The notes: generated by a model not told the origin, from the letters alone. Counted from the stretch's first letter, positions 1 through 64,000 are shown. The stretch: 64,000 nt of DNA from a virus (IMGVR_UViG_3300032038_000005:1-64000), one strand, 5' to 3'. Numbers and translations: made by a program.

Positions 1-2
1 CC

Positions 3-1795
3 GGGTTACAAATCATCAATCAGCTCCGCTTGTATCCCATCGAGGGAGCAGAAAACTCTCCGTTTGTCGCCATCGGCAACTGGAATTGGAACCCGTATCC
101 GTTGTCCAGTGATATCCAGACCAAGCGCCGTGAGACCGGTACCAAAATTAAGACGAAGAATATCTCCGACAACCGCATCGGTGTGCTCGACTTTGACGTA
201 TATGTGGAGGCACGTGATAAGAACAAGAACCTTGTGTCTCAGGTGATTCACAATACCTTACACATTCCGATTGCGGATGAAAAGGGTCGTTATTATCTGG
301 ACAACCTGAGATATTCCGAGTATCAGCTCGTCGACAAACTACTGTATCCAGGCGGTGACAACAAGTTCATCATCAAGTCTTTACTGCCGGTTGTCATCCA
401 GTATGAAGAAGCCACTATCACATCCATCCGTGGAAAAATGGTTACGGCAAAGGTTGGTATGGTAAAAATCTTCACTACTATGGAACCGATTTTGTCGTGC
501 TTCATGCATGTACCGGCGGTGTTGTCTTACCTCGAGGTATTTCCCATCCTGCAGTTCTGTGACCGTATCTTGAATGATGAAGCAGACTATGAATACTTTA
601 AACCGTTGGATGCTGTAGAGCTGTATATTAAAGCTTACAAGAAAGGCTTAATCAAGTTTGAATATGTAAGAACGATTCTCACAATGGCTTATCAGTTGAT
701 TCAGTCTTATCATCCGAAGAATATGGAAGAACTCATGAATCCCCAGTGGTGGGTATATCAGTTAAGTTATTATGATGGAATGGTGGAACATCGCGGTGCT
801 TGTCATCAGATGCATGTTGCTCGTATGTTAGATACCATCAGTGCACAGGTGCTTCCCATTCCCGAAGTGGACAAACGTATCATGATTTCGTTATTGAAAT
901 ATATCTTGCAAACTGAGTTTGACGATATGAACTTCTTCTCCTTTGAGAACAAACGCTTGAGAAGAAATGAAGTTATCTCCACCATCATCACGGCAATGGT
1001 ATCCGACAAACTCAAACAGATGTTCCGTTTTGGTGCATTGGCAATGATGTCTGACATCGAAGGATACTTCAAGTTTGCACCTGACTGTATTCTGCGTAAA
1101 ATGTATGAACTTGGCACGGTGCATTCGATTGACTTTGCCAACGACTTGGATTATCCACATCTCCTGAGCTACACACGTAAGGGTTAACACAATGGCTCAT
1201 TCTCTCATATATGCTGGAACACCGTAAAGCTTTCACTACCGAAGTGTGAAAATGTGAAAGATGTCACAATTGGTAATCAGCAGGGAAGATAAGATCACCC
1301 CCAACGACTATCCCTGACGAGGGAGTACACCTATAAGTTTGCGATGGGTGGAAACGAGAGACACTTAGTAAAGTGAAGATATAGTCTGCTCTTGCATGAA
1401 AGTGTAAGAAGTTCATAAGAGAACTGCATGGATTTGCGACCCATGTGAACACAAGGCCTAATAGCTTGGGAAGATTAGACAGACACAAGATTGGTTTCGT
1501 TCATAAGCAAATGAACCCCAGTATGATTGGTAAAGTTGACTTCATCGAATCCTCAAAGGATGTGGGTCAGTCTGGTACCATCTCACCATATGCTGACGTA
1601 TCTGTCTTCTCCGATGTCAACGTCAACAAATATCCGAATATCAAGTTCGATTTGTACAAATTCATCGAACAGGAATTCCCAACCCGTGCTGTTGTATTCG
1701 ATGCGAATAACATTGTAGAATACAATCAGATTCTTGACAAGATGGTCATGTCTGTGTATATGGATATCGACTATCACATCAAACCGAAGGAGTAA
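3..1795 (+). CDS. Non-virion RNA polymerase beta subunit, N-terminal half (5'-truncated by window; exons <3-1184 and 1457-1795)
   Basis: The frame is open from position 3. Beta-like motifs GRYYLDN and FENKRLRRNE are present. Removing 1185-1456 gives YTRKG|PNSLG...MNPSMIGKVD...DVGQSGTISPY, matching the fork-loop-2 / HPSxxG region of RNAP beta. The protein ends where split beta-N halves of phiKZ/AR9-type nvRNAPs end. Confidence 0.85.
1185..1456 (+). ncRNA. Group I self-splicing intron, no internal ORF (272 nt)
   Basis: The 5' exon ends in U (GGGU, 1184), pairing in P1 with UGGCUC through a U-G wobble. Core elements are ATATGCTGGAA, AATCAGCAGG, CAACGACTAT and AAGATATAGTC (P7). The terminal G is at 1456. 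Splicing restores the reading frame. Confidence 0.92.
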
Positions 1796-1799
1796 TCGT

Positions 1800-2336
1800 A
1801 TGAATAAGATTAACCACACATTGTACCGTGGAATCATTAACAAACAGCTCCGTGTCGTTTACCAATATCAGAAAAAGGTGAATGACAAATTCCCGACCAT
1901 GAAAGACTACAGAGATACCACATATATCGAACCTTCATTCTCATTGACAATTGGGGAGCCATATGGCTCCCCCAATCGTCTCTTTCTTCCTGCAAACAAT
2001 TATTCACACTTTGTACTATTATTGCACAAATCCATCAAATTAGTTCAACAACATCTGTTGGAACTGTTTCCAAATATGAACAATACAGAGTTTGAAATCG
2101 ACTCACTCGTATTAGAAAGATTTACCACGGAAAAAGCAATGCACATTAACGGCATGACCATCATCCCTTGTGTCTGGAGCAATGAGGCAAATGAATGTTA
2201 TCCGGCGATTCAGGTCAATACGATGCATGGAAGCTGTCGTATTCCGTTAGAAGATGCAATGGCAATTGACCACACATTGTATACGTTTGATCCGCTTACG
2301 TTTGGCTTACTCATGTTAAATATGATTGGTTATTAA
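1800..2336 (+). CDS. Hypothetical protein (178 aa)
   Basis: AAGGAG SD precedes the ATG at 1800; a terminator hairpin follows. Confidence 0.75.
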   Translation: MNKINHTLYRGIINKQLRVVYQYQKKVNDKFPTMKDYRDTTYIEPSFSLTIGEPYGSPNRLFLPANNYSHFVLLLHKSIKLVQQHLLELFPNMNNTEFEIDSLVLERFTTEKAMHINGMTIIPCVWSNEANECYPAIQVNTMHGSCRIPLEDAMAIDHTLYTFDPLTFGLLMLNMIGY

Positions 2337-2337
2337 G

Positions 2338-2371
2338 AGAACGGGGGCGTGTGCCCCCGTTCTTCTTTTTT
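2338..2371. terminator. Intrinsic terminator between convergent genes
   Basis: AGAACGGGGGC-GTGT-GCCCCCGTTCT followed by a T-rich tract. Confidence 0.8.
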
Positions 2372-4289
2372 ATAACGAATTGATTCTGGTGAGTTTGTTC
2401 ACATAAGTTGTGATTTCATTTGCAAATGCATTGCCAAGATTGTAAAAGAAGTTCTCACCATAAGAAGCAGCTAACGCCAATCTTGTTACCAAACGTGCAG
2501 ATGGATTGTTTCGATATTTGTCAACACCCGTGCATTGTGCAATGTAATCAAACATTGTATGGTTATTCAAGAAATAAGCCGGTTTGTTCATCGGTGTTGT
2601 GACCATACAATGTGTCAGATTTTCAATGGTCACACTTACATTGATAGACATGGGATATCCGTTTACACTCAATCCTTGACCATCTGGATTTTTTGTAATA
2701 CCAACTTGGGTAATCATCCCCAATCTGGTTCCCCATAATCCGGGAATTTGGCATTGAATGATGGGTGGATATTGATAAGCGCCAGCGGAATACTGTGACA
2801 TCTTCGGCAATGCCATTCCCATGATATGGAATAACGGAACTAAGACATCGATCAGGTAAGTATATGGATCTCCACGTGATGCACGTAATTTGATATTTAA
2901 TGTCATACTGGATGACCCATCATGTCTGTCGAAGATCTTTGGATAAATGGGATGTTCACCAATATATGAACGAGCCATCGATCCCAATGCTCCCGTCACA
3001 AATTTGCCAACACCAAATGTCAATGTGTTCAGTACAGATTCTGCCAATCCGACAGCTGTTCCTGCCATCTTGATGATGCCGTCATCAATATCATTTGCAC
3101 TCGAGTTTGTAATGAATGCAATTTCTTTACCAATATCACTGCCTTGTTGCATTGTTGAATAGATTTTAGATTCCGTTGTAGAATTTGAATAATTCTCATT
3201 TGCAGATAAGGTGTCCACCATAAATGATACATATTGCGATGTCTCCCCCGCCAAGTTATCAATACTTGTGACATCTCCAACAGGATTGTCTTCGTCAGGA
3301 GTAATGTATCGATAGTTTGTCCAAACGTCCGTATCTCCGGTATATTGCACATCCATTCCAATGGGATATAAGCGATTTCCAATTCGAATTTTGGCTCTTT
3401 GTAAACCGAGCATAACAATTGCAGAATTGATCATCATCTTTACATTATTGATGTAGGTCTGCCAATCTGCTTCAAAAGTGTAGAATGGTTGTCCAATGGA
3501 TAATGAGGTAATCAATGGAACTGCCAACATGGCAAGGTTTCCACCAAAGGAAGAAGCAACAGTGTTAATGACATTTGATGAACTATCATATCCCACCCCT
3601 GACCAATCTAACGCATCAAGATCAGAAACTTGTGTGTCATCGTCTCCCCATACAGCATCCGCAATTCCTGAGGCATATCGACTTACAATTTCTTTTGTCG
3701 TTGACCATGTATTTGTTGCACCTTCTGTTACGGTTTCCAATGCACCCTCAATACTAAGTGAAGAAGATCCAACATCTGTTGCAGCAACATCACCAGTATC
3801 GGAAGTTGTTTCTGTTGGATCATCACTCGTTTCCGTTGTAATGGTCACTTCACTTGGTGTGGTTTCTGTATTCTTCTGTCGAATGGTTCTCATGGCATTT
3901 TCTTGATCATTGATAAATGCATTATAATTTACACCCGTATTCACTTGCACGTCATTCCGTCCAAAGATGTCATACTTTTGTAATGCTTTATTGTAAGCCA
4001 AACATTGACGAATGACATCCATGACACCGTTGTAACCCCCTGTAAATAAGGCTCTTCCAACAAAGAAGTTTGCGACTTGTGCTGGTTTCAAAACATTGTT
4101 TCGATACCAATCTCCGGTTTCTCCTTCATGTCCATCATACTGTGAATCAATTCTCATATCACATAAACTTGACAGCTGTGGAGGTGCTCCAAATAATCGT
4201 GGTGAGTACTTCGATTCAATAGGATTCTTCTGTCTGAATTCGGATGTGCTAATCTTTAATTGTCCAAATCCTGGTAAGTATGTTGCCAT
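2370..4289 (-). CDS. Virion structural protein, probable baseplate/tail-tube-initiator-like
   Basis: GAAAGGAG SD before MATYLPG. The C-terminal YPKIF...IKLRASRGDP...LVPL...ALPK...YPP...LGMI pattern resembles phiKZ-like structural proteins. There is a T/S/E-rich linker. Confidence 0.55.
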   Translation of the reverse strand: MATYLPGFGQLKISTSEFRQKNPIESKYSPRLFGAPPQLSSLCDMRIDSQYDGHEGETGDWYRNNVLKPAQVANFFVGRALFTGGYNGVMDVIRQCLAYNKALQKYDIFGRNDVQVNTGVNYNAFINDQENAMRTIRQKNTETTPSEVTITTETSDDPTETTSDTGDVAATDVGSSSLSIEGALETVTEGATNTWSTTKEIVSRYASGIADAVWGDDDTQVSDLDALDWSGVGYDSSSNVINTVASSFGGNLAMLAVPLITSLSIGQPFYTFEADWQTYINNVKMMINSAIVMLGLQRAKIRIGNRLYPIGMDVQYTGDTDVWTNYRYITPDEDNPVGDVTSIDNLAGETSQYVSFMVDTLSANENYSNSTTESKIYSTMQQGSDIGKEIAFITNSSANDIDDGIIKMAGTAVGLAESVLNTLTFGVGKFVTGALGSMARSYIGEHPIYPKIFDRHDGSSSMTLNIKLRASRGDPYTYLIDVLVPLFHIMGMALPKMSQYSAGAYQYPPIIQCQIPGLWGTRLGMITQVGITKNPDGQGLSVNGYPMSINVSVTIENLTHCMVTTPMNKPAYFLNNHTMFDYIAQCTGVDKYRNNPSARLVTRLALAASYGENFFYNLGNAFANEITTYVNKLTRINSL

Positions 4290-4393
4290 ATGCATTCTCC
4301 TTTCTATTGAATAAGATTATTAAAGCGTCTACATGTATGAATATGGATTTTATAATAAATCAAATAAATCTTATTTACTATAACTTGACGGTA

Positions 4394-4416
4394 GTATAAT
4401 CCCGGAGGGATTATAC
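4394..4416. promoter_or_regulatory. Perfect 10-bp hairpin with a GGA triloop in an AT-rich divergent intergenic region
   Basis: GTATAATCCC-GGA-GGGATTATAC. Confidence 0.5.
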
Positions 4417-4587
4417 ATATACTATATACATTGATATTATAGGGAAAATACTATAATAATATGATATGTTAGATACTATATAGAATGATTTGTTAAATAC
4501 ACAATAGATTGTTCCATATAGTGGTTTAGTTCTTCGCCGCTGAAAAACCTTATGTCTAGAAAAAGAAAACAAATTACCGATGAATTG

Positions 4588-4607
4588 GTGTCCCCGAAAG
4601 GGGACAC
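4588..4607. terminator. GNRA-capped hairpin (terminator-like)
   Basis: GTGTCCCC-GAAA-GGGGACAC, inside a longer imperfect stem and followed by a T-rich tract. Confidence 0.55.
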
Positions 4608-4640
4608 ATTAAGATTGTTTTGTTTCTTTGTCTAAGTCTA

Positions 4641-4705
4641 AAACTTTTTCTTTTGGACATATGTATTATTAAATTGACCGGAGGTCAATTATATTAGTAA
4701 TCATA
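4641..4705 (+). promoter_or_regulatory. Putative phage promoter module, copy 1 (AT-rich motif plus AATTGACC-GGA-GGTCAATT hairpin)
   Basis: Near-identical to 30528-30597; lies upstream of a plus-strand gene. Confidence 0.65.
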
Positions 4706-4737
4706 AATAGACAATTCCAGTACAAGGAGAAAGGAAT

Positions 4738-4779
4738 ATGGTGATGATAGATATGATTGTTTTGTATGTTACCGAATGA
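4738..4779 (+). CDS. Putative 13-aa leader minigene (MVMIDMIVLYVTE)
   Basis: Strong AAGGAGAAAGGA SD; its stop overlaps the next start as ATGA. Confidence 0.35.
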   Translation: MVMIDMIVLYVTE

Positions 4780-5987
4780 GAGACCCATATCAAGAAAGGA
4801 AGAATGGTAGTATGGATGATTACATCTACACGTATGACAAAGAGGAATTGAGAGAGTATCTCGAGAAGATTCACAAAGGCATCCGGGTACTGATGACACC
4901 GGAATTGGAAGCTGACCTGAAGATGTATGCCATGGAACTGGAAGCGGAAATCATGGACAATGAAGATGACATCGAGGCATTTAAGCAGTCCCATTCAGAA
5001 CTGATGCAGAAGAAGCTGGAAGCGAAAAAGAGAGAGGCTACCAAGAAAGACATTCTGGTGATTCAGTTGAGTGATGAACAGAAGGCCAAACTGGAAGAAG
5101 AAATGTCCACATCGATTGTTCGTCGCAATCCTGATTTGGTATATCATAAACGTGATGATGAGTTATACGAGTCACAAGAGAAAAGGGAAATCTTCCAGAA
5201 ATTGTCAAGACTGCAGAAGTGTTATTATAACCAGGCGGACTATGTCAATGCGATTAAGATTATCTTCGATGCAATCGAGTATTCTCTCAGACATGATTAT
5301 CCATGGATGAGTTATGAAGAAGCTGTTGCTAAATTTAATAAGGGAGAGATTCGTTTTGAATATTGTCAGCTCCCAAAATTGTATCTGAACTGGACAACCA
5401 TCATTGATGACCCCGAAACATTAAAGGGCATTGTCAATGGCACTGTCACCATCATCAATCGTGATGACAACAATAAGAAGAAAAAGAAGAAAGAAATGCC
5501 CGTTGGTCAGAGATACGAGGTAGATGTGACTGGTGCAAACGAATGGGAATATTGGTATCAGCTCCATCAGCAGGGATATAATACACCCATCAGTCCCATT
5601 ATCAAAGCAGCACAAGGTACCTTCTCCCGATTCTCATTGCCTAACACCAATATGTTCTATCAGCAGAAGGAACAGCAGCAGAGAGCACCGTTGGACTATG
5701 ATTGGATGCAGCCCAATGCCGGTGAGAATTATTATAACATCACACACAATAAGCAGTATACCACTGCAGATTTGTTGGATGACTTGCAGTATGCCAATGA
5801 TGGTAATCTGAACCAGAGCCTCCAGAGTCGCATTGATGGCTTCTTGGATGGACTGAAACATGTCCAGGATAACCCCGTCAACAATCAACTGTATCAGACA
5901 TCCTTAGTGCAGACACAAGACCAGAAAACCTTACAGATGGAACAGTCCATCTTACAGGCAATGAGAAATGCCAATCCCAACAAATAA
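4776..5987 (+). CDS. Hypothetical protein (~400 aa; alternative start 4812)
   Basis: Long ORF with a coiled-coil-like N-terminus, a poly-Lys tract and a Q/N-rich C-terminus. Confidence 0.8.
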   Translation: MRDPYQERKNGSMDDYIYTYDKEELREYLEKIHKGIRVLMTPELEADLKMYAMELEAEIMDNEDDIEAFKQSHSELMQKKLEAKKREATKKDILVIQLSDEQKAKLEEEMSTSIVRRNPDLVYHKRDDELYESQEKREIFQKLSRLQKCYYNQADYVNAIKIIFDAIEYSLRHDYPWMSYEEAVAKFNKGEIRFEYCQLPKLYLNWTTIIDDPETLKGIVNGTVTIINRDDNNKKKKKKEMPVGQRYEVDVTGANEWEYWYQLHQQGYNTPISPIIKAAQGTFSRFSLPNTNMFYQQKEQQQRAPLDYDWMQPNAGENYYNITHNKQYTTADLLDDLQYANDGNLNQSLQSRIDGFLDGLKHVQDNPVNNQLYQTSLVQTQDQKTLQMEQSILQAMRNANPNK

Positions 5988-6296
5988 GTAATTCGCAGAG
6001 TGCGGGTCTGTGGATTAACGGGTTCATGACGGATGGTTCAGGCTTCCATTCGTCACTGGCATTTTATTTCCTCCTAAGAATACACTAGTACGCTTTCGCC
6101 CCAACTGGGGCGGAGCGAAACGTGTATTTATTTTTTATATTGAAGCACTATGTGGTAGTGTCAAATCAGAAATACAGGATCATGATTTGACAATGGGTTT
6201 CATTATTCATAACTGGTACAGAATCATTACATAGAATTGACAAGGAATCTATGTAATGCATTTTGTGCGTATTTTCTCCTTTCTTATTTTGTGATA

Positions 6297-6318
6297 CGGT
6301 GGGGCATATGCCCCACCG
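6297..6318. terminator. GGGGC-ATAT-GCCCC family hairpin
   Basis: CGGTGGGGC-ATAT-GCCCCACCG. Confidence 0.6.
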
Positions 6319-6356
6319 ACATTATCTCTTGTATGTCTTCGATTATTTTAAATCTT

Positions 6357-6398
6357 CATATAAATATGATTAATATGATATAGAAATATATCATATTA
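6357..6398 (+). promoter_or_regulatory. Putative promoter plus TGATATA-GAAA-TATATCA hairpin, copy 1
   Basis: 12-bp stem TAATATGATATA-GAAA-TATATCATATTA; the module recurs at 63397-63435. Confidence 0.6.
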
Positions 6399-6485
6399 CA
6401 CTTCTCCAGTGTCATATGCTACCTGAATGCATAGGGTAGGGTGAAAGCCAGCTGGATCAAGAAGTTCCCAAAAGGGGGTATACAT

Positions 6486-7223
6486 ATGACAATTTTTAAA
6501 ATGCAGGAACTCCTGAAGAAGGGGTACCGGCGTTTAGTTGAAACCGAGAATTTCCATTCTGATAAGATTGTCCAGTGGGCAAGAAATCAGAATATTGAAA
6601 TTCTTGATTTTAACAAATCAACCATGAGCGCCTCTGACTACGAAGAGGCACAGGATCTCTATGCCGCTGGTGCGGCAACAGTGGCTAAAATGACGCTGTT
6701 CAAGCACCTTCCGATCATCAACTTCGACACGATTGACGAAGTTGATAATCTCGTCTTTATCGATACGGAAAGTCTCCGGACAGATTTCCATCTTGATGAA
6801 GATGAAATTCACTTTGTGATCCTGCATGAAGTGGGTCACATTGTGAATGCTGTCAGCGATACACAGCTCGCAAGCGAGTATGTCGCTGACAAATACGCGA
6901 TCAACACCTTGAAGCGAATCAAGGGCTGGGATAACTCCCAGGCTCTGCAGTTCTACTGCAAGGTGTTGATCAAACTCCATGGAATCTTTCCTGACGATAC
7001 CGGTGAAATTCCGCAGGAGAGATTCTCATCCTTTGACGGTGAGTACGGACACCGTCTCAAGTTCCTGAAAAAACATATGACTGATGATTACTTCATCGAA
7101 TATGTTCGTGAAGTAAGATCGTTACATGCGTGCCAGAAAATTTCGTCTCCCTCGTCTGTTGTAGAGGTTCTCAGGACCAAAGCAAAAGAAGAGGGAAACC
7201 GCATCAGCTTGTCCGAGCTGTAA
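6486..7223 (+). CDS. Zincin metallopeptidase-like protein (HExxH)
   Basis: FVILHEVGHIV followed by SEYVADKYA (ExxAD third-ligand motif as in M48/M78 families); AAAGGGGG SD before the ATG at 6486. Confidence 0.7.
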   Translation: MTIFKMQELLKKGYRRLVETENFHSDKIVQWARNQNIEILDFNKSTMSASDYEEAQDLYAAGAATVAKMTLFKHLPIINFDTIDEVDNLVFIDTESLRTDFHLDEDEIHFVILHEVGHIVNAVSDTQLASEYVADKYAINTLKRIKGWDNSQALQFYCKVLIKLHGIFPDDTGEIPQERFSSFDGEYGHRLKFLKKHMTDDYFIEYVREVRSLHACQKISSPSSVVEVLRTKAKEEGNRISLSEL

Positions 7224-7236
7224 TGTAAGTATTACA

Positions 7237-7310
7237 AATAACCGGGGGGGGGGATCTCTGGGAGCTTGCTGTTTGTCGGCCTGACGCTCCATTCTCCCTC
7301 GGTTATTTTT
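7237..7310. terminator. Long imperfect stem-loop between convergent genes, containing a G10 run
   Basis: AAATAACCGGGG pairs with CCCTCGGTTATTT; inner GGAGC/GCTCC stem; T-tract follows. Confidence 0.5.
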
Positions 7311-7315
7311 TTGAT

Positions 7316-10300
7316 TTATTGTATTTTCTTTGGTAATTCATTTTCGATTGTTGCATGTAACCATAATCCACGAACGGATTTATCCAATAGAACATGCGTT
7401 CCAGTTCGAATAAATGGAATGATTTGAACGGTATTCTCAATGCTTTCAATCGATGCATATGAATTCTTTGACAGATACAATGTGAAATATTTCGAATATG
7501 TTCCCGTTGTGTAAATCTCAAACACATCACGTTTTTCAATGATGTGGAATAATACATATTGTTGATCCACAATCATCGATCCATCGAAATGTGTTGTTGG
7601 GAATAATGGATTGGTGGTGATTTCTTTTTTCCATATAAGATCAAACTGTTTCAATATCTCTGTATTGGGAATCTCATACATTCCCAAATCATCAGTAATG
7701 GGATGATACATGGAAACACCATTCAAGGTGGGGATGTTATAATAGTTATTGTAATTCAATCTGTCATCATCTGGAATTGCACCTTCATCCCAATAGTCCA
7801 TGATATTTGTTTCTACATCCACATTGTTTGGATTTGCAATCAATCCGGTTGTGTAATTTTGTAATGGATCATGATTGGGATATCCATTATATGCAAATCG
7901 AACATGCTGTTGTAATACCGCATGATTTGATAAGAAAGCTTGTTGATATGAGTTATATACATTTCCTTCGATATCAATATACACATTTCCTTTGTTGGAC
8001 AATGTGTTCTCATACATATCATCCATTAATTCAATCAATTCAAAATTCTTCAACGAAGATAAATGAATCAATTGGAATGATGTTGGAGATAAAATCACAA
8101 CATTGCTCGTTCCTCTCAGTTGTCTACCATTGACCCAAAATTCATATCTGGTTCTGGACAATGGTGTGGGAATATAACCTGTCACATCAATCAATCCATT
8201 CTTTGGAATGTCATTTAAACAATAGCGACAAACGCTCACATAGTTTGTCCGTACCACCACACGGGAATCATTGAGTCTGGTTGATGTTTCTGGCTTATAT
8301 GTCAAACGTTTGTCAAATTGCTCATGTCGAATATTAGAGATGGGATACCGAATCTTATGAAAATGATCATAGTAAAATTCAAATGGATTAAACGTTCCGG
8401 AATTGTCTTTTTGAATTAGATCGGTTGTTTGTTTTTTGTACGATGTGTCGATATGAACTTCGATCCCAACAGTCGATCCACTTTCATGAAAGATGGGAGA
8501 TACAATGAGAAATTCATCTGGAATTTCATGATATGGCAGTAATGCAGGGGGAATCTGAACCCATGTACCATCATCATTGGTCAATAATGCTGATTGTGAA
8601 GTAACATGAATCCGTATCAAACCTCCCACACATGCATATGCTGAATCATGGAATATCGTACAAGTATAGGTTCTATCATGAAAAGCTGTCAATGTAGAAC
8701 CAATGATCTTGATGATTTGATTACCATCCTCATCCATTGCTGTTTCACCTTGGAACATGATAGATGAAATATTCCCATCATATTCCGCTTGCTGATGATT
8801 GATGCAAATCAACTTAACTGTTTCCCCGACTTTAAAGTGATCGATTTCTTGTATCATGGATACTTCATAAGATGGAATGACAAGTCCAGCAGAGGTTGTT
8901 GTATCTTTGAAAGGATTTCTGATATAACAATTTAAACTAAAATTGTCCACATCATAGACTATGTCATCTGATTTATTGATGACTGATAAATGACAGAATC
9001 TTGGTACTGGTGTAAATGGAAAATGACCACTATGCGTCCCCATTCGATCAATTGCATATTGCGTGTCTGGTTCACGTTTTTCCGTAATCGATTTTGTACT
9101 ATTGGGACGCCTGATATATAACATATCTTGTGTAGGATTTGTGAATCCCGTGATTCCATAAAATTCATTCATCCATGCATAATTGAAATAGATTGTGGAT
9201 TTGTCATCATAAGTATATGTCTCTTGATAGTCCACATGTTTCCGAATTGATAAATCTTTATACATGTCATTCTTCACAGCATCTGGATCTTCGGGAATCT
9301 CATGATTTGTGGATAGAATTGGTTTAAAACGAACTTGACAATGAACAGCACCTTGTGCATACGTGTCCTTAAACACATCCGACGATTGATATGCAAAATA
9401 GATCAATATCTTATGTGAATAAACAAATCCATCATTTGGTTGAATACGAATTCGTCTACCGGTGCGAATGACTTGATCTTCCCACGCATCCATTTGATCA
9501 AAGGTTGTTAATGTAAAGGAAACGGAATATGTAGATGGATCCATCCATCGCTTATGCTCCCAATCATACAGATACACTTTCAGTTGTTCCGCATATCGAA
9601 TATCGCGAATATCAAACTGATACGTTCGAGGTAATTTTGTACGGTTATTATTGATATACACTTTTGCCGCATCATAAGAGGAAACATTGAACCATGTTGT
9701 GGGTTGCTCTGGATCTTCCACATATGTTTTAATTCGCTTTATCAATGCTTCTGAAGTCTCAATTCGTTTGTTGAAATCTTGAATTTTTCGTTGTGCAATT
9801 TCCCTGTCATATTCTGTCTTTGCTTCTTGTAAAATGGAATACCAATCTTCTCGACGGTCAATCATTTGATCCAATGATTCTCGATCATCTGTTGATTCTG
9901 ATTGAATCTTATCTATCATAGATTGATATGTCAACTGTTCCAATTTCCAAACATCATGGTCATTGGGTTCTTGTCTCAGAATGGGATATAGTTCTGGATC
10001 CGTTAATAAAGAACGATTCACATTCAGTAATTGTAATGACATACAACCATCTTCATCCAATAATTGATTCCATCCCATATAATGAAATCTCCATTGTTTG
10101 TGTTCATCGTCCATATATGGGTCTGGGACAATGGATGGAAATCTTCCATTGATTCTAGTATACACATAATTCGCATTATTTTGTACATAGATCGGATCAC
10201 CTGGAACACTGATCATTCCATCATAATCTTCGTCGGTATATTCCAATTCTGGATCAAAGGTGGGATTGTAAAATGTTCGATATGTTTCATTGGAGAATTC

Positions 10301-13300
10301 ATCTAAGAAATTGGAGATGTTATCCGGTACGATATGACATTCCACATCCGATGTCAGATATCGTTCTATCAGATTTTTGTCTTTGATTTCAAACCATTTT
10401 GCATGTCTGCTATCGACTTTTGCTTCAACAAATCCCCGATGCATTGAATGATCAATGGCAGTAACTTCTACGGGGAAGACATATTGTAGCTCGTCATTTG
10501 TCATAAGATATACTTTTTGAGAGACACATAAACCTGATCCGACACTATCATCTGTTCCAGTAATATGCATCACTTGAGAGGGTTTGAAGAAGAGTTGTGT
10601 CGTGGGACGGCTTCCCAAATCACTGAGGATGAATTGGTTGATATCTTGATTGGAAATGTATAATCGATCGATTGGTCCAGGTAACAATGTCTCTCGATCT
10701 AAGATCATCTCATATGTATGATCCAATTGTTGATATCGATTGGCCAATAACATTTCATAATTGGTATTGGTGACTCTTTGAGAAATGGCAACACCATTCT
10801 CAACGGTTTGTATTTCTTCATGGATGTTTTGCAAATCCACACGACTGTTTGTGATATTAGAAAGCATTTCCATATCAGGTAACAAATCCGCGGAATTACC
10901 AACTCTTCTGAACGTGATTTGGTATTTGTATTTCGCCAGACGCGTTCCCGATTTATCATAGATTTCTATTTCGGCATTTTCATCATCGGTACGTAAAATT
11001 GTCGTTCCTTGAAAGAATGCATATTCACAAATCTTGCGAAGTCCACCATGTGCTTTCATGACATAGGATCCATCGATGAATTTAGAATCTACGGCAAAAT
11101 ATAATGTCTTTGTATCATCCGCAATAGAATAAGGTGGATGGAATTGGGGATGTTGTACATTACGAATGACTGTCCATTTTGCATACATGGGCTTTGTTGT
11201 AAATGAGACGGTCGTATTTGGATCCGGTTGATATCCGGCTGGCTTGTACACCAAATCGTCGATGACATATAAATCGAATACAAACTGTTGCATGATTTTA
11301 TTGACATATGTCTCCATCTTCGACAGATATTGTGCCTTTGCTATCTGAATCGATTCCATTATCTCATCAAATTGATCAAATGCTCCTTTTCCTAATTTTA
11401 ATCCGGTGACAAAGTTAATGGAGTTATTGCGAATCGCAGTTCCAGGGAATGGTACATAAACTGGTTTTGAAGTATCTGATTGATCCCATTCGGCAACAGT
11501 ATATTGCATATCCCGTTTGATGAAACCAGCATCAAAATTTAGACAAAGCTGTTTGAATCGATGTACATTTTGTACCTTATGAAATTTCTTCAGATGTAAA
11601 TAGATATTTCGGACACGACGGATGGTTTGTGTTTTGAATCCATATACGAAATACATATAACGCAATGTCCGTAGCCACCAGTTGACGCCCTTATACAATG
11701 ATTGATAACTACTGTTGATTCTTTGTGATCCATCCCAGGATACGAGATTCATTGTAAAGAAATATTCGGGTGATTGTAATCTTTTATAAATGCTTAATAA
11801 GTCATGTAAGATTCCATCTTGTGTATGTTTCAAGAATGGTTCATTGTCGATCATATTCTTCAAATCTGTTTTGTTTAAACATAAGAAGGATGTATCTGGT
11901 AATGCTTTATAGAAAGAGCTGATCTCATCATAGATCTTTTGTAAAGACTCCATTCCAGATTGCACGGCAAATGTTTGATTGACTCCGATCTTGTAATTTG
12001 TCTCTAAATAGCTGATGAGATCTCGAATGCAGTTCAGATATTTTGTATACAATTTTGCCAATTGAATATCATAATACAAAGAATACGAATTTGCCAAAGT
12101 ATTTGTTCCCAAATAGAATTTCGTATTGATTCTCCCATCTTCGATTAATGGACAATGTTGTGATAATCCACCTACGGTGTTCACGGTAAATGCATATGGA
12201 TAATTGGTGCTATCCATCGCTGTTCCATCATTACGATACAACCCCGGCATTCCCCAATACATATTCATGTTATTTGTGGACATTTTTAAATTGGAATCTG
12301 TCAAATCCGGTTGTGGGTGATTGTATTTTGAAAAGTTCATTACCAATTTTGGTTGATGATCTATTACGCTTGAGATGTTGTAATCCAAATAACGATCGTT
12401 GTATTTGTCATCTGTCAATGTTCGATAGAAGAATGTTTGTAATGCATCATCATTCCCATTCATCAAAGCCAACGTGTAAAACAGATAGTTGATGGCGAAT
12501 GGTGCTCGATCGGATGTCTCATCATATGCATTCGCATTGTCAGATGTTTTAGTTCCATCGTCATATTGTAAGGAAGACCAATAATGGTGTACAAGATCCT
12601 TTGCTTGTAATTTACCACATAGAATATCCGACATAATTTGGACAATCGATTGATCGGTATATTCCATATATAACATCTTTGACAGTTTCATCAATTGATT
12701 CTCGACTTCCCAGTATCGAATGAATCCCAAGTGATGTTCAACTTCTGTAATGAAGGTGTCATAATCCAATACCGTTTCCACCTCAAATGCATCATCAATT
12801 GGTGTTGCACTTGGATATTTTGTGTCCGTATATAATACGAAGAACTTGAATACCTCATTTCCCTGCAAATCATCATTGATATAGAAGGTATTTTCAATTC
12901 CCTTGAAATGCTTCATTTTTGGATAAGCAAATAACCATGCATCTTCTTCTTGAGAATATTGTAATGCAATGAAACATTGTTCTGAGACGGGACGATTGAA
13001 TTCATGGGAATCAGCGGCTTGTGTTAAATTTGATTTTGAATGAATGGTGAGTCCGCGGAATATATTCAGTGATTGACATTCTCGAAATGGTTTTGTGATA
13101 TCCAATACGAATTGTTCATAAGCATATCCACCATAAAATTCATCATCCATATAATCTTGATAAGTCTCCCATGTGTCCTCATTCAGATGTGCCAATTCTC
13201 TGAGATGTTCTATGAACTGATAAAATCTGGTAAATAATGAGGCATCCACTAACCCTGTAATCATCATACCATATACATATGATCTCCCATAGTTTTCCAT

Positions 13301-14599
13301 TTCAGCAAAGAGATATTCTGCACGAGAACCAATGATGTTACGGTATTCATCGAACGTCGTTATTTTATGATTGGATAAATATTCTCCAAAGTAATCAAAT
13401 ACATGTAGCGCACGATGCATTGCCTCATATAGATTTACACATTCACAAATCTCATGAAAATGTAAATCATATGTACGATCAATGCAGATGGGTGGTGTAC
13501 AGATGGGAAAGTTTGATGTATCCATCGAAGAAATATCTGACGCAACAATTTGATTTCCGTCCACATTTGTGACAACATTTTCTAAGTCCGTATATACAGG
13601 AGATAACTTTGTCATGTGCATATAGTTTGTTGCTGGATAGATACCGTTGATCTCGTGTAATGCATGTGGGAAATAAACAATCACATTCAATGTTGTCAAG
13701 TTTAATCGATCGATCATATTGGTCAATGCATTTTGTTGTTGATCAATTCTAATACGCCCATCTTCTTGCATCATCCCAAAGTGTGGCACAACTTGCATGG
13801 TCTTTCGATAATCTTCCGAATATAGATCGATGATGCAAAGTTTTCCAACCAATTGTTCCGGATTTGTAATTGTTGGAAATAAATAAACAATTCGATCGTC
13901 TCTCGCTGTTAATGTTGTAACAGGAATTTCAAATGTGTCAACAATGGTATTGTCTAATTTATAAATCATGATCTCAGCATCGGCCAGTCCACCATAAGTA
14001 AATTTAAATCGTAATCCTTGGTCATCATATCCAATATAAAAGTCATTACAAATTTTTCCATTGATGGTGCAGATACATGTGAATCCTAGAATTTTTGTAA
14101 ATGGATTGGACGTAAATTCCGTCATAGAAATAAATTGTCGATTGACAGAATTATGCATCTTTTGCAGTTTTTGACGGATGAATTCATCCCGTTCTCCAAA
14201 ATGCATTTGGTCATATGGAATATCGATAATATGTGTTGCTTTGAGATTCTCAGTGTGGATATTCGGGTCCTTTAATGATGTGGCATGAAAGATCACGGCA
14301 TGTGTATTCACCATCATCTTACTCATGGCACCGCGTAATGTATGTTCATATGTCTTGATCAGGGATTCGTTAATGTTGGAAAATTGATAATTGGATTTTA
14401 CCATCAGATCCAATAACTTCTCAAATCCTTTTGTATTTCCCGCAACACCAAATGGTTGTTCACCAAACAATTTGGAATTGAGTTGCTTCAACTGTTGATA
14501 TCGTTTTCCCATATCAACCCAGTTTGTGTCGTTATATCCTCGAATTCCTTTTGTGTATTTTTGGAATTCATAAAACCAGTCGTTGTAATTGATCTTCAT
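7316..14599 (-). CDS. Very large virion structural protein (2427 aa)
   Basis: Uninterrupted AT-rich ORF with an AGGAG SD, on the same strand as the vRNAP beta gene. No catalytic motifs were recognised. Size and composition are typical of jumbo-phage virion proteins. Confidence 0.6.
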   Translation of the reverse strand: MKINYNDWFYEFQKYTKGIRGYNDTNWVDMGKRYQQLKQLNSKLFGEQPFGVAGNTKGFEKLLDLMVKSNYQFSNINESLIKTYEHTLRGAMSKMMVNTHAVIFHATSLKDPNIHTENLKATHIIDIPYDQMHFGERDEFIRQKLQKMHNSVNRQFISMTEFTSNPFTKILGFTCICTINGKICNDFYIGYDDQGLRFKFTYGGLADAEIMIYKLDNTIVDTFEIPVTTLTARDDRIVYLFPTITNPEQLVGKLCIIDLYSEDYRKTMQVVPHFGMMQEDGRIRIDQQQNALTNMIDRLNLTTLNVIVYFPHALHEINGIYPATNYMHMTKLSPVYTDLENVVTNVDGNQIVASDISSMDTSNFPICTPPICIDRTYDLHFHEICECVNLYEAMHRALHVFDYFGEYLSNHKITTFDEYRNIIGSRAEYLFAEMENYGRSYVYGMMITGLVDASLFTRFYQFIEHLRELAHLNEDTWETYQDYMDDEFYGGYAYEQFVLDITKPFRECQSLNIFRGLTIHSKSNLTQAADSHEFNRPVSEQCFIALQYSQEEDAWLFAYPKMKHFKGIENTFYINDDLQGNEVFKFFVLYTDTKYPSATPIDDAFEVETVLDYDTFITEVEHHLGFIRYWEVENQLMKLSKMLYMEYTDQSIVQIMSDILCGKLQAKDLVHHYWSSLQYDDGTKTSDNANAYDETSDRAPFAINYLFYTLALMNGNDDALQTFFYRTLTDDKYNDRYLDYNISSVIDHQPKLVMNFSKYNHPQPDLTDSNLKMSTNNMNMYWGMPGLYRNDGTAMDSTNYPYAFTVNTVGGLSQHCPLIEDGRINTKFYLGTNTLANSYSLYYDIQLAKLYTKYLNCIRDLISYLETNYKIGVNQTFAVQSGMESLQKIYDEISSFYKALPDTSFLCLNKTDLKNMIDNEPFLKHTQDGILHDLLSIYKRLQSPEYFFTMNLVSWDGSQRINSSYQSLYKGVNWWLRTLRYMYFVYGFKTQTIRRVRNIYLHLKKFHKVQNVHRFKQLCLNFDAGFIKRDMQYTVAEWDQSDTSKPVYVPFPGTAIRNNSINFVTGLKLGKGAFDQFDEIMESIQIAKAQYLSKMETYVNKIMQQFVFDLYVIDDLVYKPAGYQPDPNTTVSFTTKPMYAKWTVIRNVQHPQFHPPYSIADDTKTLYFAVDSKFIDGSYVMKAHGGLRKICEYAFFQGTTILRTDDENAEIEIYDKSGTRLAKYKYQITFRRVGNSADLLPDMEMLSNITNSRVDLQNIHEEIQTVENGVAISQRVTNTNYEMLLANRYQQLDHTYEMILDRETLLPGPIDRLYISNQDINQFILSDLGSRPTTQLFFKPSQVMHITGTDDSVGSGLCVSQKVYLMTNDELQYVFPVEVTAIDHSMHRGFVEAKVDSRHAKWFEIKDKNLIERYLTSDVECHIVPDNISNFLDEFSNETYRTFYNPTFDPELEYTDEDYDGMISVPGDPIYVQNNANYVYTRINGRFPSIVPDPYMDDEHKQWRFHYMGWNQLLDEDGCMSLQLLNVNRSLLTDPELYPILRQEPNDHDVWKLEQLTYQSMIDKIQSESTDDRESLDQMIDRREDWYSILQEAKTEYDREIAQRKIQDFNKRIETSEALIKRIKTYVEDPEQPTTWFNVSSYDAAKVYINNNRTKLPRTYQFDIRDIRYAEQLKVYLYDWEHKRWMDPSTYSVSFTLTTFDQMDAWEDQVIRTGRRIRIQPNDGFVYSHKILIYFAYQSSDVFKDTYAQGAVHCQVRFKPILSTNHEIPEDPDAVKNDMYKDLSIRKHVDYQETYTYDDKSTIYFNYAWMNEFYGITGFTNPTQDMLYIRRPNSTKSITEKREPDTQYAIDRMGTHSGHFPFTPVPRFCHLSVINKSDDIVYDVDNFSLNCYIRNPFKDTTTSAGLVIPSYEVSMIQEIDHFKVGETVKLICINHQQAEYDGNISSIMFQGETAMDEDGNQIIKIIGSTLTAFHDRTYTCTIFHDSAYACVGGLIRIHVTSQSALLTNDDGTWVQIPPALLPYHEIPDEFLIVSPIFHESGSTVGIEVHIDTSYKKQTTDLIQKDNSGTFNPFEFYYDHFHKIRYPISNIRHEQFDKRLTYKPETSTRLNDSRVVVRTNYVSVCRYCLNDIPKNGLIDVTGYIPTPLSRTRYEFWVNGRQLRGTSNVVILSPTSFQLIHLSSLKNFELIELMDDMYENTLSNKGNVYIDIEGNVYNSYQQAFLSNHAVLQQHVRFAYNGYPNHDPLQNYTTGLIANPNNVDVETNIMDYWDEGAIPDDDRLNYNNYYNIPTLNGVSMYHPITDDLGMYEIPNTEILKQFDLIWKKEITTNPLFPTTHFDGSMIVDQQYVLFHIIEKRDVFEIYTTGTYSKYFTLYLSKNSYASIESIENTVQIIPFIRTGTHVLLDKSVRGLWLHATIENELPKKIQ

Positions 14600-14639
14600 T
14601 TTTTCTCATCTCCTACAATTAAAAGTTACAGATTCGTGA

Positions 14640-14660
14640 ATGGGGGCTTATCGCCCCCAT
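14640..14660. terminator. GGGGC/GCCCC family hairpin
   Basis: ATGGGGGC-TTATC-GCCCCCAT directly after the vRNAP beta stop. Confidence 0.6.
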
Positions 14661-14668
14661 CATATTTT

Positions 14669-17600
14669 TTAATTTCCTTCCCATATTTTTTTGCAAGTTC
14701 GTTTTAAATTGATCAAGACTTTGTTACCGGCAGCATTGACAACGAGTGACGGCACCATACGTTTTAACACGGATGATGGTGCTTGGAACATATCGATTGG
14801 TTCGTCCGGGTCATGTTCGGAATATGGCTCTAAACCATCCGGAATGACTTCGGATATCACCTGTTTACATGCACCATAGTCTGCCAATTTGTCTCCAACA
14901 GACACTTCATCATCGTGTCCAATGTATACTTCGATTAAAACATCGCAGTTGATCCCTTTGATGGTTGGTGTCTTCAAAGGTTCTGTTGGGCGTTCATACA
15001 AGGTTCCTAACTTGTAGACGGAACTCGTTCCATCATACTTGTCCAGAATCTTGCGTTTGGTACGATTCTGTTTAAAGTAATCTGATACAATCTTGAACAA
15101 GGATGGAGATAGCTTATCCAGACTTTTATTCGTGTAGATCTTGACATCTACGACAGTTCCTGCATGATCTGCTTTGATAATTCGTTTAAAGGAGTCATCC
15201 TCTGCCATGGTACCAAATGCTTTTAAGAAGTTATCAACGGATTTGTCACCGGTATCTCCCAAGCCGAATGTGACAATTGGATCACCGATTTCAATCTCGT
15301 CTCCTACCTTGACAATCTTATCGATATCCTCTGTTGCATCCAATTTGACAATTTCTTTCATGATAATATTTGTTGACATTTTTTTGGACATACTGGTCGT
15401 GATAGCGCCGCTATCTTCATAGGTGAAGTAAGAACCATAGAATGCAATCTTTGCCAATGTTCCGACATTCATACGAACTTGACCCGTGCAGTCTTTCGAG
15501 AAATGTTTTGCATGATATGCTAAGATGTCATTCTTCCTGAATGATTGTCCAGCTTCGTAATTTGGTACCAGTTTATTATCCACATAGAAACCTGAACCAG
15601 AATTGAAACCCAGTTTTGAATCAACTGGGATTGCTTGCTTTTCCTCATTCTTATATTGCACGATCATGTATCCGTCTGTGATTTCCAACACTTTTCCATC
15701 ATCTTGTGCCATAACACAAAATTCTTCAGTTAAATAGGCAGGTGCAAGTTCATCAAAACCGTTGTTAATCATAACCGGTTCACCATGTTCAACACCAACG
15801 ATATGTCCTGTTTGAGAACAACCGATGGCAACACGAATAGCATCGTCACGGGATACGGTTCCGGGGGTACACAATTCAGAGAATGAAGCCAATTGCATAT
15901 CTGTAAAGGTATGATTGTCCACTGTATCTGTCGAAGTATATCCACGGACAGATTCAATTTTCGGATCACCGGTTGTTTGACGTTGCATTCCGACATTACC
16001 TGAGTTTGGAGAACTCATCGCCATCTTTCCAATCATGCTATCGTTATAAGATCTTCGTTCTTCGGAATAGCTGCGTGTATTATTGACACCGCGGAAACCT
16101 TTCGTGGAGATGGTTTCGCGCGCATGCAATTCAATCATGGGGTTCAATGCGGAGATTTGGTTACATGTCTCCAGATTAATCAATTCTTGAATGATGCAGT
16201 TGGGGTTGAATTGGAATTTGGACTTACGAGAACGAGAACCAGTTCTGTTATTGTATTTACTCATTTCGACTGCCAAATGATAATGGATCATGGCAGGAAT
16301 CACCTCAGAGGAACGTACACGATATAAGGAAGAGTCAAACTCATTCTTATATGTGTTATCACATAATAGATTTGCCGCATAGATTAATAACCCCGGCAAT
16401 GTATTTGGCATATTGTAATGATTGCATACATCTGCGGTAATGGCATCGACAAAGAAATTGTAATACGTGATGAATGTTGTCAACTGGGAATATTGAGAGA
16501 AGAAATGCTGATTAAATAAGTCCACATAAATGGAATTCGATTCCAGGATTGAAATATCGAAATCTGCAAAGTTATATGCTTTGGTATTCAGTCGGAAGAA
16601 TCCGTTAAATACCAATTGTCCCAGAATTGTATTCTTAATCGCCAATGCACGATCTTTAAATGGATAGATGATATAATTTGGATCCTTGAATCGTGGTTCC
16701 ACGAATTTATATTCCACACCACTTGTTTTCAATAATGAGGAAATCCCTTCCCATGCTGCAATGGCAACACCTAATGGAACAGTTCCACCAATCTTGATGG
16801 TAGCATACATACTTGTCTTGCCCGGCTTGGTCTTGTAGAATTCTTGTTGTAAGAAATCCGGCAAACATTCTACGATGACCTGTGTTAAGGTTTTTCCTGA
16901 ACGAGTCCTTGCAGTATCAGAATCAATCACAACGGGTGTTTTCCCAATCATACCACAGCAGAACTCATGATCATTTACGGTAACAAATTGCCATTTCTTT
17001 AAACAGTCATTTCGATTGAAACAGAAGTGAGCATCCATCTCCGGAATGTCAAAGGAATACCATATCTTGGCAAATTCATCAAATTCAATTGTGGAAACAT
17101 ATTTCATATTTGCATTCGTATTCTTACCTACTCTCACGTACTTGTTACTTCCATCTGGATTCACTTGTCGATCAATCAATTTCCGTAATGCAATTACATC
17201 AACCAACGATTTTGTGTCATATCGAGCAACTGTAATCTTGTTGTAGTTACTGGTGATGATCACTGTTTTTGTATTAATCTTTAATATCGGAATCGGAAAG
17301 TCCTGCTTGTCGATTGTATACCAAGTTCCATTGTAAAAGAATCTTCCATTAAACATCTTTGGGATGTAAATATGGATGATATTTTGTAAACCACTCACTT
17401 TACTTTTTAATGTGATCTTCCAGTCATTGACCATTGCAACAACACTGGATCGATCTTGGATATCTACATTTGTCACATAGAATCCATCACTTGGTTTTGA
17501 CAAATTCATGAGTGTTGCAACAATGTCACGATCCATCAATTTGTCTTCATATTCTTTTGCAACCATGGCAAATTGTGTACCTGTTTTTGCACAACTGGAA

Positions 17601-18994
17601 GTAGAAGTGGTTTTAATCGGCTTTAATGGTTTTGGCTTTGGTACATCGGACACTTGTACCAATTTAGAGAATGTTACATTGTTGAGCTTCAAATCACCCA
17701 TCTGTTGACGTAGCTTCTCTTCACGAGGAGAAGAAGTAGAAGCCAATACTGTATTATCATTCGCCGTCTCCACATCATTTGCAATCTTCTGTGCTGCTTG
17801 TCCAATCAATTCTTTTTCCACTGGTGAGTCACTCACCTGTGCCAAATTGTCGGATAATGTTTTTGCTTTGATTTGATCGACAACTCCTTGATTGGGGTTG
17901 ATGCGATTTTGTAAATCCGCATTGATGTCAAATGCTTTTGCGGCAAAGAGTTGTTGTTGATTTTTCTTTGTTGGGTCATCTGGTAGTGCTTCTGCCTTAT
18001 CTCCATGATATTGATCAAATAATGAAGCGATGGTTGATTTGATATCACGAATGGATGATTTGTGAGAATCTTGTAAACGTTGTAAATTCTCATCCAATTG
18101 CATAATACGAACGCCGTCATCTTTTGCTTTTGTTTCGATGGATTCTTGTGGTGTTAATTGATTCATCAATTGATCTTTGACTTGATCAGATTTCTCTGCG
18201 TCTTCTGCATCTTGTTTGATTTCATCCAAAGATTCGGAAGCGGCTTTTGTGTCAAGTGATGACTCGTCATAATCTGTGCTAACAAAAGGAACCCCGATGC
18301 GATTTAACATCTGTCGCAGTCTCTGTTGGTCTCGCTCTTCAAATGCAGCTAAGTCAAATTTACAATCTTCACTTGGTGTATGAAAGATGATCACCCAAGA
18401 AGCTTTCTTGATTTTGTCAACGGGATTTACTGCGTATGCTGTCAGTAATGCATTGACAATATCCGATTTGAAATTCTTCATCATTGGATTGTTATAGATA
18501 CGAAATCGCTTTGTATCAATCCATAGTACTTTCTTTTTAGAGAAATTGAATTTGTTTGCCACTAATCCAAAGACATTGAAAATAGAATTCTGAATGGTCT
18601 GTGGATCCAAAGTCTTTAAGACTGGAGAGATCCTATTTACAATTTCTGAGAATGGAATATACAGATTCTCTTTATATGTTTTCTCGTAAGGGAACCTAAT
18701 TGTGACAAGTTGTGGTTGCATCTTCTGTTTTTGTGCATACATGATTTTCTTATTATACTCATTCTGCATGAGTATATAACGGACGTATTTCCCACCGATT
18801 TTATCGACAAATCGATATGGGATTAATAAGTTCTTATATGACATCTTTGGTTGTGGAAACATTTTAATCATTTCCAAGTCATACTCATAGGAATCGGACA
18901 ACAAAAAAATGGATACATCTGATGATTCAGATGGTAACCGAAATCTTTGTTGTGTGGGTAAATAGCTTGGTCTGGCATTGAAATCAACGGCCAT
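14669..18994 (-). CDS. Virion RNA polymerase beta subunit (large part; phiKZ gp178-like)
   Basis: Motifs GRFFYNG, TKGFRGVN, SPNSGNVG, DDAIRVAIGCSQ, TYEDS, VGDKL..YGACKQVIS and PSSVLKRM. The ~1440-aa size matches vRNAP beta. AAGGAG SD before MAVDF. Confidence 0.9.
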   Translation of the reverse strand: MAVDFNARPSYLPTQQRFRLPSESSDVSIFLLSDSYEYDLEMIKMFPQPKMSYKNLLIPYRFVDKIGGKYVRYILMQNEYNKKIMYAQKQKMQPQLVTIRFPYEKTYKENLYIPFSEIVNRISPVLKTLDPQTIQNSIFNVFGLVANKFNFSKKKVLWIDTKRFRIYNNPMMKNFKSDIVNALLTAYAVNPVDKIKKASWVIIFHTPSEDCKFDLAAFEERDQQRLRQMLNRIGVPFVSTDYDESSLDTKAASESLDEIKQDAEDAEKSDQVKDQLMNQLTPQESIETKAKDDGVRIMQLDENLQRLQDSHKSSIRDIKSTIASLFDQYHGDKAEALPDDPTKKNQQQLFAAKAFDINADLQNRINPNQGVVDQIKAKTLSDNLAQVSDSPVEKELIGQAAQKIANDVETANDNTVLASTSSPREEKLRQQMGDLKLNNVTFSKLVQVSDVPKPKPLKPIKTTSTSSCAKTGTQFAMVAKEYEDKLMDRDIVATLMNLSKPSDGFYVTNVDIQDRSSVVAMVNDWKITLKSKVSGLQNIIHIYIPKMFNGRFFYNGTWYTIDKQDFPIPILKINTKTVIITSNYNKITVARYDTKSLVDVIALRKLIDRQVNPDGSNKYVRVGKNTNANMKYVSTIEFDEFAKIWYSFDIPEMDAHFCFNRNDCLKKWQFVTVNDHEFCCGMIGKTPVVIDSDTARTRSGKTLTQVIVECLPDFLQQEFYKTKPGKTSMYATIKIGGTVPLGVAIAAWEGISSLLKTSGVEYKFVEPRFKDPNYIIYPFKDRALAIKNTILGQLVFNGFFRLNTKAYNFADFDISILESNSIYVDLFNQHFFSQYSQLTTFITYYNFFVDAITADVCNHYNMPNTLPGLLIYAANLLCDNTYKNEFDSSLYRVRSSEVIPAMIHYHLAVEMSKYNNRTGSRSRKSKFQFNPNCIIQELINLETCNQISALNPMIELHARETISTKGFRGVNNTRSYSEERRSYNDSMIGKMAMSSPNSGNVGMQRQTTGDPKIESVRGYTSTDTVDNHTFTDMQLASFSELCTPGTVSRDDAIRVAIGCSQTGHIVGVEHGEPVMINNGFDELAPAYLTEEFCVMAQDDGKVLEITDGYMIVQYKNEEKQAIPVDSKLGFNSGSGFYVDNKLVPNYEAGQSFRKNDILAYHAKHFSKDCTGQVRMNVGTLAKIAFYGSYFTYEDSGAITTSMSKKMSTNIIMKEIVKLDATEDIDKIVKVGDEIEIGDPIVTFGLGDTGDKSVDNFLKAFGTMAEDDSFKRIIKADHAGTVVDVKIYTNKSLDKLSPSLFKIVSDYFKQNRTKRKILDKYDGTSSVYKLGTLYERPTEPLKTPTIKGINCDVLIEVYIGHDDEVSVGDKLADYGACKQVISEVIPDGLEPYSEHDPDEPIDMFQAPSSVLKRMVPSLVVNAAGNKVLINLKRTCKKIWEGN

Positions 18995-19039
18995 TGTAAT
19001 CACTCCTTGTTATAAAAATTAGAAAGAGAGGAATTTGTT

Positions 19040-19234
19040 ATGAAACCCTATTACAAAATCTGCCCTACTTGCGGTTGTACACTTGATCCGGGAGAACGTT
19101 GTGAGGATTGTCATCCCCGTGAAATCGTATACCCGAATGCAAAGGGTTACAAATCTGTCGAAGACATCATGAGAAAGGTGGTGAAACGGGATGTCAATTA
19201 TAAGACAAACAAAAGTGAGACCCATTTCCAGTAA
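19040..19234 (+). CDS. Small zinc-ribbon protein
   Basis: YYKICPTCGCTLDPGERCEDC, which resembles small clostridial phage/prophage peptides; GAGAGGA SD. Confidence 0.65.
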   Translation: MKPYYKICPTCGCTLDPGERCEDCHPREIVYPNAKGYKSVEDIMRKVVKRDVNYKTNKSETHFQ

Positions 19235-19550
19235 AGCGTCACATAATCGAAAGTCACATGTCATCACAAACACGGTTGGTGAATACAATGACAAAGTTCC
19301 ATCATATGAACGAAAGTTAACATTTGTTACGTTAGAGGATGTCTTTCCGGGACAGTTTGAACAGAACTACGTCATTTACAACCCGATGTTGACAAAAGAG
19401 GAAAATGAACGGATTCTGAAACATGCGCATATGCATACATTCGAACATACACCTATCACAGACGATGATGTTGATGCATTAACGGTATACGACAAAGACC
19501 ATCTGGACGACTTCATTGAAGCTTACAAAAAAATTTTAAACTTTGATTAA
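19191..19550 (+). CDS. Hypothetical protein (119 aa)
   Basis: AAGGTGGTG SD; ends at a terminator hairpin; overlaps the previous ORF by 44 nt. Confidence 0.6.
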   Translation: MSIIRQTKVRPISSKASHNRKSHVITNTVGEYNDKVPSYERKLTFVTLEDVFPGQFEQNYVIYNPMLTKEENERILKHAHMHTFEHTPITDDDVDALTVYDKDHLDDFIEAYKKILNFD

Positions 19551-19555
19551 ATAGA

Positions 19556-19574
19556 GCCCCGGCTAAGCCGGGGC
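19556..19574. terminator. Hairpin between convergent genes
   Basis: GCCCCGGC-TAA-GCCGGGGC. Confidence 0.65.
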
Positions 19575-19582
19575 ATCTTGCT

Positions 19583-20170
19583 TTACTTTGTTTCGACGAA
19601 TTCCACTTTGATGATATGGTCAACGATATTTGCGAGACGAGCAATCGTTGTGATTGACACGACCAGTTCATCTTTGTGGGTGGACGCTTCATATTTCGCC
19701 ACGAACTGTCCGATGTTATTTGCAATCGTGGGCTTGAGCAGTTTGGACATACGTTCCCGCACCATCTGGGGAGTAATCCGGAAGGTCTGTACTACGTATT
19801 CGAACATGCTGTTGAACAAGCAGTCTTCCGTGCAGGTATAAGTCCACGTCTGTACTGTGCGACCAAGGTCTGCTGTCACCAATTTGATGTTGCACACCAT
19901 GTTCGGCTGTGCTGTTCTGACCTGGTCGAGAATCTCCCCCAGCTTTGACTGAGAGACTGTGTTGGTTGCTGAGTTCAGCATCTTCACCAGTGGAGTTGAC
20001 AAGGAACTGGTTTTGATAACTTCCTCATTGATGGCTTTGCACAAGGCGACCATGATAGCATCACCATTGACTTTCTTACTCATGTCAATTTTTTCCTCAT
20101 TGGAGATGACATGTTTCAGATTGTGCATTGCTTCGGGTGTCATTAACTTTTTGGCTTCTTCGAGATTCAT
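19583..20170 (-). CDS. Hypothetical protein (195 aa)
   Basis: AAAGGAGG SD before MNLEEAKK; an AT-rich ACATATATATTT promoter-like motif lies upstream. Confidence 0.75.
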   Translation of the reverse strand: MNLEEAKKLMTPEAMHNLKHVISNEEKIDMSKKVNGDAIMVALCKAINEEVIKTSSLSTPLVKMLNSATNTVSQSKLGEILDQVRTAQPNMVCNIKLVTADLGRTVQTWTYTCTEDCLFNSMFEYVVQTFRITPQMVRERMSKLLKPTIANNIGQFVAKYEASTHKDELVVSITTIARLANIVDHIIKVEFVETK

Positions 20171-20230
20171 AAAGATATCTCCTCCTTTCGTGTTAAATAT
20201 ATATGTTTTTATTAAAAGAAAAATATCATG

Positions 20231-20254
20231 ATACGGGGGCATATGCCCCCGTAT
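20231..20254. terminator. GGGGC-ATAT-GCCCC family hairpin
   Basis: ATACGGGGGC-ATAT-GCCCCCGTAT. Confidence 0.7.
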
Positions 20255-20263
20255 ACATTTCAA

Positions 20264-21139
20264 TTACCATTTGAGATATCGATCGAATCCATCCTGTTTC
20301 GGATTCTGTTTGAATAACCCATCCATCTGGACAATGCAGTATTCGATGATGGCTCGATTAAGCCCTTCTTCTGACGTCATTTTTTTATGTTGCTTGACGT
20401 AAGATTCGGTGACAATCTGTTCGCACATTTTGAGAATCACGGATTCTGTTTTTGTTGTGTCAGCTGGTGTTTCAGAAGATTGATTTGGTTGTTGATCCTG
20501 TGTTTGAGGTAATGCATTTTCGTCTTGCTGTTCCTCTTTCTGTTTTTTCTCTTTGGCTTCTTTCTCCTTTTGTTCCTTAGACTTCTTATTCAAGGATTCG
20601 TCCAAGTCATCAAATACAGGAGCTTCATTACCATTGACAACGACATTTGTGACATCTTCCACAATGTCTTTGGAAACCTTGTTCATGAGACTCTGACGGA
20701 ATTCATCATAGTTGTCACAATTCTTCAGCAGCTCTTTTGTTTTTAAAGCAGCTTCTTCAATACACTTTGGGTCTTTTGTTAAACAAACTTCTTGTTCGAC
20801 CTTGTCACAATAATCATTGATTTCCATGATGATGTCACCAATTAAGGGAGACTGTAACTTCTGGCAAGAAGATTTTAGATAATCATAACAGGAACCGCCA
20901 TAGTTGGTATTAATGTGTCTCATGATAGATTGGTCGATCATACCATCTAAGTCTTTTGTATCATCATGCATCATTGCACTGATGAGATCCCGTAATACAT
21001 ACAAGGATAATTTCTCACGAAAATTGATCTTGTCAAACTTCTCATGACTGGAAGAATCTTCTGAAGCTTTGTGTTTATCCTCATAGGATTTGTCAGTGGA
21101 TTTGATAATATCATCCAATAGGTCTTTAATATCAGGCAT
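20264..21139 (-). CDS. Hypothetical protein, probably virion/head-associated (291 aa)
   Basis: GAGGAGG SD before MPDIKD; overlaps the upstream gene end; contains TES motifs. Confidence 0.65.
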   Translation of the reverse strand: MPDIKDLLDDIIKSTDKSYEDKHKASEDSSSHEKFDKINFREKLSLYVLRDLISAMMHDDTKDLDGMIDQSIMRHINTNYGGSCYDYLKSSCQKLQSPLIGDIIMEINDYCDKVEQEVCLTKDPKCIEEAALKTKELLKNCDNYDEFRQSLMNKVSKDIVEDVTNVVVNGNEAPVFDDLDESLNKKSKEQKEKEAKEKKQKEEQQDENALPQTQDQQPNQSSETPADTTKTESVILKMCEQIVTESYVKQHKKMTSEEGLNRAIIEYCIVQMDGLFKQNPKQDGFDRYLKW

Positions 21140-23336
21140 CGTCTTCATCCTCCTCTTCGTGTTTATTTTTTGCTTCGGTGAGTTTCTTTGGAATGATCTT
21201 TTTTGGATCATTATGTCTCATAGCGTATTCTACATCAGAAATCTTTTCTTCAACAAGATCATTCAGGTCAATCACTTTTGATACGGCCTTTGAAGATTTT
21301 GCAAAGTTCTTGATGGAGTCTTTGATTTTTGACACTTGTCCACTGGCTGGTGTACCATCCAATTGCATTGTCAATTCATTTAGGGCATGACCAAGTCCTT
21401 CCAACTCTCGTTTCGCATAACTGAAGTCCTTGGTTTTGATAGCCCTACTGAGAGTTTTACTCAAGCCTTTTCCGTCTTTCTTCACGCCTTCAAAGATCTC
21501 TTTCCATGACATGTCATTCGAATTCAAGTCACCCAAGATTCTACGAATTCCCATACTGAGTTCCTTCTTTAAATGGAATGCTTCTGTCACGACTTCATCT
21601 GTCTCTGTTGTGATTGCAAATTCTAATGACAAATCATCACCACCTGACGAACCAACACCACCACTGCCATCACTCAGGAATTCTTTCAGTTGTGCCATTG
21701 GTAATGTCTTCAGTTTTTCAATACCTTGTTGGATCATATCATCCATGGACATATTATCGATATCCACGTCGCCGAGGCCTTTATCCATATCACCAGTAGG
21801 TTCTTCGGGGATTGGATCAGTGTCAGTATCAGGAGGTGTAATATCATCAAGACTTTCGGCAGGTGCTGGAGTATCCATCGGAGGTGTTCCCACATCATCA
21901 CCAAGATCATCCATACCAGCTGGTGGTGTATTCATATCACTCATGTCATCAGCAGGAGGTGTATCTACCGCACCCATTGCATTATCCAAATCAGAGAATG
22001 TGTCATCTACGTTTGCATCGAACGTTGGATTGGTACTCATAATGTTAGCTTGACCTTGTGCAGCAGTATTCGCAGCTGTTGCATTTGCGACACTATCGGC
22101 AATCTGTTGGGAAACATCATTTGTTGTTGCCGTTGAAGCATCTGCATTTGCAGTTGGTGTAGTTTGATTGAGATCCGGTGCTCCACCCATATTATTCAAA
22201 TCGGCAGTTGCTCCACCGCCCATTCCAGTATTTGGATCCGGTGCACCTCCGCCGAAATCAATTGCTTCTTGATAAAAACGATCGCCAGTTCTCCAGCGAT
22301 TTGGTGGAACATACATTGCGGCTTCTTTGATTGCCTCTGATTCTTTGAAGTCTTTCTTACAAACGAGCTTCATGGAATCAAAGTCTTTATCGGCAACTTT
22401 AATATTGTCATATTCGTGTTCTTTGTCACCCCCGAGTTTCTTCATCAACTCATCTTTGTTTTCCACTTTACCAGACTTCGACTGGCGTACTATACTTTTA
22501 TTGATACTCCACATCACAGGATAAGGATGTTTTATACCCTCTATTTCAAATTCAATACCAACAACAAATTTTTCATTGACGATTGGAACAATGACTCTGA
22601 GTGGTGTGGCAATGTCCCAGATTTCTTCATTGTATAATTCTTTATTGAGTCCATCTTTCACCAGCAATCCACGGAGCGCTTCACCCATGTGTTCAAAGGC
22701 TTCCAGATTACTTGCAACATTCAACGCATGAATCTGGTTCAATGAGATCTGATGGTCATTCGTTGTTTCAAAGAAGACTGGAAGCTTTGCAATATAATGT
22801 CTGGAACCGCCTTCATGCAGAGGACCAAGATCCACCATGGCATTGGATGGAACACGATCATCACCAATACTCATCATATCATTACCAAATAATCCTTCTT
22901 GAACAATGTAATCATGATATTCCGAATACAGTTCTGATGCTTTTGTTTGAATGCGATTACGATATGACTTATTACTTTCTCTATGAAAACGAGGCACTTT
23001 CTTGCTTGCTTCTTGATAAAAATCATCAAATGTCTTTTCTTGTGAGAACGCCTCATTGGTCTGTACATCCATGGGAACATCAACGATTCTTCCTGTCTTG
23101 ACATCCACCTCTACCAGATCCAATTCGATGTCGTCTTCAATCGGAATATCAATGACGGGTCGTTCACGCTGTGCATTGGTACCGACGATGGTTAATTCTT
23201 CCATCTCTTGGAATAGATGTGCGAATTTCAGAATTTCTTCATCCATCTCTTGAATTGGTTGGGCTTCTTGTGCATGAAAAGCTTTCTTTTTTTCTTGTTC
23301 TTTCTTTGCAATTTCTTGCCGTAAGAAGTTGAGCAT
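21132..23336 (-). CDS. Probable internal head/scaffold-like protein with an acidic D/P/M/T-rich linker
   Basis: AAGGAG SD; repeated xQE-A/G and xTE-A motifs resemble prohead-protease sites; long acidic low-complexity region. Confidence 0.55.
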   Translation of the reverse strand: MLNFLRQEIAKKEQEKKKAFHAQEAQPIQEMDEEILKFAHLFQEMEELTIVGTNAQRERPVIDIPIEDDIELDLVEVDVKTGRIVDVPMDVQTNEAFSQEKTFDDFYQEASKKVPRFHRESNKSYRNRIQTKASELYSEYHDYIVQEGLFGNDMMSIGDDRVPSNAMVDLGPLHEGGSRHYIAKLPVFFETTNDHQISLNQIHALNVASNLEAFEHMGEALRGLLVKDGLNKELYNEEIWDIATPLRVIVPIVNEKFVVGIEFEIEGIKHPYPVMWSINKSIVRQSKSGKVENKDELMKKLGGDKEHEYDNIKVADKDFDSMKLVCKKDFKESEAIKEAAMYVPPNRWRTGDRFYQEAIDFGGGAPDPNTGMGGGATADLNNMGGAPDLNQTTPTANADASTATTNDVSQQIADSVANATAANTAAQGQANIMSTNPTFDANVDDTFSDLDNAMGAVDTPPADDMSDMNTPPAGMDDLGDDVGTPPMDTPAPAESLDDITPPDTDTDPIPEEPTGDMDKGLGDVDIDNMSMDDMIQQGIEKLKTLPMAQLKEFLSDGSGGVGSSGGDDLSLEFAITTETDEVVTEAFHLKKELSMGIRRILGDLNSNDMSWKEIFEGVKKDGKGLSKTLSRAIKTKDFSYAKRELEGLGHALNELTMQLDGTPASGQVSKIKDSIKNFAKSSKAVSKVIDLNDLVEEKISDVEYAMRHNDPKKIIPKKLTEAKNKHEEEDEDDA

Positions 23337-23414
23337 TAGAATCACTCCTTGTAAAGTATTTCAAAATATACATATTGTTTATTTGAACATCGAGGTACCC
23401 GATGTATCAAGCGA

Positions 23415-23561
23415 TTATAAGATAAATCCAAATGTTTCCAGATATAATTCTGCAACCATTTCGGGTGTTAACTCAACGATACCGACATCTTCTAATTCCA
23501 TATCACCCTCAAGTGTATATCCATTTAATGTCGGCTTATTTTCGAGCTCGTTATAATCCAT
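23415..23561 (-). CDS. Small 48-aa protein with a DYxxLxNKPxxNGxxLxG motif
   Basis: GGGGTGA SD before MDYNELENKPTLNGYTLEGD; the motif resembles repeats seen in Firmicute phage tail/fibre proteins. Confidence 0.6.
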   Translation of the reverse strand: MDYNELENKPTLNGYTLEGDMELEDVGIVELTPEMVAELYLETFGFIL

Positions 23562-23595
23562 AAAATCACCCCATTGAATTGAAAGGAGAAATGAA

Positions 23596-25518
23596 ATGAG
23601 CATTGTAACTCAGTATGAAGACATGATTTGTCAGATGTATCTGCAGACACATCCTAATGTGAACCCTGACAAAGTGAGAGAACTGGTAACGACAATGGTC
23701 GACCGCAACTTTGTCGACATCCCGTGTCAGATGGACAACAACGTACGTCATGAAAGATTCGATACTACCATGACACAGGTGTTTGACTGGATGAATGAAC
23801 GAAAACCCATCATCTCTTCCAACGGTACTTTCTTCAAACAGCATTCGGAATACCTGTCTCCGACGGTGCTGTTTTTGGAAACACTCCAGACAGACCGTGG
23901 AGCTACCAAAGACAGGATGTACAAAGAGAAGAAAGGAAGCATTCAGTATCTCAATTTGTACTGTGCACAGGGTCAGATTAAAGTCATTATGAACTCAGAT
24001 TACGGTGGAAGTGGAACCCCACTCTCACCATTCTATTCTATCTATATTCCACCGGCAACGACTGGTAGTGCAAAGAATATGACTACCACGTTAATTTGTT
24101 GTCTGGAACTATTATCTGGCAACAAAGACCGTTGGGCAAAGCTGAATGGTATCAATGAACTGTATGATTTCATCCAGAAAGTCTTGACAACAGACACGTC
24201 CAATCGACAACTGATGGTGATGGATTCATACACGGATGATGAAGTGATTGGTCATTTAATCGACATGACAAACGACTTGAGCTTGACGGATTTAAAGTAT
24301 TTAAGAATGTATATTGCATCATTATCCAATCCCCAAAAGACCAAACTCATGTTGGCAAATAATTTGCATCATGTGTTAAAGGTATACCTGAATGGGAATG
24401 TTGCGAGCATTATGGCTTATTTGAAACGGCATCGGTTGAATGTGGAAAACATTGACCAAGACAATATCAATGAATCTGGATATGGCGTCAAACCCCCAGA
24501 GGAGATTGTCAATGACATTGAATATTGCAAACAGTTTGTATTGGACAACTGTGTGTATCCATTCATTCCGAATGACTGTGAGATTCGTGCATGGAATATG
24601 CATCGTGATGTGGTATGTGTGACGGACACTGACTCATTGATGGTGCACTTTGCATCATATCTGGACGACTTCCAAGCACATGTGGACAATTTCCGTGACT
24701 CTTGTTTGATTGCATCAGCATTCGGATTCCGGTTATTCATCGAAGCCATCGTTCCCCAGATGACAGAGAATCTGGTATTGTATCGGGGTATCCAGGATGC
24801 ATACTATCGCAAGAAGTTCGTGTTCAAGAATGAATTTGCATTCCTCGCAATGTCACTGTTTGCCAAGAAGATGTACTCTGCAAGTTGTTTTGTACAGGAA
24901 GGAAATCCTCGTAACATTCATGAGACAGCAGTCACCGGATTGTCATTCAAGAAACGTGACTCTGCAGAATTCTTGGAGCCAATTATGTTACAGCTGCATG
25001 ACAAGTATATCTTGACACCTGCAAAGATTGATGTTGCAGGATTGTTGGATGAGTATTATGCATTACGGGAAAAGCTGAAACATGTTGTTCGGACAGAAGC
25101 ATCGTTCCACAAGGTACAAGGTATCAAGACAGTCAATTCGTATAAAGGACCATTACCTGCACAGATGAAAGGAATGATTGTTTGGAATAACATGTTCCCG
25201 GATGAAGAAATCTTGCCGATGGACAGAGTCACTGTCATTCCGTTGTCCTTCGCATTAATGGAACAGCATCCCGAGATTCCATTGTTACAACGAGTTTATG
25301 ATTTAAATCTGAAGAGTGACCCAAAGAAGAAGAAAGAAGCTGTCATCAGTTTACCAGAGAGCTACAAGAAGATTCCAGAATGGTTACAACCCGGCATTGA
25401 TGAAAACTATTGCGTGGACAAATTGTTGTCCCCATTTAAACAAGCATTGGGATTGTTCGACGTGGTTATCAACGACACCCGTGGGGGTATGATTCCATCA
25501 AGAATGATTTTCCTATAA
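23596..25518 (+). CDS. Family B DNA polymerase, polymerase subunit of a split enzyme
   Basis: Motif B QGQIKVIMNSDYG, motif C VTDTDSL and KKMY are present. No exonuclease domain or motif A is visible, consistent with the split phiKZ-type polymerase. Confidence 0.88.
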   Translation: MSIVTQYEDMICQMYLQTHPNVNPDKVRELVTTMVDRNFVDIPCQMDNNVRHERFDTTMTQVFDWMNERKPIISSNGTFFKQHSEYLSPTVLFLETLQTDRGATKDRMYKEKKGSIQYLNLYCAQGQIKVIMNSDYGGSGTPLSPFYSIYIPPATTGSAKNMTTTLICCLELLSGNKDRWAKLNGINELYDFIQKVLTTDTSNRQLMVMDSYTDDEVIGHLIDMTNDLSLTDLKYLRMYIASLSNPQKTKLMLANNLHHVLKVYLNGNVASIMAYLKRHRLNVENIDQDNINESGYGVKPPEEIVNDIEYCKQFVLDNCVYPFIPNDCEIRAWNMHRDVVCVTDTDSLMVHFASYLDDFQAHVDNFRDSCLIASAFGFRLFIEAIVPQMTENLVLYRGIQDAYYRKKFVFKNEFAFLAMSLFAKKMYSASCFVQEGNPRNIHETAVTGLSFKKRDSAEFLEPIMLQLHDKYILTPAKIDVAGLLDEYYALREKLKHVVRTEASFHKVQGIKTVNSYKGPLPAQMKGMIVWNNMFPDEEILPMDRVTVIPLSFALMEQHPEIPLLQRVYDLNLKSDPKKKKEAVISLPESYKKIPEWLQPGIDENYCVDKLLSPFKQALGLFDVVINDTRGGMIPSRMIFL

Positions 25519-25552
25519 TATAATGAACACATGAAAGGAGGTGATGATAAAT

Positions 25553-26089
25553 ATGTGGGAAGACATTTGTAATTGGATTGAGCAGTATGATGGTGTGGAA
25601 TACGATTTTCAAGAGTATATCCGACTTCTCAAAGGAGATGCGATCTTCTTATCTCCCACCACATGGAGAAACACATTGTCAATTCTGTTAGACCGACTCA
25701 GCGATATGATTGATGTGATTGATGAGAAATACACGGAGATTCCGGATGAACTCCCGAATCGTGATGAGATGAAGAAGTATGTCACATCAGAAACACTGAC
25801 AGCGATTATCGAAATTATCAATTCGATTAAACAGAAGCTGAATATCGAACCGACAACGATCCGTACATTCTCCACACTGGAGAAACACGTCGACGGATTA
25901 TGTGATTTGATCAAAGCTTTGTCCGAAAACACATTGGAGAAGCTGATGAAGACCGAATGGTTCGATGAGTACGAAGATGCCAACAAAGACTTTCTGGAAA
26001 ATGTATTTGGTATTGTCAAAAATGATTTACCAAGTCTCCAGTTCACAGTCAATGACATTATCCAGTTAAACGAAGAAGATGAAGATTAA
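25553..26089 (+). CDS. Hypothetical acidic protein
   Basis: GAAAGGAGGTGA SD; helical, acidic ORF. Confidence 0.7.
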   Translation: MWEDICNWIEQYDGVEYDFQEYIRLLKGDAIFLSPTTWRNTLSILLDRLSDMIDVIDEKYTEIPDELPNRDEMKKYVTSETLTAIIEIINSIKQKLNIEPTTIRTFSTLEKHVDGLCDLIKALSENTLEKLMKTEWFDEYEDANKDFLENVFGIVKNDLPSLQFTVNDIIQLNEEDED

Positions 26090-26172
26090 TTCTGTCACAA
26101 AGAAACAATATATAATGTTTCTAAACAAACGTAATGTTACTATCTTATGGAAAGCCGAAAGGAGAATGTATT

Positions 26173-26757
26173 ATGGCTTTTATGAACAACGGTAATGGTT
26201 TTAACAACCAGCAGAACAACAACGGTGAACCGAAAAAGAAGTCCAACTTCCGTGTTGGCAGAATCTACGGCGACGACGGCATCCTTGAAGTCTCCATCTG
26301 GAACTCCGACAAGGGTGGTACCTACACTGTGATGAGCATCAAGGCTGCTATCGGTAAAGACCCTTCTACAGGTCTGAATGCATATGAACAGAAAATGTCC
26401 GGTGAACTTCCGTCCTGCTTCATCAACTCTGAAAATGTATGCGCACTGATAACGGGTATGAAACAGACAAAGCCGGAGAATGCAAATCTGTCAATGGACT
26501 TCGGTCGTTCTAAACTCACCATCACGGGTGACGGCAGCAATTACAAAATCACCATCGACAATCAGAAGAATGGTACAAGAACTATCACCATGAAGCCGAT
26601 TCCGGTAGGTCCACTGAACATTCATGCATCATGGAAAGTGCTTACAGATTATCTCGACATCTGTTACAAGAAAGCTGCTCGTGCAAAACTGGATATGGAT
26701 GAGTTTGGTGCTGCACTTGCTGGTGAGACCATCTCCGATGATGACGCTCCATTCTAA
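26173..26757 (+). CDS. Putative single-stranded DNA-binding protein
   Basis: Beta-rich core, N/Q-rich N-terminus and C-terminal DDDAPF tip like bacterial SSB; lies in the replication cluster. Confidence 0.6.
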   Translation: MAFMNNGNGFNNQQNNNGEPKKKSNFRVGRIYGDDGILEVSIWNSDKGGTYTVMSIKAAIGKDPSTGLNAYEQKMSGELPSCFINSENVCALITGMKQTKPENANLSMDFGRSKLTITGDGSNYKITIDNQKNGTRTITMKPIPVGPLNIHASWKVLTDYLDICYKKAARAKLDMDEFGAALAGETISDDDAPF

Positions 26758-26759
26758 TT

Positions 26760-27398
26760 ATGGTGAGTCTGGAGAATATCGGCAAAGCAGGTCTCATCAT
26801 CCAATATGAAGATGTCATTTCCATCATTGGGTACAATATCGCGGAATACTTTCGCGAGAACAAAGTGAATGATAAGTTTGAGAGCATGTCCCACGAGGAC
26901 ATGCTTCTCTCTTATTTAAATCGCGAACATTATGACATCAATCAATGGTTGAAAGACACCTTTGATTATGACATTGACATTCATCAGCTTTGGTCATCTA
27001 AAATTATGATGAAACCGAACTTTGTCTACGCTTACAAGGTATTTCAAGAAGCTGCCAAACAAGGCGTCACGAATCTGATTGTGTATTCCAATCATTATTC
27101 CGAAGCCATTGAAGCTTATATCTCATCATTCGAAAATCAGTATCTCACATATCACCATGGTGATTTGGTAGATTTGTTAAATCACAATCCCAATTGTACA
27201 TTTGTTACGTCGAACCCTGATGCGATTCAATCATGCAAAGAGGTAAAAGCGCCGTTTGTATTAACAATCGTGGATGATTTTATTTACGTGAAAGATATAC
27301 TATTAACACGAGTACCCGAAGAATTGCAGAAACAAGATAAGATTGTATTCTACACTGGTGTGTTATCCGGAGGACTCACGAATGTGATTCGAGATTAA
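26760..27398 (+). CDS. Hypothetical protein, possibly a degenerate HAD-like fold
   Basis: Alpha/beta pattern; no intact DxD motif. Confidence 0.6.
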   Translation: MVSLENIGKAGLIIQYEDVISIIGYNIAEYFRENKVNDKFESMSHEDMLLSYLNREHYDINQWLKDTFDYDIDIHQLWSSKIMMKPNFVYAYKVFQEAAKQGVTNLIVYSNHYSEAIEAYISSFENQYLTYHHGDLVDLLNHNPNCTFVTSNPDAIQSCKEVKAPFVLTIVDDFIYVKDILLTRVPEELQKQDKIVFYTGVLSGGLTNVIRD

Positions 27399-27419
27399 AT
27401 TTGAAAGGAGAAAAATGAA

Positions 27420-29057
27420 ATGAGCGCAAAGAAACCCGAAGTCGTATCCAAAAGCCTGTTCTATTTATTTGACCCTGACGAAACGTACACGTACAATGTA
27501 CGTCATGGGACAGAGTATCCGTACAACAAGTTCCCAAGAGGTGCTGAAGGGAAAGTATACAAGTCCACTCGATTCATCGATTGGCAACCAATCCCGGAAG
27601 ACGTTATCATGAGATATTTCGGTTCTCAGATTATTGTGGACTTTCGTGCATTGTTTCCGGATACTGACCCGACATTACAAATCTTCCAGCTTCGTTCCAA
27701 GCGTCCGGAAATCCAGAATCTGATTTGTGAACAGATTAACTTCTTCACCGCACTTTATGACCCGGACAATGAACTGATTACGAATATGCTGATTGCGAAG
27801 TATAAGACAGATGGTCTGATTCATACGATTGCAAACTTCGATGAATTCTATCAAGACATCTACGAGACACTCTTCTCCGATAAGATTATTGAGAAGATTG
27901 ATAGGATGGTACAGGAGAACAATGTTGGTGATGATGTAGTCGGTCTGTTCCCCGTGGACTTCACGTATGATATGTACAAAGTCTCTTTCATGATTAAAAT
28001 CATGCATATCTATGTGGAGCATTTCATTCTGCTCACAGGTAATGTTCCGAAAGACTTGTATGAACTGTTTGCGAAAGCGTTCACACATATCATGAATCAA
28101 ATCAACCCCAACATGTATATTCTGCTTTATAATTATGCAAACACTCGTGTGCTCCAGACAATTGCATCCAACCAGGCAATCTATGAGATGAGAGCCATTG
28201 ATGGTGTCAGTGCACCGACGACAACGCAGTATCTGATGAGAAAGACATTGATTTGCGATGGATTAATCAAGCTGACATTTGCTTCCGCTTGGGATCCCAT
28301 TCAGAAACGTCCCACATACAGCTGTGTCGGATTAATCAAATCCATCGTGACAAAGTACACGAACAACACCCGCAAAATGCAGATGAGATATTCCTTGGTC
28401 AATGTCGACGGTGACATTTCTCAGCTCTTATCTGACAACGTATCTGCAAATGCACCTATCTCCGTATTGCGTTCTTTCAATCCCGGTGAATACTGCTGTA
28501 TGTTCAAAGACTTGAATATCATCATCGGTCATATCGTACTAGAGATTGACATCACACCGGTGGATTGGTATCTGGAACATCTTCCGCGTATGAATGACTT
28601 GTCCAAGATTATCGTGGACACGGTGTTGTATAACAAGTTTCATTCTTCACTATCAACGGATACACTGACCATGAAGCAGAAGTATATCATCCTGCTGTAT
28701 GTTCGTAATATGATTATGAACATCTATGGACTGACTGAGGAAGACACCATCTCTAATCCGTTGATTAATATTCTCATGGGAAAAGTAGCAACAACTTCCA
28801 CAAAGACTTTGACACCAAAAGACCTGAATGGTGTAAAGAAATATGTTAAGCTGAATGACTTCCGTGAATATCTATTGTCGGAAAAGTATGTGAACGTGTA
28901 TGTGGAAAAGATTATCCAGTGTGTCTTGAGTAACTACACCATTGTCAATCACAATGACCCGTCATTGTTGAACACGGCATTGCTGTATGATACGGGGGAT
29001 ATGACTATCAAGTTATTGGATATGCTCGTGGAACTGTTTGAACGCATGACGGTTTAA
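27420..29057 (+). CDS. Candidate sigma-like promoter-specificity subunit of nvRNAP (phiKZ gp68 / AR9 gp226-like)
   Basis: 545-aa, mostly helical protein directly upstream of nvRNAP beta'. The assignment rests on size, context and recalled similarity only. Confidence 0.45.
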   Translation: MSAKKPEVVSKSLFYLFDPDETYTYNVRHGTEYPYNKFPRGAEGKVYKSTRFIDWQPIPEDVIMRYFGSQIIVDFRALFPDTDPTLQIFQLRSKRPEIQNLICEQINFFTALYDPDNELITNMLIAKYKTDGLIHTIANFDEFYQDIYETLFSDKIIEKIDRMVQENNVGDDVVGLFPVDFTYDMYKVSFMIKIMHIYVEHFILLTGNVPKDLYELFAKAFTHIMNQINPNMYILLYNYANTRVLQTIASNQAIYEMRAIDGVSAPTTTQYLMRKTLICDGLIKLTFASAWDPIQKRPTYSCVGLIKSIVTKYTNNTRKMQMRYSLVNVDGDISQLLSDNVSANAPISVLRSFNPGEYCCMFKDLNIIIGHIVLEIDITPVDWYLEHLPRMNDLSKIIVDTVLYNKFHSSLSTDTLTMKQKYIILLYVRNMIMNIYGLTEEDTISNPLINILMGKVATTSTKTLTPKDLNGVKKYVKLNDFREYLLSEKYVNVYVEKIIQCVLSNYTIVNHNDPSLLNTALLYDTGDMTIKLLDMLVELFERMTV

Positions 29058-29089
29058 TATTATCATATCATATCATAGGAGGAATTATT

Positions 29090-30481
29090 ATGATTTTGAA
29101 ACGTATGAACCTGGAAGCCGAATATTATGCAGACATGATTACGCATAATGGATTTCGCATTGAAAATGAAGATGTGTATTCACCAACTGACCCGTCCATG
29201 TTGGTAAACTCATCCAAATTCACCGATTGTGAGTTCCGCTGTGATTGCGGAGCTTTCATCGGTCAGGATATTATCGGTCAGAAATGCCCCAGATGTGGTA
29301 CGGAAATCTCTCTCCACTCATTGAACTTCGGTTATACGGGATGGGTGGATATTGCACCTCATCATGTGATTGCGCCGGCTTATTATTATCTGCTGAAGCG
29401 GGCAATTGGACAGAACATGATTAACTTCATTCTGGGTAATTATAAGGCAGACCATGATGTCAAGTACAATGACAATGATTTGGAATTCGAGAAGAAGCAG
29501 AAGACAAAGAAACGTGGTCGTGTTGCTGCAAATGATATCTCCGCCATTATCAAGAAAATCCCCAAGAACAAGCATATCTATCAGGGGATTGGACATGATG
29601 CATTTCATGCGAGATTTGAAGAAATCATCGCCGCTTGTTATTCCAAACCACATGCTGACGATATTCAGAGACTGCTGGAGTGTAAGAACGATGTATTCAC
29701 CACAAAGATTCCGATTTACTCAACGGCTTTCCGTCCCACCAATACGACATCGGAATCCAAATTCTATCCCACAATCAATCGATGGCTTGCGAAGATTGTG
29801 GCATTGAATTGTCAGCTCAAGTTTATGAACATTGATTTGGAAGTAATGCATGCCTTGAACGCTATCCAGAATAACTGGTTGGAAGCGACGGATTATCTGG
29901 TAGAATCGGAAATGGACAAGAAGACGGGATTCATCAGAAGTGAGATTGTCGGTGGGCCGTATCAGTTCTCTTCCAGAGCGGTTATCACACTTGACCCGTC
30001 TTTGAACATTGATGAGATTGACCTGCCGTATTCTATGTTGGTAATCATCTACCAGTTCAAGATTGCTCACATGTTGGCTGTTCGTAAGAATATGACATTG
30101 GAGCAGTCTTGTTTATTCGTCAAGACATTTACCACACATCCGGAAGTGGTAAAGTGTATGGATGAGATTATCAGTGCTGGCGCATGGTGTGTGTTGTTAA
30201 GAGAGCCGACAAACAATTTGGCATCCATCTGTCTGTGTAGGATTCGCCGTTATAAACTGGATGACAATGATGATACTATGTCTATCACCATTGAATGTTT
30301 GGCCGGTCTGAATGCAGACTTTGACGGTGACCAGTTGGACATTTTCCTTGTGCCGGGTGACTTCGAAAGAGAAATGTTTGAACCATTCCATTTCTCCTGT
30401 ATGACTAACTATGTCACAGGTGAATTTGACTTATCGCTGAGAGAATGGTTTGCGATTACTGCTGGTCGTATGTCTGAATAA
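29090..30481 (+). CDS. Non-virion RNA polymerase beta' subunit, N-terminal half
   Basis: Zn finger CDCG...CPRCG, FSSRAVI, LLREPT and the catalytic LNADFDGD motif. Confidence 0.93.
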   Translation: MILKRMNLEAEYYADMITHNGFRIENEDVYSPTDPSMLVNSSKFTDCEFRCDCGAFIGQDIIGQKCPRCGTEISLHSLNFGYTGWVDIAPHHVIAPAYYYLLKRAIGQNMINFILGNYKADHDVKYNDNDLEFEKKQKTKKRGRVAANDISAIIKKIPKNKHIYQGIGHDAFHARFEEIIAACYSKPHADDIQRLLECKNDVFTTKIPIYSTAFRPTNTTSESKFYPTINRWLAKIVALNCQLKFMNIDLEVMHALNAIQNNWLEATDYLVESEMDKKTGFIRSEIVGGPYQFSSRAVITLDPSLNIDEIDLPYSMLVIIYQFKIAHMLAVRKNMTLEQSCLFVKTFTTHPEVVKCMDEIISAGAWCVLLREPTNNLASICLCRIRRYKLDDNDDTMSITIECLAGLNADFDGDQLDIFLVPGDFEREMFEPFHFSCMTNYVTGEFDLSLREWFAITAGRMSE

Positions 30482-30490
30482 CACAATAAT

Positions 30491-30520
30491 GAGAATGCCC
30501 CCATATGGGGGGCATCTCTC
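30491..30520 (+). terminator. Terminator hairpin after beta'
   Basis: ATGCCCCC-ATATG-GGGGGCAT. Confidence 0.65.
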
Positions 30521-30527
30521 TTATGTC

Positions 30528-30597
30528 AAAACTTTTTCATTTTACACATATACATTGTTAAATTGACCGGAGGTCAATTTAATATAGTAATAATAAA
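30528..30597 (+). promoter_or_regulatory. Putative phage promoter module, copy 2
   Basis: AAACTTTTTC...ACATATACATTG followed by TTAAATTGACC-GGA-GGTCAATTTAA; repeats 4641-4705. Confidence 0.65.
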
Positions 30598-30681
30598 AGT
30601 ATTTTAGACATATATAAGATTATTGTGTATAGAGACACTCCGTCGATATACAATCTATCACAAGAAAGGAGTAATGATCAA

Positions 30682-31614
30682 ATGCCACTTATCTCAGGTA
30701 TCGCTGCATTGGTTGGTGCAGGAACAGCGGCATGGAAACACATTCAGGATGACAAAGCTTCAAGATATCCTCCCGAATATCTCATGTACAAAGACATGAT
30801 GAAAATGGCGAAAAAAGGATATCCGGTTGGAATGATGAATCAGATGATGAATTTGAACATGATGAACCAGATGAATCAAATGATGATGAATCCCATGTTA
30901 ATGAATCAGATGGGCCAGCTGATGTATCAACAACCAAATCCGCTTATGTGTCAACCGTTGCAACAACAACCACAGCAGTCTCAGATGAACAACCAACTGG
31001 TTCTGCTTGTACAGCAGATTCTTCAGCAGTGCCAGTTACAACAACAGCAGACTACAAATCAGATTGCACAGATATTACAGCAGGTGCAATTGCAACAACC
31101 AAAGGTGGTATATACGTCATCACCAGTCTCAGTCCCATCTGTTCCGGTTACACCTATGATGAATCCGCCTGTTGTCAATCCATTAATCAACTTCCAGTTC
31201 CAGATGCCGGATTGTTCCACATTACCAACCAAACCGATGTGGGATTCTCCAGCGGATGGCTCCAACACGTATCAACCATCGCAGTATCCCTTGGCAGTTG
31301 TCAAACCACCAGTTGTACAATTGCCTCCACCACCGCCAGTACAGCAACCGCAATTTTGTATGCCACCGGTGGTACAGCAACCGGTTCCTCAGCAAAAATA
31401 TGACATCAATTGGTGTAACACGCAGGAAGCATTGAATCGCCCCGTGGAAGCGGTGATATGTCCACCGAATCAGCCGAGTTTATCATGGGGAAACCCAAAT
31501 GCATTCAGTGTGGACAACACAGGATTGCAATCCTTTATCGATTATTGCGAGAGACAGAATCGGAATCAGCATCCCACACCCCCATCGTCAACCTACTTCG
31601 GAAATGGATGGTGA
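30682..31614 (+). CDS. Q/P/M/N-rich low-complexity protein with an N-terminal hydrophobic helix (310 aa)
   Basis: GAAAGGAG SD; MPLISGIAALVGAGTAAW, then MMNQ repeats, poly-Q and PPVVQ repeats. Confidence 0.8.
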   Translation: MPLISGIAALVGAGTAAWKHIQDDKASRYPPEYLMYKDMMKMAKKGYPVGMMNQMMNLNMMNQMNQMMMNPMLMNQMGQLMYQQPNPLMCQPLQQQPQQSQMNNQLVLLVQQILQQCQLQQQQTTNQIAQILQQVQLQQPKVVYTSSPVSVPSVPVTPMMNPPVVNPLINFQFQMPDCSTLPTKPMWDSPADGSNTYQPSQYPLAVVKPPVVQLPPPPPVQQPQFCMPPVVQQPVPQQKYDINWCNTQEALNRPVEAVICPPNQPSLSWGNPNAFSVDNTGLQSFIDYCERQNRNQHPTPPSSTYFGNGW

Positions 31615-31706
31615 TAAATATGAAGAACATCTCTTACGTACGGATACGAAGTCCTACCATCAAGAGAAGCAACCCGTAAACAAATTATCAAGGAGGTCAA
31701 TTGATT

Positions 31707-32078
31707 ATGTCAGCAGAAATGTCAAGTTTAAATGTAGCGAACCTGTTCACAGGAATGGAAGCAGGCGCTCGCGCAATGCAGGACGGTTATCAGGCAACAA
31801 GCGCAGTCCTCTCACAGCCGTCAGCAATGGAACAGCCGAGACGTCAGGATGGCTACTTCCAGTCTCCGGCACCGCAGTACTCCGGAGTACCGTATGGCGG
31901 TCAGCAGCCGTATCAGGCACCACCGACATATGGCTACGGCTATGCAGAAGCTGGATATGCCAATAACAGTGTACCGGGTCAGTTCACGAATCCGTTCATG
32001 CCACAGACAGCATCGAACAACATGAACAATCCGAGCGGTAACTACTGGGGATTCTTCAATCCCGCATATGGAAAGTGA
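31707..32078 (+). CDS. Y/G/Q/P-rich low-complexity protein (123 aa)
   Basis: AAGGAGGT SD; contains PYGGQQPY and TYGYGY. Confidence 0.8.
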   Translation: MSAEMSSLNVANLFTGMEAGARAMQDGYQATSAVLSQPSAMEQPRRQDGYFQSPAPQYSGVPYGGQQPYQAPPTYGYGYAEAGYANNSVPGQFTNPFMPQTASNNMNNPSGNYWGFFNPAYGK

Positions 32079-32087
32079 TGGTGTAAT

Positions 32088-32450
32088 ATGACACTTCAGG
32101 AATTATGCGATAGAATCGCGAATCCTGAGACCATCTATGTCAATCACAGCGAAGAGGTTCCTGATTATCTCGTGGAGCCTCTCAATGTGCTGGTAAAGCA
32201 GATGCGTCTCAAAGTGAAAAAAGCAGAAACAATCGAAGTCATCTATCTCCAGAATCAGTTCGACGACATGTCACGTGTCTATCATATCCTGGATGAACAT
32301 TACGATGGCGATGTAAACGACGCCCTCGCCACAGTACTCAGCAAGAGACTGTATGGTGTCGACTTCAACAACCTGAATCAGAAGGAAATGAACATTATTA
32401 AAGTATTGACCATTTACCTTATGATACTCCCTTATGTCAATGAGGAATAA
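32088..32450 (+). CDS. Hypothetical protein (120 aa)
   Basis: ORF within the operon, with matching codon usage. Confidence 0.7.
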   Translation: MTLQELCDRIANPETIYVNHSEEVPDYLVEPLNVLVKQMRLKVKKAETIEVIYLQNQFDDMSRVYHILDEHYDGDVNDALATVLSKRLYGVDFNNLNQKEMNIIKVLTIYLMILPYVNEE

Positions 32451-32472
32451 ACACAATTAGGAGGAAATCGTT

Positions 32473-33141
32473 ATGAGCAACAATACTACCCGTGAGAACA
32501 ACAAAGCAGGCTGGCAGCCGCTTCCGAACAAGTTCTATGAAATCTCAGTCGGTGACATCCAGAAGTATCTGGAAGACTCTGTCCTCGGCTTCAAGATTGC
32601 CTGCGACTGGGAAAGATGGACTGGCGTAACTGCATTTGCCGGTTATCTCCGCATGAGAGTTGTTATCAACCCGAAGGATATCGAAGTGGAAGACAAGTCC
32701 AACGAATATGTTGACAAGATTGTCCGTCAGTATTCTGCTGAGAGAAACCTGGATAAGAACGTGATGGAGAACCTGACTCCCTTTATGTATCCGGGCAACA
32801 TGAGACAGCTCTACATGGAGCAGAACAGACAGATGCTCCAGCACCTGAATGAGCTTGGTGTTGTTGGTGAGAAGCTGGATGAACTGGTACGTTATTCCAG
32901 AATTAGCTTGGCAGTTGACCCGAGTTCCGGTAGACCGTATTATCGCCTGTACCTCAGACCGGAAAGAATCATCATCGACGGCTTGACAGACGCCGCAACA
33001 GACAAGGTTCAGGGTACACTCTTCATTCGCAGAATCTATGGTACCAAGCAGGAACAGTTCCGTGTGCTGGTGGAACGTGTCATGACAAACAATACCGTGA
33101 CAAATGACCTGAGTGTAGACCAGATTTTCAGACTCAGATAA
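32473..33141 (+). CDS. Hypothetical protein (222 aa)
   Basis: AGGAGG SD; strongly biased codons; followed by a hairpin. Confidence 0.8.
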   Translation: MSNNTTRENNKAGWQPLPNKFYEISVGDIQKYLEDSVLGFKIACDWERWTGVTAFAGYLRMRVVINPKDIEVEDKSNEYVDKIVRQYSAERNLDKNVMENLTPFMYPGNMRQLYMEQNRQMLQHLNELGVVGEKLDELVRYSRISLAVDPSSGRPYYRLYLRPERIIIDGLTDAATDKVQGTLFIRRIYGTKQEQFRVLVERVMTNNTVTNDLSVDQIFRLR

Positions 33142-33161
33142 TCGACACCATATCAAGAAGC

Positions 33162-33184
33162 ATGGTGGGGCTTGTCCCCACCAT
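33162..33184 (+). terminator. Terminator-like hairpin
   Basis: ATGGTGGGG-CTTGT-CCCCACCAT. Confidence 0.55.
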
Positions 33185-33205
33185 CTCGCTTCTGTTTCAA
33201 AAGAG

Positions 33206-34303
33206 GTGATAACTACGAACGTGATCGAACTAAATGAAATGCTGGATTTGATCAATCGTTTTTTTCGTAATACATCGACAAAAACATTGACGATTGGTGG
33301 AATTGTTGGTTCTCATCCATTATCCCATGTGATGGATATTGCAACGGGAATTGTTCCCTTTGAACAGATCTTGATATTGGAAGGATGCTCCGACTTTTGT
33401 TATCTACCGAAGCGATTCATTTCCAATTACATTCCATTCTCATATGTTTTTTCTGATGTGATTGTGGAACATGTACAACCAGAGACATTATTTCCCATCA
33501 ACTTTTATCAACAGAATCTCCCATATGTCAAAACCGTGAATGAGAAGTTGATCAATCATTATGAGATGATCATTATCAACAATGCACATTTGATTGATGG
33601 GGAATTGTTGCAACAGTTGATCAATACCTTTCCCCGGAAATGTGTTGCGATTGTTGACCCATATGATATTGGTGGAGAACAATTTATGGATGTTCCCGGA
33701 ATTGTGGATTGTTTGGAGAAGCAATCACCAATCATTGGTATGGCTCGAAATCTATGGGGTATCAACACTCGTGCAATCGACAAACATGCCCGTGGTTCTG
33801 TCTCTACTGGAAAAGTCACACGAAAAGGAATTGGTAAACTGGATGGGAGAATGTATGTATGTGATGATCATGAGTTCATCACAACTGCACAATCACAACA
33901 ACAGCGACAGCATCTCAGAAAAGGACAACGATTTTTCATTACGGATGACCGATCCTTTACTGCACTCGATGACGCAAATCAATTGCATGTGTTGACAAAG
34001 AATATGATGCTGATAATGTATCGAGCAAATACAACATCTCCATTGCCACAACAATTCCGATTATATCACGCAAGACATATCATTCGATTGGAAATTGCAT
34101 ATGACAATATGAGACATTATCCCAATGAACATGATTACCATATTAAAGTAAAACCGGCAAATGTATTGTCCATTGCAGAATCCCGATATCATCGCTATGT
34201 CAATACAGCATTGGTATGTACAAAAGAAATCTCAACACGAGAGTTGTATTCTGTCATGAAGAACTCGATTAACTTAACAATCTGCAAAGTAAAGGGGATG
34301 TGA
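33206..34303 (+). CDS. Catalytically degenerate RecD2/Dda-like SF1B helicase (start uncertain)
   Basis: Colinear remnants of the SF1 motifs: GGIVGSHP (I), IIINNAH (II), VDPYDI (III), KQSPII (IV), VLSIAESR (V) and LYSVMKNS (VI). Confidence 0.6.
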   Translation: MITTNVIELNEMLDLINRFFRNTSTKTLTIGGIVGSHPLSHVMDIATGIVPFEQILILEGCSDFCYLPKRFISNYIPFSYVFSDVIVEHVQPETLFPINFYQQNLPYVKTVNEKLINHYEMIIINNAHLIDGELLQQLINTFPRKCVAIVDPYDIGGEQFMDVPGIVDCLEKQSPIIGMARNLWGINTRAIDKHARGSVSTGKVTRKGIGKLDGRMYVCDDHEFITTAQSQQQRQHLRKGQRFFITDDRSFTALDDANQLHVLTKNMMLIMYRANTTSPLPQQFRLYHARHIIRLEIAYDNMRHYPNEHDYHIKVKPANVLSIAESRYHRYVNTALVCTKEISTRELYSVMKNSINLTICKVKGM

Positions 34304-34956
34304 ATGTGAGACTATTTGGATTGGACATTGTAAGATGCTCTAAACGTGATATCAATGAAGAACAAGTTTACAAGAAAACGGTTGTGGAATTATACAATCA
34401 CATCGTAGACTTTTTGGAAATGTTGGAAGATCTGATGGATCCGGAATATCAGCAATTTGATGAAGAACAGCTTGTTCAACTCATGTTTCAAAAAACGGAG
34501 ACAATCTGCAAACTCATCATCATGTATGAACACAATAAGTTTTCCACACCAATCACCGCTGTTTCTATTTTGATGAAAATGAATCAGCTTCGTGAACATG
34601 CATCTGATTTGCAGAATTTCATGTTGCATCATGTTGCTGCACAAAATCATGTGGAAGATTTTGAACAGAACTATGAAGACGAATATCAAGAAGAGGTGAA
34701 AGATATTCGACAACAATATCAAGATGTGAATCAGAAGTATTGGCGAACCAAACGGCACATGCTTAAGATTCTGATTGCGGATATAAATCGAATGGCTTCC
34801 ATTGTTCAATATGACTTATTCAAAGTCATATTTGGTGTCGATATCATTCGCACACATAAACAACGCCACAAACTCCCTCATGGAGTTCCAGAATTCAAAG
34901 TTCAGATTTATCAAGATCTGAATCAGAATCAATCACCAAAGGAGGATATTATATGA
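34300..34956 (+). CDS. Hypothetical helical protein
   Basis: ORF overlapping both neighbours; GTG start at 34300 or 34306. Confidence 0.7.
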   Translation: MNVRLFGLDIVRCSKRDINEEQVYKKTVVELYNHIVDFLEMLEDLMDPEYQQFDEEQLVQLMFQKTETICKLIIMYEHNKFSTPITAVSILMKMNQLREHASDLQNFMLHHVAAQNHVEDFEQNYEDEYQEEVKDIRQQYQDVNQKYWRTKRHMLKILIADINRMASIVQYDLFKVIFGVDIIRTHKQRHKLPHGVPEFKVQIYQDLNQNQSPKEDII

Positions 34957-36728
34957 GTATTACAATTAATGAAGCAGAAATGATGGGTCAAGGCAAAATG
35001 GTGTATGACTATACACAGTATGGACATGACAATCACGTGAATGTGATTACAGAAGAGGCGTTCAAGCATCTCGTTACAGACACATTCAAAGTCATTACGG
35101 ATGTTCTCAGAGAGACATATGGTCCGTATGGTTCCACCATCATGATTTCAGAGAACAATGAAACGACAGCAACAAAGGATGGTTATAACATCTACAATGC
35201 TTTGTATTTCGGCCATCAGTATAAAAAGATGGTATACCTTGCCATCAAGAAGATTATCGAACGCGTCAACAATAACGTCGGCGATGGCACCACATCTTGC
35301 ATTCTATTAGCGGAGAAAATTTTCAATCGCATCAATGAGATTGTTAAAACATCCGAAGACAAGCGCAATGTTCAGAATGTACTCAACTTCATTGAGAACA
35401 ACCTGCAGTCATCGACAGAATTGGCCATTGATAGAAATGATGGTAATATGATTAAACCATTAACGGAAGAATCATTGAGTGCATTATTGATGGTGGCGGC
35501 AAACTATGATACGGAGTTAGTTGACCATTTGATGGATGCATTGCAACCCGTATGCAAAGAACCGAATGATCCTCGTACGCCAATTGTCTCCATGAACAAT
35601 GTCATCGTCGATTCTGCTGGTAAGTATGAGGCAAGTTCCACCACATACAAAACCCAAATTCTTCCCGGTGATTATCGTGTCAGAATTAACATGGATCCCC
35701 GTTTTGCATTGGCATTGGACAGACCTTCTACCATGAGAGTGATTCTGTATGACCACACTTTTGCAGAATCAGAGTGGGATGCCATTGAGACAGCATTTGG
35801 TAAGAATAATGATGAACCAATTATGATTATTGCCCGCACATTTTCTGCAGTGTTCATGAATAACACATTCGTTCGTCATTGTAAGAGACGTGAATTAGCT
35901 GGACTTCCAACCCCATATCGACTTGTGGAAATTGTATCCGGATATTTCCAAGATGAGATTCATGACTTAGCTGCTGTTCTCGGTACAAAAGCACACACGG
36001 TTCATGACCTGGCAATCGACAAAGATGAAGTTCCATTTGCGAAACTCTCCGTGTTCAATTATGACTGCCTGGCATTCTATGATTTAACATCCCCGGATGA
36101 ATATACTGAACTTCTCCGCATTGCATATTCTCATGAGAAAAGTTATGCAAAACGAACCCTTCTCAATGACAGAATTAATGCGTTAGAAATGAAGACGAAA
36201 GATTCTATCATCTCTGTCACTGCAGAATCGACATTGGAACAGAAACTGTTATCAGACAAACTGGATGACTGTGTGGCAATTGCCAAATCTGCATTGGAAT
36301 ATGGTGTCGTGCCGAATATGCTGCGATACGGATTCAAACGCACATTCCGTGTCTTTTTCAACAATGAAGATGAAGACTCGCTAGAATGGAAAATTACACA
36401 AGCTATTTGTGATTCCATTGAAGACCTTGCGGATGATATCTGGAAGTCCAAATACAAATCCCCGACAGAAGAGAGCAAGGAGAAATGGATTCGCCAGCAG
36501 CGAGCATATTTCTATCATACTGAAAAATTGGAACAGTCCTATGACATCATTACAGATGCTTTACTTCCTACGGAAGAACTTCCGACATCTGCACAGTATG
36601 ACATGGAGATTCTAATTGCTTCCATCTCCATTGTCAAGTACATCCTCTCAGCGCGTGCACTCATCTTTGATGCACATCTTGTACAACCGCAGGGTGACGA
36701 TGGACATTTCCAGTTCATGGGTGATTAA
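34953..36728 (+). CDS. groEL: Phage GroEL-like chaperonin
   Basis: TYGPYG, ATKDGY and VGDGTTS nucleotide-binding motifs; 591 aa. Confidence 0.9.
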   Translation: MSITINEAEMMGQGKMVYDYTQYGHDNHVNVITEEAFKHLVTDTFKVITDVLRETYGPYGSTIMISENNETTATKDGYNIYNALYFGHQYKKMVYLAIKKIIERVNNNVGDGTTSCILLAEKIFNRINEIVKTSEDKRNVQNVLNFIENNLQSSTELAIDRNDGNMIKPLTEESLSALLMVAANYDTELVDHLMDALQPVCKEPNDPRTPIVSMNNVIVDSAGKYEASSTTYKTQILPGDYRVRINMDPRFALALDRPSTMRVILYDHTFAESEWDAIETAFGKNNDEPIMIIARTFSAVFMNNTFVRHCKRRELAGLPTPYRLVEIVSGYFQDEIHDLAAVLGTKAHTVHDLAIDKDEVPFAKLSVFNYDCLAFYDLTSPDEYTELLRIAYSHEKSYAKRTLLNDRINALEMKTKDSIISVTAESTLEQKLLSDKLDDCVAIAKSALEYGVVPNMLRYGFKRTFRVFFNNEDEDSLEWKITQAICDSIEDLADDIWKSKYKSPTEESKEKWIRQQRAYFYHTEKLEQSYDIITDALLPTEELPTSAQYDMEILIASISIVKYILSARALIFDAHLVQPQGDDGHFQFMGD

Positions 36729-36737
36729 TGAAATGAA

Positions 36738-36755
36738 CCGGGGCTTCGGCCCCGG
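36738..36755 (+). terminator. UUCG-capped terminator hairpin
   Basis: CCGGGGC-TTCG-GCCCCGG. Confidence 0.65.
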
Positions 36756-36815
36756 AACATTTATTCAACTAACTTTTTGACATCAGGTTAGAAATACAAA
36801 ATTGGAGTGAAAATT

Positions 36816-38309
36816 ATGAAACAATTGAAATCTGTCATGTATAAGCATATCTGTTCTATCTTGGCATCTGACAGAACAGATTTAAAGAGTTCGCAGACAC
36901 AGGTGCTTTTTTCAAGAGTCTTATCTGAATACCCGTCCAAATCGGTATACTGTTTGGCAGCGCATCGACTCTTGTCGTACTTTGAACGCAGTGTCAATAG
37001 TGTCAATCTCATTTTGGAGATTATGAAAGATGAGGGAGAAGACGAAGAAATCATGGAGAACATTAAGTTCTTGCGTGAAAATCCATCCATCAAAAACCAG
37101 TCTGAAGTCATGAGTCTCTGTATGGTATTATCAGACTATGTCAAGTATGCAAAATTGTTAAAGGCGAAGAATTCGTTTATCAAGTCTTTGGATATGTTGG
37201 ATGACGATGAAGCCCCCATCAAAGAGACAGTCGACACCTTGTACAAGTTGTCCAATGCCATTGTGAATGCATATAATGTCACAAATGTATCAGCGACGCA
37301 ACATACCTTTGACACAAATGACAGAGATGCGATGAAATCGGTGATTGCATCAACATTGGATTCCCGTTCCGCAGATAAATGTATCATCACTTCGATCCGT
37401 GGATTGAATCAATTGTTATCTCCTGGATATCTGTCTGGTTGTTTATATGTGTATGCAGGATTACCCGGTAACTACAAATCTGGTATTCTGTTACAGTCAC
37501 ATGTGGACACGTGTCGTTATAATGAACATTTGAAGAACATCACAAATGGGAAGACACCTATCTCGATTTATATCTCGATGGAGAACACGATGGAACAGAC
37601 CGTTCGTAGATTGTGGAGCTTATTATTCCCAACGGCGGATATGTCCTTGTTTTCAGTTGATGAAGCATGTGATATGATTGCGAACGCTTTAACAGAAAAG
37701 GGAATTCGAAGTGTTTTGTTGTATTATGGATATCGCGAAAAGTCCACGGCAGATATTGCGAACATCATCCGTTCCTTTAATACAGATACAACAGAAGTCA
37801 TTGCACTATACTTTGATTATATCAAACGAGTTCGGCCTGCTCGTACAGATGCTGCAGCATCGGCATCAGAAAAGAGTGAGCTTCATGCGATTATGAATGA
37901 ATTCAAATTGATTGCGGTTCAGTTCAATATTCCCATCGTGACCGGACATCAGCTCAACCGTGTTGCCGCACAAGCTATTGACGATGCGGTTTCTCATGGT
38001 CACTTTGATAAATCATCTGAATTGCTGGGTCGTTCACAAGTTGGAACTGCGTGGGAAGTCATGGAAGTAGCCGACTTCCTCGGGATTATCAATATTGAGA
38101 ATGCGGGTGATAATAAGTATCTGATGATGAAAGCAGTAAAGCAACGTGATAAACAAAACGTACCAGAAAATGAGATTACGGCAATTCGTCATCCGTTCAT
38201 CTCCACGGATTCCTTTGCATTGAAACCCGATATCATGGAAAATTGTTCATTGTCCATACCCATCTTCTTCGGGAAACAGATGCAGAATTTCATGACAAAC
38301 AATATTTGA
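36816..38309 (+). CDS. dnaB: DnaB-like replicative helicase
   Basis: H1 AGLPGNYKS, H1a YISMEN, H2 YFDYI, H4 TGHQLNR and KQR arginine finger. Confidence 0.85.
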   Translation: MKQLKSVMYKHICSILASDRTDLKSSQTQVLFSRVLSEYPSKSVYCLAAHRLLSYFERSVNSVNLILEIMKDEGEDEEIMENIKFLRENPSIKNQSEVMSLCMVLSDYVKYAKLLKAKNSFIKSLDMLDDDEAPIKETVDTLYKLSNAIVNAYNVTNVSATQHTFDTNDRDAMKSVIASTLDSRSADKCIITSIRGLNQLLSPGYLSGCLYVYAGLPGNYKSGILLQSHVDTCRYNEHLKNITNGKTPISIYISMENTMEQTVRRLWSLLFPTADMSLFSVDEACDMIANALTEKGIRSVLLYYGYREKSTADIANIIRSFNTDTTEVIALYFDYIKRVRPARTDAAASASEKSELHAIMNEFKLIAVQFNIPIVTGHQLNRVAAQAIDDAVSHGHFDKSSELLGRSQVGTAWEVMEVADFLGIINIENAGDNKYLMMKAVKQRDKQNVPENEITAIRHPFISTDSFALKPDIMENCSLSIPIFFGKQMQNFMTNNI

Positions 38310-38409
38310 AATAATTTTATTATTTCAGGTATATGTATAATTTAAGTGAGAAGGAGACCTACTACGGTATACTTCGTCAAAAATCTTTATCATTAGGAGG
38401 AATGCTTTT

Positions 38410-39063
38410 ATGAGCATCTTACAGCTTCAGCAGCGCGTTTTGTCGCCGGATGCTGCAATCGACTACTCGACAGTCATCATGCAGTCTTATCCCTCATACG
38501 CAATTCAGCGCGAACCGTTCGTTGGTTTCAAGATTCTGTGCAGGGACACACAGGTCAACGGAAACTACAACATGCAGTACGGCAACTGCGAACAGAGAAT
38601 GAACCAGATTGACTCGTTTCTCCAGCAGTCACGTATTCTGATGGGAACAGGTGTTATCCTGAGAGCCACACACTTTCAGATGCCGGACGGTATTTGGGTC
38701 ATCACAATGCCGGTGCCCCGTAGCCAGGTGACGACATCTCTGAACAACCTGTTCAATGTGCTCCGTGTTCTGGAACAGCAGCTTGGTATTATTCTTACCG
38801 GTGACCAGTATGAGGTTTGTGTATCCGGTAGATGCCCGCTGAATGAAACGGAGACTATCCTTGGTTCTCTCTGTCTGCCTGAGAACTATCGCAGAATCTT
38901 ACAGCCGCCGTCAAACACACCGTACAAGGACGGCCATCTCATCCGTATCAATGACGTATATGCCTGCTTCCGCACCAGATACAGTCCTGGTATTGTTCCG
39001 GTACAGACATTGTACGAAATGTTGATGACAGTGAGCAGCTTGATTGCTGCCATCTATCGCTAA
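38410..39063 (+). CDS. Hypothetical protein (217 aa)
   Basis: AGGAGG SD; first gene after an AT-rich promoter-like motif at about 38325. Confidence 0.8.
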   Translation: MSILQLQQRVLSPDAAIDYSTVIMQSYPSYAIQREPFVGFKILCRDTQVNGNYNMQYGNCEQRMNQIDSFLQQSRILMGTGVILRATHFQMPDGIWVITMPVPRSQVTTSLNNLFNVLRVLEQQLGIILTGDQYEVCVSGRCPLNETETILGSLCLPENYRRILQPPSNTPYKDGHLIRINDVYACFRTRYSPGIVPVQTLYEMLMTVSSLIAAIYR

Positions 39064-39084
39064 TTTATTAAGGAGGAAATCATT

Positions 39085-39843
39085 ATGAGCAACTACAGTA
39101 ACAATCCGGATTATCCGACAAACGTGGGTTCCTTCGGAACCAACATCTTCCAGCAGAATCAGTCTGCAGGTTACGGCAACCAGTTCTACTACGGTGGAGC
39201 TGGTTATGGTACACAGATGGTGCCTGACACAGCAGCACGCAGAGCAGATGGTTTTGCAGTACAGCAGCCGGTACAGCAGTATCCTGGTAGCTTCAGTCAA
39301 CCTCAGCAGCAGGTACCACCGCAGTCTCAGATTCCCACAGGTGTTGGCCAGATGCTGAGCACACCGGAACAGGGTGTACAACCGTATTCAAGTTATCCGC
39401 CGAATAATAACACCCCGTCATTTAATAGCTTCATGACAGATGCAAGAAGAGCGGACGCACACATGGCACAGGCAGTCGGTAATAATCCGTGGGCACAGAA
39501 CCAGGTACCACCGCCTCCTGTTACCCAGAATCCCGGTTATGTTCCTCCTCAGCAGATGGGATATGCACCAATGCAGGGTGATGCAATGACGCAGTATGGC
39601 CCACAGTTCATGGGCAACAATCCCTTCGACAAATCCAAACAGACAGGTGGATGGACAAATCAGTATATGGCACAACAACCGTATGTACAGCAGAATCCGA
39701 CAATGTGGCAGAATCCCAATCAGGTACAGCAGCCTGCTCCTGTGGTATATAGCTTCCCGAATAACAATCCGATGGGAATGTTTCCTCAGCAGGGACCGAC
39801 ACTCGGCTGGGAAGCCATGTCTAACCAGAGCTGGAATAAGTAA
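39085..39843 (+). CDS. Prion-like Q/P/N/G/Y-rich disordered protein (252 aa)
   Basis: AAGGAGG SD; very few charged or aliphatic residues; GYG, NNPW, NNPF and QQP repeats. Confidence 0.85.
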   Translation: MSNYSNNPDYPTNVGSFGTNIFQQNQSAGYGNQFYYGGAGYGTQMVPDTAARRADGFAVQQPVQQYPGSFSQPQQQVPPQSQIPTGVGQMLSTPEQGVQPYSSYPPNNNTPSFNSFMTDARRADAHMAQAVGNNPWAQNQVPPPPVTQNPGYVPPQQMGYAPMQGDAMTQYGPQFMGNNPFDKSKQTGGWTNQYMAQQPYVQQNPTMWQNPNQVQQPAPVVYSFPNNNPMGMFPQQGPTLGWEAMSNQSWNK

Positions 39844-39857
39844 TCTCCGTAATGCGA

Positions 39858-39878
39858 ATGGGGTGCAACGCACCCCAT
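39858..39878 (+). terminator. Terminator-like hairpin
   Basis: ATGGGGTGC-AAC-GCACCCCAT followed by a T-rich tract. Confidence 0.6.
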
Positions 39879-39910
39879 CTCGCTTTGTTTTGATGAAAGA
39901 AGGGAAAAGA

Positions 39911-40753
39911 ATGGAACAAGAAATGCGGACGTTCCGTTCCCGTCTGAATAGTTTGCCACTTGAACTGAAAGTACAGCTTGGAGAAATCTCGTTCCAAAAG
40001 GGGATGTTACCGACATCCCGACGTGATAAGATTTCGGAATTGTTCTCGCAGTACAATATCGAGTTTAAGAATATTGGGACGGGTACAAACAGACACATCA
40101 TCAAATATGATGGTTATGTCATTAAGATTGCATTGGACAAAGAGGGAATTGCTGATAACAAACAGGAATGGGTCATGGCAGATAAGTTAGCACCTCATGT
40201 TGCAATGGCATATGAAATCTCAAAAGGTGGACATCTGTTAGTGTCGGAATACTGTCCGGCATTCTCCAACTTTTATGAATTAACATTATATCGTGAATCC
40301 ATTCGTGAGATTCTCAATGGGTGGGCATCACAATTCCTGATTGGTGATGTTGGGATTGTGGATAAGAACTATGCCAACTGGGGATTGAATAAAGGGAAAC
40401 CGGTATGTATCGACTATGCCTATTTGTTCCCGGTATCAATGAATATCTTCACATGTATTTGTGGTAACCGAGCTATGACTATGGACGATTCATTCTCCAC
40501 ATACAAGTGCATCAAATGTCATCGTTCTTACTCAGATGCAGAATTGAGAATGGCTATCACACAAGCAGACCGACTGAAAATGTTTGAGGACATTCCCGGA
40601 TTGGAGATGCATGATGTCGAAGAACAGCATCCTGTCGATATCAAATATAAGAAGCGGAACATGAATCCAGATTATCCAGATGACTATGAAGTCACAGTAG
40701 ATGCAATGCATTATCTGATGGCAACAGGTCAGTTCAATCCATTTAATGATTGA
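39911..40753 (+). CDS. Protein kinase-like enzyme with a C-terminal Zn ribbon
   Basis: Gly loop IGTGTNR, VIKIA lysine, NKQE, catalytic-loop-like GDV...NWG, IDYA (DFG equivalent) and CxC...CxxC. Confidence 0.8.
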   Translation: MEQEMRTFRSRLNSLPLELKVQLGEISFQKGMLPTSRRDKISELFSQYNIEFKNIGTGTNRHIIKYDGYVIKIALDKEGIADNKQEWVMADKLAPHVAMAYEISKGGHLLVSEYCPAFSNFYELTLYRESIREILNGWASQFLIGDVGIVDKNYANWGLNKGKPVCIDYAYLFPVSMNIFTCICGNRAMTMDDSFSTYKCIKCHRSYSDAELRMAITQADRLKMFEDIPGLEMHDVEEQHPVDIKYKKRNMNPDYPDDYEVTVDAMHYLMATGQFNPFND

Positions 40754-40766
40754 GAAAGGAGTTATT

Positions 40767-41450
40767 ATGCATTATTCAAATTATATCAAATGCAACAAAC
40801 CGGCGGTCGTAGTACCGCCGACTCCTGTTGTGGAAACGGCACCCCAACAGGTAGAAACACGTACAACGCCGGAGAATGTCGTTCCTCTGGAAAACATTCC
40901 CTCCGTGAATCCCGACCAAGTACAGCTTGACATTCCAGTGATGGCACCACCGAATCCCAAAGTGACAAATCTCGTGCAGAACAATCCGATTGTAAATAAG
41001 ATGGAACAGATTCTGACGAATGGAAATCCCATCACAACCATGAAGCTGAATAAGATTCTGGGATATATGATTGATGAAGCAGAGGGAAGATTGTCCGAAC
41101 CGGAAACGATGTTGGATGAAGACGAGGCAAACACCGTGATGGAATATCTCATTCATCTGCAGGACACATACTTCGAAAATATCCCATTAACAGAACAGCC
41201 GTCCAGATTGTTTGTCTGGAATATCCCCAAACAGTTGTACAATGCAATGTGCAAAGCCATTGAAGAAGAACAGCCCGACATCTTCAATCCGATGTTCTAT
41301 TTTTACTTGTCTATGACGGACTATCCGGGACTTGCAGTGGCACATTATCTGCATATCATGATTGATAACGGCTATGACAATATTCAGACAGTGAAACAAC
41401 TGGAACAGCAGTATCTCTCCATGGTCGAAGAAGTGGATGACGATGAGTGA
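40767..41450 (+). CDS. Hypothetical protein with a P-rich disordered N-terminus
   Basis: GAAAGGAG SD; PTPVVETAPQQ region followed by a helical domain. Confidence 0.75.
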   Translation: MHYSNYIKCNKPAVVVPPTPVVETAPQQVETRTTPENVVPLENIPSVNPDQVQLDIPVMAPPNPKVTNLVQNNPIVNKMEQILTNGNPITTMKLNKILGYMIDEAEGRLSEPETMLDEDEANTVMEYLIHLQDTYFENIPLTEQPSRLFVWNIPKQLYNAMCKAIEEEQPDIFNPMFYFYLSMTDYPGLAVAHYLHIMIDNGYDNIQTVKQLEQQYLSMVEEVDDDE

Positions 41451-41457
41451 ACCCAAT

Positions 41458-41488
41458 ATGGGCGGGAAATTCCCGCCCATTATTTTTA
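41458..41488 (+). terminator. Intrinsic terminator
   Basis: ATGGGCGGGAA/TTCCCGCCCAT stem followed by TATTTTTA. Confidence 0.75.
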
Positions 41489-41510
41489 TTGATTAGAAAG
41501 GATGATTCTT

Positions 41511-42125
41511 ATGTCAACAATTCCGAATGAACTCAAAAGCAAACTTAACAAGTTAAACTTCACCGAAGTAGATGGCAAACCCGTGAAAGAAGAAGGTTCC
41601 ATTGAAGCTGACCACGATATCAAGATGGATGGCGAATTTCATCAGTTTGAGGGTGGTGGTATTCGTTACACTAAAACAGGTAAAGGCAGATTTGATTTAA
41701 TCCCATGGGATGTGATCATGAATATTGTATATCTGACTGCGGACTCTATGGATGATATGGATACTGTGTACACCTTCCCCAATCTGTTAATGTCACTTGC
41801 AGAACAAGATGTCGTTGATGTGATCCGTTACATCACGGCAATCAAATATGGCGAGAACCATTATACGTCTGGAGCAGTCGCCATGATGCTTCGTGATTTG
41901 GCCAAACATTACGAAAAAGGTGCTGATAAATACGGGGTCGACAATTGGAAGAAAGGAATTCCCAGTGACAGCTTCTGGGATTCTGGATGCCGTCACACCA
42001 TGCAGTATATTTGTGGAGAAACAGATGAACCACACTACATCTCCGCCATCTGGAATATGATTGGATATTTGTGGGTAGAAGATAATTATGGTGTGTCCGC
42101 TGTAGAAGAAAATAGTAATGAATAA
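41511..42125 (+). CDS. dATP/dGTP diphosphohydrolase domain protein (DUF5664-like)
   Basis: GKGRFDLIP...GADKYGVDNWKKGIP...DSGCRH...DEPH..AIWN signature. Confidence 0.82.
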   Translation: MSTIPNELKSKLNKLNFTEVDGKPVKEEGSIEADHDIKMDGEFHQFEGGGIRYTKTGKGRFDLIPWDVIMNIVYLTADSMDDMDTVYTFPNLLMSLAEQDVVDVIRYITAIKYGENHYTSGAVAMMLRDLAKHYEKGADKYGVDNWKKGIPSDSFWDSGCRHTMQYICGETDEPHYISAIWNMIGYLWVEDNYGVSAVEENSNE

Positions 42126-42159
42126 ATATATCATTCATGTGAAAGCGAGGTTTTAAAAT

Positions 42160-43068
42160 ATGTTTGTCACATCCAAAAGATGCTTCATTAATTGTGTTGC
42201 CCAGTTCATGGACTTACGACAGATTGCCGAAGCCAACTATTATATCTGTGATGTCTCCAGCGGTAATCGTAGTGTCACATTCAATAAAGAAGTGGTGTAT
42301 AATGAAGATGGTACCAGTTATATCAAGGAGACACCCGTTGTACAGTCGCCCAGCATCTCCAGATTCCATGTGGTATATTCCAATGGTTCCTTAGACCCAC
42401 GTCAGCATGTGTTGAATGGTGCAATCGGTATTGATGCCAGTCAGATTCAGGAAACTGATGCACTGAAAATCTATCAGAAGTATCTGATGCAGCCGGAGAC
42501 AATCGGTGATGTCTACAACTGGTTCTATGATGAAATGAACAAGCCGGTTGGAAATGGATTGATGTTCTTGGTCATTAACGACGACCAGAATGTCCGCGTA
42601 TTTGGTCACACGATTTGTGAGTTCTTGGCAAATTTCATGGGTGAGGATATTGAATTCATTGATGTACAGATGAGACCACAACTGATTCCGGGTTATCCCA
42701 AGTATGCGGGAAACAAAGCACAGGCGGAACGAATCTTAAGAGACCAGCGGGATTATGCATTGTATACACATGTCACGCAGATGATATCTTCCATCGGCTA
42801 TCGGGAATCCAATGAGAATCTGATGACATTCTTAAGTACGTTAAATCCGAATGGATTGATGCATGTGTATGAATTGCTGTTTCCAACACAACCGTTACCT
42901 CCGGGTAACTATACAACAGACCAGGTGAAACGAATCATTATCGGTAAGATTATGGAACGTATCGAACCAATGGAAGCAGCAATGCCAAATATTCACACAA
43001 GCAATCATTATCTTGATTCCTTGATTGATGAAATCGACCGTCTCGACAGAGGCGGTAAACCGTGGTAA
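42160..43068 (+). CDS. Hypothetical protein (302 aa)
   Basis: GAGG SD; long ORF followed by a terminator. Confidence 0.75.
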   Translation: MFVTSKRCFINCVAQFMDLRQIAEANYYICDVSSGNRSVTFNKEVVYNEDGTSYIKETPVVQSPSISRFHVVYSNGSLDPRQHVLNGAIGIDASQIQETDALKIYQKYLMQPETIGDVYNWFYDEMNKPVGNGLMFLVINDDQNVRVFGHTICEFLANFMGEDIEFIDVQMRPQLIPGYPKYAGNKAQAERILRDQRDYALYTHVTQMISSIGYRESNENLMTFLSTLNPNGLMHVYELLFPTQPLPPGNYTTDQVKRIIIGKIMERIEPMEAAMPNIHTSNHYLDSLIDEIDRLDRGGKPW

Positions 43069-43075
43069 GTTGTGA

Positions 43076-43107
43076 ATAGTGGGGCATATGCCCCACTATA
43101 TTTTTTT
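43076..43107 (+). terminator. GGGGC-ATAT-GCCCC intrinsic terminator
   Basis: ATAGTGGGGC-ATAT-GCCCCACTAT followed by T7. Confidence 0.8.
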
Positions 43108-43123
43108 GTTTGGAGATGATGTT

Positions 43124-46054
43124 ATGGCAATGATAGAAGAAAAGACAAACAATCCCATGTCGGAATATCTGTTGAAATTACAATTGATTGTATCCAATAC
43201 CGAATTTATGAACAAAGAAGAATCCGACAAATATGAGACAATGGAAACTCGTATGAATGGTGAAGCATATGTAAATGCGATATTGAAAAAAGATGAATTC
43301 GATTCATATGATTGGTCAGATGTTGCATTAAAGCGCGCATTTAATGAATTACATTATCCAGATGACTTAATTCGGAAATACATTTTTCATCCAGAATATA
43401 TCCCAACAAACGTGAAAAATGCATTGACGGAGAAAGCACGAGCTGTTCGTATTGAAACATACAAAGAGCAAAACAAATACCACATAAACTTGACGGGGAA
43501 ACCATTAGAGGGAGTAGATCCCGATATTCCAATTCCCGATGATTTTTTTGCAATCTATGCAAAAGAAGGTAGTATCCATAAAGATCAATTGGTTCATACT
43601 TTGCCCGCAAAATACATGGAACTCTTTATGAATTCAAAATACTATAAAGAGATGCTACAGCAATATCCACATGTGGAATATTTGAGACATATGGGAACAT
43701 ACTCCATTCCCATTGAAATCTCTCGTCGTGCACGTGATGGGGATATTCTATTAATTAATGAATCTAAGCTACATACGCATCATGAGACATTTGGAAATGT
43801 ATCTGTTTCTCCGGAAATTGTTCATGAATTCACATCGGTTTATAAGAAGACACAACGTTATATCTACGGGACATTGCGAGGTGATTTCTCTTACATCTAT
43901 CCGAATTATAATTCCTTGATTCGATACTTGTCAATCTATATGACAATTGGACAATGTATGAATCAATTCATGCACAAATCTACCAAGTTGATTTACATGA
44001 ATAACCAAATTGCGAATGATTATTTTTCATTATATGGATTACCATCTGTCTTGATGGAGATGAATTCATTAACAAAATTCTTGAAAAAATTTCGGTTACT
44101 GTTAATGGACAAAGGAACAAATACTGTGTATCGAGTGAAAGACTTGATTGGTTATGAATATACGGATATCTACACATTGGTCATGGTAAAACAACAGGTG
44201 TTTGAGAATGGATATCCCATTTATTACAAAGATCCAGAGACTGGAAAATCGGTACCAAAACAGAATATCGTGTTTCGAAGAATGGGGACAGCTGATGACA
44301 ACGCTTCTTATTTCCAATTTAAGAATGAGACAAAGTCTTATACCGTAGAAGAAATTACATCAGGAGATCCTCGATGGTGGAATACACCAGAAGTAGAACG
44401 AATGATCAATGATATGAATTATACCTTATCCAATTCAAAGTATATTCAATTATCCACCATGATGAGTATGGATGATATTTGGTGGCAGACTTGCATTCTG
44501 TTACGTGGTTTATTAGACCATAAGAATGAAACGAAGTATACAGAAATTGAGATTTCACAGTCCGTCAATGGAACATCCACCATCAGCGTCTTTGATGCTG
44601 TTCTATTGCTAATCATTATGATGACTTGGAGCCATACGGATTTCAAGAACAATCATTTTGATGGAAACTTACATATTCCGAATGGAATGTTTAACAATGT
44701 CGCAACTTGTGTTGACATGTTATTCAATGGATTGGAAGCAGATGGTACTCCGAAGGAATTAAAACCCGGATTACCGTACAAAGTCGCCTCATTCAATTTC
44801 AATATCAAGAATGAATCGATCAAGAAATACAATGCCTTATCGACATATGCATATCTTGTTCCTGACATATTCATGCCAATGTTGGATACAATCTTAGAGC
44901 GTGAGTCTGCAAATATTGGAGAAGTCCTCATGCATGACGTTAAATTGTTATATGACTATTTGGGAACGAAATTAAGAACAGCATCAACCATTCATGAATT
45001 CCGTCAAGTTACAGATGCTTACAATTGGCTATTCTTGGTTGATCCCTTACGTGACTGGTCGGATGACACACAACAGAATGTGGAAACATTACTCATGCAA
45101 TCTTATGAGTTGAAATCCTATGAGTGGTATGCATTCAAGCATCTATTCCTTGGAAATGAATCATCCAATGCATCTATTCCATTCTTCTATAATGATGCGA
45201 CATCACCAACACAAATTCCCGTATATCGACTTTTAAATGAGAATGTATTGCAAGTGGATCCCGCATTCTCCAATCCAGACTACATGAATCAATTCATTAC
45301 TACTGTTGGAAAATGGAAATCCGAATTGATTGAACGATCTGATCTGTCAAATATGATCAAGATGCATTATCAATCCATCATCCAAGATAAAGTCTTATTG
45401 GATGTCTCCAATTCACAATATGGACCAAAATCATTTGAAGCATTGCTATTCCGAAACAATCCTACATTATATCGTGGATTACAACAGATGAAAGCTGACG
45501 GAGATCAACTGTTGATTCTGATGCGGTCGATCATCCGTGCTTTGGAATCGTATGCCAATCATCCACTCCCCGCATTGGAGTTTGAAGCAACGGGAAAAGA
45601 TCAGTATATCAATATCTTGAAAGAAGTCATCACTTACTTTAAATCATACATGGTAGAATTTACTAAGAGTGAGTTTCGATATCTCATGGGTGGGTTATTT
45701 GATCACGGTGGAAATTCGAATATGCTATTATTGTTTGATGAGATCAATCATATCACATTACGCATTTTACCTCGAGATGCATTACATTTGTATGATGTGT
45801 CATGTGCAAAAGCGCGAGTCATTGTCAAAGAGGATCTCTCGAAAATGTTATATGATGAAGCACTATTCCAAATCAAAACGACATACAAAAAATTGAAATC
45901 CTCACCATATGAATTGTGGTTTGATAATGGAGAGTGGATTGATCAACAACCGTTTGATGACTTAACGGATGATTCGGTAATCATTGCAAAATTAACCAAT
46001 GACAATTCGGGGACATACAAAATCATCATCAACAAAGAAAATGTGTTAAATTAA
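43124..46054 (+). CDS. Virion structural protein, probable baseplate wedge subunit (976 aa)
   Basis: YKEQNKY..LTGKP and LLMDKGT motifs resemble jumbo-phage wedge proteins; AT-rich codon usage. Confidence 0.55.
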   Translation: MAMIEEKTNNPMSEYLLKLQLIVSNTEFMNKEESDKYETMETRMNGEAYVNAILKKDEFDSYDWSDVALKRAFNELHYPDDLIRKYIFHPEYIPTNVKNALTEKARAVRIETYKEQNKYHINLTGKPLEGVDPDIPIPDDFFAIYAKEGSIHKDQLVHTLPAKYMELFMNSKYYKEMLQQYPHVEYLRHMGTYSIPIEISRRARDGDILLINESKLHTHHETFGNVSVSPEIVHEFTSVYKKTQRYIYGTLRGDFSYIYPNYNSLIRYLSIYMTIGQCMNQFMHKSTKLIYMNNQIANDYFSLYGLPSVLMEMNSLTKFLKKFRLLLMDKGTNTVYRVKDLIGYEYTDIYTLVMVKQQVFENGYPIYYKDPETGKSVPKQNIVFRRMGTADDNASYFQFKNETKSYTVEEITSGDPRWWNTPEVERMINDMNYTLSNSKYIQLSTMMSMDDIWWQTCILLRGLLDHKNETKYTEIEISQSVNGTSTISVFDAVLLLIIMMTWSHTDFKNNHFDGNLHIPNGMFNNVATCVDMLFNGLEADGTPKELKPGLPYKVASFNFNIKNESIKKYNALSTYAYLVPDIFMPMLDTILERESANIGEVLMHDVKLLYDYLGTKLRTASTIHEFRQVTDAYNWLFLVDPLRDWSDDTQQNVETLLMQSYELKSYEWYAFKHLFLGNESSNASIPFFYNDATSPTQIPVYRLLNENVLQVDPAFSNPDYMNQFITTVGKWKSELIERSDLSNMIKMHYQSIIQDKVLLDVSNSQYGPKSFEALLFRNNPTLYRGLQQMKADGDQLLILMRSIIRALESYANHPLPALEFEATGKDQYINILKEVITYFKSYMVEFTKSEFRYLMGGLFDHGGNSNMLLLFDEINHITLRILPRDALHLYDVSCAKARVIVKEDLSKMLYDEALFQIKTTYKKLKSSPYELWFDNGEWIDQQPFDDLTDDSVIIAKLTNDNSGTYKIIINKENVLN

Positions 46055-46065
46055 GAATATGATGA

Positions 46066-46087
46066 TCCGGGGGCATATGCCCCCGGA
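46066..46087. terminator. Terminator hairpin between convergent units
   Basis: TCCGGGGGC-ATAT-GCCCCCGGA. Confidence 0.7.
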
Positions 46088-46094
46088 ATCAAAT

Positions 46095-46268
46095 TCATTT
46101 TGTAATATCAATTGTGTGGACAATATGAGAATACTGTCCTGGTTGGATACTATGAGAGATTAAGAACATCTGTTCCATTTTCAGTGTCGCCATAATTTCT
46201 TGTAACATCAATACGAACACATCTCTCATTCCTGCATCAATATACGCGTCCAGCTCATCGACCAAACA
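46095..46268 (-). pseudogene. Orphaned second copy of the sbcC 3' end (57 codons plus stop; no SD/start of its own)
   Basis: Translates to CLVDELDAYIDAGMRDVFVLMLQEIMATLKMEQMFLISHSIQPGQYSHIVHTIDITK*, with Walker B, D-loop and H-loop. It aligns without gaps to the last 57 aa of SbcC, 24/57 identical by hand count. Confidence 0.88.
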
Positions 46269-47727
46269 TTCAGAAATATAAAGATGTAATATCTTTCCAA
46301 ACAGCTTTATTTCTTATTTTATTTACGTCATAATATTTTATTTGATCATATCCCTCATCTTTTAATATATTTAATACAATCGATGTTTTCATATTATTTT
46401 CAATTAAAAGTTTACATATATGATGTACATCTTCTTCCGATATCTTTCTATTTAAATTTTTGAATTCAAATGGCTCAAATTTATCAGTAATATCTTTATA
46501 TGTATGCTTATTCTTTATATTTTTAATGTCCCCATATGAAACGTCATGAATGTCATATATGTTTTTTAATGTATTTAACACCGTCTTTGGGTTACCCTCT
46601 GTTTCTGGAGAACAAAGCAGTTTCCATATTAATTCAACCAATTCAGACGAAAATCTCTGATGTAATTTAGGGAATTTTGCATCAGTAAGTTGTTCTGTTA
46701 TACTCGCATATGCATCTTTTCTCTTTATCGCATTAACATGTCCAATGTTTATATAATGATATCCCATTGAGTGTAAGATCTTAAGGGTCTTCATCATACT
46801 ACCAGATGTCTTTTCAGATTGTAATAAATTCCATATGAGTTTTACATCATCTTTACTCAAAATCGTTTTATTAAGTTCTGTCATTCTGGCATGCTTCAAA
46901 TTATCACTACAGGAACACCATTCCAAATTTTTCCAATAATTATTTATTTTACAACCATCAATATGATTCACTTGTAGACTTTCGTAATCGTCAATGGGAT
47001 TTAAGAATTCAAAAGCGACTAATCTGTGAACGCTAACGGTATAATGTGATCCATTAATACAAATACAACGTTTTGAATATCCATTTGCATCAATATAATT
47101 CGACATTAATTGATTACTGTGTGTGCTATATACATTTCCAAAATTTGATATTCGATAATCCTCAGTCTTATATTTCGGATACGATATTAATTTCCATTCC
47201 TCGACGTCTTCTTCCCATCTGAGATTATCAACATGATTGTTTCTGTTATCTCCGTCTATGTGAACAACTTTAACACGTTTTCCGACTAATTCTTCTGGAA
47301 CCGGAATAAATGTCATAGCGAGTAAGTCATCAATTGGGAATAATTTCATTTTAGGAATAGGTGGACCATTAGATGTGTCCACCTTTAACAGAAACATTGC
47401 AAAATCATACCCATTTGTAGAATGATAAGATGCCTCGTACGGAGTGAGCGTTTCATCTGTCAATGCTCTGATTCTTCCCAGTGTTGATAATTCAAAACCA
47501 TGCTGAATTTCTTCATGGATTAAAGCTTTCCAAATTTCTCTCATAAATGAACCTCAACTTTCAATCTTTAATTGGTAAACACAATTATCATATTGATCTC
47601 CTTCAATATGATGTGATACCACGAAACACTGTTCAATTTTCATAGTATTCATTACATTTTGTAACATCATGACGTATAAATTAGACTGTTCCATATCGAG
47701 ATATCCATCGCACTCATCTACTAAAAA
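46269..47727 (-). mobile_element. HNH cassette carrying a replacement sbcC 3' end
   Basis: Bounded by two colinear copies of the sbcC C-terminus; the junction falls just before Walker B. Confidence 0.75.
46270..47544 (-). CDS. Free-standing HNH homing endonuclease (tandem NUMOD4-HNH modules plus 3 C-terminal repeats)
   Basis: Intact VHRLVA...VNHIDGCKINN...NLEW module. The first module has IDDLLA in place of VHRLVA. The gene is markedly AT-rich. Confidence 0.88.
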   Translation of the reverse strand: MREIWKALIHEEIQHGFELSTLGRIRALTDETLTPYEASYHSTNGYDFAMFLLKVDTSNGPPIPKMKLFPIDDLLAMTFIPVPEELVGKRVKVVHIDGDNRNNHVDNLRWEEDVEEWKLISYPKYKTEDYRISNFGNVYSTHSNQLMSNYIDANGYSKRCICINGSHYTVSVHRLVAFEFLNPIDDYESLQVNHIDGCKINNYWKNLEWCSCSDNLKHARMTELNKTILSKDDVKLIWNLLQSEKTSGSMMKTLKILHSMGYHYINIGHVNAIKRKDAYASITEQLTDAKFPKLHQRFSSELVELIWKLLCSPETEGNPKTVLNTLKNIYDIHDVSYGDIKNIKNKHTYKDITDKFEPFEFKNLNRKISEEDVHHICKLLIENNMKTSIVLNILKDEGYDQIKYYDVNKIRNKAVWKDITSLYF

Positions 47728-50082
47728 TACATTGTAGTGTGTTAATGACGAAGCCAACGACAATGACAGTGCCAATGATAATAACGTACTCTCAGACTGA
47801 GAACCTGTACGAATGTCTTCAGATTTGTTGGTTCCACAACGGAATGGAAGTGTAAACGTGGTTTCATCAATGGTGGGTTTCAACAATTCAATTTCACCAT
47901 CGTACATCACATCCAACAATCTATTTGCCATGCTTAATGCTTCGGAGATTTTGTCACGAATGGCAATGACGGGTTTTCCCTTGGTGGATGAGGTTGCTTC
48001 GGAGATAATCTTATAACGTTCATCCATGGTCAGATGTTTCTCAATCTCGTCAACGGTTCTGACATATTGTTTATCCGCATTCTCCAGTGTTTCCAACTGT
48101 TTTGCAACAATCTGTACATGAGACTGGATTTGGACATACTGCTCATGGAGTTGACCATATTCCAATTCTGCATTTGACAATTGGGTTTGTTGACGATTGA
48201 GTTTATCATATCGAACTTGCACATCTCCAATGTCAATGTTCTTGATGGATGATAATAGTACCTTCTTTCTGTCAATTTCAGATAATGCTTGTTTGTATTC
48301 GTTTACCAATCTTTCACAATCGGAAATCTGTTGCTGTAATTCCGCAATCTGTTTCTCCAATACTTCAATGGGAACATCACCATTTGTTGTGTCATTCTGC
48401 ATCAGATATTCAATATCTTTAATACGTGCTTCCACATCACTCAGTTGTTTGATGAGTTGGTTATAGTGTTCTTTGTTAACGGCAATCTCCATCCATTTCT
48501 TGATGAAGTCTTCATCGATACCTGAATGACCGTTTTTCAATCGGATTAACACACTCTTTTCACACATATCATTTTGCAGTTCTACCGGAATCTCGATCCG
48601 AAGTAAACGACAAATGGTCTGATAATTCTTCCATGCATGTTCGATGTTCTCCAAATCATACATGGTGAACTTTCCTCTGGATACAGATTCATATGAATCA
48701 AAGTATTGATGCAGGCGTTCAAACGTATTCCGATATAAGCAATTGGGATAACGACAATCCTGTTCTGATACCAAATCTCCACCAACAGAACTCAACATAT
48801 GACGAAGTCGAGAGATAGCACTCTTCTCTTTTTCAGAGTCTAATAACACACTACTTTCTTGCATCAGAAATGCATTGACATCAATTCCCTTTAATAGCAT
48901 ATCACAGAACAATTCCAGATGTTCTTTACTCAAACACAATGTGATTTCTTTACATGTGTCATTGACAGATTTGGCAATAGACAACATACTGGAGAAGACA
49001 GCAGATGAAGCTTGTACATCCAAATCTCCAATCTGTAATTGAGCAATCTCATGTTCCAATCGCTCTTTCATCTGTACCATGTTCTGATAATCCCCAATGA
49101 TTCTTTGACGAGACATCATGTTTGTTTGGAGATGATTCTTTTTCTCATATACGGCATCTAAGTCTTTCATGAGTAACATTCGCTGGCTACTTACTTTTCC
49201 CATCTCATCTGTCAATCGCAACTGTTCTTCCATCAAACTCTCATACAGATTCATGTCATACTGTCCCAATTCCGCAACGACATTTTTGTATGTTACCAGC
49301 TTATTTTGCAACTCCATCAGTTCATTTCCTAAATTCAGTTGCCGTAATGACGTAATCATTCCTGTTAATTGGTCAAGCCGTGTTTTCATCTGTTGCATGG
49401 ATTCTGTCAATGACACATGTTGTACACGAGTTTGTTCCAGTGTCGTTCTCAATGTTTCATATGAGCCATAGCTCTGCAGCAAGAATTCCTTTGTTCTGGT
49501 TAATGACGTAATCAGCTTGCTGGTGTAACGATAATCTTCCGTGGCCAATTTGTGAATCTTGTCGTAGATATCGATCCCCATTGCTTTGTTCATTAATGTC
49601 TTACGCTGTGTTGCGTTCATATTGGCAAACGATGTCAACTGTGTTCCATTGATAATAAATTGGAATACATATCGATTTAAACCAAACACCTTTTCCACAA
49701 CAGCATTGAATGTATTCACACCACCGTTTGCATTTAACTCCACACCGTCTTTCATGATACTGGATACGACGGTATGGCCATTCTTGTTCGGGTTATAGGT
49801 GTGGGTGATATTGTATACTTCTCCATTTACTTCGTAAACAATATTCTTAATCCCGATTTCACCTTTGAGAATCTGAGGCATGTCATTCCGTTCATCCCCA
49901 TTCAGATTCACCGAAGAGAACGGATGTAACTTCTGTAACAGTACAGTTTTCCCACAACGATTTCTGCCATAAATCTGAATGATGGGTTTGTCGATTCCGT
50001 CGAAATGGAATTCCACTTCATGCTTCCCCATTGCCGCATACACGTCAGCAAAGTTCACCAATTTAATATATACGATTTTCAT
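47554..50082 (-). CDS. sbcC: SbcC/Rad50-like SMC-family ATPase
   Basis: Walker A GRNRCGKT, long coiled coils, CxxxxC hook-like centre, signature-like SQSE, Walker B FLVDE and H-loop VSH. Confidence 0.88.
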   Translation of the reverse strand: MKIVYIKLVNFADVYAAMGKHEVEFHFDGIDKPIIQIYGRNRCGKTVLLQKLHPFSSVNLNGDERNDMPQILKGEIGIKNIVYEVNGEVYNITHTYNPNKNGHTVVSSIMKDGVELNANGGVNTFNAVVEKVFGLNRYVFQFIINGTQLTSFANMNATQRKTLMNKAMGIDIYDKIHKLATEDYRYTSKLITSLTRTKEFLLQSYGSYETLRTTLEQTRVQHVSLTESMQQMKTRLDQLTGMITSLRQLNLGNELMELQNKLVTYKNVVAELGQYDMNLYESLMEEQLRLTDEMGKVSSQRMLLMKDLDAVYEKKNHLQTNMMSRQRIIGDYQNMVQMKERLEHEIAQLQIGDLDVQASSAVFSSMLSIAKSVNDTCKEITLCLSKEHLELFCDMLLKGIDVNAFLMQESSVLLDSEKEKSAISRLRHMLSSVGGDLVSEQDCRYPNCLYRNTFERLHQYFDSYESVSRGKFTMYDLENIEHAWKNYQTICRLLRIEIPVELQNDMCEKSVLIRLKNGHSGIDEDFIKKWMEIAVNKEHYNQLIKQLSDVEARIKDIEYLMQNDTTNGDVPIEVLEKQIAELQQQISDCERLVNEYKQALSEIDRKKVLLSSIKNIDIGDVQVRYDKLNRQQTQLSNAELEYGQLHEQYVQIQSHVQIVAKQLETLENADKQYVRTVDEIEKHLTMDERYKIISEATSSTKGKPVIAIRDKISEALSMANRLLDVMYDGEIELLKPTIDETTFTLPFRCGTNKSEDIRTGSQSESTLLSLALSLSLASSLTHYNVFLVDECDGYLDMEQSNLYVMMLQNVMNTMKIEQCFVVSHHIEGDQYDNCVYQLKIES

Positions 50083-50267
50083 ATGCAAAACCTCCATTTT
50101 TTTATTTTAAGACATATATACTATTTTCCTGATAACACCCTAATGATGTATATTTAAAGATAAAAAATATATTTTAGATATACATAATATTCACATGAGA
50201 CAAGCAGGTATCACCCTGTTGTCATATATCAAATCTATATCTCTATATAAGAAAGGAAAGATGCTCA

Positions 50268-50978
50268 ATGAGCGAAGAAATCAGAAACATGACACCCGAA
50301 CAGCTGCACGATTACTACTGCAAACTCCGTGAAAACCAGCTCCGCCAGTGGCAGATTCTCAACAACCCGATGTTGATGAAGACAATCCCGGAGATTACTG
50401 CGACACTCCTGTGGAAAGAATTCAAGTTCGGCTTCTCGGAACTCTCTGACATTCCGATTGTGTTCGTTGTTGGATGGAAGCATGTCATGGAATATGTGAG
50501 AGCACAGAACGTTCCGGAGTTCTCTGTCGACATCTGTGGTATCTCCGTAGAGTACACGACTGAATACTCTGAGACAGAAAAGAACTCGAATATTGTGCCA
50601 CAGCTGGTGCACAAGCGCATTCCTCTGTTCCGTGAACGTCAGCACACAGATGTCATCGGCTCCAGCTTCAAGAACACGTTGCTCCAGAAATATGATTCAT
50701 GGAGAACGGAGAATCTGACAGAGACCATCTCCAAACTGGAGAACGAGGTATTCGCAGAACTGCAGAAAGACTATGCGATCGACGTCGTAGTCGCACCGAC
50801 TATCTTCTGCACCATGGCTGCAATGTATGCCGCCGGTGTACAGATTGCAATGGAGACCCACGAGGAAGTCAATATGTACAACATCTTCACCATTGAAGTA
50901 TTCAACGGTGACCAGATTGTACTCTCGCCCGCTGCTATTATGAAGCAGATTATGAAAGGAGATGCAAAGAAATTATGA
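50268..50978 (+). CDS. Hypothetical protein, possibly with HU-like folds
   Basis: GAAAGGAA SD; strongly biased codons; the C-terminal EEVNMYNIF...LSPAAIMKQ is weakly HU-like. Confidence 0.7.
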   Translation: MSEEIRNMTPEQLHDYYCKLRENQLRQWQILNNPMLMKTIPEITATLLWKEFKFGFSELSDIPIVFVVGWKHVMEYVRAQNVPEFSVDICGISVEYTTEYSETEKNSNIVPQLVHKRIPLFRERQHTDVIGSSFKNTLLQKYDSWRTENLTETISKLENEVFAELQKDYAIDVVVAPTIFCTMAAMYAAGVQIAMETHEEVNMYNIFTIEVFNGDQIVLSPAAIMKQIMKGDAKKL

Positions 50979-51148
50979 TGCAGAATTGAGCATGCGGGGC
51001 TTTGCCCCCGCATCTGCTCATGTCTCTCACCGTTAAGGAGGTGACGATAAATATGATTGTAATCCACATCTGCTGACAATACAACCGTATTTAATCCGAA
51101 TGAAAAGCCAACTGAAAATTGATAATTAAGAAAAGGAGAAATCTTATT

Positions 51149-52297
51149 ATGGCTAATGAAATCATGAACAATGTAAACGCAACTGAGGTTGCAACCGAAA
51201 TGACATCCGTCGACATGGCACCCACAAACTTCCTCTGCATCGGTCTTGGTAATACAGGCAAGAACATCATCGAGGAAATCGCAGCCAGAAACACCCTCAG
51301 AGATGTCAAGCTCTTCGCAGTAGACTCCGTTGCTCCGACCGCTTCTCTGGCAACCGTGAACAGAATCAACTATATTCCGATTATCTCGGATGACAAGACA
51401 GGTTCTGGCCGTAACCGTGAACGTGGTGCAGCGATGTTTGAATACCACAAATCCATCGGTACCTTCAGTAACATGTTCGACGCTTGCATCGAAGCGAAAA
51501 CCCCTGTACTTGTTATCACATCTACAGCAGGTGGTACAGGTTCTGGTGCTACACCGATGCTTTGCAAGGCACTTGCAGAACTGGAGATTCCGGTCATTCC
51601 GATTATCGTGTGCCCGAGTATGGATGACCCGGTCGCTTACCATCTCAACAACAATGACCTGTTTGTAGAGCTGGAAGAAGCAGAAGTTGCCACATATGCA
51701 GTGTTCCGTAATATTGCCGGGGACTCCAACTATGCACCAATCAACAAGGAAATCGTCGATATGATCGAAATCATCTTCGGTAAGAAGTATGGCACAACGA
51801 CACTCGACAGTATCGATGATTCCGACCTCGATACAATTCTGACTACTCCCGGTAGATTCGTCGCCGTCTCTGCAAAGGCAAATGACATCACAAATCTCAC
51901 ACGTCAGATTACCCGCAAAATGTTCACTGGCTTCCAGCCGTCCTGGACAGAAGAAGAGGCAAAGCAGTACACATTCATGTCCGCATTCTCCCTCAAGTCC
52001 ATGTTCGCCAGTGAAGACTTCAAACAGGTGTTCGACGAAGTCCGCTCCAGAATCTATCAGGTGTTTGATGAATATCGTCACATCGAACAGGTAGACAATG
52101 GCGGCGAAGTCGAAGCCACTGTTATCATTGCCGGATTACCCAGACCGGAAATCAAAATCATCAACGACGATTTCACCAGCGCCGGTGGTATCAGTTCTGG
52201 CATGAAGAAATCCATCCGCCCCAGCTTTGTGAACCGTAAGAAAGCGGGTATCTCTCAGGGAAAAGATGGAAGACCCAAGTTCAACTGGGGTAAGTAA
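51149..52297 (+). CDS. phuZ: Tubulin/FtsZ-family GTPase (PhuZ/TubZ-like)
   Basis: IGLGNTGKNI, GSGRNRERG, the GGTGSG tubulin signature and the T7-like IDDSD. Confidence 0.9.
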   Translation: MANEIMNNVNATEVATEMTSVDMAPTNFLCIGLGNTGKNIIEEIAARNTLRDVKLFAVDSVAPTASLATVNRINYIPIISDDKTGSGRNRERGAAMFEYHKSIGTFSNMFDACIEAKTPVLVITSTAGGTGSGATPMLCKALAELEIPVIPIIVCPSMDDPVAYHLNNNDLFVELEEAEVATYAVFRNIAGDSNYAPINKEIVDMIEIIFGKKYGTTTLDSIDDSDLDTILTTPGRFVAVSAKANDITNLTRQITRKMFTGFQPSWTEEEAKQYTFMSAFSLKSMFASEDFKQVFDEVRSRIYQVFDEYRHIEQVDNGGEVEATVIIAGLPRPEIKIINDDFTSAGGISSGMKKSIRPSFVNRKKAGISQGKDGRPKFNWGK

Positions 52298-52385
52298 TTC
52301 GTAAGAATCTAATGTGGTGTGGCATGGGTATATTTCCTATGCCACCATCACTTATAGATACAATTTAGAAAAGGAGGACATTCAT

Positions 52386-53450
52386 ATGTACAGTAATAGT
52401 TATATGAATCCACAGTATGCGATGCCGCAGCCCGTACCGGTATATCAGCAGGCGTACAACAAGACAATGCCAACGGAATTCTATCAGGTCAGAGATGACG
52501 ATAGAATTGTGCTTCTGAGCCTTGACGAATATCTGGCACAGCGCGGCTATACTCCTCAGAATGTCAGACCTGAGGAATGGGTAAGAATCATCGATGTTGC
52601 GGGAGATGCATTCTACTCTGATATCGTACAGAGACTGACCAGACTCTTCCCGTTTATCAACTACGCAGATGAGAACGATGACCGTGCAAGGGGTCTCAAG
52701 AATAGTCTGTATCATCACATGAGAAATCCCAGATTCATCAATTTGATGATGAAGCAGCTGTACCAGGAAAACAATGCAAAGGCAAATGGTTATGCTGGTG
52801 CATTCCTTTGTAAAGCTGCTGAGAGATATCTGAGAGATATGAAAGAGCTGGATGATGCAGAAGTGACAGCTGTACCGAAGACCACAAAGAAAGATGAGAA
52901 AGGGAAAGAGACAAAAGTCCCGACACCTCCTGCAGCACCCAAGAAGACACATCTTGATGAGAATGTTGCAGCTTCTATGTATAATGCCGCAATGCAGTTA
53001 CTCAATGGCAAATATCAGTATGTCAAGAATCGTTGTGTTGGTATCGAAGATGGTGATGCGTTGGCGATTGCCGGTTATCTTTCCATGAACAATGAACTGA
53101 CATTGAAGGGTCTCATTCAGTGTGACCTGCCGTTGACTGCTGAACTGTTACAGAACGATAGCACCATTGGTCCTGACCCTGGTAATATTATCGCGGCAGC
53201 ACTGCATCTGCAGAAAGCTGACTATACGAAACTCTCTGTCAACCAGACGAAGTTTATTGACAGTTTGACAAAATGGGTATATTCCAGACTCGATAGCCTT
53301 GCACCGACGGCTTGCTTGGAATATCTCGTTAGTGTCTATCGTACCAGCGCACCTGGTGATGTTGTGAAGACCAATCTGATTCAGCTGAAGGATTGTGGAA
53401 CTCAGTATCCCCAGCTCATTCAGGTCGTGAGAGCACTTAAGATGAACTAA
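52386..53450 (+). CDS. Hypothetical protein (354 aa) with a Y/P/Q-rich N-terminus
   Basis: AAGGAGG SD; directly follows the tubulin gene. Confidence 0.8.
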   Translation: MYSNSYMNPQYAMPQPVPVYQQAYNKTMPTEFYQVRDDDRIVLLSLDEYLAQRGYTPQNVRPEEWVRIIDVAGDAFYSDIVQRLTRLFPFINYADENDDRARGLKNSLYHHMRNPRFINLMMKQLYQENNAKANGYAGAFLCKAAERYLRDMKELDDAEVTAVPKTTKKDEKGKETKVPTPPAAPKKTHLDENVAASMYNAAMQLLNGKYQYVKNRCVGIEDGDALAIAGYLSMNNELTLKGLIQCDLPLTAELLQNDSTIGPDPGNIIAAALHLQKADYTKLSVNQTKFIDSLTKWVYSRLDSLAPTACLEYLVSVYRTSAPGDVVKTNLIQLKDCGTQYPQLIQVVRALKMN

Positions 53451-53466
53451 TTAAGGAGGAAGAATT

Positions 53467-54000
53467 ATGTGGAATAAGCAACCCGTGAGCCCTGATGTGG
53501 ATAGAGTCATCAAGCCTATCATCATCGACATGACAAACATCTCCATCGCAGAACAGATGGACCCGACCATCAAGAACAATGAACCGGAAAACAGAAAGCG
53601 TCTGAAGAGAAAGTGTGTGCACATCACCTACAATCAGAACCAGACCGACTTCGTCATTCGTGCCCGCAAACAGGAAGACGGCAAATTCGTATGTGCGGTA
53701 TGCGGGCAGGAAATCGGTACAGAATTTAATGACGATGCAATCGACGACTACTTCCGCTGCCTGAAGAGAGTGAACCAGCTCTGTCTGTTTGGTCTGTTGC
53801 ATGGTATGCCTGCGAACTACCTGTATGGTATTATCGCACTGAAAGAGATGCTCCCCGACGTAGCAAGAATTCATAAGGAACTGAACGTGGTGGTATCCAA
53901 GGAGAACAAGGATAACAATGCACTGGATAATCTCGGTGCAGAATATGCAAGTTCCTCTTGGAACAACATCACAGGCTTCTACGGAAACGGTAGTTATTAA
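53467..54000 (+). CDS. Putative Zn-binding protein (CxH...CxxC)
   Basis: KCVH...CAVCG; AAGGAGG SD. Confidence 0.7.
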   Translation: MWNKQPVSPDVDRVIKPIIIDMTNISIAEQMDPTIKNNEPENRKRLKRKCVHITYNQNQTDFVIRARKQEDGKFVCAVCGQEIGTEFNDDAIDDYFRCLKRVNQLCLFGLLHGMPANYLYGIIALKEMLPDVARIHKELNVVVSKENKDNNALDNLGAEYASSSWNNITGFYGNGSY

Positions 54001-54015
54001 TCATGATGAAGAATG

Positions 54016-54058
54016 ACGGGGGCGTATGCCCCCGTTCTTCTTATTTCTATTTTTTTTT
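54016..54058. terminator. Terminator between convergent genes
   Basis: ACGGGGGC-GTAT-GCCCCCGT plus T-tracts; nearly identical to the 2338 hairpin. Confidence 0.8.
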
Positions 54059-55289
54059 AATTTTTGCATAATTGCATCGTCGTTTGTACGACAAAGAGCT
54101 GATCATTCTGATTGGAGATGACATGATTAACAAATGATGGACGATACAGTCCTCGCATATTGGATCCACGTATTGCAGAATCAAATAATAGATTGTATCT
54201 CGTATTCACATGCATTCTTCCAATATCAAATCCAATGGCGCTGAGATCGACTCGTGTTATTTTTTCTTTGATACGAGCTGCATTGGAAGATGCAACAAAT
54301 GGGTTCACATACTTGTGAAGAATATTTGGAATATTGTCAGAACCATAAATCTCATTTGTTTTGTATCGGTATAATTCTGACAATAATGATGTTTGAATTT
54401 CGTTTGTATTCACATTTACAGCTCCAATATGTTCTGCTTGGATAATTCGTTCAATATCTGATTCTGTCAAGACGGCAACATTATCAAACAACAGATACAT
54501 CTCATATGTGTTATGATCATATTTTTTCAATCCCACCGTGTCCGCATTTGTCTGTGAGGAAGCAATTCTGATGGGGATGATGTTTCCATATACATCTGAT
54601 GATGCATTGGTAATATACAATTGATCCAAATCCCCATAGACATGTGCACCTTTTTCATATAATCCATAATAGGTATCAAAATACGTAAATGCTTGTAACA
54701 TATTAAGATTGGGAATTAAGATTTGATCAAATCGACTGGTTTGATTTAATGGATCCATATGGTATTGATGAATATTGGATCTCGATAACATACTCTCCAT
54801 GACAGATGTCAACGGCATATTCTGATAAATAGATTCTGTTTGTCGTTTCATATAGTAAATCAACTTCTGATGATAGCCGTATAATTCAATGGTGTATTTC
54901 GGTGTCTCATTCAGATTTGATTGTGTCTTTACACCATCTCGATATTGATCCATCTTAGATGTGGGGATGTTTTTGTTTTCAATATAAGCTTTCATGCTGA
55001 ATGAAAAGCTTGTGGCACCATCCACTAATGTTGGTTTCTCTTGGTCTTTGATTAAGTAGACACCCGCATCAAAATTTCCAATCATGGTAATTTCATCTGG
55101 ATATTCTGTGATGTTTTGGATCAATGCCAAATCACAATACAAACGAACACGAATGATGGGATATGTCATAGTGTCGTAATTATGAATCATGGCAACGGAT
55201 ACAATATTAGATGGACTGACGTTATATGTCTCACCATTCACTCCCAATGCCATTGTCACACGATACATGGTTTGATATCGATTTTCCAC
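54057..55289 (-). CDS. Probable baseplate hub/tail protein (410 aa)
   Basis: AAGGAGG SD before a GTG start; beta-rich, with ILIPNL...YYGLY as in jumbo-phage hub-like proteins. Confidence 0.5.
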   Translation of the reverse strand: MENRYQTMYRVTMALGVNGETYNVSPSNIVSVAMIHNYDTMTYPIIRVRLYCDLALIQNITEYPDEITMIGNFDAGVYLIKDQEKPTLVDGATSFSFSMKAYIENKNIPTSKMDQYRDGVKTQSNLNETPKYTIELYGYHQKLIYYMKRQTESIYQNMPLTSVMESMLSRSNIHQYHMDPLNQTSRFDQILIPNLNMLQAFTYFDTYYGLYEKGAHVYGDLDQLYITNASSDVYGNIIPIRIASSQTNADTVGLKKYDHNTYEMYLLFDNVAVLTESDIERIIQAEHIGAVNVNTNEIQTSLLSELYRYKTNEIYGSDNIPNILHKYVNPFVASSNAARIKEKITRVDLSAIGFDIGRMHVNTRYNLLFDSAIRGSNMRGLYRPSFVNHVISNQNDQLFVVQTTMQLCKN

Positions 55290-55380
55290 GATAATACCTC
55301 CTTAATCACCCCTCGACATTTTGATAATCTTACCGGTCTATTGTATTAGGTCGGAATATTTCGCACAAGGAGTTGTTATT

Positions 55381-56322
55381 ATGATTCGTTTTATACAAGA
55401 ATCTGCATTACCTAAATTGTCACAAAGCTCATTGTATACCAAATATGACCAGTCTTCTGGATTGACACAATCCTTACGAGAAGAACTTGCGGGATGTGCT
55501 GATTTTATTCAGAAACCAGATGACTTGAAAGAGATTGTCGCATTGATGCAATTGAATGGAGATGCTGTCATAAAGAAAGCAATCGACGCTTGGACGAAAG
55601 GTGAAATCGTTGTGATCTTCAACAATGAACAATCCAAGATTCCATCTGTACTTCCGTATATTGTGATTGGTAAAGAGGGAAATGTGAAATGTTATGTGTT
55701 TGCCGACAAGATCATGACAAGACTGAATTCGACGAATGAGTATATCAATCTTATGGCTGGATTAGAGGCAGGATATCTCGCATTGCGATTACAACAAAAT
55801 CCCGACCGGTTTATTTCCAATCGAAATGTCATGCTTGTATTAGCAGACATTTACCAGTTCATGGTACTTTGTCCACTGGAAGTTCGTTTATACATGAAAG
55901 GTGAGAACTTGACAAAAGCTATGATGTATGCAATCGCATTCTTTTATAAACTGATTGATGGAGAACAGATGTCGTTTGAGTCTATTAACTTTAAACGCTT
56001 ATTGAAGGAGAACGTCAATAATGATTTGGCAAAACAAATTGTTGCAGAAGTAAAGGCGTTGCAATCTCCCAGTTTCATGGATCTATTAGAATTAATCAAG
56101 AAGATCAATCCTGTTCGTTATGGAAATTTGGATGCCGTTTATGTACAAAACTTTGTGTCATGTTGCGGTGTTTATATCACCTTTGCATTGGAGAATCCGG
56201 GGTACTTGTTCTTGTTATTGACATCCTCATCTTACAAAACAAAGCTAACCTCATTCAATCTGAATAAATTGGTTGGTGCACAATCTAAGAAATGTATCAC
56301 ACAATTTGTCACAATGGTATGA
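55381..56322 (+). CDS. Hypothetical (probable virion) protein
   Basis: AAGGAG SD; N-terminal FIQES motif; lies in the structural cluster. Confidence 0.7.
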   Translation: MIRFIQESALPKLSQSSLYTKYDQSSGLTQSLREELAGCADFIQKPDDLKEIVALMQLNGDAVIKKAIDAWTKGEIVVIFNNEQSKIPSVLPYIVIGKEGNVKCYVFADKIMTRLNSTNEYINLMAGLEAGYLALRLQQNPDRFISNRNVMLVLADIYQFMVLCPLEVRLYMKGENLTKAMMYAIAFFYKLIDGEQMSFESINFKRLLKENVNNDLAKQIVAEVKALQSPSFMDLLELIKKINPVRYGNLDAVYVQNFVSCCGVYITFALENPGYLFLLLTSSSYKTKLTSFNLNKLVGAQSKKCITQFVTMV

Positions 56323-56359
56323 TGATATTAAGATATCATAAAGAAAGGAGTTGATTTGT

Positions 56360-59020
56360 ATGGATGAAAAACTAGTACATTTGACGGATGATCATCATGG
56401 ATCACATACGATAAATAATGCATCTACAAATGAGGCCTCATCTGTATCTCAGAGACCACACATAGATTATTTAAATCATCTCGCAAGTGACCGGAACGGG
56501 AATCGTCAAGCATACTGGTTTGCACCAGTGCAAACCAGATTAAAAGTGTTACAATTGACACAACAATTGGACTCTTACAGACGGGATTCTTCTTTGAGAA
56601 ATATAGAACTTGGAAGTGTATTAAACTTCATCAATTCTTCTGAATATCATGAACGATATCTCCCAAGAACAGAAAATCAAAGTCGGATGTTCAGTCAATT
56701 ATCAGAGACAAGATTGGATGCCAATATTCATTTGAATCAATCTTATTTGACGGCAGAGCGACCGAATTTATCGGAAAATTATTTGATTAATCAGCATCGG
56801 TTGAATGGACAATCCATGGAACCGCTAGTACAACTGTCTCAACCAACACCACAAGATACCAATACAGATGAAACAGAACGATCTTCTACTGTATCAGAAC
56901 CATTGGTTCATTTAACGAATTCTCAAGTGCCTTATACAATACCAGATCCATCAGGAGATACCATTTCAACAGAACCACTTGTACATCTTACAACGGAAAA
57001 TGGTACACCGATTTCACGCCCAACAGCAGAACAATTAATAGAACAATCTGTTCAAAAGGGAATCAATTTTGCAAAAGAAATTGAACAACAACGACAGACA
57101 ATCACCGAACAATCACAACAGCAACAAACACCGTTATATACCCATCGAAATTCCGATGATGACGATGATGGTGGTGCATCGTTGCCAGTAAAGCCATATG
57201 ATGTACAAAAAGAACAAGGGCGCTCTGCACTGAATCATGAAATAAAAGACAAGATCAAAGAGATCGCGGATGAATTAATCAACCGATCTATTATTGAAAG
57301 ACTTATTGAACCGAATCTCGGCCAAACTTTGCCATCCTCAGAGGCATATCCCATAGATCCTGGCATTAAGCCAGTGGATCATTGGCGCGGTAGAGTTTAT
57401 AATAAAGATTTACACTTGTATCGCGATAGCACATTAGTTACAGATGGGAATGGTGATACGACACGTGAATACACTTATACCAACGATGATTATCTGTATC
57501 TCAATACCGCAAAGTCTGCCGAACGATCAAGCATCGCATTGGAAGAAGAACGGTTTGCAACAAAAGAAGATCACTTCGATTCACAAAGTGCTGCATTTAT
57601 GGAGAATCGAGCAGAAGGGTATTTACAATCGAATGGGGAACAAAAGTTTCAAGGTGGTCATACGCCAATCGTGATGTCAGGTGATGAGCGCAAAAGAAAG
57701 ATTCAGGAATACCAAGATGGACTGGCACAAGATGAGGTAAAACATCATGGATATCGACCATTATCTGTACTTGATCCATTTACCAGATTAGCAGACCTTA
57801 GTACGGGGAATCACATTTATACGGCACAATATGCAAATGCATTCTCCTATAATCGAACCAGATTACCCATTTCGGATTTGGCATGGCGAAAAGGATTTCG
57901 TCATATCTTTATTACGCGTCCAGAATGTTATATTCTAACAACTGATCAAGAGCTGTCAAAACAATGCTATTATGACGATACATTCTATTCTTCTTATGCA
58001 AGAATGCCCCATATCAGTTATTTGTTATCACCATCCTATGTGACATGTCGAGATACAAAAAGTATGGATTATGGAGATAATTTTAATTATTTATTATCGA
58101 ATACAGTATATGGAATTTCTCCATCTGGTACACAATTATCACAATTAGAAAGTGTACAAAAATCTACTGTCAATGCAACGGTGATGCCTGGTACATGGAT
58201 CAATAGTCGTTATGGAAATCAATTGAATTTGACATTCCATGACACAAAATATCTGGAGGTGTATGAATGTTTACGATTGTGGATGGAATATATTGAACAC
58301 ATTTACTCTGGGAAATTCGCATCTTCCTATAATGAATATTCATCTGATAACACCTATAACATCGATACGGGAATTACAGCTGAAGAGGGTTATCAAAGAT
58401 TGCAACCAACACATCATCACTTACATCCCTATGATAGAGCATTGGATTATTGTGCAACAATCTTTGATATTGTGACAAATGAGGCAGGAACAAAAATTTT
58501 GTATTGGTGTAAATACATCGGCGTCTATCCCGTGTTAGCACAACAGAATGGATTGTCAGATAACAATAACCAAGCATTGACAGAACAACAAACAGTGTCG
58601 GCGAGCTTCTACTATCAAGGAAAAGAAGAATATAAAATGAAGACATTAGTGGAGTTTAATTATAATGCTGGGATTGTGGATGAGCTTGGTCACCCAAACA
58701 ATGAGAATTATGCATTCTCATTACCATACTTATTGCGGACGAATTATAACCAATATCAGACCCATGAGGATCCTGATGCACGTCGAAATGGATATATGGG
58801 TGCAGCTGGTATGTTCACTGGTCGACCATATATTGTATTGAATACGGAGATGGATCGACTGATGAACCAAAATAAGTTGATACCCCAATTACGATTTATG
58901 CAATTATTAGATGAAACAGCTGGATGGATGAATGGTGGTATCGAACGTAATGTCAAAGAGAAGAAAGGCAGTATCGAACCTCGTGCGGCGATTACTGATG
59001 ATGAAGAAATTGAAGCATAA
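56360..59020 (+). CDS. Virion protein with a C-terminal tail-tube-like domain and an N-terminal repeat region
   Basis: HIFITRPE, LNLTFHDT...LWMEYI and DY...YWCKYIGVYP resemble the T4 gp19/48/54-like fold; four ExLVxL(T/S) repeats. Confidence 0.55.
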   Translation: MDEKLVHLTDDHHGSHTINNASTNEASSVSQRPHIDYLNHLASDRNGNRQAYWFAPVQTRLKVLQLTQQLDSYRRDSSLRNIELGSVLNFINSSEYHERYLPRTENQSRMFSQLSETRLDANIHLNQSYLTAERPNLSENYLINQHRLNGQSMEPLVQLSQPTPQDTNTDETERSSTVSEPLVHLTNSQVPYTIPDPSGDTISTEPLVHLTTENGTPISRPTAEQLIEQSVQKGINFAKEIEQQRQTITEQSQQQQTPLYTHRNSDDDDDGGASLPVKPYDVQKEQGRSALNHEIKDKIKEIADELINRSIIERLIEPNLGQTLPSSEAYPIDPGIKPVDHWRGRVYNKDLHLYRDSTLVTDGNGDTTREYTYTNDDYLYLNTAKSAERSSIALEEERFATKEDHFDSQSAAFMENRAEGYLQSNGEQKFQGGHTPIVMSGDERKRKIQEYQDGLAQDEVKHHGYRPLSVLDPFTRLADLSTGNHIYTAQYANAFSYNRTRLPISDLAWRKGFRHIFITRPECYILTTDQELSKQCYYDDTFYSSYARMPHISYLLSPSYVTCRDTKSMDYGDNFNYLLSNTVYGISPSGTQLSQLESVQKSTVNATVMPGTWINSRYGNQLNLTFHDTKYLEVYECLRLWMEYIEHIYSGKFASSYNEYSSDNTYNIDTGITAEEGYQRLQPTHHHLHPYDRALDYCATIFDIVTNEAGTKILYWCKYIGVYPVLAQQNGLSDNNNQALTEQQTVSASFYYQGKEEYKMKTLVEFNYNAGIVDELGHPNNENYAFSLPYLLRTNYNQYQTHEDPDARRNGYMGAAGMFTGRPYIVLNTEMDRLMNQNKLIPQLRFMQLLDETAGWMNGGIERNVKEKKGSIEPRAAITDDEEIEA

Positions 59021-59041
59021 ACAAGAAGGGAGTTGATGTAC

Positions 59042-61420
59042 ATGGCAGATATCAATGAAGATCTGTTGCATGGATTGATTAATGATGTTTTAGGTCAAGA
59101 TGAAATTCAAGTAACTAAAGATGAGATTGGAGACACTGTCACGAATATCTTGAAACAATACAATCTCTCCACGGATTTGTCATTTGTGGAAAAGATTGCA
59201 AAGATGAAGTTTCATAACAACAAAGGAGAAGAAGTTTCCATTGAAGGAATGCCGACAGAATTACAAGACGCTGCATTCTTACCTGTGAATACAATCGCAG
59301 ATATTGCATTACGTCAAGATTTGGATATGATCATTTCACAGATTCCAGAATGGTATAACGCGATTCAAGTCACACGTGATGCCGTTTGTGAAGCAGATAC
59401 GGTAGATGGCAAATTATCAAGAGTCATCAAATTCAATCGTATCTCATTGGACGAGCACCAAAAATTGTCCAATATTGCAAAGATTGAAGATGTGGAAGAT
59501 CGTTTGGAATTAAATCATATTATCAAGAATCATATTGTATTTAACACACTGCTATATGGTGAATCCTATGTATATACCATTCCCTATGCAAAGGTGTTCT
59601 CAGATTTATACCAGTTCCGTTTAAATGCGGATGACAAACGAAAATCCGCAAGTGTGGCAAATATGTTTGAAGTCTCTTCCACTATGAAAGGATATGGCTA
59701 TGGGGAATCCGCAGTCGAAATCAGTTTAAATGATACAATTGTGCAAGAAAATGCAAAGACCAAACATCGCCGGGATCATACAATTTTTACGGAACAAGAG
59801 ATTATGGATATCAACCCAATGTATCATGGTCGAATCATCGGCGAAGATGGGTTGGAAAATAAGAAAATGCAAAGTGAATATGATAAAGAGTTTGAAGAAT
59901 ATTTAAAAGATATCGGTGACAATATTTCTTATATTGAACAAGATATTGCATTACCCGTCTTAGAACAATCGGCTCATGATTTAAAAGCTGTCTATGAAGA
60001 AAAGTATCGTGCTACAAAAAATGAGACAGACGTAAAAGCATTCTTTGAAGAAGTAGTGGATGGAAATCCAGATCCAGAACCATCTACATTTGACAAACAT
60101 TTCTCACGTATTAAGGGATGTTATATTCGTATCTTACCAGCGACGAAGTTAATTCCCATTCGTATTGACAGAACGGTGATTGGATATTACTACGTGTCTG
60201 ATCAAACTCGTACGGAAAAGAGTGGTGAACGACGCAACTCTGGATTGGGTGGATATACACTTAGAACACCATCCATTGGTTATGACACCTTTTCTCCTGA
60301 TCAAATGTTCTGTGAGAAATTAGCCACAAAGATCATCAATAATTTTGATTTAAAATTCATGCGTGATAATATCGCATTGCATGAACAAATTGTTGCCATC
60401 TTGCAATCTCACAAATTTAATGAAGCAATGCTTCGTTTCATTTATATTCCCGCAGAACATGTATGTCAGTTCTCCGTCAATAAGGATGGTATGGGATGTG
60501 GGCATTCGATGATGGAGCCCGGTTTAATCGCTGCCAGAATGTATATGTTCCTCAAGTTGTATTCTGTACTGTACCAGATTAACAATTCTCAAGTGCGTGT
60601 TTATAATCTGAGAATGTCGGGGATTGATAAGAACTATCGGCAGTTTGTACAAGATACGATCCGGAAGTTTTCACAACGTCGTGTCACTGCAAATGACATT
60701 TTCAATTATCGTTCTTCCATGACAAAGGTATCTGGCGGGTCGGAATTGGTCATGCCGTTAGGTGCAGGTGGTGAGGCACCAATTCAAATTGATTCGATTC
60801 CCGCGGCAGAAGCACCCATTTCCAATGAACTAATGGAACAGATGAAAACAGAAGCCATTAACTCCACACCTGTACCTGCTTTGTTATTGACAAATGGCGC
60901 TGTATCAGAAATCGAATTTGCCAAAGAAACCGAATTAGCAAATACCAAATTCAATTCTTTCGTGGCGGGTGTCAAGATCGAATTAAACTATGATACGACA
61001 AAGTTTTATCGACGTTTGATGAGATGGGAAACAGATATTGACCCAGAGCTATTACAAGATATGAATTTCTCATTTCATATGTCCACATCAAAAACATTGA
61101 ATGTGACATCGGAAAAAATCTCAACATTTGATGCGGTATGGCAATTGGTCATGAATACCTTTTTAACAAAAGAGGAACGACAAGAAGGAGATGGAGAACC
61201 AGGAGACACTCCCGTTGCTCGTGCATTGAAAAAGAAGCTGATTGCAAAGTATTTCCCAGAAATTGATGTGGAAGATTTTGAGATGTTGGTTGGAGAGGCA
61301 CGTGATGAGGCAAATCAACATAAATTGAATGAGATTGATAAGAACAAGAATCTATTAGATAACAACGTTCCAGATGCTGGACCGGGTGAAGGAATTGATG
61401 ATGGGGGTATGATGTTCTAA
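59042..61420 (+). CDS. Portal protein
   Basis: LLYGESYVY, LIPI...IGYYY, GxSxME and RVY patterns of T4 gp20/phiKZ-type portals; acidic G-rich tail. Confidence 0.72.
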   Translation: MADINEDLLHGLINDVLGQDEIQVTKDEIGDTVTNILKQYNLSTDLSFVEKIAKMKFHNNKGEEVSIEGMPTELQDAAFLPVNTIADIALRQDLDMIISQIPEWYNAIQVTRDAVCEADTVDGKLSRVIKFNRISLDEHQKLSNIAKIEDVEDRLELNHIIKNHIVFNTLLYGESYVYTIPYAKVFSDLYQFRLNADDKRKSASVANMFEVSSTMKGYGYGESAVEISLNDTIVQENAKTKHRRDHTIFTEQEIMDINPMYHGRIIGEDGLENKKMQSEYDKEFEEYLKDIGDNISYIEQDIALPVLEQSAHDLKAVYEEKYRATKNETDVKAFFEEVVDGNPDPEPSTFDKHFSRIKGCYIRILPATKLIPIRIDRTVIGYYYVSDQTRTEKSGERRNSGLGGYTLRTPSIGYDTFSPDQMFCEKLATKIINNFDLKFMRDNIALHEQIVAILQSHKFNEAMLRFIYIPAEHVCQFSVNKDGMGCGHSMMEPGLIAARMYMFLKLYSVLYQINNSQVRVYNLRMSGIDKNYRQFVQDTIRKFSQRRVTANDIFNYRSSMTKVSGGSELVMPLGAGGEAPIQIDSIPAAEAPISNELMEQMKTEAINSTPVPALLLTNGAVSEIEFAKETELANTKFNSFVAGVKIELNYDTTKFYRRLMRWETDIDPELLQDMNFSFHMSTSKTLNVTSEKISTFDAVWQLVMNTFLTKEERQEGDGEPGDTPVARALKKKLIAKYFPEIDVEDFEMLVGEARDEANQHKLNEIDKNKNLLDNNVPDAGPGEGIDDGGMMF

Positions 61421-63187
61421 TGGCAAAAGATAACATGACGGTTGAAAAAACTTCAACAGGTGCAATCATTCATGAACCAACATTGGAAGTGAAACGTAAA
61501 GCATTACAATATTTCTCATTACCAGATCCACAACGTGAATACTTTATTTATTCCGGATCGGATATTAATAAGAAACCAATCTTTGGACATGAACATGATG
61601 TACTATATATTTCATCTGGATTCTTAAAGATTAAAGATCCAGTCATTGATAATCTACGACTGCGTGCGACAAGAGTCACATCACGTGATGGTGCTCCAAT
61701 TGAGATTGAAATGAATCGTAAACCAAGATCACAATTACAAGTAGATTGTATCCAAATGATGGTAGAAACAGGTTATTCCAAAATGACATGTGAAGTAAAG
61801 CCTGGTGTTGACTTCCGGCACCCGTATCGAGTAATCGGTATGTAAAATTACCCTTTGAATTGCTGGGACACTTTAATGCTCATTGTACTACAACATGATG
61901 CCGAATCAGGCATGAGTGTGAATGTGACGAAAGTAAAAAGAAACAATGAGATGGTACATGGTTAAATCCTAAATACTAATAAGGAAAAATAAGTAATCAG
62001 CAGCGAAGCTCTGAACAGGAGAACGTTCAACGACTATCCATGATGGAGTAGGAATGATATTCCGAAGCGGAGGGCATCCCATTGGGATGATGATATAGTC
62101 TAAACTAAAATAAAGCGGAAAGACATTTATGGCATTATCTGTCATCGCACAACTTGGAAAGAAACCATTGATAATTGCACCAACTGCATTATTGAAGAAT
62201 CAATGGATTGAAAACTTTACGGATCTGGGTGTACCGGAATCCGATATTGCAACACGTATTTATGATGGACCAAATAAGAAAGTATGTGTTGTCACGATCT
62301 CCGCAATCGAGAATGAACTCAGAAAAGATTGGGAGGGATTGCTACATGTGTTGGCTCAAGCAAACTATGGAATCCGTATTACAGATGAAGCACATTTACA
62401 TTTGAAGGGCGTACTGAAGTTTGATGCCATTGCCAATATCAAACGTAATTACTATTTGTCAGCAACCTTAGGCAGATCCGATGAATCAGAAGATGATGTT
62501 CTTAATAGAGCTTTATTAGATGCTGACAGATTTGTTGGAGATAAGCGTTATGAAGAATATCAAGACGAATACATCAATGTGTATTTACAAGATATCTACT
62601 ACAATGCTTCACGAGAAATCTGTGACGAGCATTTCAAATATGGCAAGAAAGGTTTGATTTCAGCAACCTATTATAGAATGCTGATGGACTATCAACATGG
62701 AAAACCTTTTTACAATAATGCAATGCGTATGGTAAAGATTGCACAAAAGATCAAAGTGCAAGGAAAAGTATTATTGCTTTTACCATTACTTGATGCAATT
62801 CAACAAGTCAAAGAAGAGATGAAAAAAGATCCATACTTTGATAAATTAACCATCTCTTGTGTCGATGGACATATGAAACAATCAGAGAAGATGGAAGCAT
62901 TAGAGAAGGACATTATTTTATCAACTACCATGTCAATGGGAACAGGAGTCGACGTTTCTAACTTAGGAGCAGTTGTAAACTTTGATCAGAAGTCCTCTCT
63001 CATTATACTCGAACAGATTGTGGGTAGACTTAGAAATCGTGGATTTCAAACATACTACATTGATGTGTGTGACCATGTGAAATATGCCAGAGCATTTGAA
63101 AACTGGGGAATGAAGCGTCGTCAGTATATGCCTTACTTTCCGGGAGTTTCCAGTAAGCTTAAACTGTTACCAAAAATCATGTGTTAA
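61420..63187 (+). CDS. SF2 DExH helicase (UvsW-like), exons 61420-61808 and 62116-63187, 486 aa spliced
   Basis: Splicing restores Walker A KPGV|GKT; IIAPT, DEAH, LSAT, GTGVD and QIVGRL motifs follow. Confidence 0.9.
61809..62115 (+). ncRNA. Group I self-splicing intron, no internal ORF (307 nt)
   Basis: P1 GGUGU/GCACC with a U-G wobble at the splice site; IGS UUCCG pairs with the 3' exon CGGAA (P10); core AATTGCTGGGA, AATCAGCAG, TTCAACGACTA and GATATAGTC; terminal G at 62115. Confidence 0.95.
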
Positions 63188-63356
63188 TTTTTATATATCA
63201 AGATAATACATGTATGTAATCTGATTGAATTTACTTTTCACTTTCTTTGGCCATAAGTAAAGTAAGTCCTCCTATGATAATAATATATGAGCGTTAAACG
63301 GGCATTGGATTAGCGCTCACCCGTGAATTTGATCAGAGATCAGTGTATAGATTGTA

Positions 63357-63376
63357 TTGGGGGCGAAAGCCCCCAA
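63357..63376. terminator. GNRA-capped hairpin
   Basis: TTGGGGGC-GAAA-GCCCCCAA. Confidence 0.65.
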
Positions 63377-63396
63377 ACAGTCTTTATTTTTATTTT

Positions 63397-63435
63397 TCAT
63401 ATACATATTATTTATTTGATATAGAAATATATCAA
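63397..63435 (+). promoter_or_regulatory. Putative promoter plus TGATATA-GAAA-TATATCA hairpin, copy 2
   Basis: TCATATACATATTATTTAT-TTGATATAGAAATATATCAA; parallels 6357-6398. Confidence 0.6.
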
Positions 63436-63519
63436 TGTCCGCGGTGTGAGAAATCAAAATCAATCTGCTCTCACACTAATTCTGTTCATTAACTTTTACG
63501 CAGAAAGGAGAAATGTAAA

Positions 63520-64000
63520 ATGCGTATTGAGAAAATGAAAAACCCGGGTGAGAAATTGTTCACCACACCCGCGCCGTCGGATTTCGAAGAAGACCATGTT
63601 CACTGCATCAAAAATGTGGTAAACACAATGGATTACTTCGAAGCTTTTCCTGACAGCTTCGATGTCTACATGTTCGCAGCAGTCAGTGAGCCCGATATCG
63701 ATTTTAACAATGAAGACAGACTCCACTATCTCCCTGTTAATGTCAGACCTGTTAATGTCAGAAAATCCGCAATGATTTTGAAAACAAATCCGGCGGGTAA
63801 ACGCTTGGCATGGGTTCCGAGCGTCAAGTTCGTCAACCCGAACTTCATGGGATGGAATTCCATCCAATTGATGGGAATTAATATCAATTGGATGAGCACA
63901 GTGTTCGAACTGTTCTACCACCTTGTCAACGGGATGAACATCGGCCATGTGTTTGACAAGGTTATCAATGTTGTCACATACGACTTCATGTACGATGAGG
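63520..64000 (+). CDS. Hypothetical protein, 3'-truncated (MRIEKMKNPGEKLF...), not in the ORF track
   Basis: GAAAGGAG SD, ATG at 63520, and the frame is open to the window end. Confidence 0.75.
   Translation, partial: MRIEKMKNPGEKLFTTPAPSDFEEDHVHCIKNVVNTMDYFEAFPDSFDVYMFAAVSEPDIDFNNEDRLHYLPVNVRPVNVRKSAMILKTNPAGKRLAWVPSVKFVNPNFMGWNSIQLMGININWMSTVFELFYHLVNGMNIGHVFDKVINVVTYDFMYDE
63733..63762 (+). repeat. Perfect in-frame 15-nt tandem duplication (PVNVR x2)
   Basis: CCTGTTAATGTCAGA occurs twice in tandem. Confidence 0.85.

Follow-up and report, generated by a model that had tools for sequence, protein, structure and literature searches.

The locus considered here raises the question of why a phage gene for an SbcC/Rad50-like ATPase should be accompanied by two versions of its own 3'-end, with the gene of an HNH endonuclease lying between them, and which of the two versions is the native one. 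It is located on virus contig IMGVR_UViG_3300032038_000005, that is, a 202-kb genome whose positions 1-64000 constitute the window (the entire stretch of 64,000 nucleotides analyzed), with its features on the minus strand unless stated otherwise. The IMG/VR contig derives from a jumbo phage that is uncultured and encodes a tubulin, and the clade to which this phage belongs is large and known mostly from cattle-gut and similar metagenomes. An initial annotation of the DNA had proposed that the HNH gene inserted just before Walker B of sbcC and brought along a divergent 3'-end; inspection of the locus confirmed both gene ends and their positions.

The sbcC-like open reading frame extends from 50097 to 47554 and comprises 842 or 847 codons, depending on whether translation starts at 50082 or at 50097; the Met of MKIVYIK at 50082 is the likely start, and is the start in relatives as well as in database copy P0004. 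Its native body (47728..50097), which spans the N-terminus through the signature motif QSESTLLSL, is continued by an attached end of 57 codons plus stop (47554..47727) that reads ...YNV FLVDECDGYLD...VVSHH...KIES and contains Walker B (LVDE), the D-loop and the H-loop (SHH). A short spacer with a GAGG Shine-Dalgarno sequence overlapping the sbcC stop (47545..47555, read directly off the DNA; 9 nt between stop and ATG, with GAGG 7 nt ahead of the ATG) leads to the free-standing HNH homing endonuclease gene (46270..47544; 424 aa). One base past the HNH TGA begins the second version of the sbcC 3'-end, here called the orphan (46095..46268; likewise 57 codons plus stop), whose stop-free frame reads CLVDELDAYID...LISHS...DITK. 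The two ends align in register and ungapped, with 24/57 residues identical (24/54 in BLASTP; E 1e-17). As the initial annotation had noted, the orphan runs into the operon terminator, a GC-rich hairpin between convergent genes (46067..46086; dG -26.5 kcal/mol, z -5.3), beyond which lies a convergent gene of 991 aa on the plus strand (43079..46054) without a PHROG match.

The product of the target gene matches PHROG 77 'SbcC-like' (E 9e-38) and aligns in tblastn with the SbcC ATPase of the Bacillus phages AR9/PBS1 at 25% identity over 98% of the length. It presents, in this order, Walker A, a coiled-coil middle, the signature motif, Walker B, the D-loop and the H-loop, and the family alignment shows no variation in the motifs GRNRCGKT, SQSE, LVDE and SH. 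Pfam SMC_N scored only 25.8 bits (cut-off 40), and searches of PDB sequences with the single sequence and with a profile returned coiled-coil noise and no direct match.

The intervening gene is intact and the sole HNH_3 gene of the genome. Its product exhibits the Pfam domains HNH_3 (34.9 bits, cut-off 24.8; residues 172-215) and NUMOD4 (28.7 bits, cut-off 23.4), and matches both the SPO1 homing endonuclease I-HmuI (PDB 1U3E; E 1.3e-10) and PHROG 59 (E 2e-45). It is built from a degenerate N-terminal HNH-like module, NUMOD4 with the catalytic HNH_3, and three C-terminal repeats of ~65 aa, which diverge faster among homologs than the N-terminal part. Higher-depth metagenome contigs of two sequencing runs (X1 and X3, introduced below) link 46413 and 46813 by 9 letters of other sequence, which suggests that related HNH genes exist with other numbers of these repeats. 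Having its own translation signals, the gene stands outside any intron or intein. A group I intron or an intein carrying the endonuclease gene was considered and rejected: Rfam yielded no intron match at the locus (E<=1), and stop codons part all three frames. The insertion thus occurred without intron or intein, as first proposed.

This HNH gene is sporadic at an otherwise conserved locus, being absent from ten related loci (L003-L008, L017, L019, L020 and L026) and from one X3 contig. IMG/VR contained no relatives of it and metagenome contigs yielded two, both distant (32-34%); the best database homologs are 38-46% identical and reside in other contexts, with flanks devoid of duplications. 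A second instance of the cassette at sbcC was encountered in none of the sampled relatives. In one relative that is of the clade B type defined below (L016, 3687-5066), an HNH homolog (P0005, 38% identical) is located ~1.2 kb upstream of sbcC, counted from the start of the latter, in divergent orientation; its presence there indicates that paralogous endonuclease genes also settle on the other side of sbcC.

In order to decide which end is native, about 120 full-length SbcC homologs were retrieved, all of which are single-ended and lack an HNH gene at the site. The ten closest (P0125-P0134; body 59-80% identical) are referred to as clade A, and seven distant ones (P0143, P0145, P0147, P0149, P0163, P0177 and P0192) as clade B. 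Joining 47728 to 46268, i.e., deleting 46269-47727 as the initial annotation had suggested, yields a continuous gene that aligns gap-free to all relatives, and the position of this junction places the insertion just before Walker B. Cassette-free relatives have ends that match the orphan (81-95%) and not the attached type (39-47%): clade A ends share 44-53/56 residues with the orphan and 22-26/55 with the attached end, and clade B ends share 30-32/55 residues with the attached end. The SbcC of the phage resembles clade A more than clade B in all 30-column windows until the junction, where the relation is reversed. In a tree computed from the 58 columns of the end region, the attached end falls with clade B (support 89/98) and the orphan among clade A; placing the attached end with clade A is rejected by the AU test (dlnL 28.4, p 0.013), and placing the orphan there is not (p 0.39). 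The orphan agrees with clade A at each of the 37 columns that do not vary within this clade, and the attached end at 20 of them; the latter nonetheless preserves the catalytic residues common to the family, with 10 of 12 family-wide conserved residues retained and conservative changes at the remaining two. In the closest relative (L019), sbcC is separated by 28 nt from the same convergent gene, so that the orphan occupies the native position before hairpin and convergent gene, counterparts of which (994-998 aa) follow sbcC in L019 and L017. Hence, the orphan is the displaced native end of sbcC, and the attached end is foreign. The prediction of the initial annotation that sbcC in cassette-free relatives should end like the orphan is thereby borne out.

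The site between sbcC and the convergent gene is itself variable, since only ~28 nt are found there in clade A compared with three small ORFs (226, 55 and 92 aa) in the clade B locus L017 (7688-9149). Among further relatives, P0135-P0142 have mosaic ends in which a clade-B-like DECDGYLD patch after Walker B is succeeded by a clade-A-like remainder, and these mosaics suggest repeated short conversion tracts at the Walker B site across the SbcC family. Three other proteins (P0246, P0248 and P0253, from L021, L022 and L023) exhibit an SbcC C-terminal end behind unrelated sequence, one of them with the Walker B DE changed to DA and one fused to a UvrD_C-like motif at a common YxNVYLID stretch. They could be further relics or assembly chimeras, and were set aside as evidence: their contigs measure 654-1789 nt and may comprise chimeras or contig-end errors.

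The base composition of the attached end is foreign as well. The GC content amounts to 29.8% for the attached end and 30.7% for the HNH gene (GC3 28% and 24.8%, respectively), compared with 38.9% for the body, 37.4% for the orphan and 38.9% for the genome, and the 1443 nt of attached end plus HNH gene represent the lowest-GC 1.4-kb window of the 202-kb genome. Around 47700, GC declines from 39% to 30%, and around 46265 it is back up, which means that the foreign tract starts, within resolution, where the orphan starts in the alignment. Its right boundary is the HNH stop; the left one can be placed no more precisely than to about 0-60 nt, since conservation of the flank extends to both clades. 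The attached end and the HNH gene share a foreign origin as one unit, and the footprint is that of one insertion of both at a break just before Walker B. By phylogeny as well as composition, SbcC of this phage is chimeric, as had been claimed.

These data bear directly on the idea that the sbcC 3'-end was duplicated locally in tandem, that one copy diverged fast, and that an unrelated HNH gene was inserted between the copies. In-register, ungapped copies are what such a duplication would leave behind; however, the attached copy belongs with a distant clade, its origin within clade A is rejected, its GC content fits the HNH gene and not the genome, and dS between the two ends exceeds 1 while the orphan exhibits no decay. 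We thus regard a tandem duplication as very improbable. When the entire 202-kb genome was compared with itself in six frames, no further pair of gene ends of this sort came to light. Outside the window, at G000:C1 146017-151014, we observed three tandem full-length paralogs (~530-560 aa, 32-42% mutually identical) whose ends carry short DNA repeats that are nearly identical.

Several further searches concerned the source of the foreign end and the surroundings of the locus. For the donor of the attached end, a word-indexed search recovered the window's own protein only, an exhaustive search of representatives had a best match of 59%, and six attached-end peptides had no match in JGI metagenome contigs. 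Neither megablast of the locus nor tblastn of the orphan gave a match among 50,697 phage records. The 16-nt core of the hairpin, GGGGGCATATGCCCCC, occurs four times in the genome (G000:C1 20235, 46069, 106931 and 175515) and is apparently a reused terminator motif; a scan of viral contigs for the hairpin pattern gave no match, and a promoter scan showed fewer sigma-70-like sites than shuffled sequences.

Since the genome is a metagenome-assembled record, and strain variants of the locus coexist in cattle-gut samples, one may ask whether the sbcC ends of two strains, along with an HNH gene from elsewhere, were stitched together during assembly. At the DNA level the two ends are identical at 104/174 nt, and their longest shared run is 11 nt, so that k-mer assemblers have nothing to mis-join. 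We also compared the locus with Logan contigs of four runs. In X1, the probable source run, unitigs at 100% identity cross both junctions; X2, from another study (2025 bioreactor), spans the junction of attached end and HNH gene with one difference; and the same SbcC protein is encoded on a 259.8-kb contig of another assembly. The junction of HNH gene and orphan is supported in X1 only. Taken together, an assembly artefact appears exceedingly unlikely.

A third study (X3, 2019 cattle gut) provides a natural variant of the locus in the form of a single Logan contig of 1360 nt (depth ~5), which corresponds to window positions 48634-47559 at ~97% identity over 1.08 kb of sbcC. It contains the attached end with one listed difference and an sbcC end reading ...KIEK, and then resumes at 46099 into the terminator: both HNH gene and orphan are absent, and exactly 1459 nt, that is, one repeat period, are omitted in register. 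For other X3 contigs of comparable depth, identity amounts to 91% in the more upstream part of sbcC and to 86-88% in the convergent gene; such a gradient resembles that of a conversion tract. If the X3 contigs represent one phage, this phage is a different strain having a near-identical tract centered on the attached end without HNH gene or orphan; nuclease-free alleles with the foreign end would then circulate, and the chimeric SbcC would function without the orphan, making the latter dispensable. Another X3 joint ('record 20'), in which an HNH-like gene appears behind the hairpin, was discarded: the hairpin match has a depth-estimated length of ~19 nt, and the core occurs at four places in the genome.

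The X3 allele likely descends from an invaded allele, and its origin is compatible with loss of HNH gene and orphan, with homeologous conversion lacking the endonuclease gene, or with an older state. By one route, HNH gene plus orphan would have been deleted from an invaded allele. By another, the right-hand end of a break would have paired homeologously with the attached copy and conversion would have stopped at the last codon; this route could explain the in-register boundary, because conversion would end where coding homology ends. A contig joining 47728 to 46268, which would represent the restored native gene, was found in none of the four runs, whose contigs drop rare variants.

The initial annotation had read the intactness of the orphan in two ways, as the mark of a recent event or as that of an alternative usable C-terminus. 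The first reading is favored: the absence of decay in the 37 clade-invariant residues points to a recent event. The second requires that the orphan be used by splicing, recoding, re-initiation or trans-complementation, and it draws on the fact that the orphan is fully intact with Walker B, D-loop and H-loop kept. However, the absence of an Rfam intron argues against splicing, and the orphan possesses neither ATG nor Shine-Dalgarno sequence: its only in-frame start is a TTG without Shine-Dalgarno sequence, and the ATG overlapping the HNH stop is out of frame and ends after 4 codons. Moreover, the ~97% identical X3 relative does without the orphan, and a neutral frame of 57 codons is likely to stay open over modest divergence (for dN/dS of the orphan versus relatives, dS is saturated). 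A used C-terminus is thus hardly to be expected, and the orphan is best regarded as an untranslated relic.

Based on the evidence collected, we consider it probable that the locus harbors an end-replacing homing element of a phage, composed of an I-HmuI-like HNH gene and a divergent version of the last 57 codons of its target sbcC. In a mixed infection, the nuclease would cut or nick a native sbcC within or close to the codons that immediately precede Walker B (YNV|CLVDELD), and the break would be repaired from the element-bearing genome. The left end would recombine within the conserved sbcC body, while the right end would either pair with the old sbcC end behind the HNH gene or, in the founding event, have been joined there illegitimately. 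The product would be a chimeric but complete sbcC, the HNH gene, and then the untranslated native relic before the original terminator. The attached end, which differs from the orphan at 11 of the first 27 nt after the junction, is presumably resistant to cleavage, and the orphan probably provides the element with its downstream homology arm; we deduce the target site and this resistance solely from where the insertion lies.

The founding event itself would have been an illegitimate joining of the HNH 3'-end to the cut sbcC end, for which phage T4 offers a documented precedent in the one-sided repair of breaks by illegitimate joining at microhomology (Parker et al. 1999, as cited in the review PMC2988022). 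This precedent also lends weight to the view that the locus is a one-off repair scar, in which the orphan represents an unresected right break end joined illegitimately behind an HNH gene that had once followed the sbcC of a donor, the founder event having occurred in this same lineage, and plays no role in later mobility. Just 1 nt separates the HNH stop from the orphan, the sequence possibly shared at this point amounts to no more than ~4 nt, and the cassette at sbcC was seen once only. Against this, every such element requires an illegitimate founding, which is why the junction of HNH gene and orphan cannot separate a founder from a descendant. In addition, the orphan is nearer to the end of P0129 (53/56; 84% nt) than to that of P0125/L019, whose body is closest (46/56; 76-77% nt), which gives a weak hint that the orphan may have travelled with the cassette or may have been exchanged separately. 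We consider a one-off scar unlikely, albeit far less so than duplication, artefact or a used C-terminus, and favor the homing element.

It is then tempting to speculate further that resistant end, HNH gene and stranded arm constitute a true mobile unit, that this class is widespread in jumbo phages and drives a chimeric, patchwork evolution of their core DNA-metabolism genes, and that resistant alleles may spread nuclease-free by homeologous conversion, giving rise to the X3 allele. In the present SbcC family, the Walker B region would then be hit repeatedly, as the mosaics of ECDGYLD and E[LI]DAYID patches in P0135-P0142 suggest. We put this forward tentatively, with somewhat less than even confidence.

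What the locus offers in any case is a clean natural series for a homing element entering an essential phage gene without intron or intein: many relatives carry naive alleles, the window carries the invaded one, and one contig carries a nuclease-free allele with the foreign end. It indicates that selfish nucleases can turn core repair genes of phages into chimeras joined at a catalytic motif, a point of relevance wherever such genes serve as phylogenetic markers. It likewise provides a testable pair of nuclease and target, namely the reconstructed versus the chimeric junction.

Among phage systems, T4 mobA and the bypass cassette of gene 60 (work attributed to Bonocora et al., 2011) reportedly represent a case in which the endonuclease gene is accompanied on its travels by extra sequence that alters the target site while the target gene stays functional. 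The protection is said to reside there in a 50-nt untranslated insert that the ribosome skips, with no relic copy. In the sbcC cassette, by contrast, a substitute coding end takes the place of an untranslated insert. More generally, the T4-type intronless homing by free-standing endonucleases such as SegF, SegG, MobE and others (reviewed in PMC2988022) shares with our locus (i) a free-standing endonuclease gene next to an essential DNA-metabolism gene, with the neighbour gene being cut and flanking markers co-converted (as would be the case at sbcC), and (ii) the coexistence of relatives with and without the endonuclease gene (PMC2988022). However, T4-type endonuclease genes are intergenic, or split a gene into two working pieces, as do mobE in nrdA of Aeh1, mobA in gene 39/60 and seg in gene 43 (PMC2988022), and a replacement gene end with a stranded duplicate is not among the arrangements described in that review. 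Nor did our literature search find a published phage case of such end replacement. The strategy is nevertheless better documented than the initial annotation had supposed: in addition to the mORFs of fungal mitochondria (PMC3630166), the WHO elements of yeast operate in just this manner (PMC7282813).

The closer parallels are found in fungi, as had been surmised from fungal mitochondria. Mitochondrial mORFs create gene hybrids, for example, in atp6, atp9, cox2 and nad3 of Glomus (Beaudet et al. 2013, PMC3630166) and in atp6 of Allomyces macrogynus (Paquin et al. 1994, as cited in PMC3630166). They exhibit the same order of foreign C-terminus, endonuclease ORF and native C*-terminus; here, too, it is the native end that falls with relatives, whereas the inserted one stands apart; and the two ends share about 60% of their nucleotides (63.5% for Glomus atp6, PMC3630166; 60% in the phage). 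In contrast, mORFs encode LAGLIDADG or GIY-YIG proteins, are often in frame with the host gene and inhabit organelle genomes, whereas the phage HNH gene is translated separately in a virus genome.

The design of the phage locus is likewise seen at FBA1 of Torulaspora/Lachancea yeasts, in the WHO elements (Coughlan et al. 2020, eLife, PMC7282813). The WHO endonuclease cuts a sensitive FBA1 allele, and repair installs a resistant 3'-end together with the WHO gene (PMC7282813). In both systems, an endonuclease gene directly follows a full-length target with a replaced 3'-end (resistant in WHO), the former 3'-end is stranded downstream (where the WHO fragment acts as a recombination arm), and the phylogenies of the 5'- and 3'-parts of the target disagree; at WHO loci, fragments as well as endonuclease genes may later decay or be deleted (PMC7282813). 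The differences lie in the proteins and in the setting: WHO proteins are intein-like LAGLIDADG/zinc-finger proteins of a nuclear eukaryotic genome with meiosis, whereas the phage element is a single one, outside any cluster, with an I-HmuI-like HNH protein in a jumbo phage. Moreover, cleavage has been shown for WHO6, while the phage element is known from its sequence alone. The phage cassette thus has the end-replacing layout of chimeric full-length target, endonuclease gene and displaced native end, and encodes an HNH_3 enzyme in place of a LAGLIDADG, GIY-YIG or intein-like one, which is why it works like mORF and WHO elements and belongs to neither protein lineage. This phage case is well supported and instructive, yet introduces no new principle; it extends a mechanism of yeast and fungal mitochondria to bacterial viruses and to the HNH family.
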